Below, one piece after another: positions 1 to 64,000 of a stretch of 64,000 nucleotides of DNA. Numbering within the stretch: the stretch's first letter is position 1; every line of letters begins with the position of its first letter. Under the pieces are notes generated by a model that ran no database searches, was not told the DNA's origin, and was given only the letters and a program-made list of their open reading frames with translations. Position numbers and translations under genes: made by a program. The DNA is from Massalongia carnosa (taxonomy: Eukaryota). Where the stretch lies: NCBI GenBank assembly GCA_965645245.1, contig OZ287076.1, positions 1,612,001-1,676,000 of the forward strand. Reading direction: 5' to 3'.

Positions 1-19
1 GTTTTCTGCACGGAGTTAC

Positions 20-50
20 GGTGACACCAGATAGGTGACACCAGATAGGT
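20..50. repeat. 14-bp tandem duplication (GGTGACACCAGATA x2 + GGT)
   Basis: Directly visible exact duplication. Confidence 0.85.
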
Positions 51-1006
51 ACAGCCGCTACGCATGGAGCGGTTGGTCATTTGGCAAAATGAAGCATGCA
101 GGGTGACGGCCCCACCGAGCGAGGCGGTTCCTAGGAATGGAGCAATCGTTCGATCCGCTCCTGTTGAGACTATTTTTGCACATTGATCGTCCCGCGCAGC
201 CACAGCGCTGGGTGGTCGGCTGGGCGGGGGGCCAGGTTGTCGGGCGGTTCCTGGCCTGTTCAGAGGCCGGATAAACGACGGAAGGGACAGCTAATATCCG
301 TAATCCGTGCAGAACAGGGCTTCTGGGTGCAGGCGGAGGAGATACTCTGCAGTTTTGCATTTCGCAACCTTTTTTTTTGGTTCATGTACACCGTTCTTCA
401 TCGGTATCAGCAAGTCAGCGGCCACAGATCAATCAGATGAATGCAAGTTAAACCCGGCTCATGCTCTGTTCCCGGGGTTCCGCGACCAATGATGATGTCT
501 GGCGTAGTCGCTGCCAAATGCACTGCAAGCGTTGACAAGGAGTTTGTTTTCTCTGTTGCTGGGGGATGGAGGCGGCCGTCCAGTCGTCACGACCTCCCTT
601 GGAGGTCCGGCCCTGTTGTATGGAAACACTTGTTCCACGTCAAGCAGATGCAGCATGCACGAGGGGGGCAGGCATGTGTATCATGTTCATGTATGCATAT
701 GAAATGCATCCTACGTAATAGTCTAGGCACCGCATCAGGTAAAATGCACAGAGTGGAGCGGGCTCATACTCTGTAATCTGTGCCTTGTACCTTAAAGTCG
801 GGAGGAAGTGGTAAGTGCCCCTGTCCATGTAACGTTGAGAATTCGGGGTTCCCCAGGAGCAGAAGTGCCGATTTCTAGGTGTCTTGCCGGTGAAGCACCG
901 ATCGTGGTTAGCGGGATGTTTCGTTAGGGAAGTCGCTCCCCCATTGGTCTACTGTACGGAGTATGCATAGTAATGTACCTTTGTCGATGCCATCATGAGG
1001 CATCTA

Positions 1007-1182
1007 TGAGATGGTTCTATGTCACGTGAGGCCCCTGAGTCAAAGTAAATTAAGAATCACCCTCTGAAAATTCTTTCCTCATCCACTTCTTCTCACTCGG
1101 CCTCATCCATCTCACTGACTCGTCGTCGACCCCACGTTGTCTCGGTGCCCCTACCTCGCTGTCAGTGCTTGCTGCTTTTCCC
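1007..1182 (+). repeat. Ngaro repeat A1 (176 bp)
   Basis: Identical by eye to 5291-5466 (TGAGATGGTTCTATG...GCTGCTTTTCCC). Confidence 0.95.
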
Positions 1183-1251
1183 ATCTCACTGACTCGTCGT
1201 CGACCTCACGTTGTCCTCGGTGCCCCTACCTCGCTGTCGGTGCTTTTTCCC
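1107..1251 (+). repeat. ~74-bp imperfect tandem duplication in the element's 5' leader
   Basis: CCATCTCACTGACTCGTCGTCGACC...CCCCTACCTCGCTGTC occurs at 1107 and again at 1181. Confidence 0.9.
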
Positions 1252-1252
1252 A

Positions 1253-2266
1253 ATGACGAACACCCGTTCCCAAAGCACCCCGATGGACGACATAGTCCCC
1301 GACTCCTAGGAGATTGTCGGATTGACGCAGGCCCAGTCCAATCAAATCTTCGCCCTACAAAAGAAGAAAGCCGAGGCAGAAGCGAAGGCGGCCGAGGCTG
1401 AGGCCAGAATTGCCGAGTCCAAGGCATTGGTCGCCGAGAAGGAGGTGGAAAAAATGCAGCTAGAAATCGACTGCATGCGCCGAGAATCTGACGCCCGAAT
1501 AGCGGCCGTCATTCCTGCTGGCAAGCCGAGTCGTGTCGTCGGCGATGACGACGAGGACCTAGGTGAGATCCCTCTCGAAGTAAGAAGTATAGCACCCCGT
1601 TTCGCGGGCCTACCACAGGACGAGATCATCAAGATCTTTTCAAATAAATTCAAAGCCATCAACCTCTCCCGCCTCCGACACATGCACGGCATGCAATACG
1701 AGTCCTACAAGGATCAGGACCGCATCGGCATCGAAGACGGCGCCTTGAGGTTGAGAAAGGCATCCGGGACCTACAAAGATTTCGGAAAGACAGTTCATGA
1801 CGTCTGGACCGAGAGCTTCATCAACTACACCTCGATCATGGTCAGTCTTTTCGGGAAATCGAGTCAACAGCTTCACGCCACCATGTCGGCATTCCACGGA
1901 AAAATCCTCACGCTGGCCAAGGTGTACGAGTGGCAGGAAGCAGTCCTCCCCCTCGCCATCGAAACCCACACTCACATCATCGCGTCTCAGCCATCCGACG
2001 CATCCCAATGGAAAATGCCCGACGAATTCCAAGCTCGATTCTGCACCCCCCTCACAGTCCTACGCCGTCGCCGCTCACGATCCCCGCCGTCCCGGCGACC
2101 GACCCCGAGAGGAGACAGGGCCGATAGGGCCGAGAAGGCAGCGGGGGAAATCTGCGACAAGTACAACAGCGGCACCTGCACCTGGCCGTCGTGCTACCGA
2201 CAGCACAAATGTAAATCGTGCGGCGCGGCTGGGCATGGCCAGAAGACATGCCCAACGAAGAAATAG
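1253..2266 (+). pseudogene. gag: Ngaro ORF1 gag-like protein (N-terminal coiled coil, C-terminal Cys/His zinc fingers); in-frame TAG at 1307-1309
   Basis: ATG 1253 (MTNTRSQ...) is in frame with ORF 1322-2266. C-terminus is CDKYNSGTCTWPSCYRQHKCKSCGAAGHGQKTC. It is the first ORF of the element. Confidence 0.8.
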
Positions 2267-2311
2267 GGGGTTGGTGCAGGAGGCAGTAGAATAGCTTCAA
2301 TAGCTGAATTC

Positions 2312-3550
2312 ATGACGTCCCATCCCTGCTTACCTGCACCAATCAGACCAAATACAATCCCTTCGTTTCAACTCGTAGACGCATCTCGTCAGCGTTTGAA
2401 AGACAGCCCATCTCCCCTCGTACCGTCCGCATGGGCAACTCTACTTCAAGAGTATCCGGGCCCCCTCCGAGTCCATCTGCCCATGATCCTTCGTTTCGGA
2501 GTACAAATCGGATACGAAGGCCCCACAGACATCCTTCGGATCGAAAAAAATCTGACATCAGCGAATGAGGACCCGGAAACGATCGAGAATAAGCTCCAAG
2601 AGGACCTCAGGAAGGGCCGAGTCAGACGAATAGCCGCCCCGAGTCAGCCATTTGTGGCCTCCCCCCTCGGCTTGGTCCCGAAACATGACGGAGGATGGCG
2701 ACGCATTCATCATCTGTCTCATCCCAATCAAACATCAGTCAACGACAACATTCCAGAAGAGGCATCCAAATTACAATACGCCAGACTCGACGACATTATT
2801 CAATTGATTCTGTCAGCGGGCAAAGGTGCTGTCATAGTGAAAAGAGACGTCAAAGACGCCTTTCGAAACGTTCCCGTCGCACCTCATCATCAATGGCTTC
2901 TGGGTTTCGGATGGAATGACGAATTCTACACCGAGACATGCCTTTCCTTCGGACTGTCGACGGCCCCGTTCATCTTCAATCTTTTTGCGGAAGGCTTTCA
3001 TTGGATTTTGGAATCCTTTCTACAATGGAGATTACATCACTATCTAGACGACTTCGTTGCAATTTTCCCATCCGAGACATCGTCAGAACGATTGCACCAA
3101 GAAACAAAAGCCTACAACATTCTCACCGACATTCTTGGCATCCCGAGAAAGGACTCAAAAGACGCCGAGGGAACGACAGCGACAGTCTTCGGACTCGAGG
3201 TCGACACCATCAACAGTCTTATTCGTCTGCCAGCGGACAAGCTGGAAAAAGCGAGAATCATCACTACAAAGGCACTAAACGAGACGACAATCAGCCTCGG
3301 CGACATGCAGTCAATAGCGGGCTTCCTAAGCTTCTGCGCACAGGCAGTCAAATTGGGCCGAGTCTTCTTACGATTATTCTGGAATTTTATAGCCTCATTT
3401 CCCTCGGGCAGTCATCGTCGGGTCAAAAGAAGAATTCCCACATGGGTCAGACAGGATCTCATCTGGTGGAACAAACTTCTAGTGGACTTCAACGGTATTG
3501 TCTTCTTCGAGACGTCAACACGAGACACGATCAAGACAACGAGCTCGTGA
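2312..3550 (+). CDS. pol: Ngaro reverse transcriptase (pol), in frame with gag
   Basis: DIRS/Ngaro RT motifs SPLGLVPK, WRRIHHLS, KRDVKDAFRNVPV, CLSFGLSTAPFIFN, HYLDDF, FGLEVDT. Confidence 0.93.
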   Translation: MTSHPCLPAPIRPNTIPSFQLVDASRQRLKDSPSPLVPSAWATLLQEYPGPLRVHLPMILRFGVQIGYEGPTDILRIEKNLTSANEDPETIENKLQEDLRKGRVRRIAAPSQPFVASPLGLVPKHDGGWRRIHHLSHPNQTSVNDNIPEEASKLQYARLDDIIQLILSAGKGAVIVKRDVKDAFRNVPVAPHHQWLLGFGWNDEFYTETCLSFGLSTAPFIFNLFAEGFHWILESFLQWRLHHYLDDFVAIFPSETSSERLHQETKAYNILTDILGIPRKDSKDAEGTTATVFGLEVDTINSLIRLPADKLEKARIITTKALNETTISLGDMQSIAGFLSFCAQAVKLGRVFLRLFWNFIASFPSGSHRRVKRRIPTWVRQDLIWWNKLLVDFNGIVFFETSTRDTIKTTSS

Positions 3551-3966
3551 ATCAAAAAAACGCATGTAGGGCCCGAGTCCTAGTCCTCAATCAGGAAGGA
3601 TCACCGAGCATAAACGTCCGAGAAGTCGAAGCTATCCTTCTAATCCTTCAGAAATGGGCGCCGACATGGCGACATCGACAGATCCTTGTCTTTACCGACA
3701 GCAACACAGCATACACAGGATTCACGAATCTAACCCTCAAGGGACCGGCCAACGCGCCTCTACGAGAAATACTGTCCATAGCTGCAAAGTGGGACATCGT
3801 ACTACGTTGTCAATGGATCAGTGGCACTTCCAATGGACTAGCAGATGCCCTGTCACGTTTTGATGATGAAAGATTGGCTAACTTTTGCCCTCATTGGCAG
3901 AACCCATACAATTCGATGAACCTCCCTCCACCTACCTATCCTCCACACCAGGGTCAGCCCTGGTAA
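3530..3966 (+). pseudogene. RNase H domain remnant, out of frame with RT and lacking its first catalytic motif
   Basis: SINVREVEA, VFTDSNTAY and WISGTSNGLADALSR are present in the frame of ORF 2938-3966. No TDAS-like motif occurs upstream in either frame. Confidence 0.8.
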
Positions 3967-5048
3967 AACGTCTCGTCTGGCACGGACACTCGGCGGACAC
4001 GAGAAAAGGGTACGGGACGGCGATCGACTCATACGAGGCATTCTGCGCGACGACGGGACGCACGTCGTGGCCTGCAACAACCGAGTCCCTCGAGGAATGG
4101 CTAGCCGGTCGACTATACGGGGGCGGCACACCCAAGCAGGGAAAGATAAAACCAGAGACGGCAGCGAGCTACCTCGCCGGCCTCAGATCATACCATGTAG
4201 ACCGAGGATACGGCCTCACCCCATTCGAGGGGCCGAGACTTCAATTGATGCTGAAAGGGGGAAAAAGGATCTTTTCTCAGACAAAAAGAAGACGCCTACC
4301 CATTTCAAAAGAATTACTGACAAAAATCACCAGTATTCCCGCTCATTCGGCCGAAGACCTCAACATCGACGCGACATTCAAAGTTGCATGGGCAGGGTTC
4401 CTCAGACTCGGGGAAATCACCTACACTGTCGCTGATCGTAAGAAGACATCTTTTCAGAGATTGAAACCTACACGAGGTGACATCTCATTCGCCGAGAACG
4501 ATCAATACGCGACATTACGTCTCAAAAGAAGCAAAACAGACACAAATCACTCAGGAGTTCAGATAGTGCTGGCAGCGACCAATGAGAGCACTTGCCCCGT
4601 GACAGCACTACGGCGTCTTTTCAGAAATGATCCTCAGCCATCTACATCCCCGCTTTTTCGTCTCGGCACCGCATTCACCAGAGCCTCCGTCATAGCATCC
4701 CTGAAAAAGAGACTGATAGCCGTCGGCATCAACGACTCGGCATACTCGGGACACAGCTTCAGAAAAGGAGCAGCACAACACGCCGCCGACCACGGGATGC
4801 TGGATGAGAGTATTCAGAGACTCGGAAGATGGTCATCAAACGCGTTTCAGCTATACTTTCAGACGTCCCAGGCCTCACTATTCAATTTGAACCTCAGTTT
4901 TCAAAAAGGCATCCCTCTAGCAGTCCCACGTGCTGTCGTCGCCGAGACGAATCCTACAAACTCCTACCCCTACTCAATTGGGCATTCCATTGGGCGTACA
5001 GGTCAACCAGGGCATCGATCCGGAGCGCCGCCGGGCACCTCCATCTAG
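3885..5048 (+). CDS. Tyrosine recombinase (YR integrase) of the Ngaro element; open frame, no AUG near its 5' end
   Basis: SAM-like N-domain (SADTRKGYGTAIDSY) and catalytic R-K-HxxR-W-Y set: FLRLGE, SKTD, HSFRKGAA, LGRWSSNAFQLY. Confidence 0.93.
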   Translation: MPSLAEPIQFDEPPSTYLSSTPGSALVKRLVWHGHSADTRKGYGTAIDSYEAFCATTGRTSWPATTESLEEWLAGRLYGGGTPKQGKIKPETAASYLAGLRSYHVDRGYGLTPFEGPRLQLMLKGGKRIFSQTKRRRLPISKELLTKITSIPAHSAEDLNIDATFKVAWAGFLRLGEITYTVADRKKTSFQRLKPTRGDISFAENDQYATLRLKRSKTDTNHSGVQIVLAATNESTCPVTALRRLFRNDPQPSTSPLFRLGTAFTRASVIASLKKRLIAVGINDSAYSGHSFRKGAAQHAADHGMLDESIQRLGRWSSNAFQLYFQTSQASLFNLNLSFQKGIPLAVPRAVVAETNPTNSYPYSIGHSIGRTGQPGHRSGAPPGTSI

Positions 5049-5290
5049 ATCATCGCCGTCGGGCACTGCCGTCGGGCATCATCTATCGGATCGTTGAGCG
5101 TCAGCAGACGCCTCGGGCCTAGAAGATGAGGTTCTCACCTCAGCACCGACCCCGAGTCACGTGCCTAGGCCTGCCCGGGCTGACCTGTGTCGTTCCCATG
5201 CCCAATCAAATTCAAGCATTCAAATCAATTCATCCAATTAAAAGCCCCCCCAGCGCAAGCGAAGGTAACGGCACCGATAAGGGTCATAGA
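4991..5290 (+). repeat. Ngaro repeat B1 (300 bp)
   Basis: Identical by eye to 5521-5820; the YR stop codon lies inside it. Confidence 0.95.
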
Positions 5291-5466
5291 TGAGATGGTT
5301 CTATGTCACGTGAGGCCCCTGAGTCAAAGTAAATTAAGAATCACCCTCTGAAAATTCTTTCCTCATCCACTTCTTCTCACTCGGCCTCATCCATCTCACT
5401 GACTCGTCGTCGACCCCACGTTGTCTCGGTGCCCCTACCTCGCTGTCAGTGCTTGCTGCTTTTCCC
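5291..5466 (+). repeat. Ngaro repeat A2 (176 bp)
   Basis: Copy of 1007-1182 directly abutting B1. Confidence 0.95.
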
Positions 5467-5520
5467 CACCCTCGGCCACCCGAGATTCATAGCTAGTTAG
5501 AAGCCACCTTAAGTGAGCGA

Positions 5521-5820
5521 TGGGCGTACAGGTCAACCAGGGCATCGATCCGGAGCGCCGCCGGGCACCTCCATCTAGATCATCGCCGTCGGGCACTGCC
5601 GTCGGGCATCATCTATCGGATCGTTGAGCGTCAGCAGACGCCTCGGGCCTAGAAGATGAGGTTCTCACCTCAGCACCGACCCCGAGTCACGTGCCTAGGC
5701 CTGCCCGGGCTGACCTGTGTCGTTCCCATGCCCAATCAAATTCAAGCATTCAAATCAATTCATCCAATTAAAAGCCCCCCCAGCGCAAGCGAAGGTAACG
5801 GCACCGATAAGGGTCATAGA
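5521..5820 (+). repeat. Ngaro repeat B2 (300 bp)
   Basis: Copy of 4991-5290; ends ...GGGTCATAGA. Confidence 0.95.
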
Positions 5821-7525
5821 CCTTCCAATCTACCTTCCAATTGGTTTCTGGTCGTAAAATAGCTAAACTACTAAGTACCTACGGAGTCCATGGAAATGTA
5901 ACGTTTCTTCGCCGTTCACCGAGTACTCCGTACCTATTTCGAGAATCATGATGACCATGATCATGACACCGAGTTGCTTGGTATGATATCAACGAGCGAT
6001 GTCAATCAGTATCAATATTATAGAGTACCTAGTAATCCGTATTCACATCCTTCCCTCCATTACTCAATATCTTCACCAACAACACCCACCTAACATCATT
6101 CTTCCCCGCCAACAGTCGTGCCGACTAGGTAGGGCCTGCTAGGGAGTGCGCCGCCGGCAATCATCGTTCGGTCTAGGATGCATCTCTTAACATCATAGGT
6201 CAGAGGACCTTGTACTCGGTAGGGAAGCATTCAAACCACTCAAAGCACAGGAATCTAGAGCAGGTGTAAGTTGATTATTTATAATGGGGTCCGAACCGCT
6301 CGACAGAATCTGTACTCGGTACATAAAATCCACATATCTCAGAGCGTGCATACAAGAATACATTGTACATTGGATTTGTTCAGATCTTTCCATCAGTACA
6401 TACCCAAAACGATCGCCGTTGGCCCGATCCGGCCTTCGGCAACCTATCTCTGGCCCGGAAAGGGATTGATATTCAATCAATTCAAAGATTCGACCAGCGA
6501 TCACAAAAGTTTACTGCTGTTAACGTCTACCAATCTGGCCTACGCTCCACCCCAACCCCACCTTCGGCCCCCAGCCGTTGACGTACAGATCTACTCTTCC
6601 TTCCTTCTCCTCTTGCGAGACGTCAGAATTCCATCATCACCCATCAGACGACGTACTGCTGCCAAGTAGTCTACAAAGTACAGAAGGCACCTAAATTGGA
6701 TCTAACTTGATTCAATTAGTTCCACTGCCTAATCCCCCCATATTCACCCCACCAAATCGCCAAACATGCATGTCAATCAAACCACTCTAGCAAGACATTT
6801 GAACAGCTAACGCTCTACCTTCGTACCAGCACCGTGGAACCAGGCCGACTTCGTTTTGAAGCTAAGCAGTGGTAGTTCATGGGTTGCTGCATCTAACTAC
6901 TTCAACTGTAGCGGACAGCGGCCTGAGCGTGTGTGAAACTGGGCATCCTCCCATTTGCCGCGTTTCACGTTCTTTCGCCGTCGTCGTCGGTGGGTTTGCA
7001 TTGAAAAAAAGTATTGCACCCAAGATACAAATCCGCAGCAATAGCCAAAACTGTCATTCACTCATCAGCAACGCGTGATTTCCATTCAATTGGATTACGC
7101 TCCACATCATCCCTATTAAATCCCTCCGTTACTCTCCTTCTACGTGCGCAATTGTGAAAAAGGATTCCAGAAGCGCACCTTGGATCCACGGGAAGGCACT
7201 TTCCAGATCGAAGATCAACTAAAGGGTACGGAAAAGGAAACTATACAAGCGAAAGCGAAGCAAGTCTTATGTTACTTCGTCATACATATCATATCTATTC
7301 TGTACTACTCGGCTCTACTTCACTTTACACCGGGCATGAATTGGCGAATAGTGCGTGCTCGGAGTCTCCACTTGAATGATTTGATACCGCCATCTCTTGT
7401 GATTAACACTGCGACATCTTGCCCATGACACTTTGCCCCAATCCCGCCGAGAGACACAACGAAGAATCAGACATATCACCTTACGCACAGCACGTACAGC
7501 ATAGACTAAACCAACTCGGACATCA

Positions 7526-9184
7526 ATGGATCCAACAGAGGAAATGGCGGAGATGCACCGACGCTCGAATAATTATAATCCCAATGTTGTGGTACTGAAA
7601 CCTCAAGCCATCCCACGCGCCGATCTGGCTTCTGATGTCCGCTCTAGGGAGAGTCGGTAGGACCTCGACAGTCAAGCCGTGCAATCGTTGCAGAGTACGC
7701 CCAAGCCGATCGGATTTTCGTTGTCAAAACTCGGGTACGCCCAACGTTTTCCCATGCTCTCATCCATACTGATAGCTATGTGGGCAGGCCTTGGCGAACG
7801 TCTACTACCAATACAGGCTCATCAAAGGAGATGGCAACTGTGGCTGGAGAGGTGTGTCGAGGCAGCTAGCCCAATTTCATTGCAACGACAACGTGGCTAA
7901 ACCTTTTCAAGCTCTCGCCTTTGGTTATTTTGAAGTGCTACTTCGGACAACCGACCGCCGTAGAATCGAACGAGAATCCGCTAGGCTCAAGTCGTACAAC
8001 ACGCTTCTCAACACGATAGGCTATGAGGAAGATCTGTACATAGACTTCGTTCAAGAGACGCTCGACTTGCTGGAGCGGACCGCTGCCAATATAGGTCGTC
8101 CAGATGGCGAGCAACTGTTGTTGGCTAGCTTCAACGACGAGTCCGTGTCGAATTCCATTATCACCCATTTCCGGGTGAGTAGGATATCCTGGCGCGCGAT
8201 TTTGGACAACTCAGATGGGCTAACCATGCAGCTAGCTGATAACAAGCGCGTGGATGAAGTCAAATGCTGCTCAATACGAGGGCTTCCTACCCAATTTAAC
8301 CATTGACCAATATCGAACCGCGCATATCGACCCTTATCAGGTCGAAATCGAGCACTTGGGCATGCACGCCTGTATTGATGCCGTTCTAAAGCCTGCTGGA
8401 ATCGCGGTCGATGTCATGTACCTTGACCGCAGCGAAGGTGATGCGGTGAACACGCTCAGCTGGGAGCCAGAATCCCCGAACGACATTGGCATTATCCCAA
8501 GACTACGACTGCTCTATCGGCCGTGGGTGTTTCTTGTATATACTCCCACTTGACCAGTTTGGCTGACCGATCGCAGCGGTCATTATGATATCCTCTACAG
8601 CGAAGAAGACATTGGAGACATCCAGAACTACTTTGCAAACCCGGGAGTCCACTTTTTTTCCATACCAGATCCACCTGTGTTGTTGGGACCTGTGGGGCCC
8701 CCTGCTGCCTATTGTCTACATCTGAACCCCAATGAAGATTCCTATCTAGATATCCCTGGCATGTCGCTCGTACCGAACGATGTGCTCAGGGCTTCAACAA
8801 ATCTATGTAACGAGATAGTCTATGATGAACAAATCACATTGATCGGTCCGGAACCTTTTGCAGTTTCATCACCATCATTGCAATCTCCTCCGACTTCGTT
8901 ACCGGACCAGCCGTACGCCTTTCGAAACTCGAAATATCAGCTTGATGTAGATTTTGGCTTTCAAGAGGGGCTAGGGCCTCACTCCCTACCTTGTCAGACC
9001 GATGCCATGAAGCAGTGAGTGCCTCTGCTCTGCGCCTTAGCTTCTGCATCTCCACCTATTTCACGTGAATCTGCTTATGATGCTGACATTGTAAGCAAGC
9101 GCGGGGGAGTGTGCGGGGCATTTCAGGAATCACGACTTCCAGCCCATTATTTGGTCGCCTAAATCCGAGTCTAGGTCCGGATAA
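7526..9184 (+). CDS. Otubain-like deubiquitinase (peptidase C65), about 6 introns; start codon tentative
   Basis: Spliced reading gives YRLIKGDGNCGWR-ALAFGYFE, HFR-LITSAWMK, EIEHLG, YLDRSEG and LLYRP-GHYDILY (catalytic Cys and His motifs), with canonical GT-AG introns. Confidence 0.88.
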
Positions 9185-12075
9185 GACACGGAGCAGCATA
9201 GCAAACGGTCATTATAGACCATTCAATTCGATTGGTTTAACTGAAGTGGACTCGATCTGATTAACGAGTATGAACCTGGGGAGGTGGAACTTTTACAAAA
9301 AGCATCAAACTCGATTTCCAGCTTGCATCTGCCCCTCTGCCACTTCTGATGCTAGCTTATCTCGCCTGTTCCCTTGGAGCAGCAATTGGGTTCCATCCCT
9401 CGAATCAAATCGATTTCCCATATATCGGCGGTTTCATCATTCAAGTCGGCTATGGAAGTCAGGCGGCCGATAAGCAGCCACCCGCCTCCACATTTTCCGA
9501 GGCACATCTTACTTCGGACATACCATTTCATGCCCTCTTGGGTTGGATATAAAGCGCTCGCTAGGTTTAACTTCCGGCACGGGACGGGCGGCACTCTTCT
9601 CCCTCGGATCTTTCCTTCTCTTTTATCTTCTCCAGTCACCTCAAGACGGCTTCCCCAGCATTTTCCAGGCTATTGTCGCGGCTTCCCACAATTTTGCCGA
9701 AATATCACATACACTACTACATACATAAGCGATCTGAGCGTACTGCACCACTACTGCATAGCTACTGTGTGCATTGTGTTCCCGCACAGAGGAAAGGTGT
9801 GTTTCCTTTCTAACTGTTTGCTGCTGCTTTAAAGCATTCACTTCACAGAAGTATTGCGAGGCGTACTCTTTGTCTTCAATTTCACAGAAAGGGAGCGGAG
9901 GGATGGTCCGCCCAGGGTGGGTGAGGCAACTATCTAAGTGACTTGAATGGCATTGGGTCTGTATTATGGGAGCCTGCACAAAATCTCTGAAGCTGCCAGC
10001 CTTGCTTATCCAAAATACACATAAATTACGACAAGGAACCAAACTTGCTACGTACAAACAATCACGTGGCATGCTTCATTGGCTCGTAGCCCCTTGTTTC
10101 CTGTTTTACTTATCGTTGCCGTACCTCGCCCATAACCACTGAATTGAACCATTATGTTTCTTTTTAAGTACAATCACGCAATTTCCCAATACATACCTAC
10201 CTCTATACCATCCCTCTCTAGCGTCAGTTTCCCCTCACTATTCAATAGTCGTTTCGCAAATGTTTGTGCGAAGCAGCGGACTAGCTAATCTCCGGGACTT
10301 GAGCCAGAATGGAGAGGAGGTCATCCACCGTTCCTCGCACAACGTTTTTCGTGAACAAAATCAGGCCTTCCTTCATTCGTACCTTTGCCTTTTCATAACG
10401 CGACTATTTTGCGATTGGCTCGGCATTTGTGCAAAGGACAATGCTACGTCTAATTTTTTACAATGTGCCCGTATTGTGTCCTGATAGGTAGTCCGATTTC
10501 TAGGCTTCCTTGTGGCGGGCTTTTACTCAGCATACAGGCATGATCTCGGATTGCCATTTCTCTGTCTATTGTCCTTTCCTGTAATATGTGTGAGTATATC
10601 TGTATCTCTTACTCGGTTGATTTCTTTTCCAGTCTCATCGAGCCAGACCGCTGATCTCGATGAGTGTCGCTTGCGTGCTTTCACGGCTCTCGTCTTTCCC
10701 CTCTTCCACTAGTCTGCTCACCATGATTCATTTTGTTTTGCAAACGTCTTTCATACGATCGTTAGGTTCTTTCGGTGGGAGGATCCCATGTCAGTAGTAG
10801 TAGTAGTAGTTGTTGTTGTTGTTCGTTCCGAGGCTCGAGTTTTTCTTGCTCGCTTGTTGCATACCAAAAAGCCCCCCCACAGCTAATTATGCCTTTACCA
10901 CTAAGACCTTCGCTCCCTCGCTATATTCCACTTCCATCTTTCTTTCACACCTTTATCTCAGGTAAATAGAACTCCCTCCCTCAGAGAAAAATTCGCGGTA
11001 GGCTGTCCACATATCTACAGCTCATATAGCTCCTTGATGTGATTGTAAACGCTAGACCCACGATGTTGCCTTAAAAAGAAAACCTTGTAAAAGCATTTGT
11101 GTGAAATCGTAGTAGGGGATTAGCTGTGGACGTATTTTTTTCTTCTTTTTGTTGGTGGTAAGGCTTTTTTTTTTTTGAGTAGGGGATATAAATTCTTTTA
11201 GAGACGAAGGGGTTTTGGTTTGGGGGTGTATTTAAGAAGCTTCTTATTTCTATTCTTTCCTCCTCCCTTTCCATCATCACTCGTTTCATCTCTGTTTTTC
11301 CCACACTCTTTCTTTTCCAATCTCCCCTTTTCCCATGCTCTTCCTTATTCTCCCTGCAAATTTCAAAAATCCCTTTTAAAAACTCTTCATTGAACCACAC
11401 TTTCTGTCAGAATATTCCTAAACCTGAAGGATTTTACTTTCCCGCTTTCTTCCCTATAGATTGTCAAGTCTCAACTTTTCCCTGTTCGTTTGGGCCTGGT
11501 TACTTGCTTTTGGGGGTATGCGCTTGAAATAGGTATAGTCCACCTCAAGGCTATGGGATTTCAGAGGGATTTACGTAGTGAGTTAGTGGAGAGGGAGGTT
11601 GGGATGGGAGAAGTTGGACGGAGGAGTTGAGGGGCGGTGTAAGAGCTAGGGTTTAAAGGGCAGTAGGGCGGCAGGACGGACAGGGAGTGGGAAGTGACAC
11701 GGGGACTCGAATTTTATGAGATCGCTACGGTTGAGGAGAAAGTGGAAACACCCTCATATACCCCAAAAAACAGGCATCCATTCGCAACGGCTTCGGGGGA
11801 GTTAAATTCCTAACAATGATTATCGATGTAGTAGGGCTGAGGGTGACTGCGGCTGGTGAGCGGGGTAATGGGTAATGGGAGGTTGGGTAGTCAGAAAAGG
11901 GGAGGGGACTAAGGTAGGTAGGGCTGAATGAATGGCACGTGATAAATACGGGCATGTGTGTACATGTACGTAAGAATCTGTGCAGCTGCTGAGCAGTTGT
12001 TTCTTTCTTGCGAGAGTTTTCCATTTCATTATGTTAAGGATATAACATAAGTTAATAGGTTGCCCAATTGCAAGA

Positions 12076-15000
12076 ATGGGTGATTATTCCGCCCCAAGTA
12101 GTGTAGCAGCAAATACCTTTCTACCGGCAGAACGATCAGTGAGGGAAGGCATCTACTGGGGTTGGCCGCCTTCCGGAAGCTTTGCCTCCTTTGTCTGTCG
12201 TTTTGCACATCTTGAAAAACATAATCGAGTGGATCATTCGGTCTTCTTTGATGCTGACAACGAGGTTTTTGGTCCACGGATCCATCTTGGCGAAGGTGCA
12301 TTATTTCGTGTAGAAAGATCCGAATGGAGGAAAACAGAGCCTAGCAAGCCACTTTCGGAGAATGAGAGGAAAAGAGGAAAATATGTGGCCCTCAAGGGGG
12401 CATTGCCAGGGCCGCGAGGGCAGTGGAGTGATGTGTGGCTAGAAGTTCGGGCGCTCCTTCACAAACCACTACGATACCATCCGAATATAGTTCACCTACT
12501 AGGACTTAGATGGGGCACAATATCTGGCAATGACTCCATATGTCCTATTCTAATCATGGAATATGCACAAGGAGGTTCGCTCCTCTCTTTGCAGGAGAAT
12601 AACCCTAGGTTACCATTTGTGATGAAGCAAAAGCTTTGTCATGATGTGGCAAAAGGTCTTTCGATTCTGCATGCGTGTGGAATTGTTCATGGAGACTTGA
12701 GAAGTGAAAATGTTTTGATTTTCCAAAACCATCAACCGGAAGTTTCATATACGGCGAAGTTGGCGGATTTTGGCGGATCAGTTGGGGACACCACTAAAGA
12801 AAGGGCAAACTCGCTTCAACTGGGAACTTGGCCCTACACGCCACCGGATACTCCTGAAAACAGACTAGATGTGCTTTCAGGGGGCGATTGGACCTACACG
12901 CCACCGATAGAGACATGCTATCGGTTAATTGAGGGTGTCAAGCAGGCCGACGTATACTCTTTTGGGCTGCTTGTATGGAGGACAATTATTGATGGTCAAA
13001 GCATTTTGGATGTTTCTGAACTAAAGAACAAGACGACTCTAGAAATCCAAGGGATGAAATTGAGCGATCACTTTGGGGCTATTGCCGAGAAAAGCATCCG
13101 AAGCCACGGTGCCGCGCCAGTTCTATCTGAAAATGAGCTTAACGTCATATTTTATGTCCTTGACAATACCATTCAGACGGAGCCAACAAAGCGAAGCCTT
13201 GCGAAAGTATCGGCTGCCCTGAAAGGCATAGAGTAAGTAAAATGAACACCCAATGTGGCTAAACCCTGACTCTGCTAGCATTTATGCCATCGAGGACTTC
13301 CTCGGGAATATTAGGAGAAACGAGATAGCGAAAGAAACTACCCAGGAGAAGGATCCGGAAAGAGACGAGGTGGACGGGGACGGCATATGTTACTCTTTGG
13401 GGGAGTTGGTGGACAATGACGATGCTCAAGAAGACTGTACTGGATATCGTCTTGGACTAGATCATCTTGATACTGAAAATACGCTTTTTGAACCAAATAA
13501 CCTCAAGGCCATCTTAAGCTGGGAGCAGCAGAACAAGATGGTTTCTGATTTCGTAAATGCTGCAACTGGTGCGATAACGGATTCCTTACTGGAGTTGAAA
13601 CCTGGGACGGCAGCATATTATCTATTTCAGTGCCATCTTACCGAATTCGGGGTCCTTTTTGATGCTACAAAAGTCTGTTACTGGCTTGCTCGAGCAGCTA
13701 CCTCGGAACATGAAGGTGGTGTCTGTAACTACGCAAAGGCCTGGCTTTGGCGTATTGAGAATGTTTACCATTTTCAACCAGACATCTCGTCAGATGCCCT
13801 TCGCAGATTAATGGGCGACTCGATAATCAGAGGTCATCGAACCTGCATTCAAGATATTGGAATCATCATACAAGATTCTGAACTGTCAACTGAAGAGGAA
13901 AGAAATGCATGGAGAGAGACGCTGAACAAGTCTACGAAGTCGCTGTATACCTCCGGTGGAGCAGTTAGAATGCCTTACTTTCCAGCTAGGATTATGCGCC
14001 AAGATTACTGCCTTCATGATTTAGAGATATTGGACGGTGAAGTTGAAGCACAGTTGGGAGCTGATTATGCAGCTTCATTGAGTTTTGGATTGCCCTGGGA
14101 TATCCAGCTTGAGTCTGAGACAACTGGGTGGCGGACATTTGATAAGATCTATGTCAACCAATGTGGGCATGGGCTGCTTCATTATGCAGCATCGATGGGA
14201 AAACTTATAGCACTGAAGCACCTAGTAACGAAATATAAGGCTAATATCAACCTTCCAAGTCGAACACTTTCCGAATCTCCGTTAATGTGCGCCTGTATTA
14301 GCGGTCATTTAGACTGCGCGGTCTTCCTACTCGAACGTGGAGCTGATCCTTCCGTTAGTACACAAACAATGGAGACTCCAATGCACTGGCTCTGTAACTT
14401 TGACGAGGATGCGATACCTGTTATTGCAAAAAAGCTTAGGGATGCTGGTGTCTCTATTGATACCCCTTGTCATGGTGAACGAGAAGATAGGGGCCCTATC
14501 TGGACTGATTGGGAGAAACTGTATTCGGTCCCTGTCACTCCTTTAGGCAGGGCCGTGATTTTGAAAAGCTTGCCGGCTATAAGAGCGCTCCTTGCACTGG
14601 GCGCGGATCCTCTAGCAAGGCCGAAATGGGGCGAGAATGGCAAACCCGCCAGATCGGCAATTGAGCTCGCCGCAGTCTTGACGCTGCCACATATATTGGA
14701 GGTTCTTCTGACTTATGTTGATGCAAGATCAGGGGTGAGACCTAGGATATTCAATGAGTATGAGATGCTTCGGGCGGCTCATAACAAAATCATCACCCCT
14801 TGTGATACACTTTCGCTCCAGAGCAGGCTGGTTCGATGCGGAAAGAACTATAGACATGATTTGTGGCTAACTCTGCAGATGTTGCGAAAACGAGAACAAG
14901 AGTTGAAAAGCTGGCAAGATGGAGACGAGTCTAGAACCGAAGGCCGCCTGTTGTGTGAAGAGGTTAGTCTCGGTGAAATAGACATTGTGGAAATGTTGCT

Positions 15001-16495
15001 TGGGCTAGGACACAGTGCGAATGGATCTCCAGAATACCGACCCATAGTTGAGGCAGTGAAACTGAACCATGAAATCATGTTTCGCCTCCTCGTCAATCAC
15101 GGTGCCGAAGTTTCTGCAAAAGTGGAATCCAACGGACGTCAACTGTCGTTGCTTCAATTATCTGCCAGCCGCCCAAGAACTTCTCGATCGGGCTGCGCTA
15201 TTGCGGAAGATCTGTTATGTGCAGGTGTGGCAATTGATCCGATTTGTGATGGGACCTGTCCTGCCTTTGCCTTGGCTGTAAAGAATCAAGATTTCGAGCT
15301 TGCCGATCTCCTTCTCGCGTATGGAGCCGATGTCAACGCAACATATCAAAGTGTTCTTGGAGGCAATTGGATCACAGTTTTGGAGGAGTTAGGCCAGGAT
15401 CATTTCAAGAAGAAAATTTCACAGAGCAGTAAGAGACTCCAGTCAAGACTTTTGATTCTAGAAGACCCTATGGATGGTGCTTTGCCGCCGCACCTGGAAG
15501 CGGGTCGACAGAATAGTGTAACAAACACATCACTGCCAAACCGAATCATTGAAACCCCCTCTGGAGGGGACCCATCGGGAAACGTAAAATCGGAAGTGAT
15601 CCGGCAACTTGATGAATCAAAAGAAGAAATCAATCCTGAACTAATAGAAACTCCAAGTACAACCCTTTCAGACCCACTTCCTCGATCTTTTTCAAGCATA
15701 GAACCCAAGAAAGACGACGCCGTTTTACGACAAGTCTCTACGTCTACACTAAATGTAGATGATTCCTCGTGCAAATCAGGCAAAACAGAAGTCGAAGCAA
15801 ACCCTCCACCCGAGAATCAGCCACTGATAATCAACTCGGACGAGTCCAATCACACAATCCCTCCATCGCCCTCTCCCGTCACATCACCTACCCAGAATCC
15901 TCCCGGCCAACCCCTTCCGCCCGGCTGGGAAATGCGCCCCGATTGCACCGGCCGCATCTACTACCTAAACCACAACACCAAAACCACCACTTGGCTCCGC
16001 CCCAACTCAAGCGACGAAGGCACCCAAGAGCTCCTTCCCGCAGGGTGGGAGGTCAGGATCTCGGAACCGGCCGGTCGGCTTTATTACATTGATCACAATT
16101 CCAAAACCACAACCTGGGAGCCCCCCAGCTCACAGGATTCGGCAACCAAGCCGAACCTCCCCACTGGGTGGGAGAAGAGAAGAACGGAAAAGGGGAGGCA
16201 GTATTTCGTGGACCATAACACCAGAACTTGCTATTGGGACTTGCCTGCCTCGGTCTTGGCCTCGGTGCCTCCTCATCCTGCAGCAGCAGCCGCTGATGCA
16301 GAGAAGGGGAATCTGCAAGATGGCGACGACAAGGGAGAAGATTCCAAACCTTCAGGGACTGGGGCTGCGGTGTCCGAATTAGGGATGTTGGTGGAAACTC
16401 CCGCTGCGGCTGGGGAATTTGGAGTGAGAGCGGAAACGGAGCTGGAGCGATTAACGAGAGAGCTTATGAAGGCTATGGGGAAGGGGAGTTTGTGA
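12076..16495 (+). CDS. Protein kinase - helical region - ankyrin repeats - 3x WW domain protein (~1457 aa; one 46-nt intron 13233-13278)
   Basis: Kinase motifs LGEGALFRV, VALK, HPNIVHLLG, HGDLRSEN, ADFGG, DVYSFG. Intron GTAAGT...CTGAC...CTAG fuses the two ORFs in frame (GA|C ATT TAT). Ankyrin repeats (LLHYAA, ESPLMCAC...GADP, TPLGRAV) and three LPxGWE...Y(Y/F)xxHN...W..P WW domains. Confidence 0.88.
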
Positions 16496-16540
16496 TGCGG
16501 TCCCCGGCCCCGGGGGGGAATGGAGGGGGGTTTGAGCAGG

Positions 16541-16579
16541 GTTAAGCAGGGATGAGCTTAACTACTTGTTTCGGCGGCG
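16541..16579 (+). repeat. 39-bp element, copy 1 (perfect inverted match to 23909-23947)
   Basis: GTTAAGCAGGGATGAGCTTAACTACTTGTTTCGGCGGCG. Confidence 0.9.
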
Positions 16580-17161
16580 GGAGACGAGGGGATGACATTG
16601 TTGGCTAATAGATAAGGGGCAAGGAAGGAAGAAGTGAGCCTGTTGATGCTATATTTCGGGTTTTATGTAGGTATTTCTATCTATCTACTTATCTATCATA
16701 CTCTTTCTTGGTTGGGGGATTAGATATTCGAGCCGAATTAGTTGGCAATTTTCGTTTCCGATCGGTTTAACTGGATGATTGATTGATTTGTTAATGTGTG
16801 AAACCTTCCCCCCCCCCCAAAAAGGGAGAAACAACATGTAAAGCCCCAATGGGGGCTAAATAACAATAAACCAACACACGTTATAAAACCCTTTCCATTC
16901 CCGCCTCTCGTACTCAACTTGATCAAATGGGCAAAACTCAAAAACCCCAAACCCCAGAACCACAATGTGGGAGACTACACAACTAGCTACCTGCATACAT
17001 CATCCCTACCTCCCTTTACTAGCTTCCCTTGTCTTCTCCTCCCCTCTTCCCGCCTCCCTTCCATACAGAAGATACACCCACAATTCCCCCTCTTGCCAGC
17101 TCTTACGCCTTGAGCTCCAGGACCAAAGAAAAGTAACCAAGCAAGCGACTACCCTTTAAGA

Positions 17162-17330
17162 TCGGGCTAGGCTAGGCTAGCTAGCCCAGCCAGCCAGTAA
17201 AGACTAGTCTAGACTAGTCAGTCAGTCTGCTATTCGATCGATCGATCGATCAACGGATCAGAGAGAAGATAGGTAGGTAGATATCTAACCTAGAAACTAT
17301 CGCCTGTCTAAGGATAGATAGATGTGAATG
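17162..17330. repeat. Low-complexity mixed short tandem repeats (GGCTA, CTAG, CAGC, AGTC, GATC, GATA)
   Basis: Runs such as GGCTAGGCTAGGCTAGCTAG, GACTAGTCTAGACTAGTCAGTCAGTC, CGATCGATCGATCGATC. Confidence 0.7.
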
Positions 17331-18001
17331 AATGATTTGTAGCGAAGAGGAGAAGATAGTTAGATAGATCCAGTCGAAGGCTCGAGCAAACGGCCACTCG
17401 TTAGGTTAAGATTTAGAGATAGATCGGGCCCCTCTCCCCTCCCCTGGCAAGAGTTGGTAGGAATGGTGGGAGAATTACCGCAAAGCCAGATTTAGGAAAA
17501 GAAGATTGGTGCTGGGGGGAAGGGAATCGGCGGCTCTATATAACTTCGCCTCCTATGTCTTCCGTCAGCTCTAGAATTCTGAAAGAGAGGACGTTTGCCG
17601 CATTGTTTGCGAGTATAGAAAAATCTCAATAGATTGGACACGTACATGCTGTTCTTTAAGGTTATTATTCCAAGTCTCGCTTACTCACTCTTAAAATTTG
17701 AAGATATAAAAAGCGAAGTTTAAAGTTTTTCGTAATAAGCTTCATAAAGCGCTGAAGGAGAGTGTCTATGCGCTAGATTCCAAGAAAGAAAAAGAAAAGT
17801 GCACGAGATCACTTTTTCCTTACGAGACTTGGTGTATAAGACGTACAGGGTGATACTAACTGAAAGTGGGAGGAAGAAACTGGACGACAGGTAAAGCCCT
17901 ACCGGTATTTTGGCCTACTTTCCCGCCTTATAGAATAGGGGGCCAGTCCGCATTCTTTTTCCTTCCTATTCTCTAGTATGATTGCCTTCTAGTCGTTTAG
18001 C

Positions 18002-19723
18002 TTAATTGGCTTCCTGAGACTTGATTGCAACTGATTTCTTTAGTTGCTGCCGCTTCACCCTTAGACCGTCGCTGTCAACCTCCACCTCTTCATCCTTGGC
18101 TCCGTCAATTTCTCTGAACACCTCTAGAGCTTCAGCCGCAGTTGGACGCTGATGCACCGACCAGGCAAGCATTCGTTGTACAATCTTGAGAAAAGATACA
18201 TCTATGGTGGCTTTATTCGTATTAGCTTCATGTATCTTGCGTTCAAGATCCTGGCAAATGGCCTTGTACAGGTGGGCCGTCATGCAGTAATTGAACATGG
18301 CTTTGCCACTATATATAGTATAAGCAGACACTCCTAGTGTCCATACATCAACCTTTCGCCCATAAGGCGGTGGTAGTGAGAGGTTCGTCTTTCTAAGTCT
18401 CCTCTCCCTATCCGACTCTTTCAATGCAACAATTTCAGGAGCAAGATAGCTTAAGGTACCCTGCAGATGGTTTGTCAACGTCTCATCACGGGTGGCAGAG
18501 TCGAGATCAAGAATAACACATCTGGGAGGATAGAGACCAGCGACGCCAAGATTGCTGGGCTTGATGTCTCGGTGCATCACACCCTTTTCTTCGTGTAAAA
18601 ATGCTAAACTAGCGAGGTATTCCCGAACAATGTTACTTTAACTTGGGTCGTAAAAGCGAAACTTTTCTTATTTGGTAAATCATGTAGCCTACAAGACGCC
18701 AATGGCTGGTATATACAATAAGCTTCTGGAATCAACGCGGAGGGTCTAGCATAACAGTCAAGAAGCTCGAGGATATTGGGCTTGCTTGAACATTAGTCAG
18801 CTCATGGTGATGCAAGTTGCGCTTACGTGTTGACCGATATGAGCCATCATTTTTCTATGTGCGCTCAACTCCGCTACCTTCGGCTTGTTGAATTTCTTGA
18901 CGGCAATCAGTTTGCCATCTTCCCGTGGACCCGCTGTCACCACTCCAAATGTTCCTTTTGCAAAAGCCCCCAGATGCCAGGAATACGCACACAATGTCAT
19001 TTTTGGGTCATCGGTGCTCGAGCCAAGCAGCGCCGATAAGCTTTTCCAGGTCACACCATGAGTTTTCTTCATATACCTCTCAAGCTGTTCTTCATATTCT
19101 TCGGAGCGAGCGAAATCTTTTTGCTGAAAACTATAGACGCAATCGCCAATTCGAATCTCATCTTCCCATGAAAGTTGTCTCTGAAAGGGTCTTGTAGACT
19201 GGGAGAGCGCAACATTGTCCACAATTTTTGTATGGCGAGCGCGTAGTACCAGGCGAGATGATTCCTCATGGGGAAGGATAAGGGCATGTATACCGGCGAT
19301 GCCTGGGACTTTTTTGGGACCACTTAGCAAGATATCGACTTACCTGGCTCCTAAGCTGCGTCTATCTCCTAGGTCCCATCCTTTTTTAGAATATCTCGGA
19401 GGGTTGCTGAGTTTAAAATGATGTCCTCCTTGATATCGAATAGGTTGGGTCTCAGGGCCGATAGCAATCTCGGCAGTGTCGCTATCAGTAAACACACTTG
19501 TAGCACTAACCGATTCATGACGAACGGGTTCTATGGTCATATTCCGGCTTGCGTAGGCGAACAAGGCTGGATTGAGTTTGATGGCATCAACCGCATGATC
19601 GAAGGCAAAGCGAGCCTCGCGGTTGAATGGCTCAAGATACGCAAATGACTGCAATGAAAACGCATCAATAGGACTTTTTTGCCCTTCTGATCCGTCCAGC
19701 TCGTTTGACGGATCTCCTGGCAT
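18002..19723 (-). pseudogene. Ser/Thr protein kinase with probable FHA-like N-terminal region; pseudogene
   Basis: One frame runs ...RSLGAR*VDILLSGP (TAA at 19340-19342). Kinase motifs AKGTFGVV, IAVKKF, an intron (about 18781-18826), PNILELL, then a 1-nt frameshift near 18625 before EYLASLAFLH-HRDIKPSN, GTLSYLAPE, KVDVW, RPTAAEAL. Confidence 0.8.
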
Positions 19724-20180
19724 CCTCCCTTGTTAAAAAAAAGCACTCTACCAAATCAAACAAACAAATACTCTATTAAACTTGCAGCGTTACAAGATTA
19801 TTGAACTCATCAGCAGCGGTAGTAAACAAAAAGCTGTGGCTTCAGTACGCAGTGTTGGTTACATAGTACTCTGTACATCGGGTGGGGTAGCACGGGTAGT
19901 TAGTTACGGAGTAGCCCACCTCCAATCTACACTGAATCACAAACGTATCACAAATGTGTCACGAACAGGTCACGAACATGCCACGAACTGGTGGTGAGGT
20001 GGTCTGCTGGTATTAGGCTGCTCTGAAGACCTGAGTTAATAGCTGAAGGGCTAAGGAGAAGGTGGCTCTCGTCGATAAAACGCAAAGGTTATGGATTCGA
20101 TTCATCATTACAGAGTATCATGTAGTGCTATCAAATGTCAGAACGTATCACGAGCATATCACGTGATTTTATCGACAGTA

Positions 20181-21789
20181 CGAAGGATGACGCCGAAAGT
20201 CCTTGCTAACGCTAAATATGCAGCTAAAAAAGCCACTTTACATGGGTATATTTGTATGGATAGATATTTATTAAATATCAATCCTTCGAATAATCGCAGG
20301 AAGCTATTCAGAATTATCACCATCATCATCTTTATCACTTACACTCGTCGCTGTCAGTGCTTTCTCGTTTGAGATGAGCGCGATGATATCGAACACGGCG
20401 ATCTTCTTTATTATACGGTCGTAGGACTCCGATCTCTCTACCTTCTCTATACTCGTTACCTCCGTCCAACAATATCACCTCGTCAACATGTCGCTTTATA
20501 CGTTCAATCCAGGACTGAATTCTTTTCTGCGTCAACTCCTCCGTCCAGCACTTTGTCTAGGCCTTTTCAGCCTCAATACGAGTCCGCGGAGCAGGTAATC
20601 GAGTGGTTCTTCGCTTCATCCAGAACCAGCAAGGCTCGATCATGTCCAGATCAGGAGAATTTCCAGGCCATAACAGACGCATGACGTTGAAATCTATAAA
20701 GATCAGATTTTGATGTTTGGATGCGTGACTGGGGGCCTTGTCTTCCTGTACGATAGTATTTGGTCGATCTATCATACATTCTTTTGCAAACGGAAGAAGC
20801 TTAGGTATTAAGACGAGTTTTTCATAACGATACCAGTCTACTCCTCCCTTGCCATCTCGAACGACTTTACCGTGTGTTTTATCCCATTTCCAGATAGGTT
20901 TTCGACCTCCTGGATTACGTAGCTTCATTCGTCTCATGCTTGTTTCTAACTCCCAATTCTCTTTAGCTTCTGATTCTAAAGTCTTATTGAGTTTATCTAG
21001 CTCAATTTGAGCCTCTCTTTTCTCTTTTGCGGTCTCTGTTTTTCAGATATGAAAAGGTCCTTTCTTATCGTACGAAAAACAGCCCCAAAACAAAAACTCG
21101 GAGCATCCTTTCCATCTACGTCGAATACACGTTTTACCATAAATTTCTTTCGAGGTACGCCACTGAAGTCTTCTTCCACGTCTATAACCCAATATAATAC
21201 TTGTTTTGTCAGTCCATATAACGTTCTTCCAATTATCAATAGTCTAGTGCTGATATTGCAAACAAAATTGCAGATGAGCCTCTTTCATGATCGAATCTAG
21301 ACCTGGTTTTTTCGTGCTTTTACAGGGGCGAAACCCATTCTGTTTAAGCGTACGAAGTATAGTAGTGGAGGAGAGTTTATGATCAAAGCCAATCATAGCT
21401 GATGATTTTTCTCCGCTATTTCGATCTTACACTACATTATTCAATATAGCTTGCTCTACCTCTAGTGTAACCTTTTTAGGTCGTCCTGAACGAGGTGCAT
21501 CTTCTATATATTCTACTTTTAAAATACGAGATACAGCTGGATCCTATCCACGCTGTCGTGCTTTGATTTTGAGAGCTGAAATCGATCTTGTGGAGACTCA
21601 AGTCACTGCTTGCACGGTTTTCGCAGCAATTCCGTGTTCTACAAGCGCTAAAGCCTGTATTCTTTGTGCAATCGTGAGACTATTGCTCTGTGCATTGGGC
21701 ATGATAATGATGATGATTAAAACTTTCTACTGAATATCAGATGTAGTATTACTGTCTTTTTGACGACGGACTTTCAGCGTCATCCTTCG
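20181..21789 (-). mobile_element. Tc1/mariner (DD34E) DNA transposon, decayed
   Basis: 22-bp TIRs CGAAGGATGACGC(C/T)GAAAGTCC at 20181-20202 and 21768-21789 (1 mismatch), with TA on both flanks (20179-80, 21790-91). Confidence 0.93.
20335..21702 (-). pseudogene. Tc1-like transposase with multiple in-frame stops
   Basis: HTH region with PRSGRP, WKNVIWTD(K)TS, and QEDKAPSH-...-WPGNSPDLDMIE (34 residues between D and E). At least five TAG/TAA/TGA codons in frame. Confidence 0.9.
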
Positions 21790-23908
21790 TACCTAGCATG
21801 GATTAGTCATTCTTTTACGCTTTTTACTTCTACAATGTGAAAGATTTATGGCCTCTCCGGCATTACAGACCTCTTTCTCTCCTGTGCCATCCTCTTGTCA
21901 GTGCAGTCGATGCGTTGAAGTTATTAATGCATGCCAACTCAAGAACCCACCAGTTTCCCGCGATCTATCGGACAGTAACCGTGCGACCGAGGTAAATCCG
22001 ATGGACCGAACCCCAAGCTCCGCTCGGGGTTTCGGTCAACCTAATATTGATATACGGGAAATTGTGATAGTGAAAGTAGGCCAAGGAGCTGGAAGTGCAG
22101 GTATGACAAAGATGTAAAAGATGGTGCTGGGTGAGAAGCATTCAGATACGCCGATCAGCATGGCAGAATCACAGCGAAAAGGCGTTGCGTTGCGTTGGAT
22201 GTCAGATGCTTTACAGCTCTCAGAAAAGGGTTGTAGATTGATCGTCCTAATACCCTAGCCTGCAAGCAGGCTCTACAACCCATGATGTGAGCAAAAAAAA
22301 ACAGTCCATTATTTATGGTAGCCTAAGCGCTCGCTGATGACGCTATTGGCAAAAGCTCCACGCGGAAGGAACTTCTCCTCCAGCCTTACAATGTGACCGA
22401 TATTTGCGACCACAACAGCATCAGGCTACGAAGAGCTAAGTTTCGGCTAACATCACCTGGAGATCGAAGATACGGCGGCGGCGGATGCGGATGCGGAAGT
22501 TCGAGATATATGTCTTGATCCAGCATTGATATATCCGTATTTGGTGTGCACAGAAATCATTGGCAATTGTTTCGTGGGCCCGGATAACAAAGTATCGACC
22601 CTTAGATGGAAATTTCCCCTCTTCCATCAATCAGTGAGCGCTCCTCTTACCTCGCAGAATAGAAAGGGCAACCTAATTTATTATGCTCTATCTACGCCTT
22701 CAGAGCACACCAGGAAGAAAGGGTGGCAGGATTAAGATAATCCATTCAATGTATCGATTATCAATCCAAAGTGTATTTTTAGAGGATTGATTGATTCTTT
22801 TGCCATGGTTCATTCAGCGTGCATTAATTATTACAAGTAGCGTAAAATGCAGCTACATGTCCAACGGCCGGTCGGTGGTATCATGTTGATGATTTGATTG
22901 TTGATACCTGTCTACCTGTACATGGACCGGAACTGCAAGTGCATCGGCTCGCTGCTCCTGCAATCTATCAGCCCCTTTCATTTTCAGTTTCTTCGTTTCC
23001 ATTATCTTTTCACAAAGACCATTGTGGCGCTTCTAGGCCCACGGCCCGAAACTGCTCGGGCCTCTTTGACGTCTCCATCTTGTGTAGTGCTCGGGATCTT
23101 TCCGATTTCGAACGACAGCCCCCTTCTACTCTGTCAGTTTTTACAAAGGAAAAGAAATGATACAGCAATGCAAGCGGATGCCATGACTGCGGCTACGATG
23201 AGTAATTCAAGACTCCAGGCTATCCGATGAAGGATCACGGTAGGTAAAGCGTTCCCGCTCATTCCGAACAATCCGATTTTTTCTTGTAATCACATATTAT
23301 CGGCGTATGCGAAAGTGCTAAAATTCTAACGGCGAAAGTTGGAAAAATAAGGACAAAACACGATGACGCTAGCAGCACTCTATCATAGAGCCATGGCAGG
23401 TCGCAATGGTTTTTTTCTTTGCTAAGGCTCCTTTTGATATGTTCTGGCCTCGATGCTTGGCAGAGTCATTTCATTTTGAACAAAGACGGACTGCTGTGCG
23501 TTTATGGATCTTGTAGCATCTTGCAAGAGATCACCGAATGCGGTGCAAACTATTTTGAACATAGGCGTTCCGCACTGATACATAATATAACGAAACATTT
23601 TCACTGATAATGATGGGCCTCGGAAAAGATGAAGACATTCGTATCTGTCGATTGGCTTGGCTGGAAGGTAGACCCCCTATCTGCTCCTAGATGAGAAAGG
23701 AGTGTCTTGAATCAAATACATAATTGACCTTGCATGAAATAATGTCAGCGGAGATGACTGCCCTGAGAGAGCGCGGGGGTATTTCATTGAAGTTATGTTA
23801 ACTTCGATTATCGAGCTAAATCTCGCTTCATTGTTAAGGGCGCGCGCTTCAAGCTGTTAGGCCCCTTACATCGGCCTTACCCTGACTCTGCCTCTTCTGG
23901 AAATTCCA

Positions 23909-23947
23909 CGCCGCCGAAACAAGTAGTTAAGCTCATCCCTGCTTAAC
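23909..23947 (-). repeat. 39-bp element, copy 2 (inverted relative to 16541-16579)
   Basis: CGCCGCCGAAACAAGTAGTTAAGCTCATCCCTGCTTAAC is the exact reverse complement of copy 1. Confidence 0.9.
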
Positions 23948-24991
23948 GACCGCTACTTTGGTACTGGATCAGGCACGCCGCAAGGTAGGGGTTGAAGCTA
24001 CAGGTGTTGCTGACCGAATGGGAATAAGCTATTCAGTTGTAGTTTGATGAATTCGGTCGATTTGCGTTATAAAACGATGGCCATTCTTAAGTGTGTAACT
24101 AGTTTGGCGATGAGTTTCAGCAACCTAGGCCTTTGTTGTGTGGTTAGCTCGCTAAGTCTTCACGTTCTTTAGCTCGCTGTCGCTCTGGAGTTGGGTATGC
24201 GAGCCACCAGTTTGTCGAGCAAGGTAGCTGGTTGACTGTTCACGGCTCGCTCAAGGGCTTCGACAAGTTGCGCAGGGCCAGGGCAGTCGGGGTGGGCAGC
24301 TGGCAGCCCATACAGGCAGACATTTCGGCCATGAGGTGGTTGCTACAACAACAAGAGTTGCTATATCAAGGGCGACAGCAATGCGAGAAATTTCACGTTT
24401 TGGATAATTACTCTAGGAAGATTCTTGATAGCTAATTATAAGTTGTATATTGTAATAGTAATGAGTGAAAGCAAAGGGTATTTAATATAGTTAGGTCCAA
24501 GTGCGCAGCGAATTTTATTGTACAATCTGCCTCACAGTTAAACCAAATCAGCGGCATATGCCAAGTAAACGCCAAGGTCGGTAGGGACTAATACTCTTTT
24601 CAATACAAAGTTTTTGGCTCAATCAAAAAAACTTGTGCCAAGCACAATATTGCAAACTGCCTGATAGTCAGTCACGTGTAGGGCGCGCTGCTTGGGTTAA
24701 AAGCACCCGCGTCTGCTCATTAGGAGAACAAAGATAGTTGCCTGAGCAGAGTATGAACTGCGTACAGAGTACAAGTATGCTTCACTCCTGGATTTGGCGG
24801 AGACTGAACCGAAGTATCCGCAACTCCGTTTGCACGCAGTTCTATATAATACCAGGTATCCTACACATTTCCCCCGCGCTAATCCCCGCATCGGATTGTG
24901 TAGATTACCTTCTCCGCCAACAGCGACAGCTGACAGTTCTGATTAGAGTCGTCAAAACCCTTTGGCAACCCCTGTCATCAAAGCCGTCACT

Positions 24992-26296
24992 ATGGCCTGT
25001 CCACCGTCGTCCGTCATGTCCTCCACCTCCCTTGTTAATCTCCTGGCCAGCCATCCAATCGATCTGCGCCCGTACGAAACCCTCTACAAACATTTACACG
25101 CCAACCCGGAACTCTCCCTGCAAGAATTTCGTACCGCATCCTTCGTTTCGAAGCATCTATTCGAAATCCCCACCCACCCATATGAAACGCACACGCAAAT
25201 CGGCGGTTGCGGCCTAGCAGGTGTGTTGCGCAATGGCGCCGGGCCCACAGTGCTGCTGCGTGCAGATATGGACGCGTTGCCTGTTGAAGAGCAGACGAGG
25301 CTGGCATATGCGAGCGGTGTCAAAATGCGTGACGTAGCTGATGGGGTGGAGAAGAAGGTCATGCATGCATGCGGCCATGACATGCATGTCACGTGCTTGC
25401 TGGCTGCGGCGGAGCGGCTGGCTGGCCTACGGGAGCGGTGGCAAGGCACACTGGTGGTGCTCTTTCAACCGAACGAGGAGCGGGGGGCTGGGGCGAAAGC
25501 GATGGTGGATGGGGGTTTGTATGACAAGGTTCCCGTGCCGGACGTGGTGCTGGGCCAGCATGTTGTTGCTAAGCGGGCCGGCGGGGTATCGTCAAAGGTG
25601 GGCTTGATCATGGCTGCGTCGGATAGTCTTAGGGTAAAGCTATTTGGGCGGGGAGGGCACGCATCGATGCCACATAAAACTGTCGACCCTGTCCTTATTG
25701 CGGCAAATATTGTGGTTCGTTTGCAAGGCATTGTGAGTCGCGAGGTGGATCCGAATGACATGGTGGTTGTGACGGTAGGAAGCTTGCAAGCAGGACAGAC
25801 TGAGAATATCATTGCGGACTCCGCAGAGCTGCGGGTGAATATAAGGACAATCGATAGGGCGACAAGAGACAGGGTCTTGACGTCTATTCGGAGGATGGTA
25901 AGGGCGGAGTGCGAGGCTAGCGGTGCGTCTCAGGACCCAGAGTTTGAAGAGATTTCGTGTTTCCCGGCTTCGATAAATGACGAAACGGTAACGAAGCGAC
26001 TTGCTACCTCATTTGCGGCCTTCTTTGGCGATTCCTTTGATCCTGAAACACCACGGATAAATTTCAGCGAAGACTACTCTATCTTAGGGACGTCCCAAAA
26101 TCGGCCCTGCTCATTCTGGTTCTTTGGAGGTACGGATGGGAAGGCATGGGATGAGGCGGAGAAGAAGGGGACGGTTGATCAGGATATCCCTGTGAATCAT
26201 TCGCCCTTTTTCGCGCCAGTGATGCAGCCAACAATGCAGAGCGGTGTCGATGCTCTGACGCTGGCCGCCTTGACGTTTTTGGCTGAAGCATCGTAG
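24992..26296 (+). CDS. M20D family amidohydrolase (hippurate hydrolase/aminoacylase-1-like), intronless; start ATG 24992 or 25016
   Basis: HANPELSLQE, LLRADMDALP, MHACGHDMH, FQPNEE, GRGGHAS, SEDY, NHSPFF motifs. Confidence 0.93.
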   Translation: MACPPSSVMSSTSLVNLLASHPIDLRPYETLYKHLHANPELSLQEFRTASFVSKHLFEIPTHPYETHTQIGGCGLAGVLRNGAGPTVLLRADMDALPVEEQTRLAYASGVKMRDVADGVEKKVMHACGHDMHVTCLLAAAERLAGLRERWQGTLVVLFQPNEERGAGAKAMVDGGLYDKVPVPDVVLGQHVVAKRAGGVSSKVGLIMAASDSLRVKLFGRGGHASMPHKTVDPVLIAANIVVRLQGIVSREVDPNDMVVVTVGSLQAGQTENIIADSAELRVNIRTIDRATRDRVLTSIRRMVRAECEASGASQDPEFEEISCFPASINDETVTKRLATSFAAFFGDSFDPETPRINFSEDYSILGTSQNRPCSFWFFGGTDGKAWDEAEKKGTVDQDIPVNHSPFFAPVMQPTMQSGVDALTLAALTFLAEAS

Positions 26297-26421
26297 ATAT
26301 TGAGAAGAATTCATCTTCTAATTTTGTATATACGAACGAAATCCAACTGATTGTTACTGCCAAGCGAGTTTTACTGCGAGTTTTACTGCGAGTTTGATCA
26401 GAAGCTACCTATTTCAAGATT

Positions 26422-28042
26422 TTAGCCCTCTTTGACCTCGCCACGCCCGTTCAGAGATCTTTCTAAACTACCGAGTAGATCTTCTTCACCATCAGGAAAT
26501 TGCATGGCTTGATTGGTAGGAACCTTTTTGTATGCTTCGAATTCGGGAAAGTTGGGTTCAGCTAAGCCATTTAAAGGATCGTGACTAGCAGGTAGCTCAA
26601 CGTTCGCTGAAGAATATTTAGGCGGAGGAGCTTCTTCAACTAAAATTTGACCAGCCAATGGAATTTCATGAAGCTCCGGAGCAGGAACTGTGATCGCTTC
26701 CTGCGCCGGATCAATTCTAATCAACGGAGGTTGAAACCCTTGGCTGGCCGCTAGAGGTAAGTCTGGCGAGCTGGAAAGATCCCGCTCAACCGGAATTCCA
26801 GGTTGTGTGAAAATAAGTTCTGGAATATCCGGGAGAGGCTCTGGCTCGAAGATCTCGGGAATAGGTTGTTTCGAAGGCGATTTTGATACCAAGCCGGGGG
26901 ACGGTGACAACTCTCCCTCTTCTCGATCTCCATCCTCGCCATCTTCCCCGTCTTCCTCATCTTCGCTTCCTTCCTCACCGTCTTGTGTAATCGAGTCGTC
27001 TCCCATATCTGTGTCAGCATGCCCCACGGCCAGAGTACCTGCCGAAGTAAGGTTTGGAAGCCCATTTACTATTACTGGAACGTTGGGGGTCCCATTAGGC
27101 CTTTGTGTCATTGGCGTTACGCTCGTAATTGAGACAAAGCCAGCTCTCTTTCTTCTTCCCCTTCCGGGGCCCTTGGATTTCCTTTTAGGTGGTGGGGGCC
27201 TTCTTTTAGGAGGCGTAGGAAATGATTGCTCTCCAGCAATCACCACTCCATCCGAATTTACCACTCCTACACCCTTTACCACAGTACCCGGTGCTGGCGT
27301 TTCGCTCAGCGTGGTCCCTTCTTCAACAATCTCCCCTTCGACGGTATGGCCCTCAGGCACAAGAACATCCCACACTGAAGAGTTTCCGTTAGCGTCTGTT
27401 TTCCGTATTTTCGTTTTTCGCATTGGCCCCGAAGTTCCCGCTGGCGCAATGTTTCCAGTGTACACCGATGGAAGACCTTTCCTCCTCTTTGCTAAATATT
27501 CCGGCTCCGGTCCCTCCAGGTGCCTTGGTACCACTCCCCACCTCCTGGCAACAAAGCCTGCATCCCCATCTCCATCCGCCTCCTCGTCCTCTCCAGGTTC
27601 TTTCTCATCCTCCGGGGGAGGTGGAGGTGGTTTGTTCACCTGGCCCATCCTTGCAGCTCGCAGCAACGCTTGACTCATGGGGGAAAGCAGATGCGCATCT
27701 CTTGGCATTGGCAGTTCCGGCCAGCCGGCATTTCGTATGTTGGAGACGCTGGAATTATCCTTTTGCGGTGCGGCATTGACCGTGACGGGTGCTTTGCGCC
27801 AATGGCGCACAGGAAGCCCTTCAAACACATCGTGATCAATCTGGGTTCGTGTGGACCGAGTACCAGTACGGTTGTTGCGTAACTGTTGATGAACCGTGCC
27901 GTCAGAGTGACCGTTAATGGATACTTGTACGTCTATAAATATATCGAGTGCATCGCACGCAAAATACATATGGCTGATAATCTGCACGGAGGAGAAACGA
28001 GAGGTCAGGAATTCACAGGGGAAGCAAACTTACAGGGGCCAT
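26422..28042 (-). CDS. Conserved-looking fungal hypothetical protein, acidic/Pro-rich with basic NLS-like patch; micro exon 1 (ATG GCC CCT) tentative
   Basis: 521-codon open frame with ordered segments (HDVFEGLPVRHW, WPELPMPRD, EPEYLAKRRKGLP, DLLGSLE). ATG GCC CCT followed by a GTAAGT donor at 28042-28028. Confidence 0.8.
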
Positions 28043-29081
28043 GCTTCACCGAATAAGGTTTCCGTTCATGCTCCAAAAGGTCGGTTCATCCAATCTAGTC
28101 GTGTCTCCAATGACCACTTTCCTTCATCGAATCCGCGGGTGAGTCAATGATGATAGGCGTAATGGATACAAGAGCTATGAGAATGTGGATAAGGATGAGG
28201 ATGATGGTGATAAGACGGTGGTGGTGGTGTGGTGGTAGTGGATAGAACCGAACTCAAGGCGCGGCTGTTGTTCTTGCGGTCCATATAAGCAGGTAAGAAT
28301 TTACACATTGGGCTTCGGGTACTCCGTATTCCGGACGGCCAAAAGAAAGCCTATTGACACCATCCACACCGGTACTAGCGGTTCTTACGTGCGTGGGTGC
28401 AAACCCGAATGCATATGCGTGAATGGCACAAGTGGTTATTTAAGCTTCTCGTTATTGCGATCTTGATGGTTACCGAATAAAAGATTCTGGTACCTTACAT
28501 CATCCCCACCTTTTTTTAAAAAGATTGCATCAAGCACGTTTCCAGTGCTTTCCCCTCTGGCAGAACAGATATGTATGATTTCCCCCATTATTACTCTGTA
28601 CTTCGTACCTCTGTACGAACTAGGGACTTCTGCTGACAAGGCTGCAACCGGCGTAACTACAAGCTTTCAGTAATTTTAAGCGAGAGAAACCCTACATTAT
28701 TCCTCACCAATGAAACATCGCATACCTCCCCTGGGAGCAATTTATCTAGGCAGAACTCCTGAAGTTGGGTGACGACATCCTATCGCCCCAATCACGGAAG
28801 AAGAAAAACGCCAATAGGGCTAGCTTGGCAGTCCATGCAGTATTTTCCCTTACCCTAGGTACAAAACGGGTATCAGTAGGGTCCTCGGTTATACTTATGG
28901 AGCACACCCTCATTTCGCGCACGATCGTCGATCAATCGCTGGCATTCATCGTCCTTCCGAACCCACCTTGTTGTATTGTTTGTCTTCTTACCTTCTGTCT
29001 TCTTACCTTCTGTCTTCTTGCCTTTGATTTCATCGAAATCTTAGCATTGGGTTACACCTAAGTAGCCCGCTTATTTCAATC

Positions 29082-31590
29082 ATGGAAAATCGAGCGAACG
29101 AGGAGCAAATGTGGGAGCTGACGACAACTGTGTCACGCTCCGACAGAGATAGAAGGCATTCATCATCGGCTAGCTCGTCGTCACAGTCAGACGAAAGGCA
29201 GGTTTCGCCACATTCTGCTGGCCAGAGAGGACGAAGAACAAGGCCCTCAGTTAGCTCCGCCTCATCACAGCTTCCCACAGTCCGGGAGCAAAAGGAGCGC
29301 AGGGCCCTTTCATGGGAGGTCGATAACAGGCCAGGTCTAGCCTCAAAGCTAAATTCAGATGAGACGGTGGTTAGCTCTCAGAAAGTCTTGACCAATTTTA
29401 GGAAAGTGGCTGCTCGTGATACGGAAGGAGAAAGGAGAAGACGTGAGGAGGTGGAGCGTTATAGGGCTGAGAATGAGGGCCAGCGCGACGTGTATAACCG
29501 CTTGAAGAAATGGGCCGACAACAAATCTGAGCGGGCCAAGTCTATCATTCTATCCTTCGTCCCTGGTCTATCAATTGGAAGAGGCAGTAAGCCTGTTCTT
29601 CCGAAGACGGAAGAGCTTCTAGCTTTAGCTCGACATTACTACCCGCCCAGAGTAAGGATTCCGATCCGAGTCATTATTGAAGCTTTGGTTAATTAATGTC
29701 TATGTGTAGGGCGAACTACGAGTCCATGTATGTGACTTTGGTGATGGACGTGCCAAGCATACCGAAATCACTCTAGGACAAGTCGAAGAGTGTAAGTTAG
29801 CACTTAATGGATCTTGCTTTCGCGCCATTACTAAAATTTTAGGCTGGCAAACGAAACCGGAATGGGCTGATATTCGTTGGATGTAAGGAGGTTATTCCCA
29901 GCCAAAGACAGCGGCTGACATCTGTTAGACATGCTCCTCTTGGGCTTGGACTTACTCATTCGGTACTACCTTCTTTTATGGTGTGATTATGCGGCTAACT
30001 AAGGATACTAAAGTCTGTTGAAGATATCTTTCTTCATGATGGATCACCTGGTAGAGAATTCGTGAATGCCGGTCGATCCGGATGGCCCTACTTGGAAACG
30101 GAGGTCCTCAACTTTCGAAGTCAAACTAATTTTCAAGAGATGCGAGATGTTTATATTTTCCTTAAAAACCTAGAGGGCTTCCAGGAAACCCTTGATGATT
30201 GCGCTTGGGATGGCGATCAAAATGCCAGTCTACATTCCGATATTGATTGGAGGGCAGGTCATCTCGGAATCGATGCGAATTATTGGAACATGGTGGACTC
30301 CGATATGCCATGGCAACTCACTGAAGGCATAGCCATGGGTAATCAAGGGCCTGTCGAAGGACTCCGAACAATTGGTCGTCATATTGACAAACAAGCACTG
30401 TCATCACACCCTTTTTTCAAAAAAGCTCAGCTTGTGAGAAATCCGTTCCGGTGCTTTCATCGTGCGGACGGTATGTCTACTTGAATAACCGAATGTGTCG
30501 TTGCTGATATAAACAGGCCACCTGCTGACTCTTTCCCCAATGGCGGGCGTTAATTACTTGGATAAGAATATGGGAAAATATTTGGAAGAGCCTATTGACG
30601 CAATGTTTGGCAATGATGATGCCAGCGCCGTTGGCCACGTTTTCCAGGCTTTTGCTGAGCAAGGTACTAAGACATGGCACAGACGTACCATGGAGTGGTT
30701 CCTGGTAAGTCTCAATAACCTATTTGACCGAGCAAAGGCTCATCGGCTGAATCCATAGATCTACCTCATAACAGAGGTTGGTGTAACGCCACATAATCTT
30801 CGACAAGGCCACAATGCGCCATCTATTGAGAGTGCTTATCAGTCCGTTATCCAGGATTTGGTGAGGCACTGTCATTGTCCCCTTACTCGGATCATAAACT
30901 TACCGCTTTGAACCTTCAGAAACGCAGAAGATACGACCCTTGGAAGCGGAATGAAACCGTCAAGCTTGTTCGAGAATATCTTAGCTGCGTTGATGAGCTA
31001 ACCACCATCCGAGTGATTCTGCACAAAAAATTGGAGCTTTTTCAAGCTTTGCTCCTTGACGCAAAGAAATTTGAGATTGAAGATTCCCGAGCACGAAACG
31101 AGCTGAATAATGCCGCAGGGGAATCTGCCGAAGATCGAGTGGTATGGGCTTTGGGCTTGGTCAAAGCTCAGCACGATTGCTTCGAGAGACTCTTGATTGA
31201 CCTCAAACAGTCGATGAATGCAGTAAGCCATCCTTCCCCATAGTTGTATCACACTATCCGAGCTCGGCATGCTTATGTACTTTCGATTAGCTTTTCCAGC
31301 TCCGTTCAATTGAGCAGAACGAGCTCGCCATTGTCTCCGACTCGCAGAATAAAGCCATTCTAGTTTTTACCGGCGTCACTATCGTCTTCTTGCCGCTTTC
31401 ATTCTTCACCTCGTACTACGGCATGAACCTAGCAGGCATCGTTAACACCCCCAAAAACGAGGGTTTCTTTTGGAAAGTCTGTGGCACCGCCGCCTTTTTG
31501 ATCGTCTTGTTTGTGACGCTGGGGGCTTTCCGTCATAGGGTTCGGAGGATGCTCAATCCACGTCGTCTCCATTATCATAACATGGTTTGA
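29082..31590 (+). CDS. CorA-like Mg2+ transporter domain protein, multi-intron
   Basis: C-terminal VFTGVTIVFLPLSFFTSYYGMN (GMN signature) followed by a second TM helix; coiled-coil helices upstream; many GT-AG introns join ORFs 29082, 30062, 30540 and 30875. Confidence 0.85.
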
Positions 31591-32040
31591 TCTAGATTCG
31601 CTTTTGTTTCCACCCAAGAGCTGGTCAAGTATTTTGTCTTATCAAGCGATTGGGGATTCCGATCATCAACTAGATCATGTTACGGCGGCGATGCGAAGCG
31701 GAACTACTTAAGGTTTTATGGACCTTAGCCCGGATACTGCTTGTATCATTCATAGCATATGGAAACCAACCAACCAACCGGACACGGCAATCATTTCGTT
31801 TCTTGAAATTCTACGTCAGCCGAATCAACAATACAAACCAACAATCCAAACCAACAATCACGAATGGCACCAGCCACCAGGATTCCTAAGGACGCCGGCC
31901 CAAGTTCCAGCCAGGATTTCCAGCGGTGCCTCTGTCGACGCTTTATGCAATATATAGGACAGGCTCAGAAGTCCGTTCTGATTATTGTTGAGAAATACAA
32001 TCTTTCCAAATATAATTGCCTCAATACCCCGATTTGTCAA

Positions 32041-32093
32041 GAAGGAGCGTTGGGTGAGAAGGAGTGTTGAGTGAGAAGGAGCGTTGGGTGAGA
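32041..32093. repeat. 17-bp tandem repeat x3 (GAAGGAGCGTTGGGTGA)
   Basis: Three adjacent copies; the middle one has two substitutions. Confidence 0.85.
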
Positions 32094-33194
32094 AATAGGC
32101 TTCAGAATTGATGGTGGGATGGAATCATAATTACTGCCTTATAACCAAGATAATAATTGCCTAATCTTGACGGGATGTATATGTGTTTCTTTTGGCTTTG
32201 GATGAAGCGATGAATGGAGTGACTGACGTGGAACGGGTATCTTGTATTTCATGATATACTGGTATAACATTTTAATTAAAGCCTTCTGACGAGGTGATGA
32301 TTTTTTTACACGAGGAATCTTGGCAAGGAATCACGGACTTTTCGTTCGTCTCCCAGCACAGGCTGCGAAGGAGCAGGCTCCAGTCTCGGGTTCCCACTTC
32401 CACAGTCCCAACTATCCATCTAGGTGCTCCCAAATACCTTTGGGGTAAAAGACCCCTCAAGAGAGCCTGGCTTGATAGACTTGACATCCCAGTTCCACTC
32501 TATTTTCGGCTTGGGTATCCACCTCAACTAGCTCCTTGAAACATTACTCGGGAGAAAAAATCCCCAAAGTAACTTTTTCAGCCTGCCAGATTTACCAGCC
32601 AGAGGCTTTGAGGTTTTTGAGCATCAGGTTCCCTGAAGCGGGAGCATTGATGTTTGGCAAATCCATGCTTCGTTCCTGTGTGGGGGGGAGGAGGACGGGT
32701 GCAGAATACGACTTTGAACAGAAGCGTTTTCTGGAAATAGGGTGCTAAACTTTTAATTCTGCATTCCCCCTAATGAAAAAAAAAACTAGTGGAGGTATGG
32801 TCTGGCGTATTCCTTTGACTATATATCGTCTCCCTTCTTGCTATATGTGGGTTATTGGGGATAGCATCCATAGCTTAGTATCTAATTGTTATTCAGCAGT
32901 CCGCCAATGCTTCACATACGTCCAGTATGGGGGGTTTTTTTTCTTCTCATATTTCCATTGCTTGCATATTTCTGAAAATATGATTCTGTTGGTTGTATTT
33001 GGTTTCATTGGGAGTTGGGCGGATTGAGGAGTTGGGAGTCCGGCATAAAGGTTCTTGAACCTGATTTTTTGGAGCTTTAGGGTTGGCTCATCTCCACTTT
33101 TCTAATCTCCGTATATTTGCGTTTTCGCTGAAGTCATCTCGGCATTTATTTATGAGTTTGCAGTTGAACAAGACAAAGCTTCCAAATAGAGTTT

Positions 33195-33902
33195 CTAAGA
33201 TTCGGAACTCTTGTTTGTCGCTTTCATAATCTTCTTTCTAATCCTACGTATCTCAATTTCCATCGCCTGCATCTCGCCGGCCAAGCTTGCGATCTGGGGC
33301 ACCAAATCAACCGCGACAGTGAAGTTATGTTGGGCCCGGCGAAGGACAGGGGGAACTAGAATGCCGAATTGACGGATAGGATCGGGAAGGACAGGCAGGT
33401 CAGTTGAAGAGGTCGTGGTGGAATCTAGGAGCGACGGCTCTGGGGGGACAAGAGTGAATTTAGGCGTTGAGGAAGGGAAGGAAGGGATTATAGATCTACT
33501 TAAGGGGGTTTGTTAGAGGTATTATGTGCTGAAGAGGGCTAGTGAATGTAGAAGCTGGGGCACACATGATTGTTGTGGCTTGCATTCTATCATCGTAGAG
33601 GTCCTGGCCATAATGGGCACGGTTAGGCGATTGGAAGTTTGCTTGGGCGAGGGCGAGCCAGCCCTGAGGTAACGTTATGTTAGCTTATGCGTGCTTTCAT
33701 CCTTTCAAGTTTTCAAGGAGGGGCAAACAGAAAAGCTCAGCGGTGGTGAAGGATGACATACAGAAGAAAGGTTCCGCGATAGTTGCTGATGCAGGTCTTG
33801 ATGCTCGTGTAGGAGGGTCAGGTAGCGTTCAAGGAGAGCGTCGAGGGTTTCGGTAAGAGAGAGGTTGGAGGGATCGCCTGAAAGCGAGAGAGCTTCCGTC
33901 AT
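33195..33902 (-). CDS. VMA22: V-ATPase assembly factor Vma22/CCDC115-like, 2 introns
   Basis: LDALLERYLTLLHEHQ...LSS-GWLALAQANF...YGQDLYDDRM...DPIRQFGILVPPVLRRAQHNF...MEIEIRR. Confidence 0.85.
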
Positions 33903-34080
33903 TTAAATGGCCCAAATGTTCGTTAGGACTATCGCAATTGCACATTGGAGAAGCCTCCTCTAATGACGAGGGATGGTCCGGCGGCGATTAGGCGATAAGG
34001 TTTTGCACGTGATCTAAAATCCTTACCTTGCATTTTATATACTCTATGATACCTAAGTTGATGCTGCCGATGATATTGCT

Positions 34081-35970
34081 ATGCTTCCTTATAGACTATC
34101 GTTTCCAAGGCGGCTATCTTCCAATCGTCGTCTACGACCTCCTAATGCCTCCAAGCAAAAATCCAAGGTCAGGCTTTTTACCCAAAACTCCCAGCTTCTC
34201 CTCCTCTCCCCAGCATCCCCACGCCCTCAACTACCTTTCCTCTACCCCCCCTCCGGACCTCGTCACTCGCAAACCATTTTCCAAAACCAATTCCGCTTCC
34301 AAATCTCCCGCCTCCTAACGACCGAGAGAAAACATTACATCAAGACCGAAATCAAAAGAGCTGCGAAATACACCGTTTACGGCTGGACGCTCTTCGGGCT
34401 CCTTTCACTTGCCTGGTATGGCATTCAGAGCGAGTACCTTGAACGCATATATCCCTCCCCCCCGGATTGGACTTTGTTTTCAAGGATCGAATACCGCAAT
34501 GCACGCAACGAGGAGAACCCCAGTGCGAACGAATATGGCCATGTGGACCATGTGCATGTAGGAGCATGGTATTTCAAGCTGCTGGCTCGGCTTGAGCATC
34601 CCTCGCTAGACGGCGCAGATCTCGAACCATTATTAAAAGATGAAGGAGACATTTATATCACGGGGGTAGGAAAATCCGGACTCAATATCTCTTCCAAATC
34701 AGAACCATGGCGTCGGGGATATCACGAATGTCTCATGGGAGCCGCGCGGGCAGCAGAGCATCTGGACGGCTGGGTCAAAGACAAGACTAGAGATATATCT
34801 TTCCCTTCAAACATGGTCATCGGCCCCTCGAATCCGCGGCCCAAACCAGTCCCTGCTGGTGGAGCTACCCCACCTCTAGAAGAGAATTGTGTTCCGGCTT
34901 TTGAAAGCCCCGAATTCTACTATACCAAAATTCTCACTACGCACGGCTTTAACACGCGCCAACGCCTCGATGCTGCGCTCGCATATGCAGATTGGTTGGA
35001 TTTCAAAGGTTTACCGACAAGTGCGAAGGAAATGTTCGACTGGGCCTTGGACATTGCCATCAACGCACTGCCCGCGGAAGTAAGCGATATCATCGACAGG
35101 AAGTCGGGCGTCCTCAGCAATAACGCCAAATACGTGTCATCAAACCTCTTCCTCGCGGCAACATCCCTTGCCATCCACCACGCCCGCAATAAAGATTTCG
35201 CCGCTGCTCTCCCAATCTTCCTCTCCATCCTACGAGCAAAGAAACAACTACCCCACCCCCCGTCTGATGCGCCACCCGCCCTCCAAACTCTCGGCCCATC
35301 CCCTCAACCCACTGGTCTCCTCGCCGCCATCCAATCCCTCCTCGTCACCCCACCGTATCCCGCCGCCCCTCCTACGGGGGACCAACCCCAAGTTCGCACC
35401 CCAATGGCCGCATGCGAGGAAGCAGGCATAACGGTGCACATCGGCGAGATCCTATTCGCTTCTTCGTCGCCGTTCTCCACCTTTTCCCCACCCGCGAACT
35501 CCAAGCTTGCATTCCGCCAAAGTCAGCAGTCAGGCATCAATTGGACCCGGGATGCGGTAGACACTGCGGAAGCCATTATCCTGGCTACGCCGCGGGAGGA
35601 CCGTGATGCCCGCCAGAAATGTGCGGAATGCGTTAACGTTGGGCTGGATAATTGGGGCAAGATGACGGCGCGTATGGTGAAGGATGCACAACGACGACAG
35701 CAGCAGCATAAGCCCGAAAAATCACATCATCACCCCAGCCGTTCTGGTAATAGTTGGATTTTGCCTGGCGGCACCTTCGGGAGCACAAACCAAAATGACA
35801 CTGACGCCGACGCCGACACCAAAGACGAGGAATCGGAGCGCTGGATCCGGGAGGCGCAGGCGGTGGAGGAGCGGAAGATCCGGCTAGGCCGGATGTTGCG
35901 AGAGGAAGGCTTGGCGTCGGACAAGGTGGCGGTTTCGGGCCCACAGGAGTGGGGGTTGCTGTTTCGGTGA
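34081..35970 (+). CDS. Fungal hypothetical protein, probable mitochondrial presequence, one TM helix, TPR-like helices
   Basis: 629-aa intronless ORF with Arg/Ser-rich N-terminus and hydrophobic VYGWTLFGLLSLAWYGI; divergent from VMA22. Confidence 0.85.
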   Translation: MLPYRLSFPRRLSSNRRLRPPNASKQKSKVRLFTQNSQLLLLSPASPRPQLPFLYPPSGPRHSQTIFQNQFRFQISRLLTTERKHYIKTEIKRAAKYTVYGWTLFGLLSLAWYGIQSEYLERIYPSPPDWTLFSRIEYRNARNEENPSANEYGHVDHVHVGAWYFKLLARLEHPSLDGADLEPLLKDEGDIYITGVGKSGLNISSKSEPWRRGYHECLMGAARAAEHLDGWVKDKTRDISFPSNMVIGPSNPRPKPVPAGGATPPLEENCVPAFESPEFYYTKILTTHGFNTRQRLDAALAYADWLDFKGLPTSAKEMFDWALDIAINALPAEVSDIIDRKSGVLSNNAKYVSSNLFLAATSLAIHHARNKDFAAALPIFLSILRAKKQLPHPPSDAPPALQTLGPSPQPTGLLAAIQSLLVTPPYPAAPPTGDQPQVRTPMAACEEAGITVHIGEILFASSSPFSTFSPPANSKLAFRQSQQSGINWTRDAVDTAEAIILATPREDRDARQKCAECVNVGLDNWGKMTARMVKDAQRRQQQHKPEKSHHHPSRSGNSWILPGGTFGSTNQNDTDADADTKDEESERWIREAQAVEERKIRLGRMLREEGLASDKVAVSGPQEWGLLFR

Positions 35971-36628
35971 ATTGGACACATGGGGTTAGTACTTGAGAGG
36001 TAGTACTGGCAATGGAGATGGAGAAGGAAGGGATTTGGGGATTCGAATAAGTAGTCCTTTTGTTTCCCTCTTTTTTCTAAGAAGGGTTTCCGTAGAAAGC
36101 TGGGGAGGGGGGAGTTAGTCTGGCACGGCGTGGCGTGGAGTGGGTACGTGAAGGAAGGACAAAGAAAAGCGAGCCAGCGTTTACTTATACCTACCTACCT
36201 ACCCACCTGTTTCAGTATATACCTACCTATTCCTTTCACAATATCTCATACCATACCATATACACCACCTTCTTCTCCCTCCCCCGCTTCTTTCAACCTT
36301 TCACGTTATACATACCTACCCACCCCTCCCCTCTCCCTGAAGCACGCATACACAGTATACATACATACATGGGATAGAGATACCTAGTTCCCTTTCATCG
36401 TCTTCCTAGTACTCGCGCCCGTATCTCGTTTTTTCAATCTTAATTTATTTTACATCGCGCTTCGCCCGCAACTGCGGCCAGACCGCGGAATGAAGGAAGG
36501 GGGGAAAGGAGGAGAAAAAATGTCTGTCTCTCTAGCCCCACGGAAGATTATGTCCCGTTTGTTCTACTACGTTTGGTGCGGGATTCCGAAAGCGCTCAAT
36601 TGGATTGGTCCCCCCTTCAACCATCAGC

Positions 36629-38043
36629 TTAAACCCTCCTAACCTCCCTCCCATCCAGGCGATCCACAACCGCAACCCTGCTCCCTCTTCCTTCTGCCCC
36701 TTTCCCCTTTTCTTCCTCCTCCTCCTCCTCAACCTTCCCACCACCCTCTCCACCCCCATTTCCATTCCCGTTCCCATCCCCTTCCTCATCCATCGGCAAA
36801 AACGCTTCCACTTCCTGATACCCAGGGACGTCGTTCACTAGCTGAAAGAAGGCCAACATGCTCCGGTGCGCGCGGGGCATAATGCATTCCGTATGCACGG
36901 CCTCGCCCGATGAGTAGCAGTTGCAGCCGAAGTCCTCGCGGCCGGAGAGGGGAGTGTCGAGCGGGTGGGGGGACAGGAGGTAGGCGCGTGCACGCTGTAA
37001 GGATGTGAGCGTGGGGAAGGGAATGGTTAGGAAGGCCGTCAAAAGAAAAAAAAAGGAATGCTGGGGGGAATGAAGGAATGAATTTACCCTTCCCCAGAAC
37101 GAGGCAAAATCCGCATTATACACCTCCTCACCCGGCCACATATACCCTGTGCCCACTGCAATCGCCTGCACCCTATCCTTCCAGGTCTCCCACGCAGACT
37201 GCAAATACGACACCACCTCCGACGCGCCATCTCCCACACCGATTATATCCAGTTTCGCGTGCGGGTTCGCCATCTTGGGCACAACCTCTTCAAACACATA
37301 TCGCACATGATTCGCCTCGTTTTCGTTGCCGGGGATACGGTTCTTGACTTTGTCTACGCGCATCAGCCCCGCCACGCCTGACTTGCGCGGTAGCGCACTC
37401 CAGCTCGTGTGCGTAACAGCACGTGCACCGCGACGGTACCAGAGCAATTGACCCATGTTGGCGATTATGATGCCGGGGTTGTTACGGGAGGATTGGATGG
37501 CGTGGATGAAGTCAAGGGCGCTGCCAGAGGCGAGGGACTCCTTACCGAGGGTACGGTAGGCGAAGACCCCAAGGTCTTGGAGCTCTTCGCCGAAGTAAAG
37601 GATTGTGCGGGTGGCGGTGGATAGGTTGGCGGACGTAAGGATTGGAACGTGAGGGCTTGTAGAGGGTGTGTCGAGGGGGAGGTTGGTGAGGTGCATCGAG
37701 GAGGCAAGGAAGCGGCGTTGAAGGAGGTCGCGGATGCAGGCTAGGTTGGAAGCTATTAGCTTGTAGATTTAAGGAGGAAGATGTGGAGTGGGCGGACTGT
37801 TCATAGCTTCACGCTGTACTTCGCAGACGCGCTCATTTTTGGAGATGAAGAAATTGAAATCTTGGTCTGGGCGAGCGATTGAGCGGATTTGATCTTTCTC
37901 GTTGACAAAATAGCTACGGGGGCGTTAAGCATTGAGGTGGACTTCTTCATAAAGGTACACATAATGGGCACTTACCCTAAAGCTTCCAGATCCGCTGGGA
38001 ATTCTGGGTCTTTCGGGAGACTGCTGCTTAAACGGCGAAACAT
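36629..38043 (-). CDS. arb2: Arb2 (Argonaute chaperone complex subunit)/FAM172-like protein, about 3 introns
   Basis: MFRRLSSSLPKDPEFPADLEALG-YFVNEKDQIRSI, QDLGVFAYR, IIANMGQLLW, NRIPGNE...HVRYVFEEV, RARAYLLS...FGCNCYSSGE. Confidence 0.85.
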
Positions 38044-38494
38044 ATTGACACAAGCGAAGTAATGAGCAGTATATCAGACACGAGGGGCGATGTCACTCAA
38101 GTCTTGTCGTGAAATAAGGTAACTTCAAGAAGGAAATAGGCACTTGTTAGAGCAAAGGCATATAAGGAAGAATGAGAATTTTGATAGGAGTGTGAAGAGG
38201 TTGGGTTCATTCACCCAGTAAATGAATCAAATAATGTGAGGTTGAGGTCGAGGTTGAGGTTGAAGTGGATGAAGGTACAAAGTCCACAGACGCAGCTAAC
38301 CGAGGATGATGAAAACATTGTTCGGACACTCGTAAGACTTTTTTGGCTACACCATTTCAATTTGAAAATCTTCAATGGAGAACGATTGTCACCCCAAATT
38401 ATACAATGCTCCTGAGTATGATACCGATTGCCAACGCCTTGTAATGCATTCCGGTATATGCAACTCCAAGGTACCCGATACAGTATTCTGTCCA

Positions 38495-39079
38495 TCACCA
38501 ACTCGCTTTCTTCACCCCAGGAATACTCCCCTCCAGCGCATGCATCCGGAATGGGTACTATTCTCACAGTCAGGAAAATATGGAAATCACAGCTGCCAGC
38601 ATGTGCTCTTACCCTCGACATCCTAAAATCCTTCAACACACCCCGCGATTTGCCCCCGTCTATACATCGGTTATTGATCTGCGTTGATCGCGTGTAGCAA
38701 TGCATTTGCGACAGCTCTAATTGAGCCTGAGCACGGGTCCGTTGAGGGAGTGTAGTATTGCGGATGAGATATCGAAGGGCTTGTCTGGAGAAATGGGCAT
38801 CGTCAGAGACTGTGGCGAAATCGAGGGAAGAGGGTGCGCGATGCTTGCAAGCGCATGGTGATGTCGTGAGAGGATTGGGATCAACAGAGATCTCAGCAGA
38901 AATCTGGAAGGCATACCTTTGGGTTTCATACTGTTCATAGACCTTTCTGAGAGACGTTAGCCAAGCTCTCTACGTGGATAAGATCATCAGTATGAAGCAT
39001 ACCGTTTTGTGTGATCCCTGATAACTTTGATATTAATGAAGCATCCAAGGTCAATCTTTTTTGCTCGGAACTGAGCCAT
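38495..39079 (-). CDS. MRP2: Mitochondrial ribosomal protein uS14m, 3 introns
   Basis: MAQFRAKKIDLGCFINIKVIRDHTKR...QALRYLIRNTTLP...[43 protein letters not shown]. Confidence 0.92.
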
Positions 39080-39585
39080 GATATTAGATGTATTTAAAAA
39101 TCGAGGGGTTTTCGGGAGGAATTCTTGGGAAGAATGACTAAAGAGGTATCAAGAGAAAGATTGTCTGTTTAAAGCAGCGATGTCCTTAAAGGAGAATCTA
39201 TCTATTCACGTGATTTGACAACGTCGAGTCTTTCGAGGAAATCTCGTTACGGAGCATAAACCTTTTTAACTTGACTAATATCAGCGTCAACGTCCAAGTA
39301 CTGGTCTGCCAGTCGGAGCATCAACGTGAGATGGATTGCGTTGATCAACTCAGTTCTCCAGTTACGAAAACCACCGAGTGAACCTTTCTAGCTCTCAGAC
39401 TGTAGTCCAGACGGACAACCTTAGATCGTGGGAAGAAAGGGAAAAAAGGACTCCTTTTGATTTATTTCATCCTGTCTCCCTTCTCTACGGATCCTATGGT
39501 TCTCGCCCCACTGCATGCTCCCCTTATTATAGTAAGTGGTACTTAGATTACTCGCAACTGTGATCCCGCGACCGACTCTTTTATC

Positions 39586-40695
39586 ATGGGTCGAGGACAT
39601 TCGGTATACTCAGTGGAGGCAGCGGTTCGTCAATCGCCACCACTCGACTTTATCAATATCCCGGACGATAGTTGGGTCAAGAATAAGACAATTCTCATTA
39701 CCGGAGGCGCTAGTGGATTTGGTGCTGGATTTCTTAAACGATGGGCTAATGCAGGCGCGAATGTTATTATCGGCGATATCAATGTCCAGGCTGGGGATCA
39801 ACTGATCCGTACGTTAAGGAAGGAGACCGGAAACAAGAACCTCCACTTTATCTATTGTGATGTGACCAACTGGCAATCACAAGTAAACCTCTTTAGAGAA
39901 GCCGTTAAGTTAAGCTTGCACGGAGGAATCGACACCGTTGTGGCCAACGCTGGGGTAGGGGAGGGTAGGGGAGTTTCATTTGAGAAACCAGAGGGACTGG
40001 ATGCAGCTAATCCGCCTCCTCCGGATCTGACTGTTCTGAACGTGAACCTTATCGGAGTAGTCTACACGAGCCACCTTGCTCTCTACTGGCTGCAACGCAA
40101 TCCTGGCTCAAGCCCTGCAAATCCCAAATGCGATCCTACCCAAACCCAGCGAGACCGTCACCTCCTCTTGATCAGCTCGGTCGCGGGCTTTCTGCCGCTG
40201 CCTGGCGTAAGTCTATATGGCGCGTCTAAACACGCTGTGCTTGGATTGTATAGATGCCTTCGGTCTACATCCTTTGCCCACGGAGTCCGTACAAACGTGA
40301 TTTGCCCTTACTTTATGGATACCCCTTTACTTAAGGCTTCCCATCGTGCTCTCCTCGCTGGTGGCCTGTTAGGTGAAAGTGAGGATGTCATCGAAGCTGG
40401 CACGCGCTTCGCTGCAGATCCTCGTGTGGTAGGGCGTGCCATTTCCGTGGGCCCAAAGGTGAAGGTAGTACAAGATGAGGATAGCGAGTGGAGTTTGGCA
40501 GAAGATGAAAATGCAGATGGAGTAAAGAAAGCGTTGTGGGAAGTGTATCCTCACGATTTCGAGAATGCAGATGTGTTCCAACGGAGGTTGATTGGAATCT
40601 TCAATCGCGCATCAGAAAAACGAGGATGGACCGGTTGGGCCGCAGATATGGTGGGCGCCTTGATATATGGGGTTAAAAGTTGGTGGAGCTCATGA
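39586..40695 (+). CDS. Short-chain dehydrogenase/reductase
   Basis: ITGGASGFG, CDVT, VVANAG, VNLIG and catalytic YGASK. Confidence 0.93.
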   Translation: MGRGHSVYSVEAAVRQSPPLDFINIPDDSWVKNKTILITGGASGFGAGFLKRWANAGANVIIGDINVQAGDQLIRTLRKETGNKNLHFIYCDVTNWQSQVNLFREAVKLSLHGGIDTVVANAGVGEGRGVSFEKPEGLDAANPPPPDLTVLNVNLIGVVYTSHLALYWLQRNPGSSPANPKCDPTQTQRDRHLLLISSVAGFLPLPGVSLYGASKHAVLGLYRCLRSTSFAHGVRTNVICPYFMDTPLLKASHRALLAGGLLGESEDVIEAGTRFAADPRVVGRAISVGPKVKVVQDEDSEWSLAEDENADGVKKALWEVYPHDFENADVFQRRLIGIFNRASEKRGWTGWAADMVGALIYGVKSWWSS

Positions 40696-41200
40696 GCTTG
40701 AGGGACTTGCATTTCTCATTATGTTATTAATCTCATTCCCCTATTCTGTTGTGTGACATGGTTTTTCTTCTCTACTCTCTTGTCTCTTGCCAAATAGCGC
40801 CTCAGTGATGTATATAAAGTCACATTAAACAATACATCTAGGATTTCTCCCAGCGACCATAGTGCCGCAAACCCTCAACACATCAGGTCACATAACGAGA
40901 CCATGGAGGAATACAGATCTTTACCCTAGGTATGGACTATGTAGCACGTTTGTTTGCTGAGCGATTGGTGGAATACTTGACTCTGATTAGCTACAACCTT
41001 ATGCTCACTGCTGAAGTGATGAGCTGATGCAGCGAGTGAGAGGTGTTGGAGGGAAAGATGCCCTATCCTGATCGAGAGTGATAATACGTCTAACAACCAC
41101 CACCAGTTTTGTCAAGAACGACTCAATACATGAGTTTGCAATACAGTACGTCAATCGACCGTTTCCCTGATTTCATTTCTCTCTTTACTTCATCTAACTC

Positions 41201-43016
41201 ATGTCAGCACCAAAACGCTCCTCTCCGCTCCGTAAAGTCGCCGCTTTCTACGACCTCCCTAGTCTTGCTAGCCCCGAAAGATTGAAAAATCAACCATCTT
41301 ATCCTGGGATACGGCCTTCAGCAGGAGAAAGAATAGCTGACGGATCATTATTGCCGCCAATATCGCCTATATCATCCCAGACCGTATACGAGATACATGT
41401 TACAGCGAGCATTGATAGCTGGCTTTCTGGCATACCTGATAGCGCCACCAACAGCATGTTCCAATTCCCAGAGAAAAAAACGTCTATCCCATCTTCGCCA
41501 AGAAGTAGCCCACCATCCTGGTCCCCGAAGTCAAGAATGGGACCTTGGACGTTAACACCTCGGAAGGTTGCCCTGATAGCTGGTACCTGTCTTGGGATTT
41601 TGCTATTGAACTCCGTTCTATCTTTGTTCGGTCATCATAGAGTCGGTAACACTTCCATCGCAACGAGAACTGCTGACAAGTTACCCAGCTACGCCGCCCG
41701 GCCTACCTTACAGAAACTATACCATACAACATTAGTTTTCTACCTAACGCTGCCTTTCAACCGCCTGAGCCGCTTCCTCATCGTTACCCTGATACAGTTG
41801 ACACCTTTGCAACTTATAAATACCGTAACACTTGCAACATCTCTTCTCTTGACCTCCACGCTCCATTCGCACCTCTATGTCGAGATCGCAATTCTATGAT
41901 AACTGCAATGTCTTCAGGTGGCCGCATAGGAAATGATGCTCCATACATGCCCCGAGCCTGCGATATGCGCTGGTTCTCCACAGAGGAGATATGTGAGATC
42001 CTAGCCCGGTTCGACAAGGTTATCATTGTCGGAGATAGTATGATGAGGCATGTCATTGGAAGCATCAATGTACTAATTAGGAAAGATTTGGGGTATGGTG
42101 CTGTGACAGATTGGAACTTTTCGCCAGAGGAAAGGTACGATTCGAATACATACAAGTTTCAATGGACCTTACTTCGAAGGCAGAGAAAAAATAGCTGACA
42201 AAGATTCATTCAGACGAGATTGCTTTTGCAACTACCAGTTCAATGTCAAAGCATGCTCAGTTCAGGGAATATTTAAAACAGCCGATGTGCTCAAGAATGA
42301 CCCCGACAGTCTAGCATGCGCAATTAACTCTATCGACGTTATGAGTATCATCACTTCCCTCCTATTTCGGTAGCCTTTTCTAATCCTTTTCAAGTTGAGC
42401 AGATGATTCGTTTTCCCATCCCCTCGGAAGAAGTCGCGCGCCTACGAGATCTCATCCCCGCTACTAAGCCCCTTCGCCCTTACGCCTTCATCTTTGGCCA
42501 CGGCCTATGGAACGATCTTGACCTCCAAGCCACTCTTGACTGGCTCGACCAGGCCCTCGATACTATCGGCTCCAAAGCCCCCTGGCTCTCCCAGTCATCA
42601 TCGCAATCTCCCAGCGATCGACAAAGAGGACGCGATGCAGTCTTCTGGCCGCGGCTTTTCCTCACCCCGAACGCGGCTGGTAAGGAGAAACCAAACGAGT
42701 GGATCGTCAGCCAGGGCAACAAGGCGCTGATGATTTTTGAGGAGGCGGTTGGGGTGGAGGTTAAGCGCCGAGGAGTGGAGCATTTGGGGACATGGAATAT
42801 GTCAGTGCAGAGTAATAAATTTGACGGGGTGTAAGTACTGTTCCTTTTCGCTACCATCAAATCGAGCGGTGTCTTACTCCTATACACCCCTATGTCCGAC
42901 GTAATCCGTCTAGGCTAACCCGACAATAAAATAGCCACGTCGATCTCAAAGGAAACCTCATCAAAGCCATGATGGTTATGAACTGGCTCAACATGCTCGA
43001 GGTCGAAACGTTCTAA
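41201..43016 (+). CDS. Type II membrane SGNH/PC-esterase-like (GDS...DxxH) protein, several introns; start may be 41456
   Basis: TM anchor VALIAGTCLGILLLNSVL, Cys-rich lumenal region, IIVGDSMMRH and spliced FDGV-H motif near the C-terminus. Confidence 0.75.
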
Positions 43017-43880
43017 TCCCAGTTTTTGAAAGTATAAACCTAGTTTTCCCCCCCTTCCAGCATCGCTCGTAAGAGTTACCACTTAGAAAAGCAGTGCGAT
43101 TTGCTACAACCTGGCACATTAACTTCATTAGCATTCGTCTCTCCAAGCTTAAACTCGCCGACAGTGTACGATACGAAATTAGGTGTAGATCCTTCTAACG
43201 AAAAAAAGCTACCTGTTTGTTTTAGATCACCGAGATATTTTAAAAATCTTCTTTCGCATATAATCTCCATCCCCACCCGGGCACTGGCGATTCCTCAACA
43301 TTGGTAAAATCTAAGGAGTGCCTGGTATGAAGCCAATCTCTCTTCCCTTCATCCCTATTCTCCAAACTCATCCTCCCATCTCCAACCCATCTAACACACC
43401 CGAGACCCCCTCCGCTTCTCTCCTCCGCCCCCTTTACCCACCCGTAAACCTCCCCGCTTCGATTCAATTCCCCCATACTCTAAAATCCCCTCCCCCCAAC
43501 CATTCAAGAAAGCCCTATGTTACATTACATTTGTTTTGTTTTGTTTTTATTTTTTATTTTTAAGAAAACCCCCCGGCGGAATCGCTGGTTGAGCTGGAAA
43601 ATAAAATATTATGTGTAATTCTGGAGATTTCCCCCCCCCCCGCAATTGATGGCGGAGGGGGGAAGGGGGAAGGTGAAAGGTGAAAGTATTTTTATATTTC
43701 AGGAAGGGTGTGGGGAAAGAACGATAGGGGTGGAATGGGGTAAAATAAAAGTAGGGGACGTGAGTGTTGGAGGAATGGATACCTGACTAGGTAGGAAGCT
43801 TTTTGTTGGGGCTTAAGGCGGGTTGGCGAGCGAGAAGTGGTGGGAGGGGTGAATGTATGTATGTAGGAGCAGTGTTCGCA

Positions 43881-44112
43881 ATGGAGTGACTGGATTGGAT
43901 TGGAGTGGCGCTCCAATCCAATCCATTAAGTCTAGACCTATATGGATTGGAGTCCATTAAGATTAAACCTTAATGGATTGGACTCCATTAAGGAATATAT
44001 TTAATGGATGGAGTGGATCGGAGTCCATGGATCTCCAGTGGAGTAAATCCAGTGGACTCCACTGGATTAAATCCATTTAATCCATTTAATCCATGGACTC
44101 CATGGACTCCAC
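43881..44112. repeat. hAT left subterminal array of TGGA(G/T/C)/(A/C)TCCA motifs
   Basis: Dense ATGGA/TCCAT/TGGAG/CTCCA repeats in both orientations. Confidence 0.85.
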
Positions 44113-44528
44113 TGAAGTGCAGTGCGTACAAACCTTTCCGGAACCTCCCTCGAGCGTAAAACCACTTTGTAGTAGATATAAATTGCCTAATCGAGACGAC
44201 GACCCAGCTAAGCGAGGACGACGACCTTTGTGTTTTGATGATTTTGGCTGGATTTTCGCACCTTCCATGGCCCGGTAAACCTCGGCTAGGGGGTAGAGTC
44301 TGAAATATAGGTGGTAGATTGAGGTTGCGATGTTGAAGTGATGAGGAAGGAGTGTTTTTGCATTTGTTCTCCACGAACTCAAAGTAGTTTTGAACCTTTC
44401 AACTAAAATTAACTAGGAAAAATTCAAAAGATACCTAAAAGAACCTTTCCAGCAATGCCAAATTTGCCATCAAACATAGCAAATATCAACTTCTAGTCCC
44501 CTTGGCAACCATGCACTCATCCCACCTC

Positions 44529-47303
44529 CTATGGGTTCCCTTGATCCCCGAACTTCTCTCCTGCCTTCTGGTACGCTGGTAAGTACTCGAAATAGTCTCC
44601 TAGAACTAGCCCACCCATGGCCCAGCTTCTAATACACTCTCCTGCCTCAATAAAGTCGGGTTTTAGACGATTCCTATGATCTGGAATCATCAATTTGGAC
44701 GAAGAGAACAATCGTTCGACCTCTGCACTCATGCCAGGCACAGAGAATATATCCCTGGCCATTTGAGCTAGTCTAGGATAGTGAGGCTCGTGAGCTTTCC
44801 ACCATTCTAAGTGGCCAGAGAACCCGCAACCATCTTCATCAACTGGTTCTGTATTACAGTACCGTCTATATTCATCTCTGACAGTGGATTTAGCTTTGTT
44901 TGTACTCCTTTTAAGGTGTTCCTTCAAAAGGGAGGGCTTAGCGTGCTACAAATATAGTTAGCCGTGTTTTTATATTAATAAGTGTTAATATACCTTATTA
45001 TTTTGACTTCCAGGTGACGGTGTATCATCTTCAGCAACCTCTATATTTGCATATAAGTCTTGCCAAAGTTTTTGGACCTTCGTACGAGCTTGAGCAAGGT
45101 CACTAGCACTCATACTATCCTCAAAATAAGTCCACTTATACCAGGGCATCAGGACGACGGCCACTAAATAAATAGGGAAGTGAGTAGTTGACGGTATTTC
45201 TCTAGCTTTTGCATGGCGTTAATAATGTTCAGTTCCAGTCGTTTACTAGCTAGTTCCTGTGGGTTTGACTGATCGACTTCATCAAGCTCAAAGCCAAATA
45301 GCTGCTCTTCCATCCCCTTTTTTATTAAATCATATGAAGGGAGCACTTGGTGGGCGTAACCATTATTTCCTATTAAAAGCTTAGTGATTATCGAGTTATT
45401 TAAAGCTTATATAATATATCAGACATCTCTCTTCCTTGTAAACTCATCATAAGCTCTTCGAGTGGTTCCATAAAAGCAATCACTTCCTTGGCGTAGTTCC
45501 AATCGTCAACCGTCATTTGCGAATCAAAAAGAGTCTTCTCAGTAAATGATTGCTCAGAGTTACGATGGACGAATAGATCAAGAGAGTCTTTGATTTGAAT
45601 GGCCCGTCGAAGCATATTAAGAGTTGAAAACCATCTAGTGATTTGCTCTTTAATTGGATGCAAGAGAGGGTCTTGAATCGTCTTATTAATCCCTTCAAAC
45701 TGCTCGATCCTTTGAGCGGTGGCCATTATAAAGACAATAATCACATGAAGCTTCGTAATAGCATCTATTGGACGTTTCCAGACTGCCTTGGGCTCCCCTG
45801 GGAGTCGTTGACGCGCTTGCTTCGTAGGTTTGTTCTCTAAGAATGCAGCTGCCACGAGATTAACGATATGGCCGAAACAACGTAGTCGGTGAGTATCAGC
45901 GTCCAACCTAACTCCCTGCAAAAGGAGATGTTCCTCGACTGCTCTCAAGCAAATGTCATTATCACCGGCATTATCCAAAACACAGTAGCCGAGCCTACCC
46001 CCTAGTTTATAAACTTCAAGGGCCTTGACTATTAATTTTGACATATTCTCTCCACTATGGGGTCCAATAAGACGCTTCATGCCAAGAATCACTGTACGTG
46101 CTTGCCAGGAACGATCAATAAAGTGACAGCAAAGACCTAGCATAGAGAAATTATTAGGAGACGACCATAAGTCAAAGGATATATGGACTTGGCAGTTGCT
46201 TTCCACTAATAACTGAATCAATACAAGTTGACAAGCTAGAAATATCTCTAATAGTGCAGCTTTAATGGAATTGCCCGACTTGGGGAGTGTATCATTGCCT
46301 CGTAAATACGGACTTGAATATAAAAGCAGGTCTCGAAAAGCACGCTGCTCTACAATGGCAAAAGGAATATGACAAATACAAAGAAATCGTAAGAGCTTTT
46401 GTCGAAAGACTTCTGGACTAAAAGGAGCAACTACTACCCCTTGTTGAAGATGTTCAACAACAGAGATAGATGCCCTAGCAGCTGCTTCCTTAGGTGGAAC
46501 AAGATTATGGTCCTTTCGTAAGTGCTCTCCACATGAAGCAGTGCCGTTTGTGATCATATACTCAGTATTAGAACCGTCTGCAACACCTGTAGTTAATTAG
46601 CTTTAATAATCGTTAATATAAATTAAATAGATATTGGACAAATGTATAGTACATGTCAAAATGACAACTCGATGGTTCGGTACATATAAAATGGGCGGAA
46701 TTACACTGAGTTCTACAAATTTTCATAGCAAACATGGCAAATAAGTATAAATCTGGTACTTTACATTTGTTACACACCCAATAGGCCTTGCCCTCCCTCT
46801 CTGCCTTGGTGCCCCAATCCCATATCCAACTACGGCTCGCTCTAGCTCTCTTTGAAGCTATTCCACTTGTAGGAGACGAAAACCGGCCACCAATAACCCT
46901 GCCTTCAATAGAGGTTATAGGTGACGGCCTAGAAGGGCTGCTGGAATGGTTACCAGGAGCGTTCCTGTCGTTCTCAGAGTATATAGTGCCGCTCAGGATG
47001 ATATGGGGACGCTCCGTAGCTTGGGAAGTCGTGGAGGGTGCAGGGGAACGTCGAGAAAAGCTCAGGGCTGACTGGGATGGAGACCTCTGCCATATATTAA
47101 TATATAAGCTTGATTAAATAAAGGATATGGATCAATACTCTTGAAGCTTCATTCCCAAGCTCTGCTGAACCAACCGTACGCTTTCTGCCACGCGTAATAC
47201 GTTCAGGAACGTCGATATCACATGCTCCAGGAAGCTCAAATACTGACTCTGTCTCGCCAGGGTCGGGGCGGGTTGTAGTTGTATCGTCACTAATATCAGA
47301 CAT
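44529..47303 (-). pseudogene. hAT transposase (BED finger, DDE, hATC dimerisation domain), intron-containing, one apparent frameshift near 45176
   Basis: WIW...WVCNK-C...HLRKDH BED finger; FDLW, VLDNAGDN, RCFGH, TRWFST; WWK...YPRLAQMARDIFSVPGMSAEVERLFS. Confidence 0.88.
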
Positions 47304-47502
47304 CACTGCAAGTACGGTTCGGGACGGATTTTGGTGGTTTCTAGTTTAAATAGAAGCAAATTCAGTCCATAGCAAGTGATATTTGTAGGTTGACACGAAT
47401 AAAAGCAGTAAAACAAGTGAAATATCACTTAAAATGTGGGAATTACCATAGCTTTAAGGCCCCTGGAGCTATACCTAAAACACCACCTTTTTTTAGGCCC
47501 TA

Positions 47503-47664
47503 ATCCATTGGACTCCATGGAGTCCACTCCATTAGATAAATCCTTATTGGAGTGACTCCATTAAGCCTAAAACCTTATTGGATGGACTCCATTTAAAAAA
47601 AAAACCTTTGGAGTGGATTGGAGTGGATTAAATGGAGTGGATATCCATTAAGAATCACTCCATT
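47503..47664. repeat. hAT right subterminal array
   Basis: Same TGGA/TCCA motif array as at the left end. Confidence 0.85.
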
Positions 47665-48007
47665 GCGAACACTGTGTAGGAGCGAGGGTAGGAGGATGGG
47701 AGATATTACAAATTGCTCGTTTTCGAATGGAGAGGTCAGGAGTTTGACAGGGTAAAAAAAATATCTTTCTCTGGATGATAACTGGTCATGATGGGGAATG
47801 TTGAGGCATCGCTGCGTGAAATATATTTTTTTTTCAAAAAACAAAGAAATAATTCCTGAGCAAGACGATACTGGTGGGTGGAAATCGGTTGATTGGCATT
47901 CTATTTGTGGAAGCGCGTTATGTTTTTTTCTTGGGGGGGAGTCATGCCCGTAAGCGTAAGGTGGATAGATACGTGGGGAAGGATGAAAGCCACTATGGTG
48001 ATTTCCT

Positions 48008-49757
48008 TCATTCGCTGTCGGTAAATTCAGCGGTGCTACTGCTTAATTCGTCCTTCTCCTCGTCCTCCTTTTCTTCATTTCCATCTTCCTTCTCAACCCT
48101 TCTCGTTTCGCTCCCAGCCTGTTCTCTCATGATTGTCTCCCTCCTCCGCTTCTCAGCTAGACCCCTCCTCTCCCTCCTCCTTCGTTTTCGTTCCCGCTTC
48201 ACCCGTTCCTCCTCCGCCTTTTGCCGTCTCTCCCGATCCAGCGCCAGGATCTGCTTCACGGCCGCACGTTGCGTGTGTAGTGCGGCGTTTAGCTGCTCCA
48301 GAAGATGGGCGTTCTGTGCCTGGAGAGCAGGGCTAGAATCAGAACTGGGATCTTGTTGTGTGGAGGAAAGGAGGGAGAGAGAAGCGATTGATGGGTCGAG
48401 GAGGGAGGGAGGGAATGTGGGGGATTGCAGGGATGCCTGAAATAGGGACGGTGGGGAGGATGAGGACCAGCTAGGGAGGGAAAGGGGGGAAACGAATTGG
48501 GCTGTAAACGTGTAGTTTACGGGAATGCCAGTGGAGATTGAGAAGGCACTTGAGCCGAGAGAACTTTCGTAGCGAGGTTTGATAACGTGGTGAATTTTTA
48601 CTAGAGGATCGGAGTGGACCTGAAGACCGGTTAGGTCAAGCATCTTTAGGTTCGTAACGGGTGATACGAGGTCTGTTAGGGTTCTATCAAAGCGGCCTTT
48701 GGTGACATCCCAGGTCTGAATTGTGCCGCTGCGATGGCCGGAGAGAAGGGTAGTGCCGTCGTAGCTTAGGCTTAGACAGAGGATCGCTGAGGGGGTGGTG
48801 GAGCGGGAGTGCCATCGATCGGCTGGGGGGGGTTGTGTGGGGGTTGCTTGAAGGGTAGGGTCATGGAGGGGGTGAGTCAAAGTTGTGGTGGGGGGGTAAA
48901 AGTCAATGAACTGGACGCTGCCATCTTCATGACCGGCGTACAGGGCGCGGTCGCCCGGATCAAGGGTGAGACATAAGGCGGGCGTTGCAAGAAGGAAGGT
49001 GTGTAACGGAGTGCTGGTAAGATAGTCCCAGACTATACAGGTTTTGTCTTCCGAGGCGGAGACGGCGATGTTGGCTGTGCTGAAGCTGTGGCCAAAGGCA
49101 AGAGCGTTGATGGCAGCGCGGTGGTTGGAAAGGGTTCTAATGGGGGAATAGGGGAGAGGTTGACTTGGATCGGTGATAGTGTTCAAAGAGGCTGAGAAAG
49201 AAAGGAGCGAGGGGATGGACCAAAGATGGATGTTAGAATCCGGAGAACCGGAAAGTAGGAAGTTGCAGGTTCGGTCGACTGCTAGGCGGGTCGTAGGTTG
49301 GAGATGGGCTTGCGGAGTAGAGACTTGACGGCCGGTACAGAGCTACTTCTTGTAGTCAGAATATTAGCAAACGGTAAATAGCCTAGATTTTGCGGAGAAA
49401 GTCCACCTCCCACAGAATCACGCTTCCGCCCTCCATGCCCAGGACCAGCAAGCCCCACCCATTATCCGCATTGCCGCCTAAAGCAACGCTGCGTATTTTT
49501 TCCGGGAATGGAACTATAGCTTCTTGATTCTTGTGCTCCCTACTGTATACATGGATGACCGCTTTCTCGGCTTGAGCAGCAAAAATGTGCGACGTGCTGA
49601 CGGCAAGGCAGTTCGGGTGTGTGGAACTGTTCTTGAAGCTAGATTTCGCGCCGGGGATTGGCTTGAAATTATAGTGATGGATGCCGACCGCTTTGATGAC
49701 ACTGCTATTTGGTTTTTCTGGCGCTAGAGTGGAAGCAATGAAGTTTTCGGTGAGCAT
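48008..49757 (-). CDS. IPI3: Pre-rRNA-processing WD40 protein Ipi3 (WDR18), intron near 49344-49406
   Basis: MLTENFIAST...HIFAAQAEKAVIHVYSRE...QEAIVPFPEKI...WE-LCTGRQVSTPQAHLQ; WD repeats; C-terminal coiled coil. Confidence 0.9.
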
Positions 49758-49803
49758 TTTAATCGATATACCACAATGGAGAATAAATCGTAAGGAGTTA
49801 TAC

Positions 49804-49872
49804 GATGAGATGTGTGAAGGATCAGCAATTATCTTATCTTATCTCATTTATCTTATCTCGTCTATCTTATCT
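49804..49872. promoter_or_regulatory. Cluster of about 6 TTATC (GATAA) motifs plus GATGAG in the IPI3/SER2 divergent promoter
   Basis: TTATCTTATCTTATC...TTATCTTATC...CTTATC directly upstream of the IPI3 ATG. Regulatory role is inferred. Confidence 0.5.
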
Positions 49873-50036
49873 AGATATTAACCTAGTCGTAAAAAAAACT
49901 GCTATTTTAGGCCACCGGGGTAGCTATCTCCTTTGAAAACCACTTTCTTGCCCAATCGTGCCTACCGGGCAGGTCACTTCATATAAATCGACACAACACT
50001 AACTATTTTGGCTGTCGTATAACTTTGATACTCATC

Positions 50037-51312
50037 ATGGTGGACTCGACACCCGCTAATGGCGGGCAGACTTTCGACAAAAATGCAGAGAATGGTTTGC
50101 TCACTACCGAGTCTTCTCAAAGCACTCCAAAAAACAAGCTCGATTCCATTCAGGAAAGGCTCATTGTCACACTCTTTGCACTTTCTGATGCGTCCTGCAT
50201 CAATAACACTTCTGTGTTAACGTCTGAATTGTTCGGCGAATCGAATTCAAAAAATCATCATTTTCTATCTACTTTGGAATCTCAGTTTACCGAAATCTTA
50301 GCCGTCCTTGTCTCTCCTACACGATTTAATAAAAGCTCTTCTCAAACTCTCTCCTCTTATGTCCACCAAATATCGTATCTTACAAAACCCCCTTTCCTCG
50401 ATCCAAGAACTATCCGTCACGAACCATTACTTACCAGCTTCGAAAGCCAAAACTCTGTGGAAATTGTCTTCGACCTCCTCTCCAACCCTAGCACCCCCCA
50501 CCGGCCCATCAAGCTTGCGATATTCGATATGGACTCTACCCTCATTGAGGAAGAAGTAATCGACGAAATTGCAAGATCTATTGGCGTCGCTGCCGCTGTC
50601 TCCTCCATCACTGCGAGCGCGATGAATGGTGAAATTGATTTTGAGCAATCGCTCCGCCAGCGATTGACCTTGCTAGAAGGCGTCAACATTGACATTTGGC
50701 AGAAACTGCAGGGAAGTATCACCATCGCTGCAGGTGCTAGAGAGCTATGTACGGAGCTAAGGAAACGAGGCGTGGTGACGGCTGTTGCAAGCGGTGGGTT
50801 CGCACCAATTGCAGAGTGGTTGAGGAAGGAACTGGGACTAGATTATGCTTTTGCGAATTATGTACGTCTCCATGGTTCCTTGCCCTGTCTCCATTCTCAT
50901 ATCAAGATAGACACATCTTGATCCTTCCCTTCCTTCCGCCTTTGCCCCGGACCCTTATAGCGCCAAGTGCAATTACCATGTCTAACTGCTCTCACAGCTC
51001 CTCACATCCCCCCCAACCCCCACTTTTCCATACGAGCATCTAACCGGCCACCTCGATTCCACCCATCCAATCGTAACTCCTGCCTTTAAACGCGATACTC
51101 TCTGTGCCCTTGCAGCCATCCACTCCATTCCCCTATCCCAAACACTTGCTGTCGGCGATGGCTCCAACGATCTGCTCATGCTGGACGCAGCAGGGATGGG
51201 GGTTGCCTGGAAGGCGAAGCCGAGGGTCCAGAAAGAGGCGCCGCAAAGACTGAATGGGAAGAGTTTAACGGATTTGCTGTACTTGTTTGGTGATGGGACG
51301 TCAGGAAGTTGA
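50037..51312 (+). CDS. SER2: Phosphoserine phosphatase (SerB/HAD family), one intron about 50862-50997
   Basis: FDMDSTLIEEEVIDEIA, AMNGEIDFEQSLRQR, VASGGF, AFAN, AVGDGSNDLLML...AWKAKP. Confidence 0.93.
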
Positions 51313-54300
51313 GATGATGAAATCAGGGAAAGGGGTTTGTGGTTGTACGGCACTCAAAAAGGGACTTGAATAATTGCGGCGCTTTTGCCGAACCGTAGGT
51401 ATCTCCTATCATTTCTAAGATCGGTAACTTTGAAAGTCCCTTACATCTAGGCATGCTTCTTTACGAAACATAGGCTTGCTTACCCAAAGGTTTAGATATT
51501 AAAAAGTGTCGGCTGAACTAGAAACCCAAGGCGATAGCAGTCTAATGGAACGGATAATCGCTCAACTCCAAAGATGCCCTAGCGAGCAGTATCATCTTTC
51601 ATGATGCGTACTTTGGTTCAGCCTCGACCGAAAAACTGCTGCAATCCCCCTCATCCATCATCTGAGGGTGATTCGTTCTGGCAGGAAGGTTCCCCTGCGA
51701 AAGCTGGAGTTTCTCAAACCCCTTGGCAAAGGATTGGGTTCGTCTGGTTTATATGGTGCGGGAACCCGTTCATCATTCAACGCCTATATATGAAAAGAAC
51801 CAAAACTGGTTGCCCCCCAATCATTGCTTCTTTGAGCTTCATAAGATAGATGTAGCAGTCCTTGCGTTTCATATAGGTTTCGTTTCGGCTACTGATTCTG
51901 TTTGTTCAAAGAACCCCAACAATGATAACTAGGAAGCAGAGGATCCAGCTTACTATTCTACTACCATCAATTTCTTCTTTAAATAACATGGGTTGTTGTC
52001 GACATAAACGGCCTGCGTCGCTCCTCGCCGTTCGTTACTACTAGCATTGCAAAGATCCTTCGTTCGAAAACTCTTCACAAGTGGGATTTTGAGGGAAAAA
52101 GGTCTTACATTTTACCCATCCCGTCTTTCAAGCCTTTTAGGTTCTTCTAACGTACTTAACAGGTTTTGGACCCTTTACCCGCAGCTTGTCTCAGCGCCGA
52201 CCAGCCCATCGGACTCTTTCGTCCGCTTTTCGACATGTTCCTTTTGTTGGTGAGATGAGACATCTTTGGTCTTTTCAACATCTTCGGTAGTTTGGATGCA
52301 AATAGACAAAGTCTATATCTTCTTTCCTGGCCATTTAGAAATGGGGCTGTTCCCTGCTCGAGCTGTCCATTTGTGTTTTCATCTACAATATCCACCGTAC
52401 TGACTTCATCTTTCACAACCGCGTAAAACCATTACCCAAATACTCTTCTCCGTCCGCCTTCGTTTTTCTTTCACTTTCAGAGAGCGAAGTCTATTATTCT
52501 TACTCGCTCACTGCCATACATATCACCTCCACTTAACACAACACTTCTGCTATGGCAAGCCGCGTGTGGGCCAGGAAGCTTTGGAGATATGCGGTTATGG
52601 ATTGTCATTAGATAAGTTTAACATGATGAAGTAGACTCGAGGGAAAACAAGTCTATCAGTTCTTGGAGCCTTTTCTCCGTATATAATATTTACATTGATC
52701 TATCATTTTGTACATAATTCAAGATTTCAAATTCAGCAAAGCGAGACGGGCAGGCTTGAGGAATTCATACACGTCAAATCTGGTAGTGTCTTGTTTATTC
52801 CCACCTTTCCGTTGATTATTCCCGTTAGTATATAAAAATGTAAAAGAAAAACTGGATATTACGGCTTTATCTTTAAGTCAACTCATCGACTTTCATCTAT
52901 CGCTTTTTTGGAGAAACTGTCGTCTAACTTTATGAAATCGGCGGAACCACTTCCTCTCGCCAGCTTTTACAGTGATCATTCTCTACTCTGTGAACAAGCA
53001 AGCGGCCTTCTTAGACCATCCTGAAAAACAAACTGCTGGCAGATTGCCGGAAAAGCTCTGTCTCAAACTTTCATCGACTTGAAAATGCTGACGGTATGGT
53101 AGCCCCAATCATGCTGCCCCCCACTAGCCCTGAGCACCAACAAACTCAAAGTGCTCCGGGTACCAACCTGCAAATCTCCAGTTGACATCCGCACAGATAT
53201 GGTATATCGAACCACAATATCCCTTCTCCGCTAGATCGGTAGTAGGACGGGCTCGTTGTCCAAGGAGTCAATGTACGAGCCGCCGGGTAGCATCGAAGCT
53301 CGCCAAATTATTATTTCAACTCCTTGGTTAGCGTGAGTCTCGCGTCTTGCTCCAGCTTGTCCCATGTCATCGCGAGGGGTTGCTCAGGATGAATTTCTTA
53401 AAGTCATACTCATGGGACTCACTTTTAGATCCAGGCACTCGCAATCTTCCACAAGGAGATCGACCCAATAATGATTTAGCACCGGACCGTAGGAATAGGA
53501 GGCGTAGACTTTCGGAATCGGCATGGAAGTGAGCTCGGCAACGGACAACACGTTCTGCGCCTCGGCCCAGGCGTAACCTCTGCACCAATTTTCACCACTG
53601 TCCTAGTAGGTTTCGAGGATGAGCCAAAGCGCTCGACAACGAAGGCTTCGACTTCTTTTAGATCCGGAATCCGGAAATCGGCGGTTGCGTAATAAATTTT
53701 CATCATCGGTTTGCCGGGCCTCCTTTTTCAGCCGCCTAGGGGCCGGGGAAAGGACTTACGGGGCCGTTTCCGCTCATAGATGCTTGTCTGCTGCCGTTTT
53801 CTTTAGCATGACTTGTTTACTTTGGCGGCTCTCCCCCATTTCGGGAAGACGGAGATGGGGGTCCAGCGGAACAAGCTGGCTGACCTGGATAGGAAATTTC
53901 CTTAAAGTTGTTGTTGGATTATTTAAACCATTTTTTGTAAAAAGTCAACGAAGAGCGGAAAGACTAGGGGATTTGAAGAAATGATGATGTAATCAATACT
54001 GATAATTGATATCTCAATCCCTTTTTTTTTGTTTCCCTCCAACTTTACAGATATGTATATACAGACAACCCCTTCTCCCAACAAACAAACAAAGAGCGCC
54101 CCACAATCCTCTTTCGCCATCACTATCGTCATCCCAATTTCGCTGTTCGCAAACAGGGAAGGCAATGCAAGAAAATGCGGATATCATGAAATGATGACAG
54201 GAACAGGACCTAATTAAATGGATAAAATAGATAGGTATATGAACGAAGAAAACCACCACCACCACCACCACAACCACAGCAACAACAATAACCTCAGGGG

Positions 54301-55063
54301 GGGGAGGGGGGAAGACATACCTACCTAACTAGACAACACTTATATTTTCCAACGAAAAAAAAGAATAAAAAAGAAGACAATATAAAATTATACACGTACA
54401 GTTTCTCTTTCTTATCGAATTTCCCTCCTCCCCCTTTTTCCCCCCTCCCACAAGATCACGCGATTATCAGCTCAGCTTCGATCCTTGCTTACCCTTCTTT
54501 CCCCCCCCCCCCCCCCCTATCTCGAATAAACAAGGAGATAGATTATGTACAGACATGAAATATCATCCCTCTCTTCCACCCCCAGAAATCAAACCGGGAG
54601 GCAGGACTGATTACTTCGTTCTTTCTTTCTCTCTTTCCTACCTTCCTTCCTTCATTCTTCTCAGGGACATCCCCCATCCATCTTCCCAAACTACTTGTCG
54701 ACTTCCTACCCCCAATAAAACAGTTCTGTCAAGTTCAGATGCTGGCCCCCCCCCCTTTCGGGCCCTGAGGGTTTGTGGACATCGTGGGGTTTTACGTTTA
54801 TTTAGGGGTAGTCTACTCGGTTGTAGCTGCGGTTGTAGCTGCGGTAGCGGTTGTGATGATGGTGGTCATGATGACGACGACGACGACCAACACACAACCC
54901 ACCCCCCAACTCCCCAAACCAAACAAGATTCCCATGGCGAAAGTCTCACGGTAAGACCAGACATTATGCATTTAGTATTTATCACCCGATAACAAAATAG
55001 GTGCCGGCACCTGATATGTACAATCCTCAAGGGCTGGAACCGTCGACCGGTAGGGAAACCCGC

Positions 55064-56437
55064 TCAACGATCAACTCGTGCCACCTCATCAAAGAAGTGT
55101 CTTCTCCTTACACTAAAGGCCGCATCGTCGTCACGCTCGTATTCGCTCTCGCTCTCGCTCCCACTCGCGCTCCCTTCATCATCACCATCACCATCCCATT
55201 CCTTACCCGCACCGCCCAAGATATCGACATCCCAATAACTCGCGCACCTCTCCCTCCTCGGCCTCCGGCCCTTCCGGTATGTCTCCACGTACGGGCTTAG
55301 GCCTGCCGCCCCCGGCTCTCGTCGCTTTCTGAAAATGACGGGCGTTGCGGGAGTATGTCCTGGAGACGACGAATTGGACAGAGGGCGGGTTTGCGCGTCT
55401 CGGGGCTGTTTCCGCTTTGGCGGCTGCGCGATTGAAACCGGGTGAAGGGTTGTTGAGGGGAGTTGATAGCGGATTGACGGGGAAGAAGAGGGTTTGTGGT
55501 TGGCATGGTAGTAAGGGAGACGGGATGGGGTCTGGGGAAGAATGACATGAGGTTTCGGAGATGAAGGTGAGGGCAAGGAGAGTGAGGGTAGAATCGGGTA
55601 GAGGGGATTGGAGTTTTCCTTAATGCGTAACGCTCTTCGTAACGGGTTCGACGTTGGAGGTTTTAGCTTTTGCGGCTTCCTGGGCGATACCTGGAACGCT
55701 CTCGGACGCGTTAGTGTCTGAGTTTTTGGAAATGATTGAGTGATGGTATCGTCGCCTGATAAGAGCTTTTGGTGGTGATTTTGTGGGTTCGGTGTCACAG
55801 ACTTGGGTATCGCATTCCGCCATGTGTTTATTTCTTCGATCTTGTTATTGCCATAGGCTTTTGCTAGTGGTATTATGAATGGGACTCGATGACTGGAGTG
55901 GCAGTCTGAGTCATTACTGGAAAGAAATGGAGATGTTCCAATCTCATTCCTATCGTTGAGAATTCCCCCTGGGGAACCGTCCGCCAAAACGGGTTGGAAG
56001 ATGGGCCCGTAGGGAATCTTTGGCGGCGTTGATGGTTTAAGGATAGCTTGACACGAGTGGGGTTTTATGTTAATTGCAAATTCATCGTGTAAAGAAAAGC
56101 TCACATTGTCCCGATTACTTTGACCAAACGGTGTGCATCGGGCCTTTCGGGATTTTGATAAAGATAGCTTTGGAGCGGAGTTTAGAGCCTCCAAACTGCA
56201 TGCGGCGGTCTGAAAAATACCCGAAATCTGAACAGCATGGCTCGGGCTCGGCGCTGCACGAAGAAATGCCAGCTTTGGGCCTCGTTTTCTACTACTATTC
56301 GGCGTGGTTGTCCCAATGGATTTGATGGCCGTGCTCGTTCTAAGAGGAGATTGCTGGGCCTTATGAGTATTTTCTGGGACCATAGAATGTGTTTGATGAA
56401 TATAGGACGTGCTCGTGTCAACTTCTATCAAAAGCAT
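55064..56437 (-). CDS. Hypothetical Ser/Pro/Arg-rich protein; 5' end undefined
   Basis: 457-codon open frame with ordered-looking C-terminal motif GLSPYVETYRKG...RRERCASYWD and an acidic tract. Confidence 0.6.
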   Translation of the reverse strand: MLLIEVDTSTSYIHQTHSMVPENTHKAQQSPLRTSTAIKSIGTTTPNSSRKRGPKLAFLRAAPSPSHAVQISGIFQTAACSLEALNSAPKLSLSKSRKARCTPFGQSNRDNVSFSLHDEFAINIKPHSCQAILKPSTPPKIPYGPIFQPVLADGSPGGILNDRNEIGTSPFLSSNDSDCHSSHRVPFIIPLAKAYGNNKIEEINTWRNAIPKSVTPNPQNHHQKLLSGDDTITQSFPKTQTLTRPRAFQVSPRKPQKLKPPTSNPLRRALRIKENSNPLYPILPSLSLPSPSSPKPHVILPQTPSRLPYYHANHKPSSSPSIRYQLPSTTLHPVSIAQPPKRKQPRDAQTRPLSNSSSPGHTPATPVIFRKRREPGAAGLSPYVETYRKGRRPRRERCASYWDVDILGGAGKEWDGDGDDEGSASGSESESEYERDDDAAFSVRRRHFFDEVARVDR

Positions 56438-57234
56438 TTAGTGGTTGGTTTGAGGAAATGAATGACGACGTTTTGATCACTAGACTTTACAGGCGTGACA
56501 AGAGCATCGGGACTACTCACGGCCGCAGAACTCGGAGTGGGCTATTCGACCTCGCTGAAAGCACGGAGTTGAGCGAGATATTTTTGATGAATCGCCGGCC
56601 TTTGCCATATTCTTGCAACCAGGTCACTCCTAGGAGATAGTAATTCGAGAGCCTGTTCCTGCGGGTCTCTTGACGGAGAAAATTCTCTTCACGACAGAAG
56701 AGGCGCACAAAGAATGCAATCGTAGATACTAACAACGAGAAATGCAGATCTAACGGGATGTGCTCGAGAAGAGGTGTTTTGGAAACTTGACGAGACCGAA
56801 ACAGAGGAGTATGGATGGAAACATGGTGACATAATGAGATTCAAGCTTTCTGAAGCGATAGCCACAAAAAAGGAAGGAGGCACTGGATAGGTTGAAGCCG
56901 TCCTACCGTTCAAGCCATGCGAATTCGAATAAAATCACTCCACCGCCAGTCATTCCGCCAACATAGCAACCTTTCATTAGTTCGCCAACGAAACATTTAA
57001 GCTTGGTCGTGTCCGCAGAAGCAATGATAGAGTCATCTCGTCCGGAAAGCTACAAGTTCACTTCTCTTTTTCAGTAAAGGTCGGCGGACCTGACTGAAGA
57101 TATTTGCATGTTGGCCGTAAACCATCATTCCATCGTGCCCGCTGCGTTTGTTTGTTTGTTTGTTATTTATTTATTTTTTTGGAATCACTGGAGTAGTCTA
57201 GGTGACTGAGGGTGTGGGGTTTCCGGCTCCAGCG

Positions 57235-57304
57235 TCTGGCTCTGGCTCCGGCTTTGGCTCTGGCTCTGGCTCTGGCTCTGGCTCCGGCTTTGGCTTTGGC
57301 TCTG
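57235..57304. repeat. Hexamer microsatellite (TCTGGC/TCCGGC/TTTGGC) x11
   Basis: Directly visible. Confidence 0.9.
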
Positions 57305-59712
57305 CTTCATGCAGGTACAACTCGGCATTCAGACCCTGTCAAAGGCCCGGATGGTGTGGTGGCGGAGCCTTGTCCTGGACCTGCGTCGACTTCCAAAAGG
57401 AGTTTGTTCGTATGACATTGAACCACCATACCTCCTTGCTCTTCCGATTTCTCTGCATCCGGAACAGAGTATTCTGATGTTTGCTTAAGCTTTGACATCT
57501 CATTTATACTCAATACCTCTAGAATACCGAGTACCGCATGAATAAGCGAAAGCGAAAGCGGCTAAACCTACATTTTACACATGTAACTAGTGAATCAGGC
57601 ACGCCAGGACGGTTCAATTACATGAAATTCATGAGAGAAAATAAACACCTACCTTTGAGTCGAATGAATTGAAGCTGTGCAAGTCTCAATACAAGCCGAT
57701 GAAACCCTAAATCCACCGTACAACATGCGACCCCCGCTGTCTTTCTCCCTCTTGCGCCTGTGTGAGTGCTTCACGTGTTGCTACGTTCAAGGAAAGGGTC
57801 ATGGCGCGACTTGCTCTGACCCGCATGAGGTTCCATGATCTCCTTGGGGGTTATGGGTTCGGAGTTGAAGGTGATGCTGGATCGCACGGAATTGATATAT
57901 CTACGAAACAGAATCTTTCACTGCGATAACGTGTCATCCGTCGTCACTGGGTGGGACAGTTGCCTCATACAACGTCCACGTGCATGAGGCATGAGCCGTC
58001 CGGCACGTGGGATGAGACGATCCATCAATATCGAGATCCTTTAAAATCATCAAAATCATCAACCTCTCGGGGGAAAGTGGACGCGTTACAACTTCCGACT
58101 GACCACCTTACTCCTCCCCGCTCTGAATTCTCGCTAGAATTCTCCTGAGCCTTCCATCCGGGTGCAAGACACTCTGTAACGTTCACTAAGGTACAGAGTC
58201 CCTAGTGAGCGTGGATGCCGATACGCCGAAATCCTTCGACGCACAAAAAAGGGAAAGCGTGGGAGAATGAGTTTGAGAAAGAGTTTGACCTTTGTTCACC
58301 CTGCTTCTGCACATGCGCAGCCTTCAATTGCATAGCATGCTATGCATGCATAACATAAATCGAAAAGTGACATAGACGTGCATAAATGTGCATAAATGTG
58401 CATAATAGTGAAGAGGTGCATAAATGACATCGCGATGGACCCTCCCCTGCTGCGCTTGCAGGCCCGCTAAACCAATCAAAATAATTCAATATTCCCCAAG
58501 GCTCCAAATCGCGCCTGAAAATTAAAAAATAACCTGCCACCACTGGGCTCATTTCTCGCCCGCGCCCCCTACCGACTCCTTTCACCTTTCTAGCTTCCCG
58601 CTCTCTGCTTCCATTTCACCCTTCCCCGAGCAGAACCTGTCGGCCTAACGCCAATGGGAAGTCTTTTTTTCCCGTTCGTATCGTCACCGTCGCTACTGGT
58701 CCCTAGGCCTGCCAACCTGCCTGCAAACGAAGCGCATCCCCACTCGTGGCGGTGGAAAGGGTGGGCCACGCCAGGCCTTTTCTATGCCGATCCAATTGGA
58801 CACCTTCTTCCTCGGGACCCCTTCTGGGCTTCCTCTTCACATTGTCTTTTCGTTGTATGACCAGTCCATCGTTCATCACATACCACCAGTGGTCCAGCTT
58901 GAGGCTCCTTGCTTTCTTGGTACACTGCTGCTGATTGTAGCTTCCTTCATCCTTGTGTTTTGCCAATTGACATACTAGCCTCTTCAGGTTCGCGATTCGA
59001 TCCGAACGATATCTACGACATATTGGGCCGTACATGCTAGGGAAACCGATTTTTGTGTCTCTTGTTTAGCATGCTTCAAAACAGCACCGAGCGAAGCAGG
59101 ACGCAGATTGATATTTGAACCTAGCGTACGTCGGCATTCTTTCATCTTTCGTTGCCAGTCAATAGGACAAGTGGAGTATGGTAGTAAAGGAGGGGCCGAT
59201 TGAGCTCTATCCGCTGTCTTTGAGAGGATAGGGCACCGACAGAAGTGGACTTGGGTTTGTGAACGTCGCTTTACATTCTACATTGTAAAAAACACTGGAA
59301 CGTATTGCTAACATGCGTCGTCACGTAGACATGATTAGAGCTTGTCATCGGCATTACAATAAGCTCTTTTCTCCGTTTTCCAATTTCTATGGTTGTACCA
59401 CCGCAACCTTTGAGAACAACACCATATCGCCATATACGTTGGATCTATCGCTCTCCCTCTTCTCTCTCCTTGGCTCATTGTGAAAAATGCTCATTTGAAC
59501 CATACCTACAACGCCCTTGGAAAAAGATCGATTGATTCAACGGGGCCGAATTGTCCGCCATAAATTTCTGTTCTGGGACATTCCGAGCGCTGGACCTTGA
59601 CGATATATAAAAGCCGTTTCGTAAATGCGCCATCACGACTGTTGATTTATGCGTCAAGCGTTGCCAGTGTCGTGTGTGGTCTAGATCTTGATTTCGTGAG
59701 TCAGGCTGATAG

Positions 59713-62415
59713 ATGAATACCGATAGCGAAAATGCCGGTCATTCCGAGGGTGGTATTGAGAGAAGGTTGGACGGGGAGGAGAACTTGGCGAGCGGCGCCT
59801 CCACTCAACGGTCAAGACAGGGTCTCGGGCCCCGCCCTTCGCCTGAGCCGACGGAGACTGGGAGGGGCTCTTCCGCCACAAGATTCCCGGTACGTCTGCC
59901 ACAGCCACAGGTATTGAGCCCAAATGAAATACCTCGATACCCGGAGTATCCACCTCAACCCAGCCGGGTGCCAATCCATCCGGTTGTCTCAACAAACCGT
60001 CCACCTCGACCGGCAATACGGACCCGTGACTTGGTCCCATTTTCGTCGCAACAAAGATCTCATCCACAAGGCCACTTTTCTGATCGGCAGATTACCCCTA
60101 GCCAAATACAAGGTCATCCACAAGGTAGAGGAATCCCGCCACAACGCCCTCCCAGACCGGCTTATGTACCTCCGCTTCACTCTTTGGATACCGCAGAGGA
60201 TCATTCCAGGCGATCTGAAAAAGTCCAAGGATCCTTACAACCAGGCGGGCTGCGGCATCATAAAGATGGCTCGCAGAATCCTCCAAACTTGGAACCTTCA
60301 GCCTACAGTCCCACTAGACCATCAACTTCCTCCGCCAACATACCTGATTTCCCTCTGCCTACCATAGCACCTTTGAACATCCAACAACCAAGACGGAGCC
60401 TTGGACCTCCTCCTTCTGCCAGAAAGGGATCCTCGACGTACTATCCGCAAAACTCTTTCGTCGCGCCTATACCAGAGGAAATGTCCGACGCCCACAGCTC
60501 ATACGCATCAAGCCATGTGATGCCGAATAGCTGGGGCGATGGTCCACTGGATTATTACATAGGCGGTGGCATTCAAGCAGAGGACGAACCAAATCCGAAA
60601 AGTCCTAGCACCGACGGCTCCCGGACGGCCGCTGGAGATCATGACGAATCGACAAAACTGGTGACGTCTTTGAGTACGGGCAAGCGGAAGCAAAAGAAAA
60701 GTTCGATGCAACTAGCTGGAAGCAGTCAACATGATCCTCCTAGGAAAGCTAAAAGACTTCATCCGAAAGCTCTTACTCCCGGAGCTCGCGCCAGCGTCGT
60801 AACCGAAGAGACGGATGACGGTAGCGACCATATGAGTGGAAAGATTCATCCCCTCGGTCTACTAACTCCACTTTCGTCCAATGCCTCGCCATTTCCATCT
60901 CCCTCTTCTCCGCTCCCTAGCCTTCCCTCGATACCTCCGTACTCTGGAGTACACAGCTCTGCAGACCCTCGAGTCCACCAAATCCTCGGAAATCTTGGAA
61001 AGGGAAGCGCGATCAATCCAGGCGACACCGGCTCCCCTTCAACCTCGACGGCATCTTCCAAGACTGAAAAGGCGGCCAAGCGTCCTCCACGGCTCAACTT
61101 GAGCGCGACGAAAGAGGAATCGAGGGCAAGCCAAGCGAGTCTTCCGGAGCTAATTCGGCGTGCCACCAGGCTTGCGTCCAATCTGGATCGAGCGAGAACC
61201 GCGAGCCGAGTAGGCTTAATGGACATGTTGGGTGGGAGTCCCAGATCATCGCTTCCGTCTCGATCCGGTTCCATCTCCGACATTCTGGCTGCCTTCCCAT
61301 CCCCGTCCATTGGAACACCCCCTTCGATGAAATGGCAGTCCTCAACGATGACCAAATCCTCGCTCAATAAAGGCCATGTCCCTCCAATGCCAGAACTCAA
61401 AAGTGAGGGGACTCTGGAAAAGCCCAAAGGCCGCAGATGCTGTGGCATGCCTGCTTGGGTGTTTCTCCTGCTGATGTGTATTCTACTCCTCCTTATTGCC
61501 GCCGCAGTCGTAATACCTATTACCTTGATAGTACTTCCTCGCCTACGTCATACCCCGCCCAGCCTCGCCAGCTGTAAACAAAAGGCCCTTTGCCAAAATG
61601 ACGGCACGCCTCTTGTGGTTGGAAAATCCTGTGGTTGCATCTGTGCCAACGGCTTCACGGGTAGCACCTGCACCACCGTCCCCGATCTAAGCTGTACCTT
61701 TTCCGATATCAAGGTTGGAGTGAGCAGAGCCGTGTATCAAAACGCCACGGTTGGTATTGGGGTTGCGCGTCTTTTCGTCTTCGCCAACTCCAGCTTTGGT
61801 ATTCCCCTCGACTCGACAAGATTGCTTTCGTTCTTCAGCTCTTCCAATCTTTCTTGTAGCGCGGAAACCGTCCTCATCTCGTTTGACGCGAAACCTTTAC
61901 GCCGAAGTCTTCCCATGCAGTTTGTGATGCCTAGCGTTGATCTAGTTGACGAACCGGAATCTTCACCACGGCCTTCCAAATCCATCAGACCTTTGAGCCC
62001 GCATCTTCTTCGGCGCGTGGACGCACCGGGGGCTGCCAGCTCCAACGGAATCATATTTGCCGCCCCACCAACCACCGTTGACACCGCTCCCAGCCCTCCT
62101 CAAGCCACACCCACCGCAGATATCATTGCGCCACTTCCATCGCCCCGCATAAACCCTTCGGCTCCGTCCAACACCAACGGTGTCCCTGCCAAAGCGACAG
62201 ATTTCGCCCGCGTGGCCGTTCTCTTCATCTTGCAAGAAAAAACCCTCAACACAGCCATTGCGGCCAACAAGAATCTGCAGGAAAAACTCGCCGACTCCAA
62301 AACTTGGAACACAAGCGCCGTGTTTGCTGGGGAGGCCGTCTTGGTCGATTTTGGGAAGTGGACCGTGGATCTAGGGAACGGAACGGTTTTTGGGGGAACG
62401 GCGGGCAACGGGTAG
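59713..62415 (+). CDS. Single-pass membrane protein: long disordered N-terminal region, TM helix, EGF-like Cys motif
   Basis: 900-aa intronless ORF; RRCCG + VFLLLMCILLLLIAAAVVIPITLIVL TM; CKQKALCQNDG...CGCICANGFTGSTC EGF-type pattern. Confidence 0.88.
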   Translation: MNTDSENAGHSEGGIERRLDGEENLASGASTQRSRQGLGPRPSPEPTETGRGSSATRFPVRLPQPQVLSPNEIPRYPEYPPQPSRVPIHPVVSTNRPPRPAIRTRDLVPFSSQQRSHPQGHFSDRQITPSQIQGHPQGRGIPPQRPPRPAYVPPLHSLDTAEDHSRRSEKVQGSLQPGGLRHHKDGSQNPPNLEPSAYSPTRPSTSSANIPDFPLPTIAPLNIQQPRRSLGPPPSARKGSSTYYPQNSFVAPIPEEMSDAHSSYASSHVMPNSWGDGPLDYYIGGGIQAEDEPNPKSPSTDGSRTAAGDHDESTKLVTSLSTGKRKQKKSSMQLAGSSQHDPPRKAKRLHPKALTPGARASVVTEETDDGSDHMSGKIHPLGLLTPLSSNASPFPSPSSPLPSLPSIPPYSGVHSSADPRVHQILGNLGKGSAINPGDTGSPSTSTASSKTEKAAKRPPRLNLSATKEESRASQASLPELIRRATRLASNLDRARTASRVGLMDMLGGSPRSSLPSRSGSISDILAAFPSPSIGTPPSMKWQSSTMTKSSLNKGHVPPMPELKSEGTLEKPKGRRCCGMPAWVFLLLMCILLLLIAAAVVIPITLIVLPRLRHTPPSLASCKQKALCQNDGTPLVVGKSCGCICANGFTGSTCTTVPDLSCTFSDIKVGVSRAVYQNATVGIGVARLFVFANSSFGIPLDSTRLLSFFSSSNLSCSAETVLISFDAKPLRRSLPMQFVMPSVDLVDEPESSPRPSKSIRPLSPHLLRRVDAPGAASSNGIIFAAPPTTVDTAPSPPQATPTADIIAPLPSPRINPSAPSNTNGVPAKATDFARVAVLFILQEKTLNTAIAANKNLQEKLADSKTWNTSAVFAGEAVLVDFGKWTVDLGNGTVFGGTAGNG

Positions 62416-62882
62416 CTGTCGGTGTGAGTACGTGTGATTCGCAATTTGATATTCTATATTTTGTATATGTGCCACGACGGATGAACTGGAGCTGGGGGGA
62501 TTTGCTGTATATAGACGGGTGTGTACGATTCACCAGGGGTAGACGAGACGAGGGACGTAAAAGAGATGGGTGGAGGTGATTCGGTATCTGTCATATCTAT
62601 ATCCTTGTTCTATTTATACTCCAGTTCTTCGTCCCGCAGCATAGCCGCCGCGTTTAGCGTTCAACTAGCATAGCGTAGTTAGTTAGGTATCCGTATCCTT
62701 GATGCGCAGGGCCCAAAACCGCTCGTTGTTTGTTATTCCCCCATTTTTTTGTCCCCAGTCTCCTGGTTTCTCTTTCCTCTATCTAATCGACTTTTAACAT
62801 GCTTGCTCTTATTTCATACTTGAGCAAACACCGCTTACATGATCTACGTTTCTTATCTTCTTTAATCTTGAGTTTCTAGCTT

Positions 62883-62912
62883 TAGCCCTAGCCCTAGCCC
62901 TAGCCCTAGCCC
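62883..62912. repeat. (TAGCCC)x5 microsatellite
   Basis: Directly visible. Confidence 0.85.
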
Positions 62913-64000
62913 TAATCCTCTCATACAGGTATTGTACACGTAATTAAATATAATCCATCCGTAAACGAGCCATCATATATCTTCAAATCATTGTAGCTGG
63001 TTTCTTTGCAAAACCATCACCCTAAGCCACCTCGTTACGCATACGTTAGTTACACAGCGTGTCCACGAGAAATCTCCTTGACCGCCTAACCACTGTCCTT
63101 CAAGTATCCCACATAACTACCTATCTATTGCCAGTGACGAGGAGGAGGTAGGGATACATGTAATGAGACGGTTAATCCAATCCGAAAACCATTTACCTAT
63201 CTGCCTATCTCTCTATTTATTTATTTCTCGTGCAGTGGACCCTTATTCGGTCTCATAATGAAGGGCTGCATGCATCATACCGAGCAAGCTGCAGGCTACC
63301 ATTGATTAAAACCAGCTAATTAGCAATTTCCTACATATTGGTATCCAGTAACAGGGCCTACCTTTCCCAGATGAGTGAATGCCAAACCCCCTGATCGGTC
63401 AGCCATATAAGAACTTTGCGGCAAGCTTCAACCATACCAGAAAACTTTGGATCATGTCCGCATAACGAAATGCGACTGTGCATCATCAACTCTTGCAGCC
63501 AATAGGTTTCCAACAAGTCAACTAATCCTGCCTCAAGATTCTATGGAAGAACTGCGGTTGGCTGCAAAGCTGTTTGATCTGATTCGGATCACGGCTAGGA
63601 TGAGAGGAACAATCCTTAGCCCTAAATCCTCTTCTTGATACTCTGGTCCTTATCCTTGTTGCATCATACATCCATCACCAAGCTAAAGTGCACTAGCTAT
63701 TCAACGCTAGATCTAACGAATAATGTGGTTTATGTGGGAATTTAAGGAAACTTATCTTCTCAGCTAGTGAGCATTGAGATCTCAACAGAGTTGACCATGC
63801 CACAACTGGATGTTGCGTCAGAAGATTCAGAAGCCCATGACTACCATTAATCTCAAATCCAAAGCTTAGAAGCCAGATTCAGAGCCTACACATCGCAACG
63901 TACATAAGTCTCGTTGCGTCTGTAAACCCCATGTCTCCAATATAGCCCATGTAGCCATTGAAATACTTACCAAAGGCCGCCGGACATACATCCCATATCT

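Follow-up and report, generated by a model that had tools for sequence, protein, structure and literature searches.

A single in-frame stop codon between gag and pol in a clade of Ngaro-type retrotransposons, and its probable readthrough

Organisation of the element

Coordinates refer to the window, the 64-kb stretch of DNA that was analysed as a whole, and all features described lie on its + strand. The element is delimited by split direct repeats, of which the A1 terminal repeat (1006–1182) is 100% identical to A2 (5290–5466) and B1 (4991–5290) is 100% identical to B2 (5521–5820), giving the order A1-[genes]-B1-A2-B2 that characterizes Ngaro elements. The gag ORF (1253–2266), to which the gag of relatives aligns, extends from ATG 1253 to TAG 2264–2266, the stretch free of stops before this TAG beginning at 1310. 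The translated C-terminus of gag contains a CCHC zinc knuckle (CKSCGAAGHGQKTC, 2210–2251), and the same type of motif was found in relatives about 17–28 residues before their junction stop. The pol frame (2267–3550) comprises a linker, a conserved N-terminus and a reverse transcriptase (RT) domain (Pfam RVT_1, E 1.3e-12) and is shortened by a frameshifting deletion at about 3532–3535. The remainder of RNase H (3536–3966) lies in a different frame (ORF 2920–3966) and matches the C-terminal part of P0122; the domain is disrupted here and intact in the sister proteins P0001 and P0122, which have the combination of RT and RNase H of an Ngaro pol. In the protein atlas, the clusters nearest to the element are animal or protist RT clusters.

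The ORF at 3882–5048 was tentatively assigned to a tyrosine recombinase on the basis of a weak Pfam Phage_integrase match (E 0.0054, 17 bits, under the curated cutoff of 27.1), and a homologous ORF is located downstream in 31 of 37 family representatives. An HxxR...W...Y pattern, which we take to be the tyrosine recombinase motif, is visible by eye in its translation. When five ORFs of the window were scanned against Pfam, only RVT_1 and the weak integrase match were obtained: there was no methyltransferase domain, which would mark a DIRS1-like element, and no protease or integrase family besides Phage_integrase. Rfam gave 0 matches at gathering score across the 64-kb window. The element is best explained as an Ngaro-type tyrosine-recombinase retrotransposon in an ascomycete genome.

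The gag/pol junction in the window and in sister copies

The sequence-only reading that preceded this analysis had described gag as ending in AAG AAA TAG and its frame as continuing without a stop into the RT. Both were seen in sequence and translation: the codons occupy 2258–2266, with the stop, the candidate readthrough codon, at 2264–2266 (context AAA UAG GGG GUU), and the frame is open over 2267–3547, where it holds ATG 2312–2314 and the RT domain.

The copy in the window is a defective family member. Sister copies were assessed via protein clusters and via Logan contigs of runs X1, X8 and X9. A premature in-frame TAG in gag (1307–1309) is private to the window, the contigs of all three runs reading C at 1307, and a deletion of 49 nt at about 3532–3535 has removed the first RNase H motif and shifted the frame; the missing 49 nt are present in the X1 and X8 contigs (45 extra letters plus a 4-nt overlap), and the 567-aa sister proteins have 16 additional residues at this site. 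TAG 2264, by comparison, was kept in the contigs of 3/3 runs covering the junction, without a difference at 2264–2266 in spans of 1006–2626 (X1), 1007–2801 (X8) and 1973–2307 (X9). Neither arm of the stem described below shows a listed change in these contigs; for the X9 contig over the 3' arm, the table records one difference without its position.

With the other defects of this copy (TAG 1307 and the 49-nt deletion), and with a Lys codon at the position of the stop in two decayed relatives (P0012 and P0136), the TAG could be thought a mutation in a dead copy, caused by repeat-induced point mutation or decay, intact elements being fused. Because the contigs of three runs keep the TAG and are free of the private defects of the window, it is instead regarded as a feature of the family. 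The fused proteins P0012 and P0136 derive from truncated or diverged copies, the junction protein search returned no high-identity fused gag-pol protein, and the stop recurs in the families surveyed below, so that a dead-copy origin is considered extremely improbable.

Reading frame and stop codons in related elements

The survey set consisted of the window and 80 metagenome loci, and both gag and the pol N-terminus were located in 65 elements. The pol N-terminus was anchored by tblastn; a motif regex had matched only 9 loci and the window. gag and pol were found in the same frame in 56/65 elements and in different frames in 9/65; among the same-frame elements, 41 had one stop, 6 had two and 9 had three or more, and a fused gag-pol was found in 0/65. 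The frame of pol in relatives had been proposed as a check in the sequence-only reading, and in 37 of the 48 families in which this could be determined, one stop separates gag from a pol that shares its frame. Of the others, 5 were represented solely by elements with pol in a frame other than that of gag and 6 solely by decayed copies. Relatives accordingly conserve the single in-frame junction stop, as is generally expected of readthrough.

The 37 representatives have TGA (20), TAG (12) or TAA (5) at the junction. The stop also changed identity within families, between TAG (L011, L015, L029 and L030) and TAA (L012) in one case and between TAA (L071) and TGA (L080) in another. These stop-to-stop swaps, and the use of all three stop codons, point to selection for a stop as such.

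Start of pol

In the window family an in-frame ATG (2312–2314, within the loop of the stem) lies 15 codons past the gag stop, and gene callers use it as the start of pol, which begins at ATG 2312 in 10/13 cluster members examined. In relatives, Ile or Leu is aligned with Met 2312 (F-[ILM]-x-S-H-x-C), which is not a conserved start codon; conserved residues are also found upstream of it. In 17/34 representatives no ATG was present from the stop to the conserved RPNT motif, the linker of the other 17/34 families containing an ATG somewhere. In 19 long linkers with a total of 1898 codons, 0 in-frame stops were counted, the two remaining frames having 49 and 83, and open linkers of up to 183 codons adjoin the gag stop.

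Separate translation of Pol from ATG 2312 or other starts, by leaky scanning, reinitiation, an internal promoter or an IRES, would make the shared frame and the stem unrelated to recoding. It would agree with the position of the in-frame ATG, its choice by gene callers and the ATG found in half of the linkers, and has a parallel in Tca2 of Candida albicans, whose junction has promoter activity and whose flanking sequences were insufficient for readthrough in an S. cerevisiae reporter, according to the accessible part of PMC2194720. Against it stand a frame shared by most elements, long open linkers and families lacking an ATG before RPNT, the alignment of the Met with Ile or Leu downstream of residues that are themselves conserved, and leaky stop contexts that differ sharply from those of true terminators (see below), and it is judged unlikely.

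Nucleotide context of the junction stop

Of 37 families, 27 have C as the base following the junction stop (+4), 7 have G, 2 have T and 1 has A, an excess of C with a binomial p of 3.7e-8 against a C frequency of 0.289. For comparison, 24 pol terminators from these elements had A at this position in 13 cases, G in 5, C in 3 and T in 3; the difference in +4 C between junction stops (27/37) and pol terminators (3/24) was significant (Fisher p 4.3e-6). Contexts of the CAA type were represented by UAG-CAA-UUA (L009) and CAA-CCA (L020), with CAG-CUA in L010. The stop was followed by CUA in 9 families, 4 of these having CUAG; UGA CUA G was found at the junction of L038, L044 and L045, and UGA-CGG in L005. 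These contexts correspond to types I and II in the list given in the accessible part of PMC4615788. Both the −1 and −2 positions were A in 15/37 families, an ambiguous signal because it is confounded by Lys-rich gag tails.

The contexts of relatives suit readthrough signals and not splice sites, which bears on the idea that the stop is bypassed otherwise, by a short intron spliced across it or by ribosome hopping. Nothing direct speaks for this idea, the authors on Tca2 having concluded a non-canonical bypass for their element (PMC2194720, as far as accessible). Between the zinc-knuckle codons and the TAG no GT was read by eye, and the aligned contigs, none of which is recorded as RNA, contain no joints; a bypass of this kind is considered very unlikely.

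Hairpin downstream of the stop

The helix that the sequence-only reading had drawn behind the stop was reproduced exactly in the minimum-free-energy fold of 2264–2350. Its 5' arm (2269–2286), which encodes a Gly/Ala-rich GVGAGG stretch, pairs with the 3' arm (2326–2344), formed by the codons of the conserved C-L-P-A-P-I just before R-P-N-T, in 18 pairs including two G-U pairs, with A2332 bulged and ATG 2312 inside the loop. The fold of 2264–2350 had −34.5 kcal/mol (z −3.63; 1/200 shuffles equally good), and that of 2267–2347 had z −4.17 (0/200 shuffles equally good). The stem starts at 2269, 2 nt past the stop, and the minimum-free-energy fold even takes G2266 and G2267 into pairs, so that the spacer of about 8 nt that precedes type III structures is absent in the window. 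The upper stem that would be left outside the ribosome (2278–2335) had only −12.5 kcal/mol (z −0.83).

Among the families, a duplex z below −2 was obtained in 6/7 with +4 G versus 5/27 others (Fisher p 0.002), or in 7/8 families with +4 G when L028, which is outside the 37 representatives, was included; by the same test no stem was found in L026, which also has +4 G. In the window, L017, L022, L021, L003, L006/7/8 and L028, the stem joins the post-stop codons to the CxPAP codons, so that a phylogenetically conserved long-range stem 3' of the stop is present, as in extended stem-loop stimulators of the alphavirus type. Fold z was −4.27 in L017, −3.75 in L003 and −2.46 in L022, and between −1.57 and +0.21 in families of the CAA type. 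Among the relatives of the window the loop measures between about 39 and about 130 nt.

Conservation and covariation of the stem had been named in the sequence-only reading as a check: the stem recurs in 6/7 families with +4 G and its arms co-vary between families. Column-wise covariation is thin, with 3 alignable families and 1 compensatory pair. RNAalifold, which covered 3 of 8 families (the window, L017 and L022), returned a core helix of 8 bp and 4 further pairs, of which one is compensatory. Since the 5' arms of L003, L004 and L005 could not be aligned with the others by MAFFT, and the pairing register varies between families, all-family column covariation was dropped and the energies of own and swapped partners were used; the own-partner energy sum of the arms was −228.6, versus −208.4 for the best of 14,833 derangements. 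The window and L017 are identical at 16/18 nt after the stop, their RT having a nucleotide identity of 52% and a third-codon-position identity of 34%; on this comparison the 5' arm is conserved as nucleotides where the protein is not.

A pseudoknot between the loop (2287–2325) and 2377–2416 was considered for the window (−21.5 kcal/mol; z −2.8 and −3.45, the latter with mononucleotide shuffles). The loop-to-downstream pairing was absent in L017, L022, L021, L006 and L028 (z between +0.63 and +1.27), with a weak signal in L003 (z −1.46), and the pseudoknot was therefore rejected as a conserved feature; a conserved H-type pseudoknot of the type III kind was not found among the window and the six hairpin relatives tested.

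Readthrough could be real and the hairpin nevertheless not its stimulator, serving instead in packaging, dimerisation, slowing for Gag folding or masking of the ATG, or being a by-product of Gly versus Pro/Ala codons. Proven stimulators begin at +9 to +16, about 11–12 nt past the A-site codon being inside the ribosome, and the PSIV stem, the sole one listed at +2 in the accessible part of PMC13517186, is not stimulatory. The base of the present stem, which has no spacer, must melt once UAG occupies the A site, the residual upper stem is weak, and L026 has +4 G and no stem. Against this stand the association of the stem with non-C contexts (6/7 versus 5/27), the pairing of own 5' and 3' arms, which beats every derangement, and the 5' arm, whose nucleotides are kept although the protein sequence is not. 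Such a non-stimulatory role is thought improbable, although it deserves serious consideration.

Interpretation

The architecture of the junction, its conservation and the contrast of its context with that of true terminators are established, as are the conservation and co-variation of the hairpin. We give a probability of about 0.7 to the reading that programmed readthrough makes Gag-Pol across the Ngaro clade of the window, with the hairpin as the signal in elements of the window type. Because relatives keep the stop with either a leaky context or a conserved hairpin, the enzyme is most likely obtained by occasional readthrough. The proposal of the sequence-only reading that Gag-Pol arises by structure-stimulated readthrough gains support from the conserved stop, frame and contexts and from the co-varying stem, the comparative checks it had named having mostly turned out in its favour.

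In the proposed mechanism, the window family and a wide clade of relatives would lack a separate translation start for Pol. A minority of ribosomes would decode the single in-frame gag stop with a near-cognate tRNA and produce a Gag-Pol fusion, and readthrough would set the Gag:Pol ratio, as in gammaretroviruses. The signal would differ by family: in some, the stop would be followed by C in a CAA-YYA-like or CUA(G)/CUN/CGG context. In elements of the window type (UAG-G) it would be a long hairpin with its 5' arm straight after the stop and its 3' arm in the C-x-P-A-P codons. We infer that readthrough does occur at these junctions and that the hairpin raises it; the weak points are the stem without a spacer, the two relatives with Lys at the stop and the 5/48 families with another frame.

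We also lean, with little more than even confidence, towards a stronger form of this reading, in which the clade, probably fungal, makes Pol solely by readthrough and its families have swapped all three eukaryotic signal classes at one codon, the structural class being a new, spacer-less hairpin. If so, CAA-YYA, UGA-CUA/CGG and stop-G plus structure would form a natural series of interchangeable recoding signals, and protein and RNA constraints would act on the same bases, since the codons of a conserved Pol motif also make up the 3' arm.

Readthrough of this kind is already known from retroviruses. In the literature searched on Ngaro/DIRS and readthrough, no description of it in tyrosine-recombinase retrotransposons was found. 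The sequence-only reading had likewise been unaware of a report for Ngaro elements, and no paper linking the two was found; early Ngaro descriptions might mention an in-frame stop, and the word 'stop' has 0 occurrences in Muszewska et al. 2013 (PMC3783388). If the readthrough reading holds, these retrotransposons would be the third major group of retroelements with programmed readthrough, alongside retroviruses/LTR elements and RNA viruses, with support from dozens of families and not from a single case. Annotation would gain, since at present pol is either called from an internal Met or split by gene callers. Signals like types I, II and III at one homologous fungal site would provide a panel for the trade-off between context and structure, and would allow stimulation by a spacer-less hairpin to be examined and compared with Tca2.

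Comparison with known systems

Tobamovirus type I signals (UAG-CAA-UYA, active in yeast too) have their exact hexamer in L009 and not in the window, and type II signals (UGA-CUA or UGA-CGG) are found exactly in L038, L044, L045 and L005, again not in the window, according to the definitions in the accessible part of PMC4615788. The window falls in the group with +4 G and a structure. Its UAG followed by G (UAG GGG, 2264–2269) corresponds to type III, the type of MoMLV, with which it shares a gag with a zinc knuckle, an in-frame UAG-G that leads into pol without a change of frame, G-rich sequence beyond the stop and a downstream structure; MoMLV differs in having an H-type pseudoknot after an 8-nt spacer, where the window has a long hairpin 2 nt past the stop (PMC13517186 and PMC4615788, as far as accessible). 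Unlike gammaretroviruses, the element has no match to a protease or a retroviral-type integrase and has a putative tyrosine recombinase ORF instead. In the alphavirus and coltivirus extended stem-loops (VEEV, SINV and CTFV), too, two conserved coding stretches just downstream of a leaky UGA pair across a variable loop, but the viral stems start at +12 to +16 and follow UGA-C, whereas the window has UAG-G with a stem directly adjoining the stop (accessible part of PMC13517186).

Tca2 (pCal) of Candida albicans resembles the present elements in its single in-frame gag-UGA-pol, its putative pseudoknot and the production of Pol from a gag-pol RNA, and differs in being a Ty1/copia LTR element, canonical leaky contexts being found here in many families; its behaviour in yeast implies that an element can combine gag-stop-pol with a predicted 3' structure and still not undergo canonical readthrough (PMC2194720, as far as accessible). 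A related organisation is that of DIRS1-like, PAT-like and animal Ngaro elements (Xenopus families), which have gag and RT/RNase H genes in common with the element of the window and a tyrosine recombinase gene where the latter has a candidate for one, the Ngaro elements also sharing the split direct repeats A1-B1-A2-B2. The sequence-only reading had named overlapping ORFs as the norm of the DIRS order, in agreement with the accessible parts of PMC6681497 and PMC9210276, where ORFs frequently overlap; the clade described here differs in having one frame interrupted by one stop.

Element architecture and host

The retrotransposon spans 1006–5820 and has split direct repeats arranged as is usual for Ngaro elements, repeat A1 (1006–1182) being 100% identical to A2 (5290–5466) and B1 (4991–5290) 100% identical to B2 (5521–5820). 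Three genes lie between the repeats: a gag-like ORF (translated from the ATG at 1253 to the TAG at 2264–2266) with a C-terminal CCHC zinc knuckle (2210–2251), a pol frame with reverse transcriptase (RT; Pfam RVT_1, E 1.3e-12), and a candidate tyrosine recombinase ORF (3882–5048; weak match, E 0.0054, below the Pfam cutoff). No protease, integrase or methyltransferase family of Pfam was matched in the five ORFs scanned. A 65-bp segment ending A1 (1107–1170) is directly repeated at 1181–1245 with 95% identity, just 5' of the gag ATG; in one contig of sequencing run X9 this region is missing 1 nt at 1215 and a further 17 nt at 1231.

Genes on either side are of eukaryotic type (kinase, ankyrin/WW, WD40 and M20 peptidase). 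Every named homologue of this M20 peptidase comes from an ascomycete (approximately 59–65% identity), most from lichen-forming Lecanoromycetes and the rest from Aspergillus and other Eurotiomycetes. This identifies the host as a fungus, in agreement with the first supposition. Immediately after the kinase ORF comes one of 1084 codons that encodes ankyrin repeats and three WW domains (12046–16495), and the two may be a single gene.

Sister copies

Logan contigs of four runs matching the element (X1, X8, X9 and X10) were aligned to it. Contigs of X1 and X8 carry 45 extra letters and a 4-nt overlap at 3532–3535, and the window copy thus has a 49-nt deletion, with 4 nt common at its junction, which removes the first RNase H motif and puts the sequence beyond it out of frame; the sister pol proteins P0001 and P0122 (567 aa) have 16 residues, including this motif, that are missing from the window. 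Since position 1307 is T in the window and C in the X1, X8 and X9 contigs, an in-frame TAG at 1307–1309, 18 codons into gag, is private to the window copy. This copy is broken, though not at the gag–pol junction. Contigs of X1 (1006–2626), X8 (1007–2801) and X9 (1973–2307) show no difference at 2264–2266 or in the 5' arm of the stem following it, and all three keep the TAG where a sense codon would have spoken against readthrough. The 3' arm is unchanged in X1 and X8; X9 has one difference over 2310–2464 (position not given), and the X10 contigs do not cover the junction.

The window copy carries the 49-nt deletion despite 100% identical terminal repeats, and may therefore be young, having either been mobilised in trans or lost the 49 nt once inserted. 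Near-identical copies, with 23–89% of the element's sampled words, were present in runs (X1–X10) labelled as eight different coded organisms (A–H); the organisms could be closely related, the samples mixed, or the element spread horizontally.

The junction in the window copy

Sequence and translation agree that gag ends in AAG AAA TAG (2258–2266) and that the same frame stays open from 2267 to 3547, into the RT. The 18-pair helix proposed in the sequence-only reading (2269–2286 with 2326–2344, two G-U pairs, bulged A2332) was recovered exactly in the minimum-free-energy fold of 2264–2350 (−34.5 kcal/mol, z −3.63, 1/200 shuffles equally good), with the pol ATG at 2312 inside the loop; folding of 2267–2347 gave z −4.17 (0/200 shuffles equally good). 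A candidate pseudoknot pairing the loop (2287–2325) with 2377–2416 (−21.5 kcal/mol, z −3.45) was rejected; the pairing is not seen in relatives and is probably either fortuitous or peculiar to this family. Among the window and the relatives tested, no pseudoknot downstream of the junction proved to be conserved.

Frame and stop in related elements

A profile of 43 pol proteins yielded 80 related loci on metagenome contigs (RT 37–55% identical), each anchored by tblastn with the window RT and gag proteins. Among the 81 elements including the window, gag and the pol N-terminus were both present in 65; 11 were without detectable gag (mostly short contigs), four were without the pol N-terminus and one (L066) had an ambiguous gag match. 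The two ORFs share a frame in 56/65 elements, separated by exactly one stop in 41, by two in six and by three or more in nine decayed copies, but they lie in different frames in nine; none is fused. Clustering at ≥80% nucleotide identity gave 61 families, 48 of them determinable, of which 37 have a single junction stop, six are known only from decayed same-frame copies and five only in another frame. A junction stop and a shared frame are conserved in most of these homologues. Of the 37 family representatives, 31 are followed by a homologous recombinase ORF, and most of the others have too little sequence beyond the RT start.

Different frames were seen in L018, L023, L024, L033/L036, L051/L053, L058 and L061. 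The L061 gag is 100% identical to that of L063, a conforming locus, so L061 has suffered a frameshift; for the others, decay and the use of frameshifting by the lineage are both conceivable. Two more distant proteins from truncated or diverged copies (P0012 and P0136, approximately 41% identical) have Lys at the stop position and an open frame through the junction.

Independent initiation of pol was also considered. The equivalent of ATG 2312 is the start in 10 of 13 members examined from a pol cluster of 59, none reaching upstream, and no fused gag-pol protein of high identity was found in a junction-spanning protein search. In relatives the position of Met 2312 is taken by Ile or Leu, with conserved residues upstream of it, and 17/34 representatives lack any ATG from the stop to the conserved RPNT motif of the pol N-terminus; as judged from sequence, half of the families have no separate pol start. 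The 19 linkers of at least 50 codons (1898 codons in total) contain 0 in-frame stops versus 49 and 83 in the other frames, a zero that is partly by construction (the nearest upstream in-frame stop was chosen); the position of that stop, right after the gag zinc knuckle, is not. Long linkers of approximately 90–180 codons separating the gag stop from the pol N-terminus (L037, L038, L044, L049, L055, L070, L077 and L078) consist of short peptide repeats, e.g. QHTA or PHRD(K/T/M)SFI, and are open in frame.

Stop codon context

Junction stops in the 37 representatives are TGA (20), TAG (12) and TAA (5), and were swapped in place within two families (TAG in L011, L015, L029 and L030 versus TAA in L012; TAA in L071 versus TGA in L080). 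The base after the stop (+4) is C in 27/37, G in 7/37, T in 2/37 and A in 1/37, compared with 3/24, 5/24, 3/24 and 13/24 for the terminators of the same elements' pol ORFs of 450 codons or more (Fisher p 4.3e-6); the excess of C has a binomial p of 3.7e-8 against a C content of 0.289. Junctions such as UAG CAA UUA (L009), UAG CAA CCA (L020), UAG CAG CUA (L010), UGA CGG (L005) and stop-CUA (nine families, CUAG in four of those) match readthrough contexts of types I and II, as well as leaky contexts of yeast and mammals, catalogued in a review (PMC4615788). A at −1 (20/37), at −2 (22/37) or at both (15/37) fits that catalogue too, but is confounded by Lys-rich gag tails. Together, these patterns suggest selection on the junction stop and leakiness.

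The hairpin across families

Best pairing of the 36 nt after the stop with 48 nt around the RPNT codons was scored as a duplex z. Values in +4 G loci were −3.7 (L017), −3.0 (window), −2.9 (L021), −2.6 (L022), −2.5 to −2.7 (L006, L007), −2.5 (L003) and −2.3 (L028), with L026 as the exception (+0.2), and mostly near 0 in CAA and CUN families. Values below −2 occurred in 6/7 +4 G families versus 5/27 others (34 representatives with data; Fisher p 0.002). Folds from stop to RPNT gave z of −4.27 (L017), −3.75 (L003), −2.46 (L022) and −1.75 (L006) in +4 G families and −1.57 (L009), −0.79 (L025), −0.36 (L027) and +0.21 (L010) in CAA-type families. In each stem-bearing +4 G family the 5' arm begins at the first post-stop base and the 3' arm lies in or adjoins the C-x-P-A-P / P-R-P codons, while sequence and pairing register vary by family. 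Own-partner energies in eight +4 G families summed to −228.6, the best of 14,833 derangements to −208.4. For the three alignable families (window, L017 and L022), RNAalifold returned an 8-bp core, GGUGYAGG / CCUGCACC, and four lower pairs, one compensatory. The expected conservation of the stem held in most +4 G families, with own partners pairing best; column-wise covariation in the three alignable families amounted to one compensatory pair. Window and L017 have 16/18 post-stop nucleotides in common at an RT identity of 52% (nucleotide) and 34% (third position), which points to constraint on the RNA.

Proposed mechanism and known systems

A conserved in-frame stop, with leaky contexts or a conserved hairpin, occupies one homologous site. 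On this comparative evidence, Gag-Pol would be made by programmed readthrough in the window family and its clade (probability about 0.7), as the sequence-only reading had proposed: in a small share of ribosomes a near-cognate tRNA would be accepted at the stop, context alone presumably sufficing in families with C-type contexts and the UAG-G family of the window depending on the hairpin. That the stem is the stimulator is about an even proposition, and geometry is its weak point, because approximately 11–12 nt past the A-site codon sit in the ribosome entry channel, proven stimulators begin at +9 to +16, and the sole stem listed at +2, that of PSIV, is not stimulatory (PMC13517186, a 2026 review); in MoMLV, a spacer one codon shorter severely impairs readthrough (PMC13517186). 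UAG in the A site would leave only the upper 9 bp and small inner hairpins (2278–2335, −12.5 kcal/mol, z −0.83).

Full-text search found no paper linking readthrough with Ngaro or DIRS elements, in line with the novelty first suggested; the founding Ngaro paper lay outside its coverage and a passing mention is possible. The word 'stop' is absent from a fungal survey (PMC3783388). DIRS-order ORFs are described as frequently overlapping (PMC9210276), and all ORFs overlap in Xenopus Ngaro-like families (PMC6681497). Gag-pol readthrough and its contexts are of a known kind; their predicted occurrence in tyrosine-recombinase retrotransposons is well supported on comparative grounds. Tca2 of Candida albicans is by analogy a warning against too ready a reading of the window junction, as its gag-UGA-pol arrangement has a putative pseudoknot and its flanks gave no readthrough in S. 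cerevisiae (PMC2194720). The mechanism proposed for the window clade is the same as the known gag-pol readthrough of gammaretroviruses, and the long-range stem of the window type is similar to the extended stem-loops of alphaviruses.

Follow-up and report, generated by a model that had tools for sequence, protein, structure and literature searches.

A kinase-ankyrin protein of lichen-forming fungi in which three Nedd4/Rsp5-type WW domains appear to have taken the place of the ancestral C terminus

Does the kinase-ankyrin-WW locus in the 64,000-nucleotide stretch of Massalongia carnosa DNA analyzed here (the window) encode a single protein and, if so, where did its combination of domains come from and what might that combination do? 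The locus comprises two plus-strand open reading frames (ORFs), 12046-13236 and 13241-16495, that are offset by one frame. At their junction lies a putative phase 2 intron of 46 nt (13233..13278, plus strand), recognized from the sequence and from comparison with homologues, which starts with GTAAGT and ends with CTAG and whose excision restores the frame (...AALKGI-D-IYAIEDFLGN...). The predicted gene would then consist of exon 1 (12076..13232, plus strand; ORF and Pfam), running from Met1 into codon 386, of which it supplies the first two bases, and encoding an N-terminal segment and the kinase domain, and exon 2 (13279..16495, plus strand; ORF), including the stop codon at 16493-16495, with a spliced coding sequence of 4374 nt that yields 1457 aa. 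The N terminus encoded by exon 1, SFASFVCRFAHLEKH, matched the family consensus ASFICHxAxLE in the alignment, and in 12 of 16 relatives the ORF likewise ends at the donor site, a conserved feature. Since automatic ORF calling gives two separate parts (P0226 and P0001), and since the kinase carries an odd duplication (see below), the locus might be thought to contain two separate genes, one for a kinase and one for an ankyrin-WW protein, with the intron left unspliced, or to be decaying in M. carnosa. We consider this very improbable: besides the canonical splice signals and the restored frame, the spliced junction aligned gap-free to 16 homologues, annotated full-length ones among them; a joined form of 1183 aa was 99.7% identical to the split form in a Lobaria-like relative, both falling in one 90% cluster; the parts are joined in the GenBank models of three Lobariaceae species; and both ORFs are uninterrupted across 4.4 kb. 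Contigs from four sequencing runs were all unspliced and DNA-like, with zero joints. The gap-free junction with annotated full-length proteins bears out the proposal of an earlier note on this DNA that the two ORFs form one protein of ~1457 aa, and we infer that 13233-13278 is spliced out of a single, two-exon fungal gene. A neighboring kinase (18002-18637, minus strand) was ruled out as a relative (BLASTP E = 0.021 over 29 aa).

Read from its N terminus, the predicted protein has a non-RD kinase of TK/TKL-like character, then a Sel1-like stretch of helices and approximately 12 ankyrin repeats, and, beyond a disordered linker, three WW domains. Kinase, Ank and WW were the only Pfam domains found in the two exons, with PK_Tyr_Ser-Thr (8.7e-20) and Pkinase (2.8e-18) in exon 1 and Ank families (8e-19 to 1e-10) and WW (1.6e-31, three stretches) in exon 2. 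For exon 2, an AlphaFold2 model was built, in which exon-2 residues 70-285 (full-length residues ~456-671; 13487..14134, plus strand) are predicted to form an all-helical, Sel1-like region with a pLDDT mostly >90; the corresponding region of an orthologue (P0018) gave a weak Sel1 match of 22.4 bits, under the Pfam cut-off. The solenoid of ~12 ankyrin repeats (14147..15397, plus strand; exon-2 residues ~290-706, pLDDT mostly >90) was delimited by the Pfam Ank families, the model and Foldseek, which matched the model to AnkB R13-24 and the ankyrin-R D34 region (TMt 0.52-0.58) and returned nothing beyond generic ankyrin and DARPin solenoids. It is followed by a Ser/Thr/Pro-rich linker (15398..15913, plus strand) that is predicted to be disordered (pLDDT <50 over exon-2 residues 745-874) and could not be aligned to homologues; an ESM Atlas look-up with the linker and WW part gave no usable match. 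Beyond the WW domains, the C-terminal tail (16247..16492, plus strand) is predicted to end in a helix (exon-2 residues 1048-1067, pLDDT ~70-78).

How widely is this architecture shared? A search with the protein returned 91 non-self family matches (E <= 1.4e-69) from many classes of Pezizomycotina, and the window protein falls within this kinase/helical/ankyrin family, both by colinear homology (E 4e-268 to 1e-69) and by its placement inside the family tree. Family members clustered by class (Eurotiomycetes, Sordariomycetes, Dothideomycetes, Leotiomycetes, Orbiliomycetes and Geoglossomycetes, with some Agaricales), and protein length is conserved at ~1350-1400 aa. With a tree that follows fungal class across the Pezizomycotina and such a constant length, the view of kinase-ankyrin proteins as variable, lineage-specific families could not be upheld; the kinase-ankyrin core is conserved across the Pezizomycotina and vertically inherited. 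According to precomputed Pfam annotation, WW domains are carried by 14 of the 91 non-self matches. Rescanning these carriers with Pfam recovered three WW domains in eight, two in four and one in two, and none in three of three WW-less controls. On a 65-row family tree made without the WW columns, the WW label required a single change, at a branch with an SH-aLRT of 97 (99 when P0011 was included), in agreement with the idea that the cassette was added to a WW-less scaffold. Thus, the WW domains were gained once, at the base of a clade of lichen fungi with Pseudocyphellaria, Lobaria and Sticta as its named members. A metagenome scan yielded 13 loci, all of them relatives at the level of the WW-less proteins (28-42% identity) and none informative about the WW clade.

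The gain seems to have come at the expense of the original C terminus. In WW-less relatives, Ank repeats occupy a region that is missing from the WW clade; one such relative (P0014) has an Ank match at residues 1189-1215 of 1368 aa. While a MAFFT alignment hinted that the ancestral C-terminal motif might be kept in the tail of the window protein, an HMM of 35 motif instances gave zero match, and among 1000 shuffled tails scored against it there were shuffles that outscored the real one, so that we rejected this candidate. Within the family, the exchange of tail for WW domains is confined to lichen-forming fungi. The earlier note did not recognize the architecture as a described one, which agrees with the literature searched and only partly with the databases: full-text searches turned up no paper on the kinase-ankyrin-WW protein or its fungal kinase-ankyrin family (searches by term gave zero occurrences of ankyrin, Ank and WW domain in PMC2838846 and zero of ankyrin in PMC3245316), but full-length kinase-ANK-WW proteins are already present in GenBank, as hypothetical proteins, in Pseudocyphellaria aurata, Lobaria immixta and Sticta canariensis.

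All three WW domains lie on the plus strand and recur with a period of 40 to 41 aa: WW1 at 15914..16003 (residues 1265-1294; the best Pfam WW stretch, exon-2 residues 879-908, and a regex match), WW2 at 16034..16126 (residues 1305-1335; Pfam and regex), which has one additional loop residue, and WW3 at 16157..16246 (residues 1346-1375), which has a cysteine where most Nedd4-type WW domains carry a threonine before the second tryptophan. The WW profile (PF00397) scored 108.4 bits over the three stretches, the two signature tryptophans and the terminal proline are present three times, and AlphaFold2 predicted three three-stranded WW folds (pLDDT ~76-83). Identity between orthologues was 0.67-0.76 for domains in the same position versus 0.47-0.54 across positions, making WW1 to WW3 positionally orthologous, with WW3 the best conserved (mean identity, 0.76). 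The assignment of these domains to the Nedd4/Rsp5 type held up, with NEDD4L, Itch and WWP1 as best PDB matches (4e-40 to 3e-35), 73% identity between WW1 and the WW2 of WWP1-type ligases, and WW combined with HECT and/or C2 in all 119 non-self database matches listed; so did the absence of C2 and HECT themselves, for which Pfam gave zero matches at E <= 0.1 in both exons. No clear nearest source stood out as the donor: in domain-by-domain comparison with the Nedd4-type WW domains of fungi, chytrids and animals, identities all fell between 0.43 and 0.77. A search with the WW region yielded metazoan four-WW ligases almost exclusively, since scores add up over repeats, and an exhaustive search was led by proteins with 5 to 28 WW repeats. 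The binding groove of Nedd4/YAP-type WW domains is formed by an aromatic pair, a histidine and a threonine two residues before the second tryptophan. WW1 and WW2 follow the pattern YY.[ND]H...TTTW, and WW3 reads YF.DH...TCYW; its cysteine is conserved in the clade (SC[QH]W in orthologues), and given this substitution for the usual threonine, the specificity of WW3 may differ from that of PY-binding WW domains.

Could the WW domains instead serve the protein itself? By analogy with Nedd4-family ligases, which are autoinhibited by WW-linker contacts, they might bind the protein's own phosphorylated, Ser/Thr-Pro-rich linker, or a duplicated YTPP segment in the kinase, and thereby gate the kinase/ankyrin platform. 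The disordered linker does contain many SP/TP sites, and the duplicated segment has TPP/TP motifs; yet the window protein contains zero PPxY or LPxY matches, and in relatives the linker is much shorter or different and the duplication is absent, which makes such autoregulation improbable. LPxY occurs sporadically in relatives, one instance being NNLPGYRP around residue 450 of some rows of the Sordariomycetes type.

What, then, of the kinase? Its domain (12253..13200, plus strand; residues ~60-375) passed the superfamily profiles PF07714 (71.5 bits; cut-off, 23.1) and PF00069 (66.7 bits; cut-off, 31.7), is TK/TKL-like and non-RD (HGD), and contains the catalytic loop HGDLRSEN and a DFG motif. 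A structural model of an orthologue (P0004) matched the RET, FGFR and SYK kinase folds (TM ~0.7), and Foldseek returned generic tyrosine-kinase folds only. The description of this kinase as catalytically complete stands insofar as all five core residues are kept (VALK Lys107, alphaC Glu123, HGD Asp207, Asn212 and DFG Asp231), and it is therefore possibly an active enzyme. It needs qualification, however. The catalytic-loop lysine of HxDLKxxN is an arginine, the APE glutamate position is occupied by aspartate in copy 1 and by Ile-Glu in copy 2 of a duplicated segment, and close relatives have lost catalytic residues. The duplication, of 20 codons in tandem (12823..12942, plus strand; GTWPYTPPDTPENRLDVLSG followed by GDWTYTPPIETCYRLIEGVK), affects the P+1/APE segment, of which no single intact copy is left; the copies are identical at 20 of the first 24 nt and at 30 of 60 overall, and with no counterpart in any of 18 aligned relatives, the duplication is unique among the 19 sequences. 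Arginine at the catalytic-loop position is known from active tyrosine kinases. On the basis of this replacement together with the duplicated P+1/APE segment, the kinase of the window protein is probably weak or non-canonical.

Catalytic-residue loss in the WW-bearing subclade to which the window protein belongs was newly noticed here. The catalytic-loop lysine is replaced in all ten of its rows (nine Arg, one Ile), and six of the ten lack one or more of the five core residues: Asn to Lys three times, the DFG Asp to His, Asn or Thr, and Glu to Gln. Such loss was seen in none of six other lichen-clade rows and in 7 of 101 complete rows outside, after 33 of 134 rows had been dropped for gaps; the corresponding Fisher test (p = 9e-5) overstates independence, because the rows counted are phylogenetically related. 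As the sites of loss differ, the losses probably represent four or more separate events; all six rows retain WW1 and WW3. In several sister lineages, we propose, the kinase has become a pseudokinase. The full canonical catalytic pattern, on the other hand, is found in the nearest WW-bearing relatives (P0227/P0002 and P0228/P0003) and the P0011 group, and HGDLRHEN and DFG are kept in the Lobaria and Sticta proteins. These kinases, and the five core residues of the window protein, would suit a fully active enzyme whose WW cassette docks PY-motif substrates, such as arrestin-type Rsp5 adaptors. Considering that the WW domains outlived the core residues in those six rows, and considering the Lys-to-Arg and APE Glu-to-Asp changes and the duplicated P+1/APE segment of the window protein, we find that reading rather doubtful. 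With a probably weak kinase in the window's lineage and candidate pseudokinases in several sister lineages, the conserved role of the WW-bearing form is more likely to lie in tethering, in scaffolding or in competing with Rsp5 than in phosphotransfer.

Taken as a whole, the explanation that we favor, with some confidence, is that the 1457-aa product is a cytoplasmic signaling scaffold of a lichen fungus with an orthologous core and a tail replaced by a PY-docking WW array. Its core would be the orthologue of the Pezizomycotina family, with a non-RD TK/TKL-like kinase, Sel1-like helices and ~12 ankyrin repeats. At the base of the lichen-fungus clade, the ancestral C terminus (further ankyrin repeats, a stretch of helices and a conserved terminal motif) would have given way to a linker without fixed structure and, in tight tandem, three class-I WW domains of the Nedd4/Rsp5 type. 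This array would dock with avidity onto PPxY (PY) proteins, most of which, in fungi, are adaptors or substrates of the ubiquitin ligase Rsp5, and docked proteins would be brought to the ankyrin platform and the kinase. Most likely, the protein acts as a PY-motif-tethered scaffold or a weak kinase. The role of sensor or decoy for PPxY proteins, put forward in the earlier note, is conjectural. A further step is offered as speculation that we consider less likely to be right than wrong: the WW gain would have made catalysis dispensable, and in Peltigerales-type lichen fungi the conserved kinase would be turning, repeatedly and in independent lineages, into a pseudokinase that serves as scaffold or decoy and either plugs into the Rsp5 ubiquitin-adaptor network or competes with it. 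The window protein, with its Lys-to-Arg change and duplicated P+1/APE segment, would then be an intermediate.

The locus represents a clean and datable case of domain shuffling, in which a Nedd4/Rsp5-type WW array was placed onto a kinase-ankyrin scaffold in one clade of lichen fungi, and the gain predicts a new link between PY-motif (Rsp5-adaptor) signaling and that scaffold. The family is conserved in the Pezizomycotina, with members in Histoplasma, Blastomyces, Paracoccidioides, Fusarium and Pyricularia, none of which turned up in functional work in the full-text searches; PY-motif partners would provide a first functional handle on it. The repeated core losses, in turn, form a natural series on the transition from kinase to pseudokinase after gain of a targeting module.

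This is not a new kind of system, all domains being familiar and the core family widespread, and several known systems resemble it in part. In animal RIPK4 and ANKK1, ankyrin repeats come after an N-terminal kinase of the RIP type, the same order as in the window protein, but there is neither a Sel1-like region nor a WW domain. Sequence matches of the window protein's kinase include RIPK1 and RIPK3 (~1e-8), a weak similarity that JAK and LRRK2 equal or exceed, while the structural matches of the P0004 model are RET, FGFR and SYK. Fungal NLR-type receptors have a central NACHT or NB-ARC domain, whereas no such Pfam match was found in the window protein, whose kinase-to-ankyrin stretch is modeled as all-helical instead; with Pfam domains limited to kinase, Ank and WW, and with neither NACHT/NB-ARC nor evidence of a signal peptide or transmembrane segment, the label receptor-like found no support. 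Nedd4-type WW domains on non-ligase modules also occur at the N termini of P0450, a tandem of three joined to HET rather than to a kinase, and P0418 from Macrolepiota fuliginosa (with C2 and NACHT); these are 50-72% identical to those of the window protein, and none of the 33 matches scanned contained a kinase domain.

Closest in the WW part are the Rsp5/Nedd4-family HECT ligases. Each WW domain of the window protein is 72-77% identical to WWP1/WWP2-type WW domains, WW1 is 73% identical to the WW1 of Zancudomyces Rsp5, and WW1-WW2 align contiguously to WW3-WW4 of Itch, with a tandem spacing of ~40 aa in both. Unlike these ligases, which have a HECT domain, usually an N-terminal C2 domain and the usual threonine, the window protein has cysteine in WW3 and neither C2 nor HECT, so that ubiquitination is impossible. 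Closest in the remaining parts is the WW-less Pezizomycotina family, annotated in GenBank as serine/threonine protein kinase in Paracoccidioides, Blastomyces and Emergomyces and as hypothetical protein in Fusarium, Pyricularia, Trichoderma and others. These proteins are colinear with the window protein in the kinase, helical and ankyrin parts (37-47% identity over ~65% of exon 2) and have the HGD non-RD catalytic loop and DFG in common with it, and some of their ORFs (e.g., P0240) stop at its exon-1 boundary. Their C terminus, however, combines more ankyrin repeats with a stretch of helices and the motif PVDLSVLTEEKPxxWKEGDEM..A.RT.LK.MR, where the window protein has the linker and three WW domains.

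Two long forward-strand ORFs, at 12046-13236 and 13241-16495, are one frame off from each other. With a start ATG at 12076, removal of 46 nt from 13233 (GTAAGT) to 13278 (CTAG) joins both frames through a split codon (...AALKGI-D-IYAIEDFLGN...), yielding a spliced CDS of 4374 nt and a 1457-aa product. The predicted junction aligns without gaps to 16 full-length homologues, of which the two with WW domains also have the split-codon Asp (GLD-LHTIEDFL and GHD-LNTIELFL). Exon-1-type ORFs of relatives stop at most one residue from the same point (...ALKG[QLI]E*) in 12 of 16 cases, the ending expected where a GA|GTAA donor is read through; six of the exon-1 ORFs have a matching exon-2 ORF on a contig of equal length. 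Moreover, one 90% cluster unites split forms (374 aa plus 736-743 aa) with joined 1183-aa forms, and P0321, which shares 99.7% identity with the N-terminal part of the joined relative P0004, stops at ...ALKGLE, where P0004 goes on ...ALKGLDLHTIEDF. The joined P0004 form is either an assembled mRNA or an intron-less allele; whichever its origin, both parts belong to one reading frame. The parts are also joined in GenBank models of Pseudocyphellaria aurata, Lobaria immixta and Sticta canariensis. At the locus itself, contigs from four sequencing runs are contiguous, unspliced and DNA-like. The homologues' junctions and ORF ends are strong indirect evidence for a spliced intron and a single gene, which bears out the earlier note's claim that the two ORFs make one protein.

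The gene neighborhood is ordinary. Upstream, a run of long ORFs (1310-5048, forward strand), one with a reverse-transcriptase domain (RVT_1, 1.3e-12, at 2267-3547), is probably a retroelement. Just past the stop codon, at 16541-16579, contigs of three runs break and a 39-bp contig is found at about double depth, marking a short repeat of roughly 39 bp that occurs elsewhere in the genome. A separate Ser/Thr kinase gene (18002-19732, reverse strand; Pkinase 3.7e-22 on 18005-18637; catalytic loop HRDIKPSN) was ruled out as a relative (BLASTP E = 0.021). Next come an ORF (20557-21042, reverse strand) that, judged by eye from its translation, resembles a fragment of a Tc1/mariner-type DDE transposase, and ordinary fungal genes at 24947-50918, encoding an M20 peptidase, an Arb2-domain protein, a ribosomal S14-like protein, a short-chain dehydrogenase, a WD40 protein and a HAD hydrolase.

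Exon 1 matches the Pfam families PK_Tyr_Ser-Thr (8.7e-20) and Pkinase (2.8e-18); exon 2 matches ankyrin repeats and, in three stretches, WW (1.6e-31; residues 1265-1294, 1305-1335 and 1346-1375, with a period of 40-41 residues). In an AlphaFold2 model of exon 2 (65-row alignment; mean pLDDT, 76; pTM, 0.69), exon-2 residues 70-285 are confidently predicted to be all-helical, and about a dozen ankyrin repeats build a solenoid at about 290-706. Residues 745-874 form a disordered linker, after which come three WW folds of three strands each and a terminal helix. Foldseek matched this model to ankyrin solenoids only, and Pfam gave a below-threshold Sel1 match for the helical region in one orthologue.

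The exon-2 search returned 91 non-self relatives (E <= 1.4e-69), most of 1250-1500 aa with kinase and ankyrin domains, from Ajellomycetaceae, Fusarium, Pyricularia, Gaeumannomyces, Trichoderma, Podospora, Dothideomycetes, Leotiomycetes, Orbilia, Trichoglossum and a few Agaricales. On the family tree, computed from 645 helical and ankyrin columns of 65 rows without the WW part (IQ-TREE quick, LG+G4), rows cluster by fungal class; this is therefore a conserved, vertically inherited kinase-ankyrin family rather than a variable, lineage-specific one as stated in the earlier note. WW-less members carry more ankyrin repeats beyond the shared ankyrin region and a conserved end, PVDLSVLTEEKPxxWKEGDEM..A.RT.LK.MR. 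Ten WW-less relatives grouping with Sordariomycetes (P0042, P0045, P0047, P0052, P0060, P0061, P0066, P0067, P0070 and P0076) have [ND]NLPGYR[PL], an LPxY form, in the segment after the kinase; P0091 has INLPGYKT, and the aligned place in the window protein reads CTGYRL. The literature search found no functional paper on this family; the passages searched in the fungal kinome papers PMC2838846 and PMC3245316 do not mention ankyrin, nor do those of PMC2838846 mention a WW domain.

Precomputed Pfam assigns WW to 14 of the 91 relatives, all of them the nearest to the window protein. A rescan found three WW domains in eight carriers, two in four and one in two, and none in three WW-less controls. 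The 13 regex-positive WW rows form one group (SH-aLRT 97), and adding their sister P0011, which has three degenerate WW-like units, gives a group of 14 with support 99; a single gain of the cassette would therefore suffice, in line with the grafting suggested earlier. Every named WW-bearing member belongs to the Lobariaceae (order Peltigerales, class Lecanoromycetes), and of the words sampled from the window, 0.92 occur in a sequencing run labelled lichen metagenome. Orthologues compared at the same WW position are 0.67-0.76 identical, versus 0.47-0.54 at different positions, indicating that WW1, WW2 and WW3 are each orthologous; WW3 is the best conserved, and four rows have a degenerate WW2 or none. 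A recent internal triplication is argued against, since the window's WW domains are closer to those of animal WWP1/WWP2 (0.72-0.77) than to their own neighbors (0.50-0.60).

Among kinases of known structure the window protein's kinase has only distant relatives, JAK, LRRK2, RIPK3, RIPK1, IRAK4 and Chk1 matching best (4e-11 to 1e-7); the modelled kinase of the orthologue P0004 overlays RET, FGFR and SYK (TM about 0.7). The kinase is of the non-RD type (HGD), and 150 aligned kinases of the family share a nearly invariant pattern (G, G, K, E, H, G, D, K, N, D, F, G, E, D). A Leotiomycetes-type branch (P0030-P0032 and P0240-P0243) has Thr for the catalytic-loop Lys (HGDLTH[AR]N) and keeps the other catalytic residues. 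In the subclade of 10 rows that includes the window protein, this Lys is replaced throughout (Arg in nine, Ile in one), and six rows lack at least one of five core residues, compared with 0/6 other lichen-clade rows and 7/101 complete rows outside (33 gapped rows dropped; Fisher p = 9e-5, indicative only, the rows being phylogenetically related). As different sites are hit, namely, the catalytic-loop Asn (to Lys; P0012, P0230 and P0233), the DFG Asp (to His, Asn or Thr; P0231, P0232 and P0234) and the alphaC Glu (to Gln; P0233), the substitutions imply several independent losses. The window kinase, called catalytically complete in the earlier note, does keep all five core residues, but its catalytic loop is HGDLRSEN, the APE Glu position is Asp, and the P+1/APE segment is doubled by a tandem duplication of 20 codons (12823-12942, forward strand) found in none of 18 other aligned sequences. 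The description thus holds for the core motifs but is doubtful for function.

The ligands of Nedd4/Rsp5-type WW domains are PPxY motifs, and WWs in tandem gain avidity for partners with several PY motifs; in fungi, such motifs occur mainly in adaptors and substrates of Rsp5. Since a motif search of the 1457 aa found no PPxY or LPxY, the WWs most likely dock on other proteins, and the cassette would tether the platform of ankyrin repeats and kinase to proteins with PY motifs. An active reader-writer kinase, for which the intact core residues speak, is a serious rival for the window protein itself; given that sister lineages keep WW1 and WW3 as their catalysis decays, the conserved role is more likely to be scaffolding, or competition with Rsp5, than phosphorylation. 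All component domains are already known. Their combination, which the earlier note did not recognise as described, is indeed absent from the literature searched, but three Lobariaceae genomes in GenBank already include it under the label hypothetical protein; it is a lineage-restricted domain graft, with pseudokinase drift as an interesting side story.

Among solved structures the cassette is closest to NEDD4L, Itch and WWP1, with Itch WW3-WW4 aligning contiguously at equal spacing, and all 119 non-self matches listed in the WW-region search combine WW with HECT and/or C2, confirming the proposed Rsp5/Nedd4 resemblance. An exhaustive WW search gave 5888 proteins (E <= 1e-3); among 33 scanned from the best 150, 22 had HECT and none a kinase domain. 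As to the donor, comparison with fungal, chytrid and animal Nedd4-type WWs singled out no nearest source, domains of 30 residues being too short to discriminate. Two of the 33 scanned proteins are other fungal WW grafts: P0450, a fusion of three WWs with HET, and P0418 (Macrolepiota fuliginosa), which combines WW, C2 and NACHT; WW arrays thus seem to have been shuffled onto several fungal signaling and incompatibility modules.
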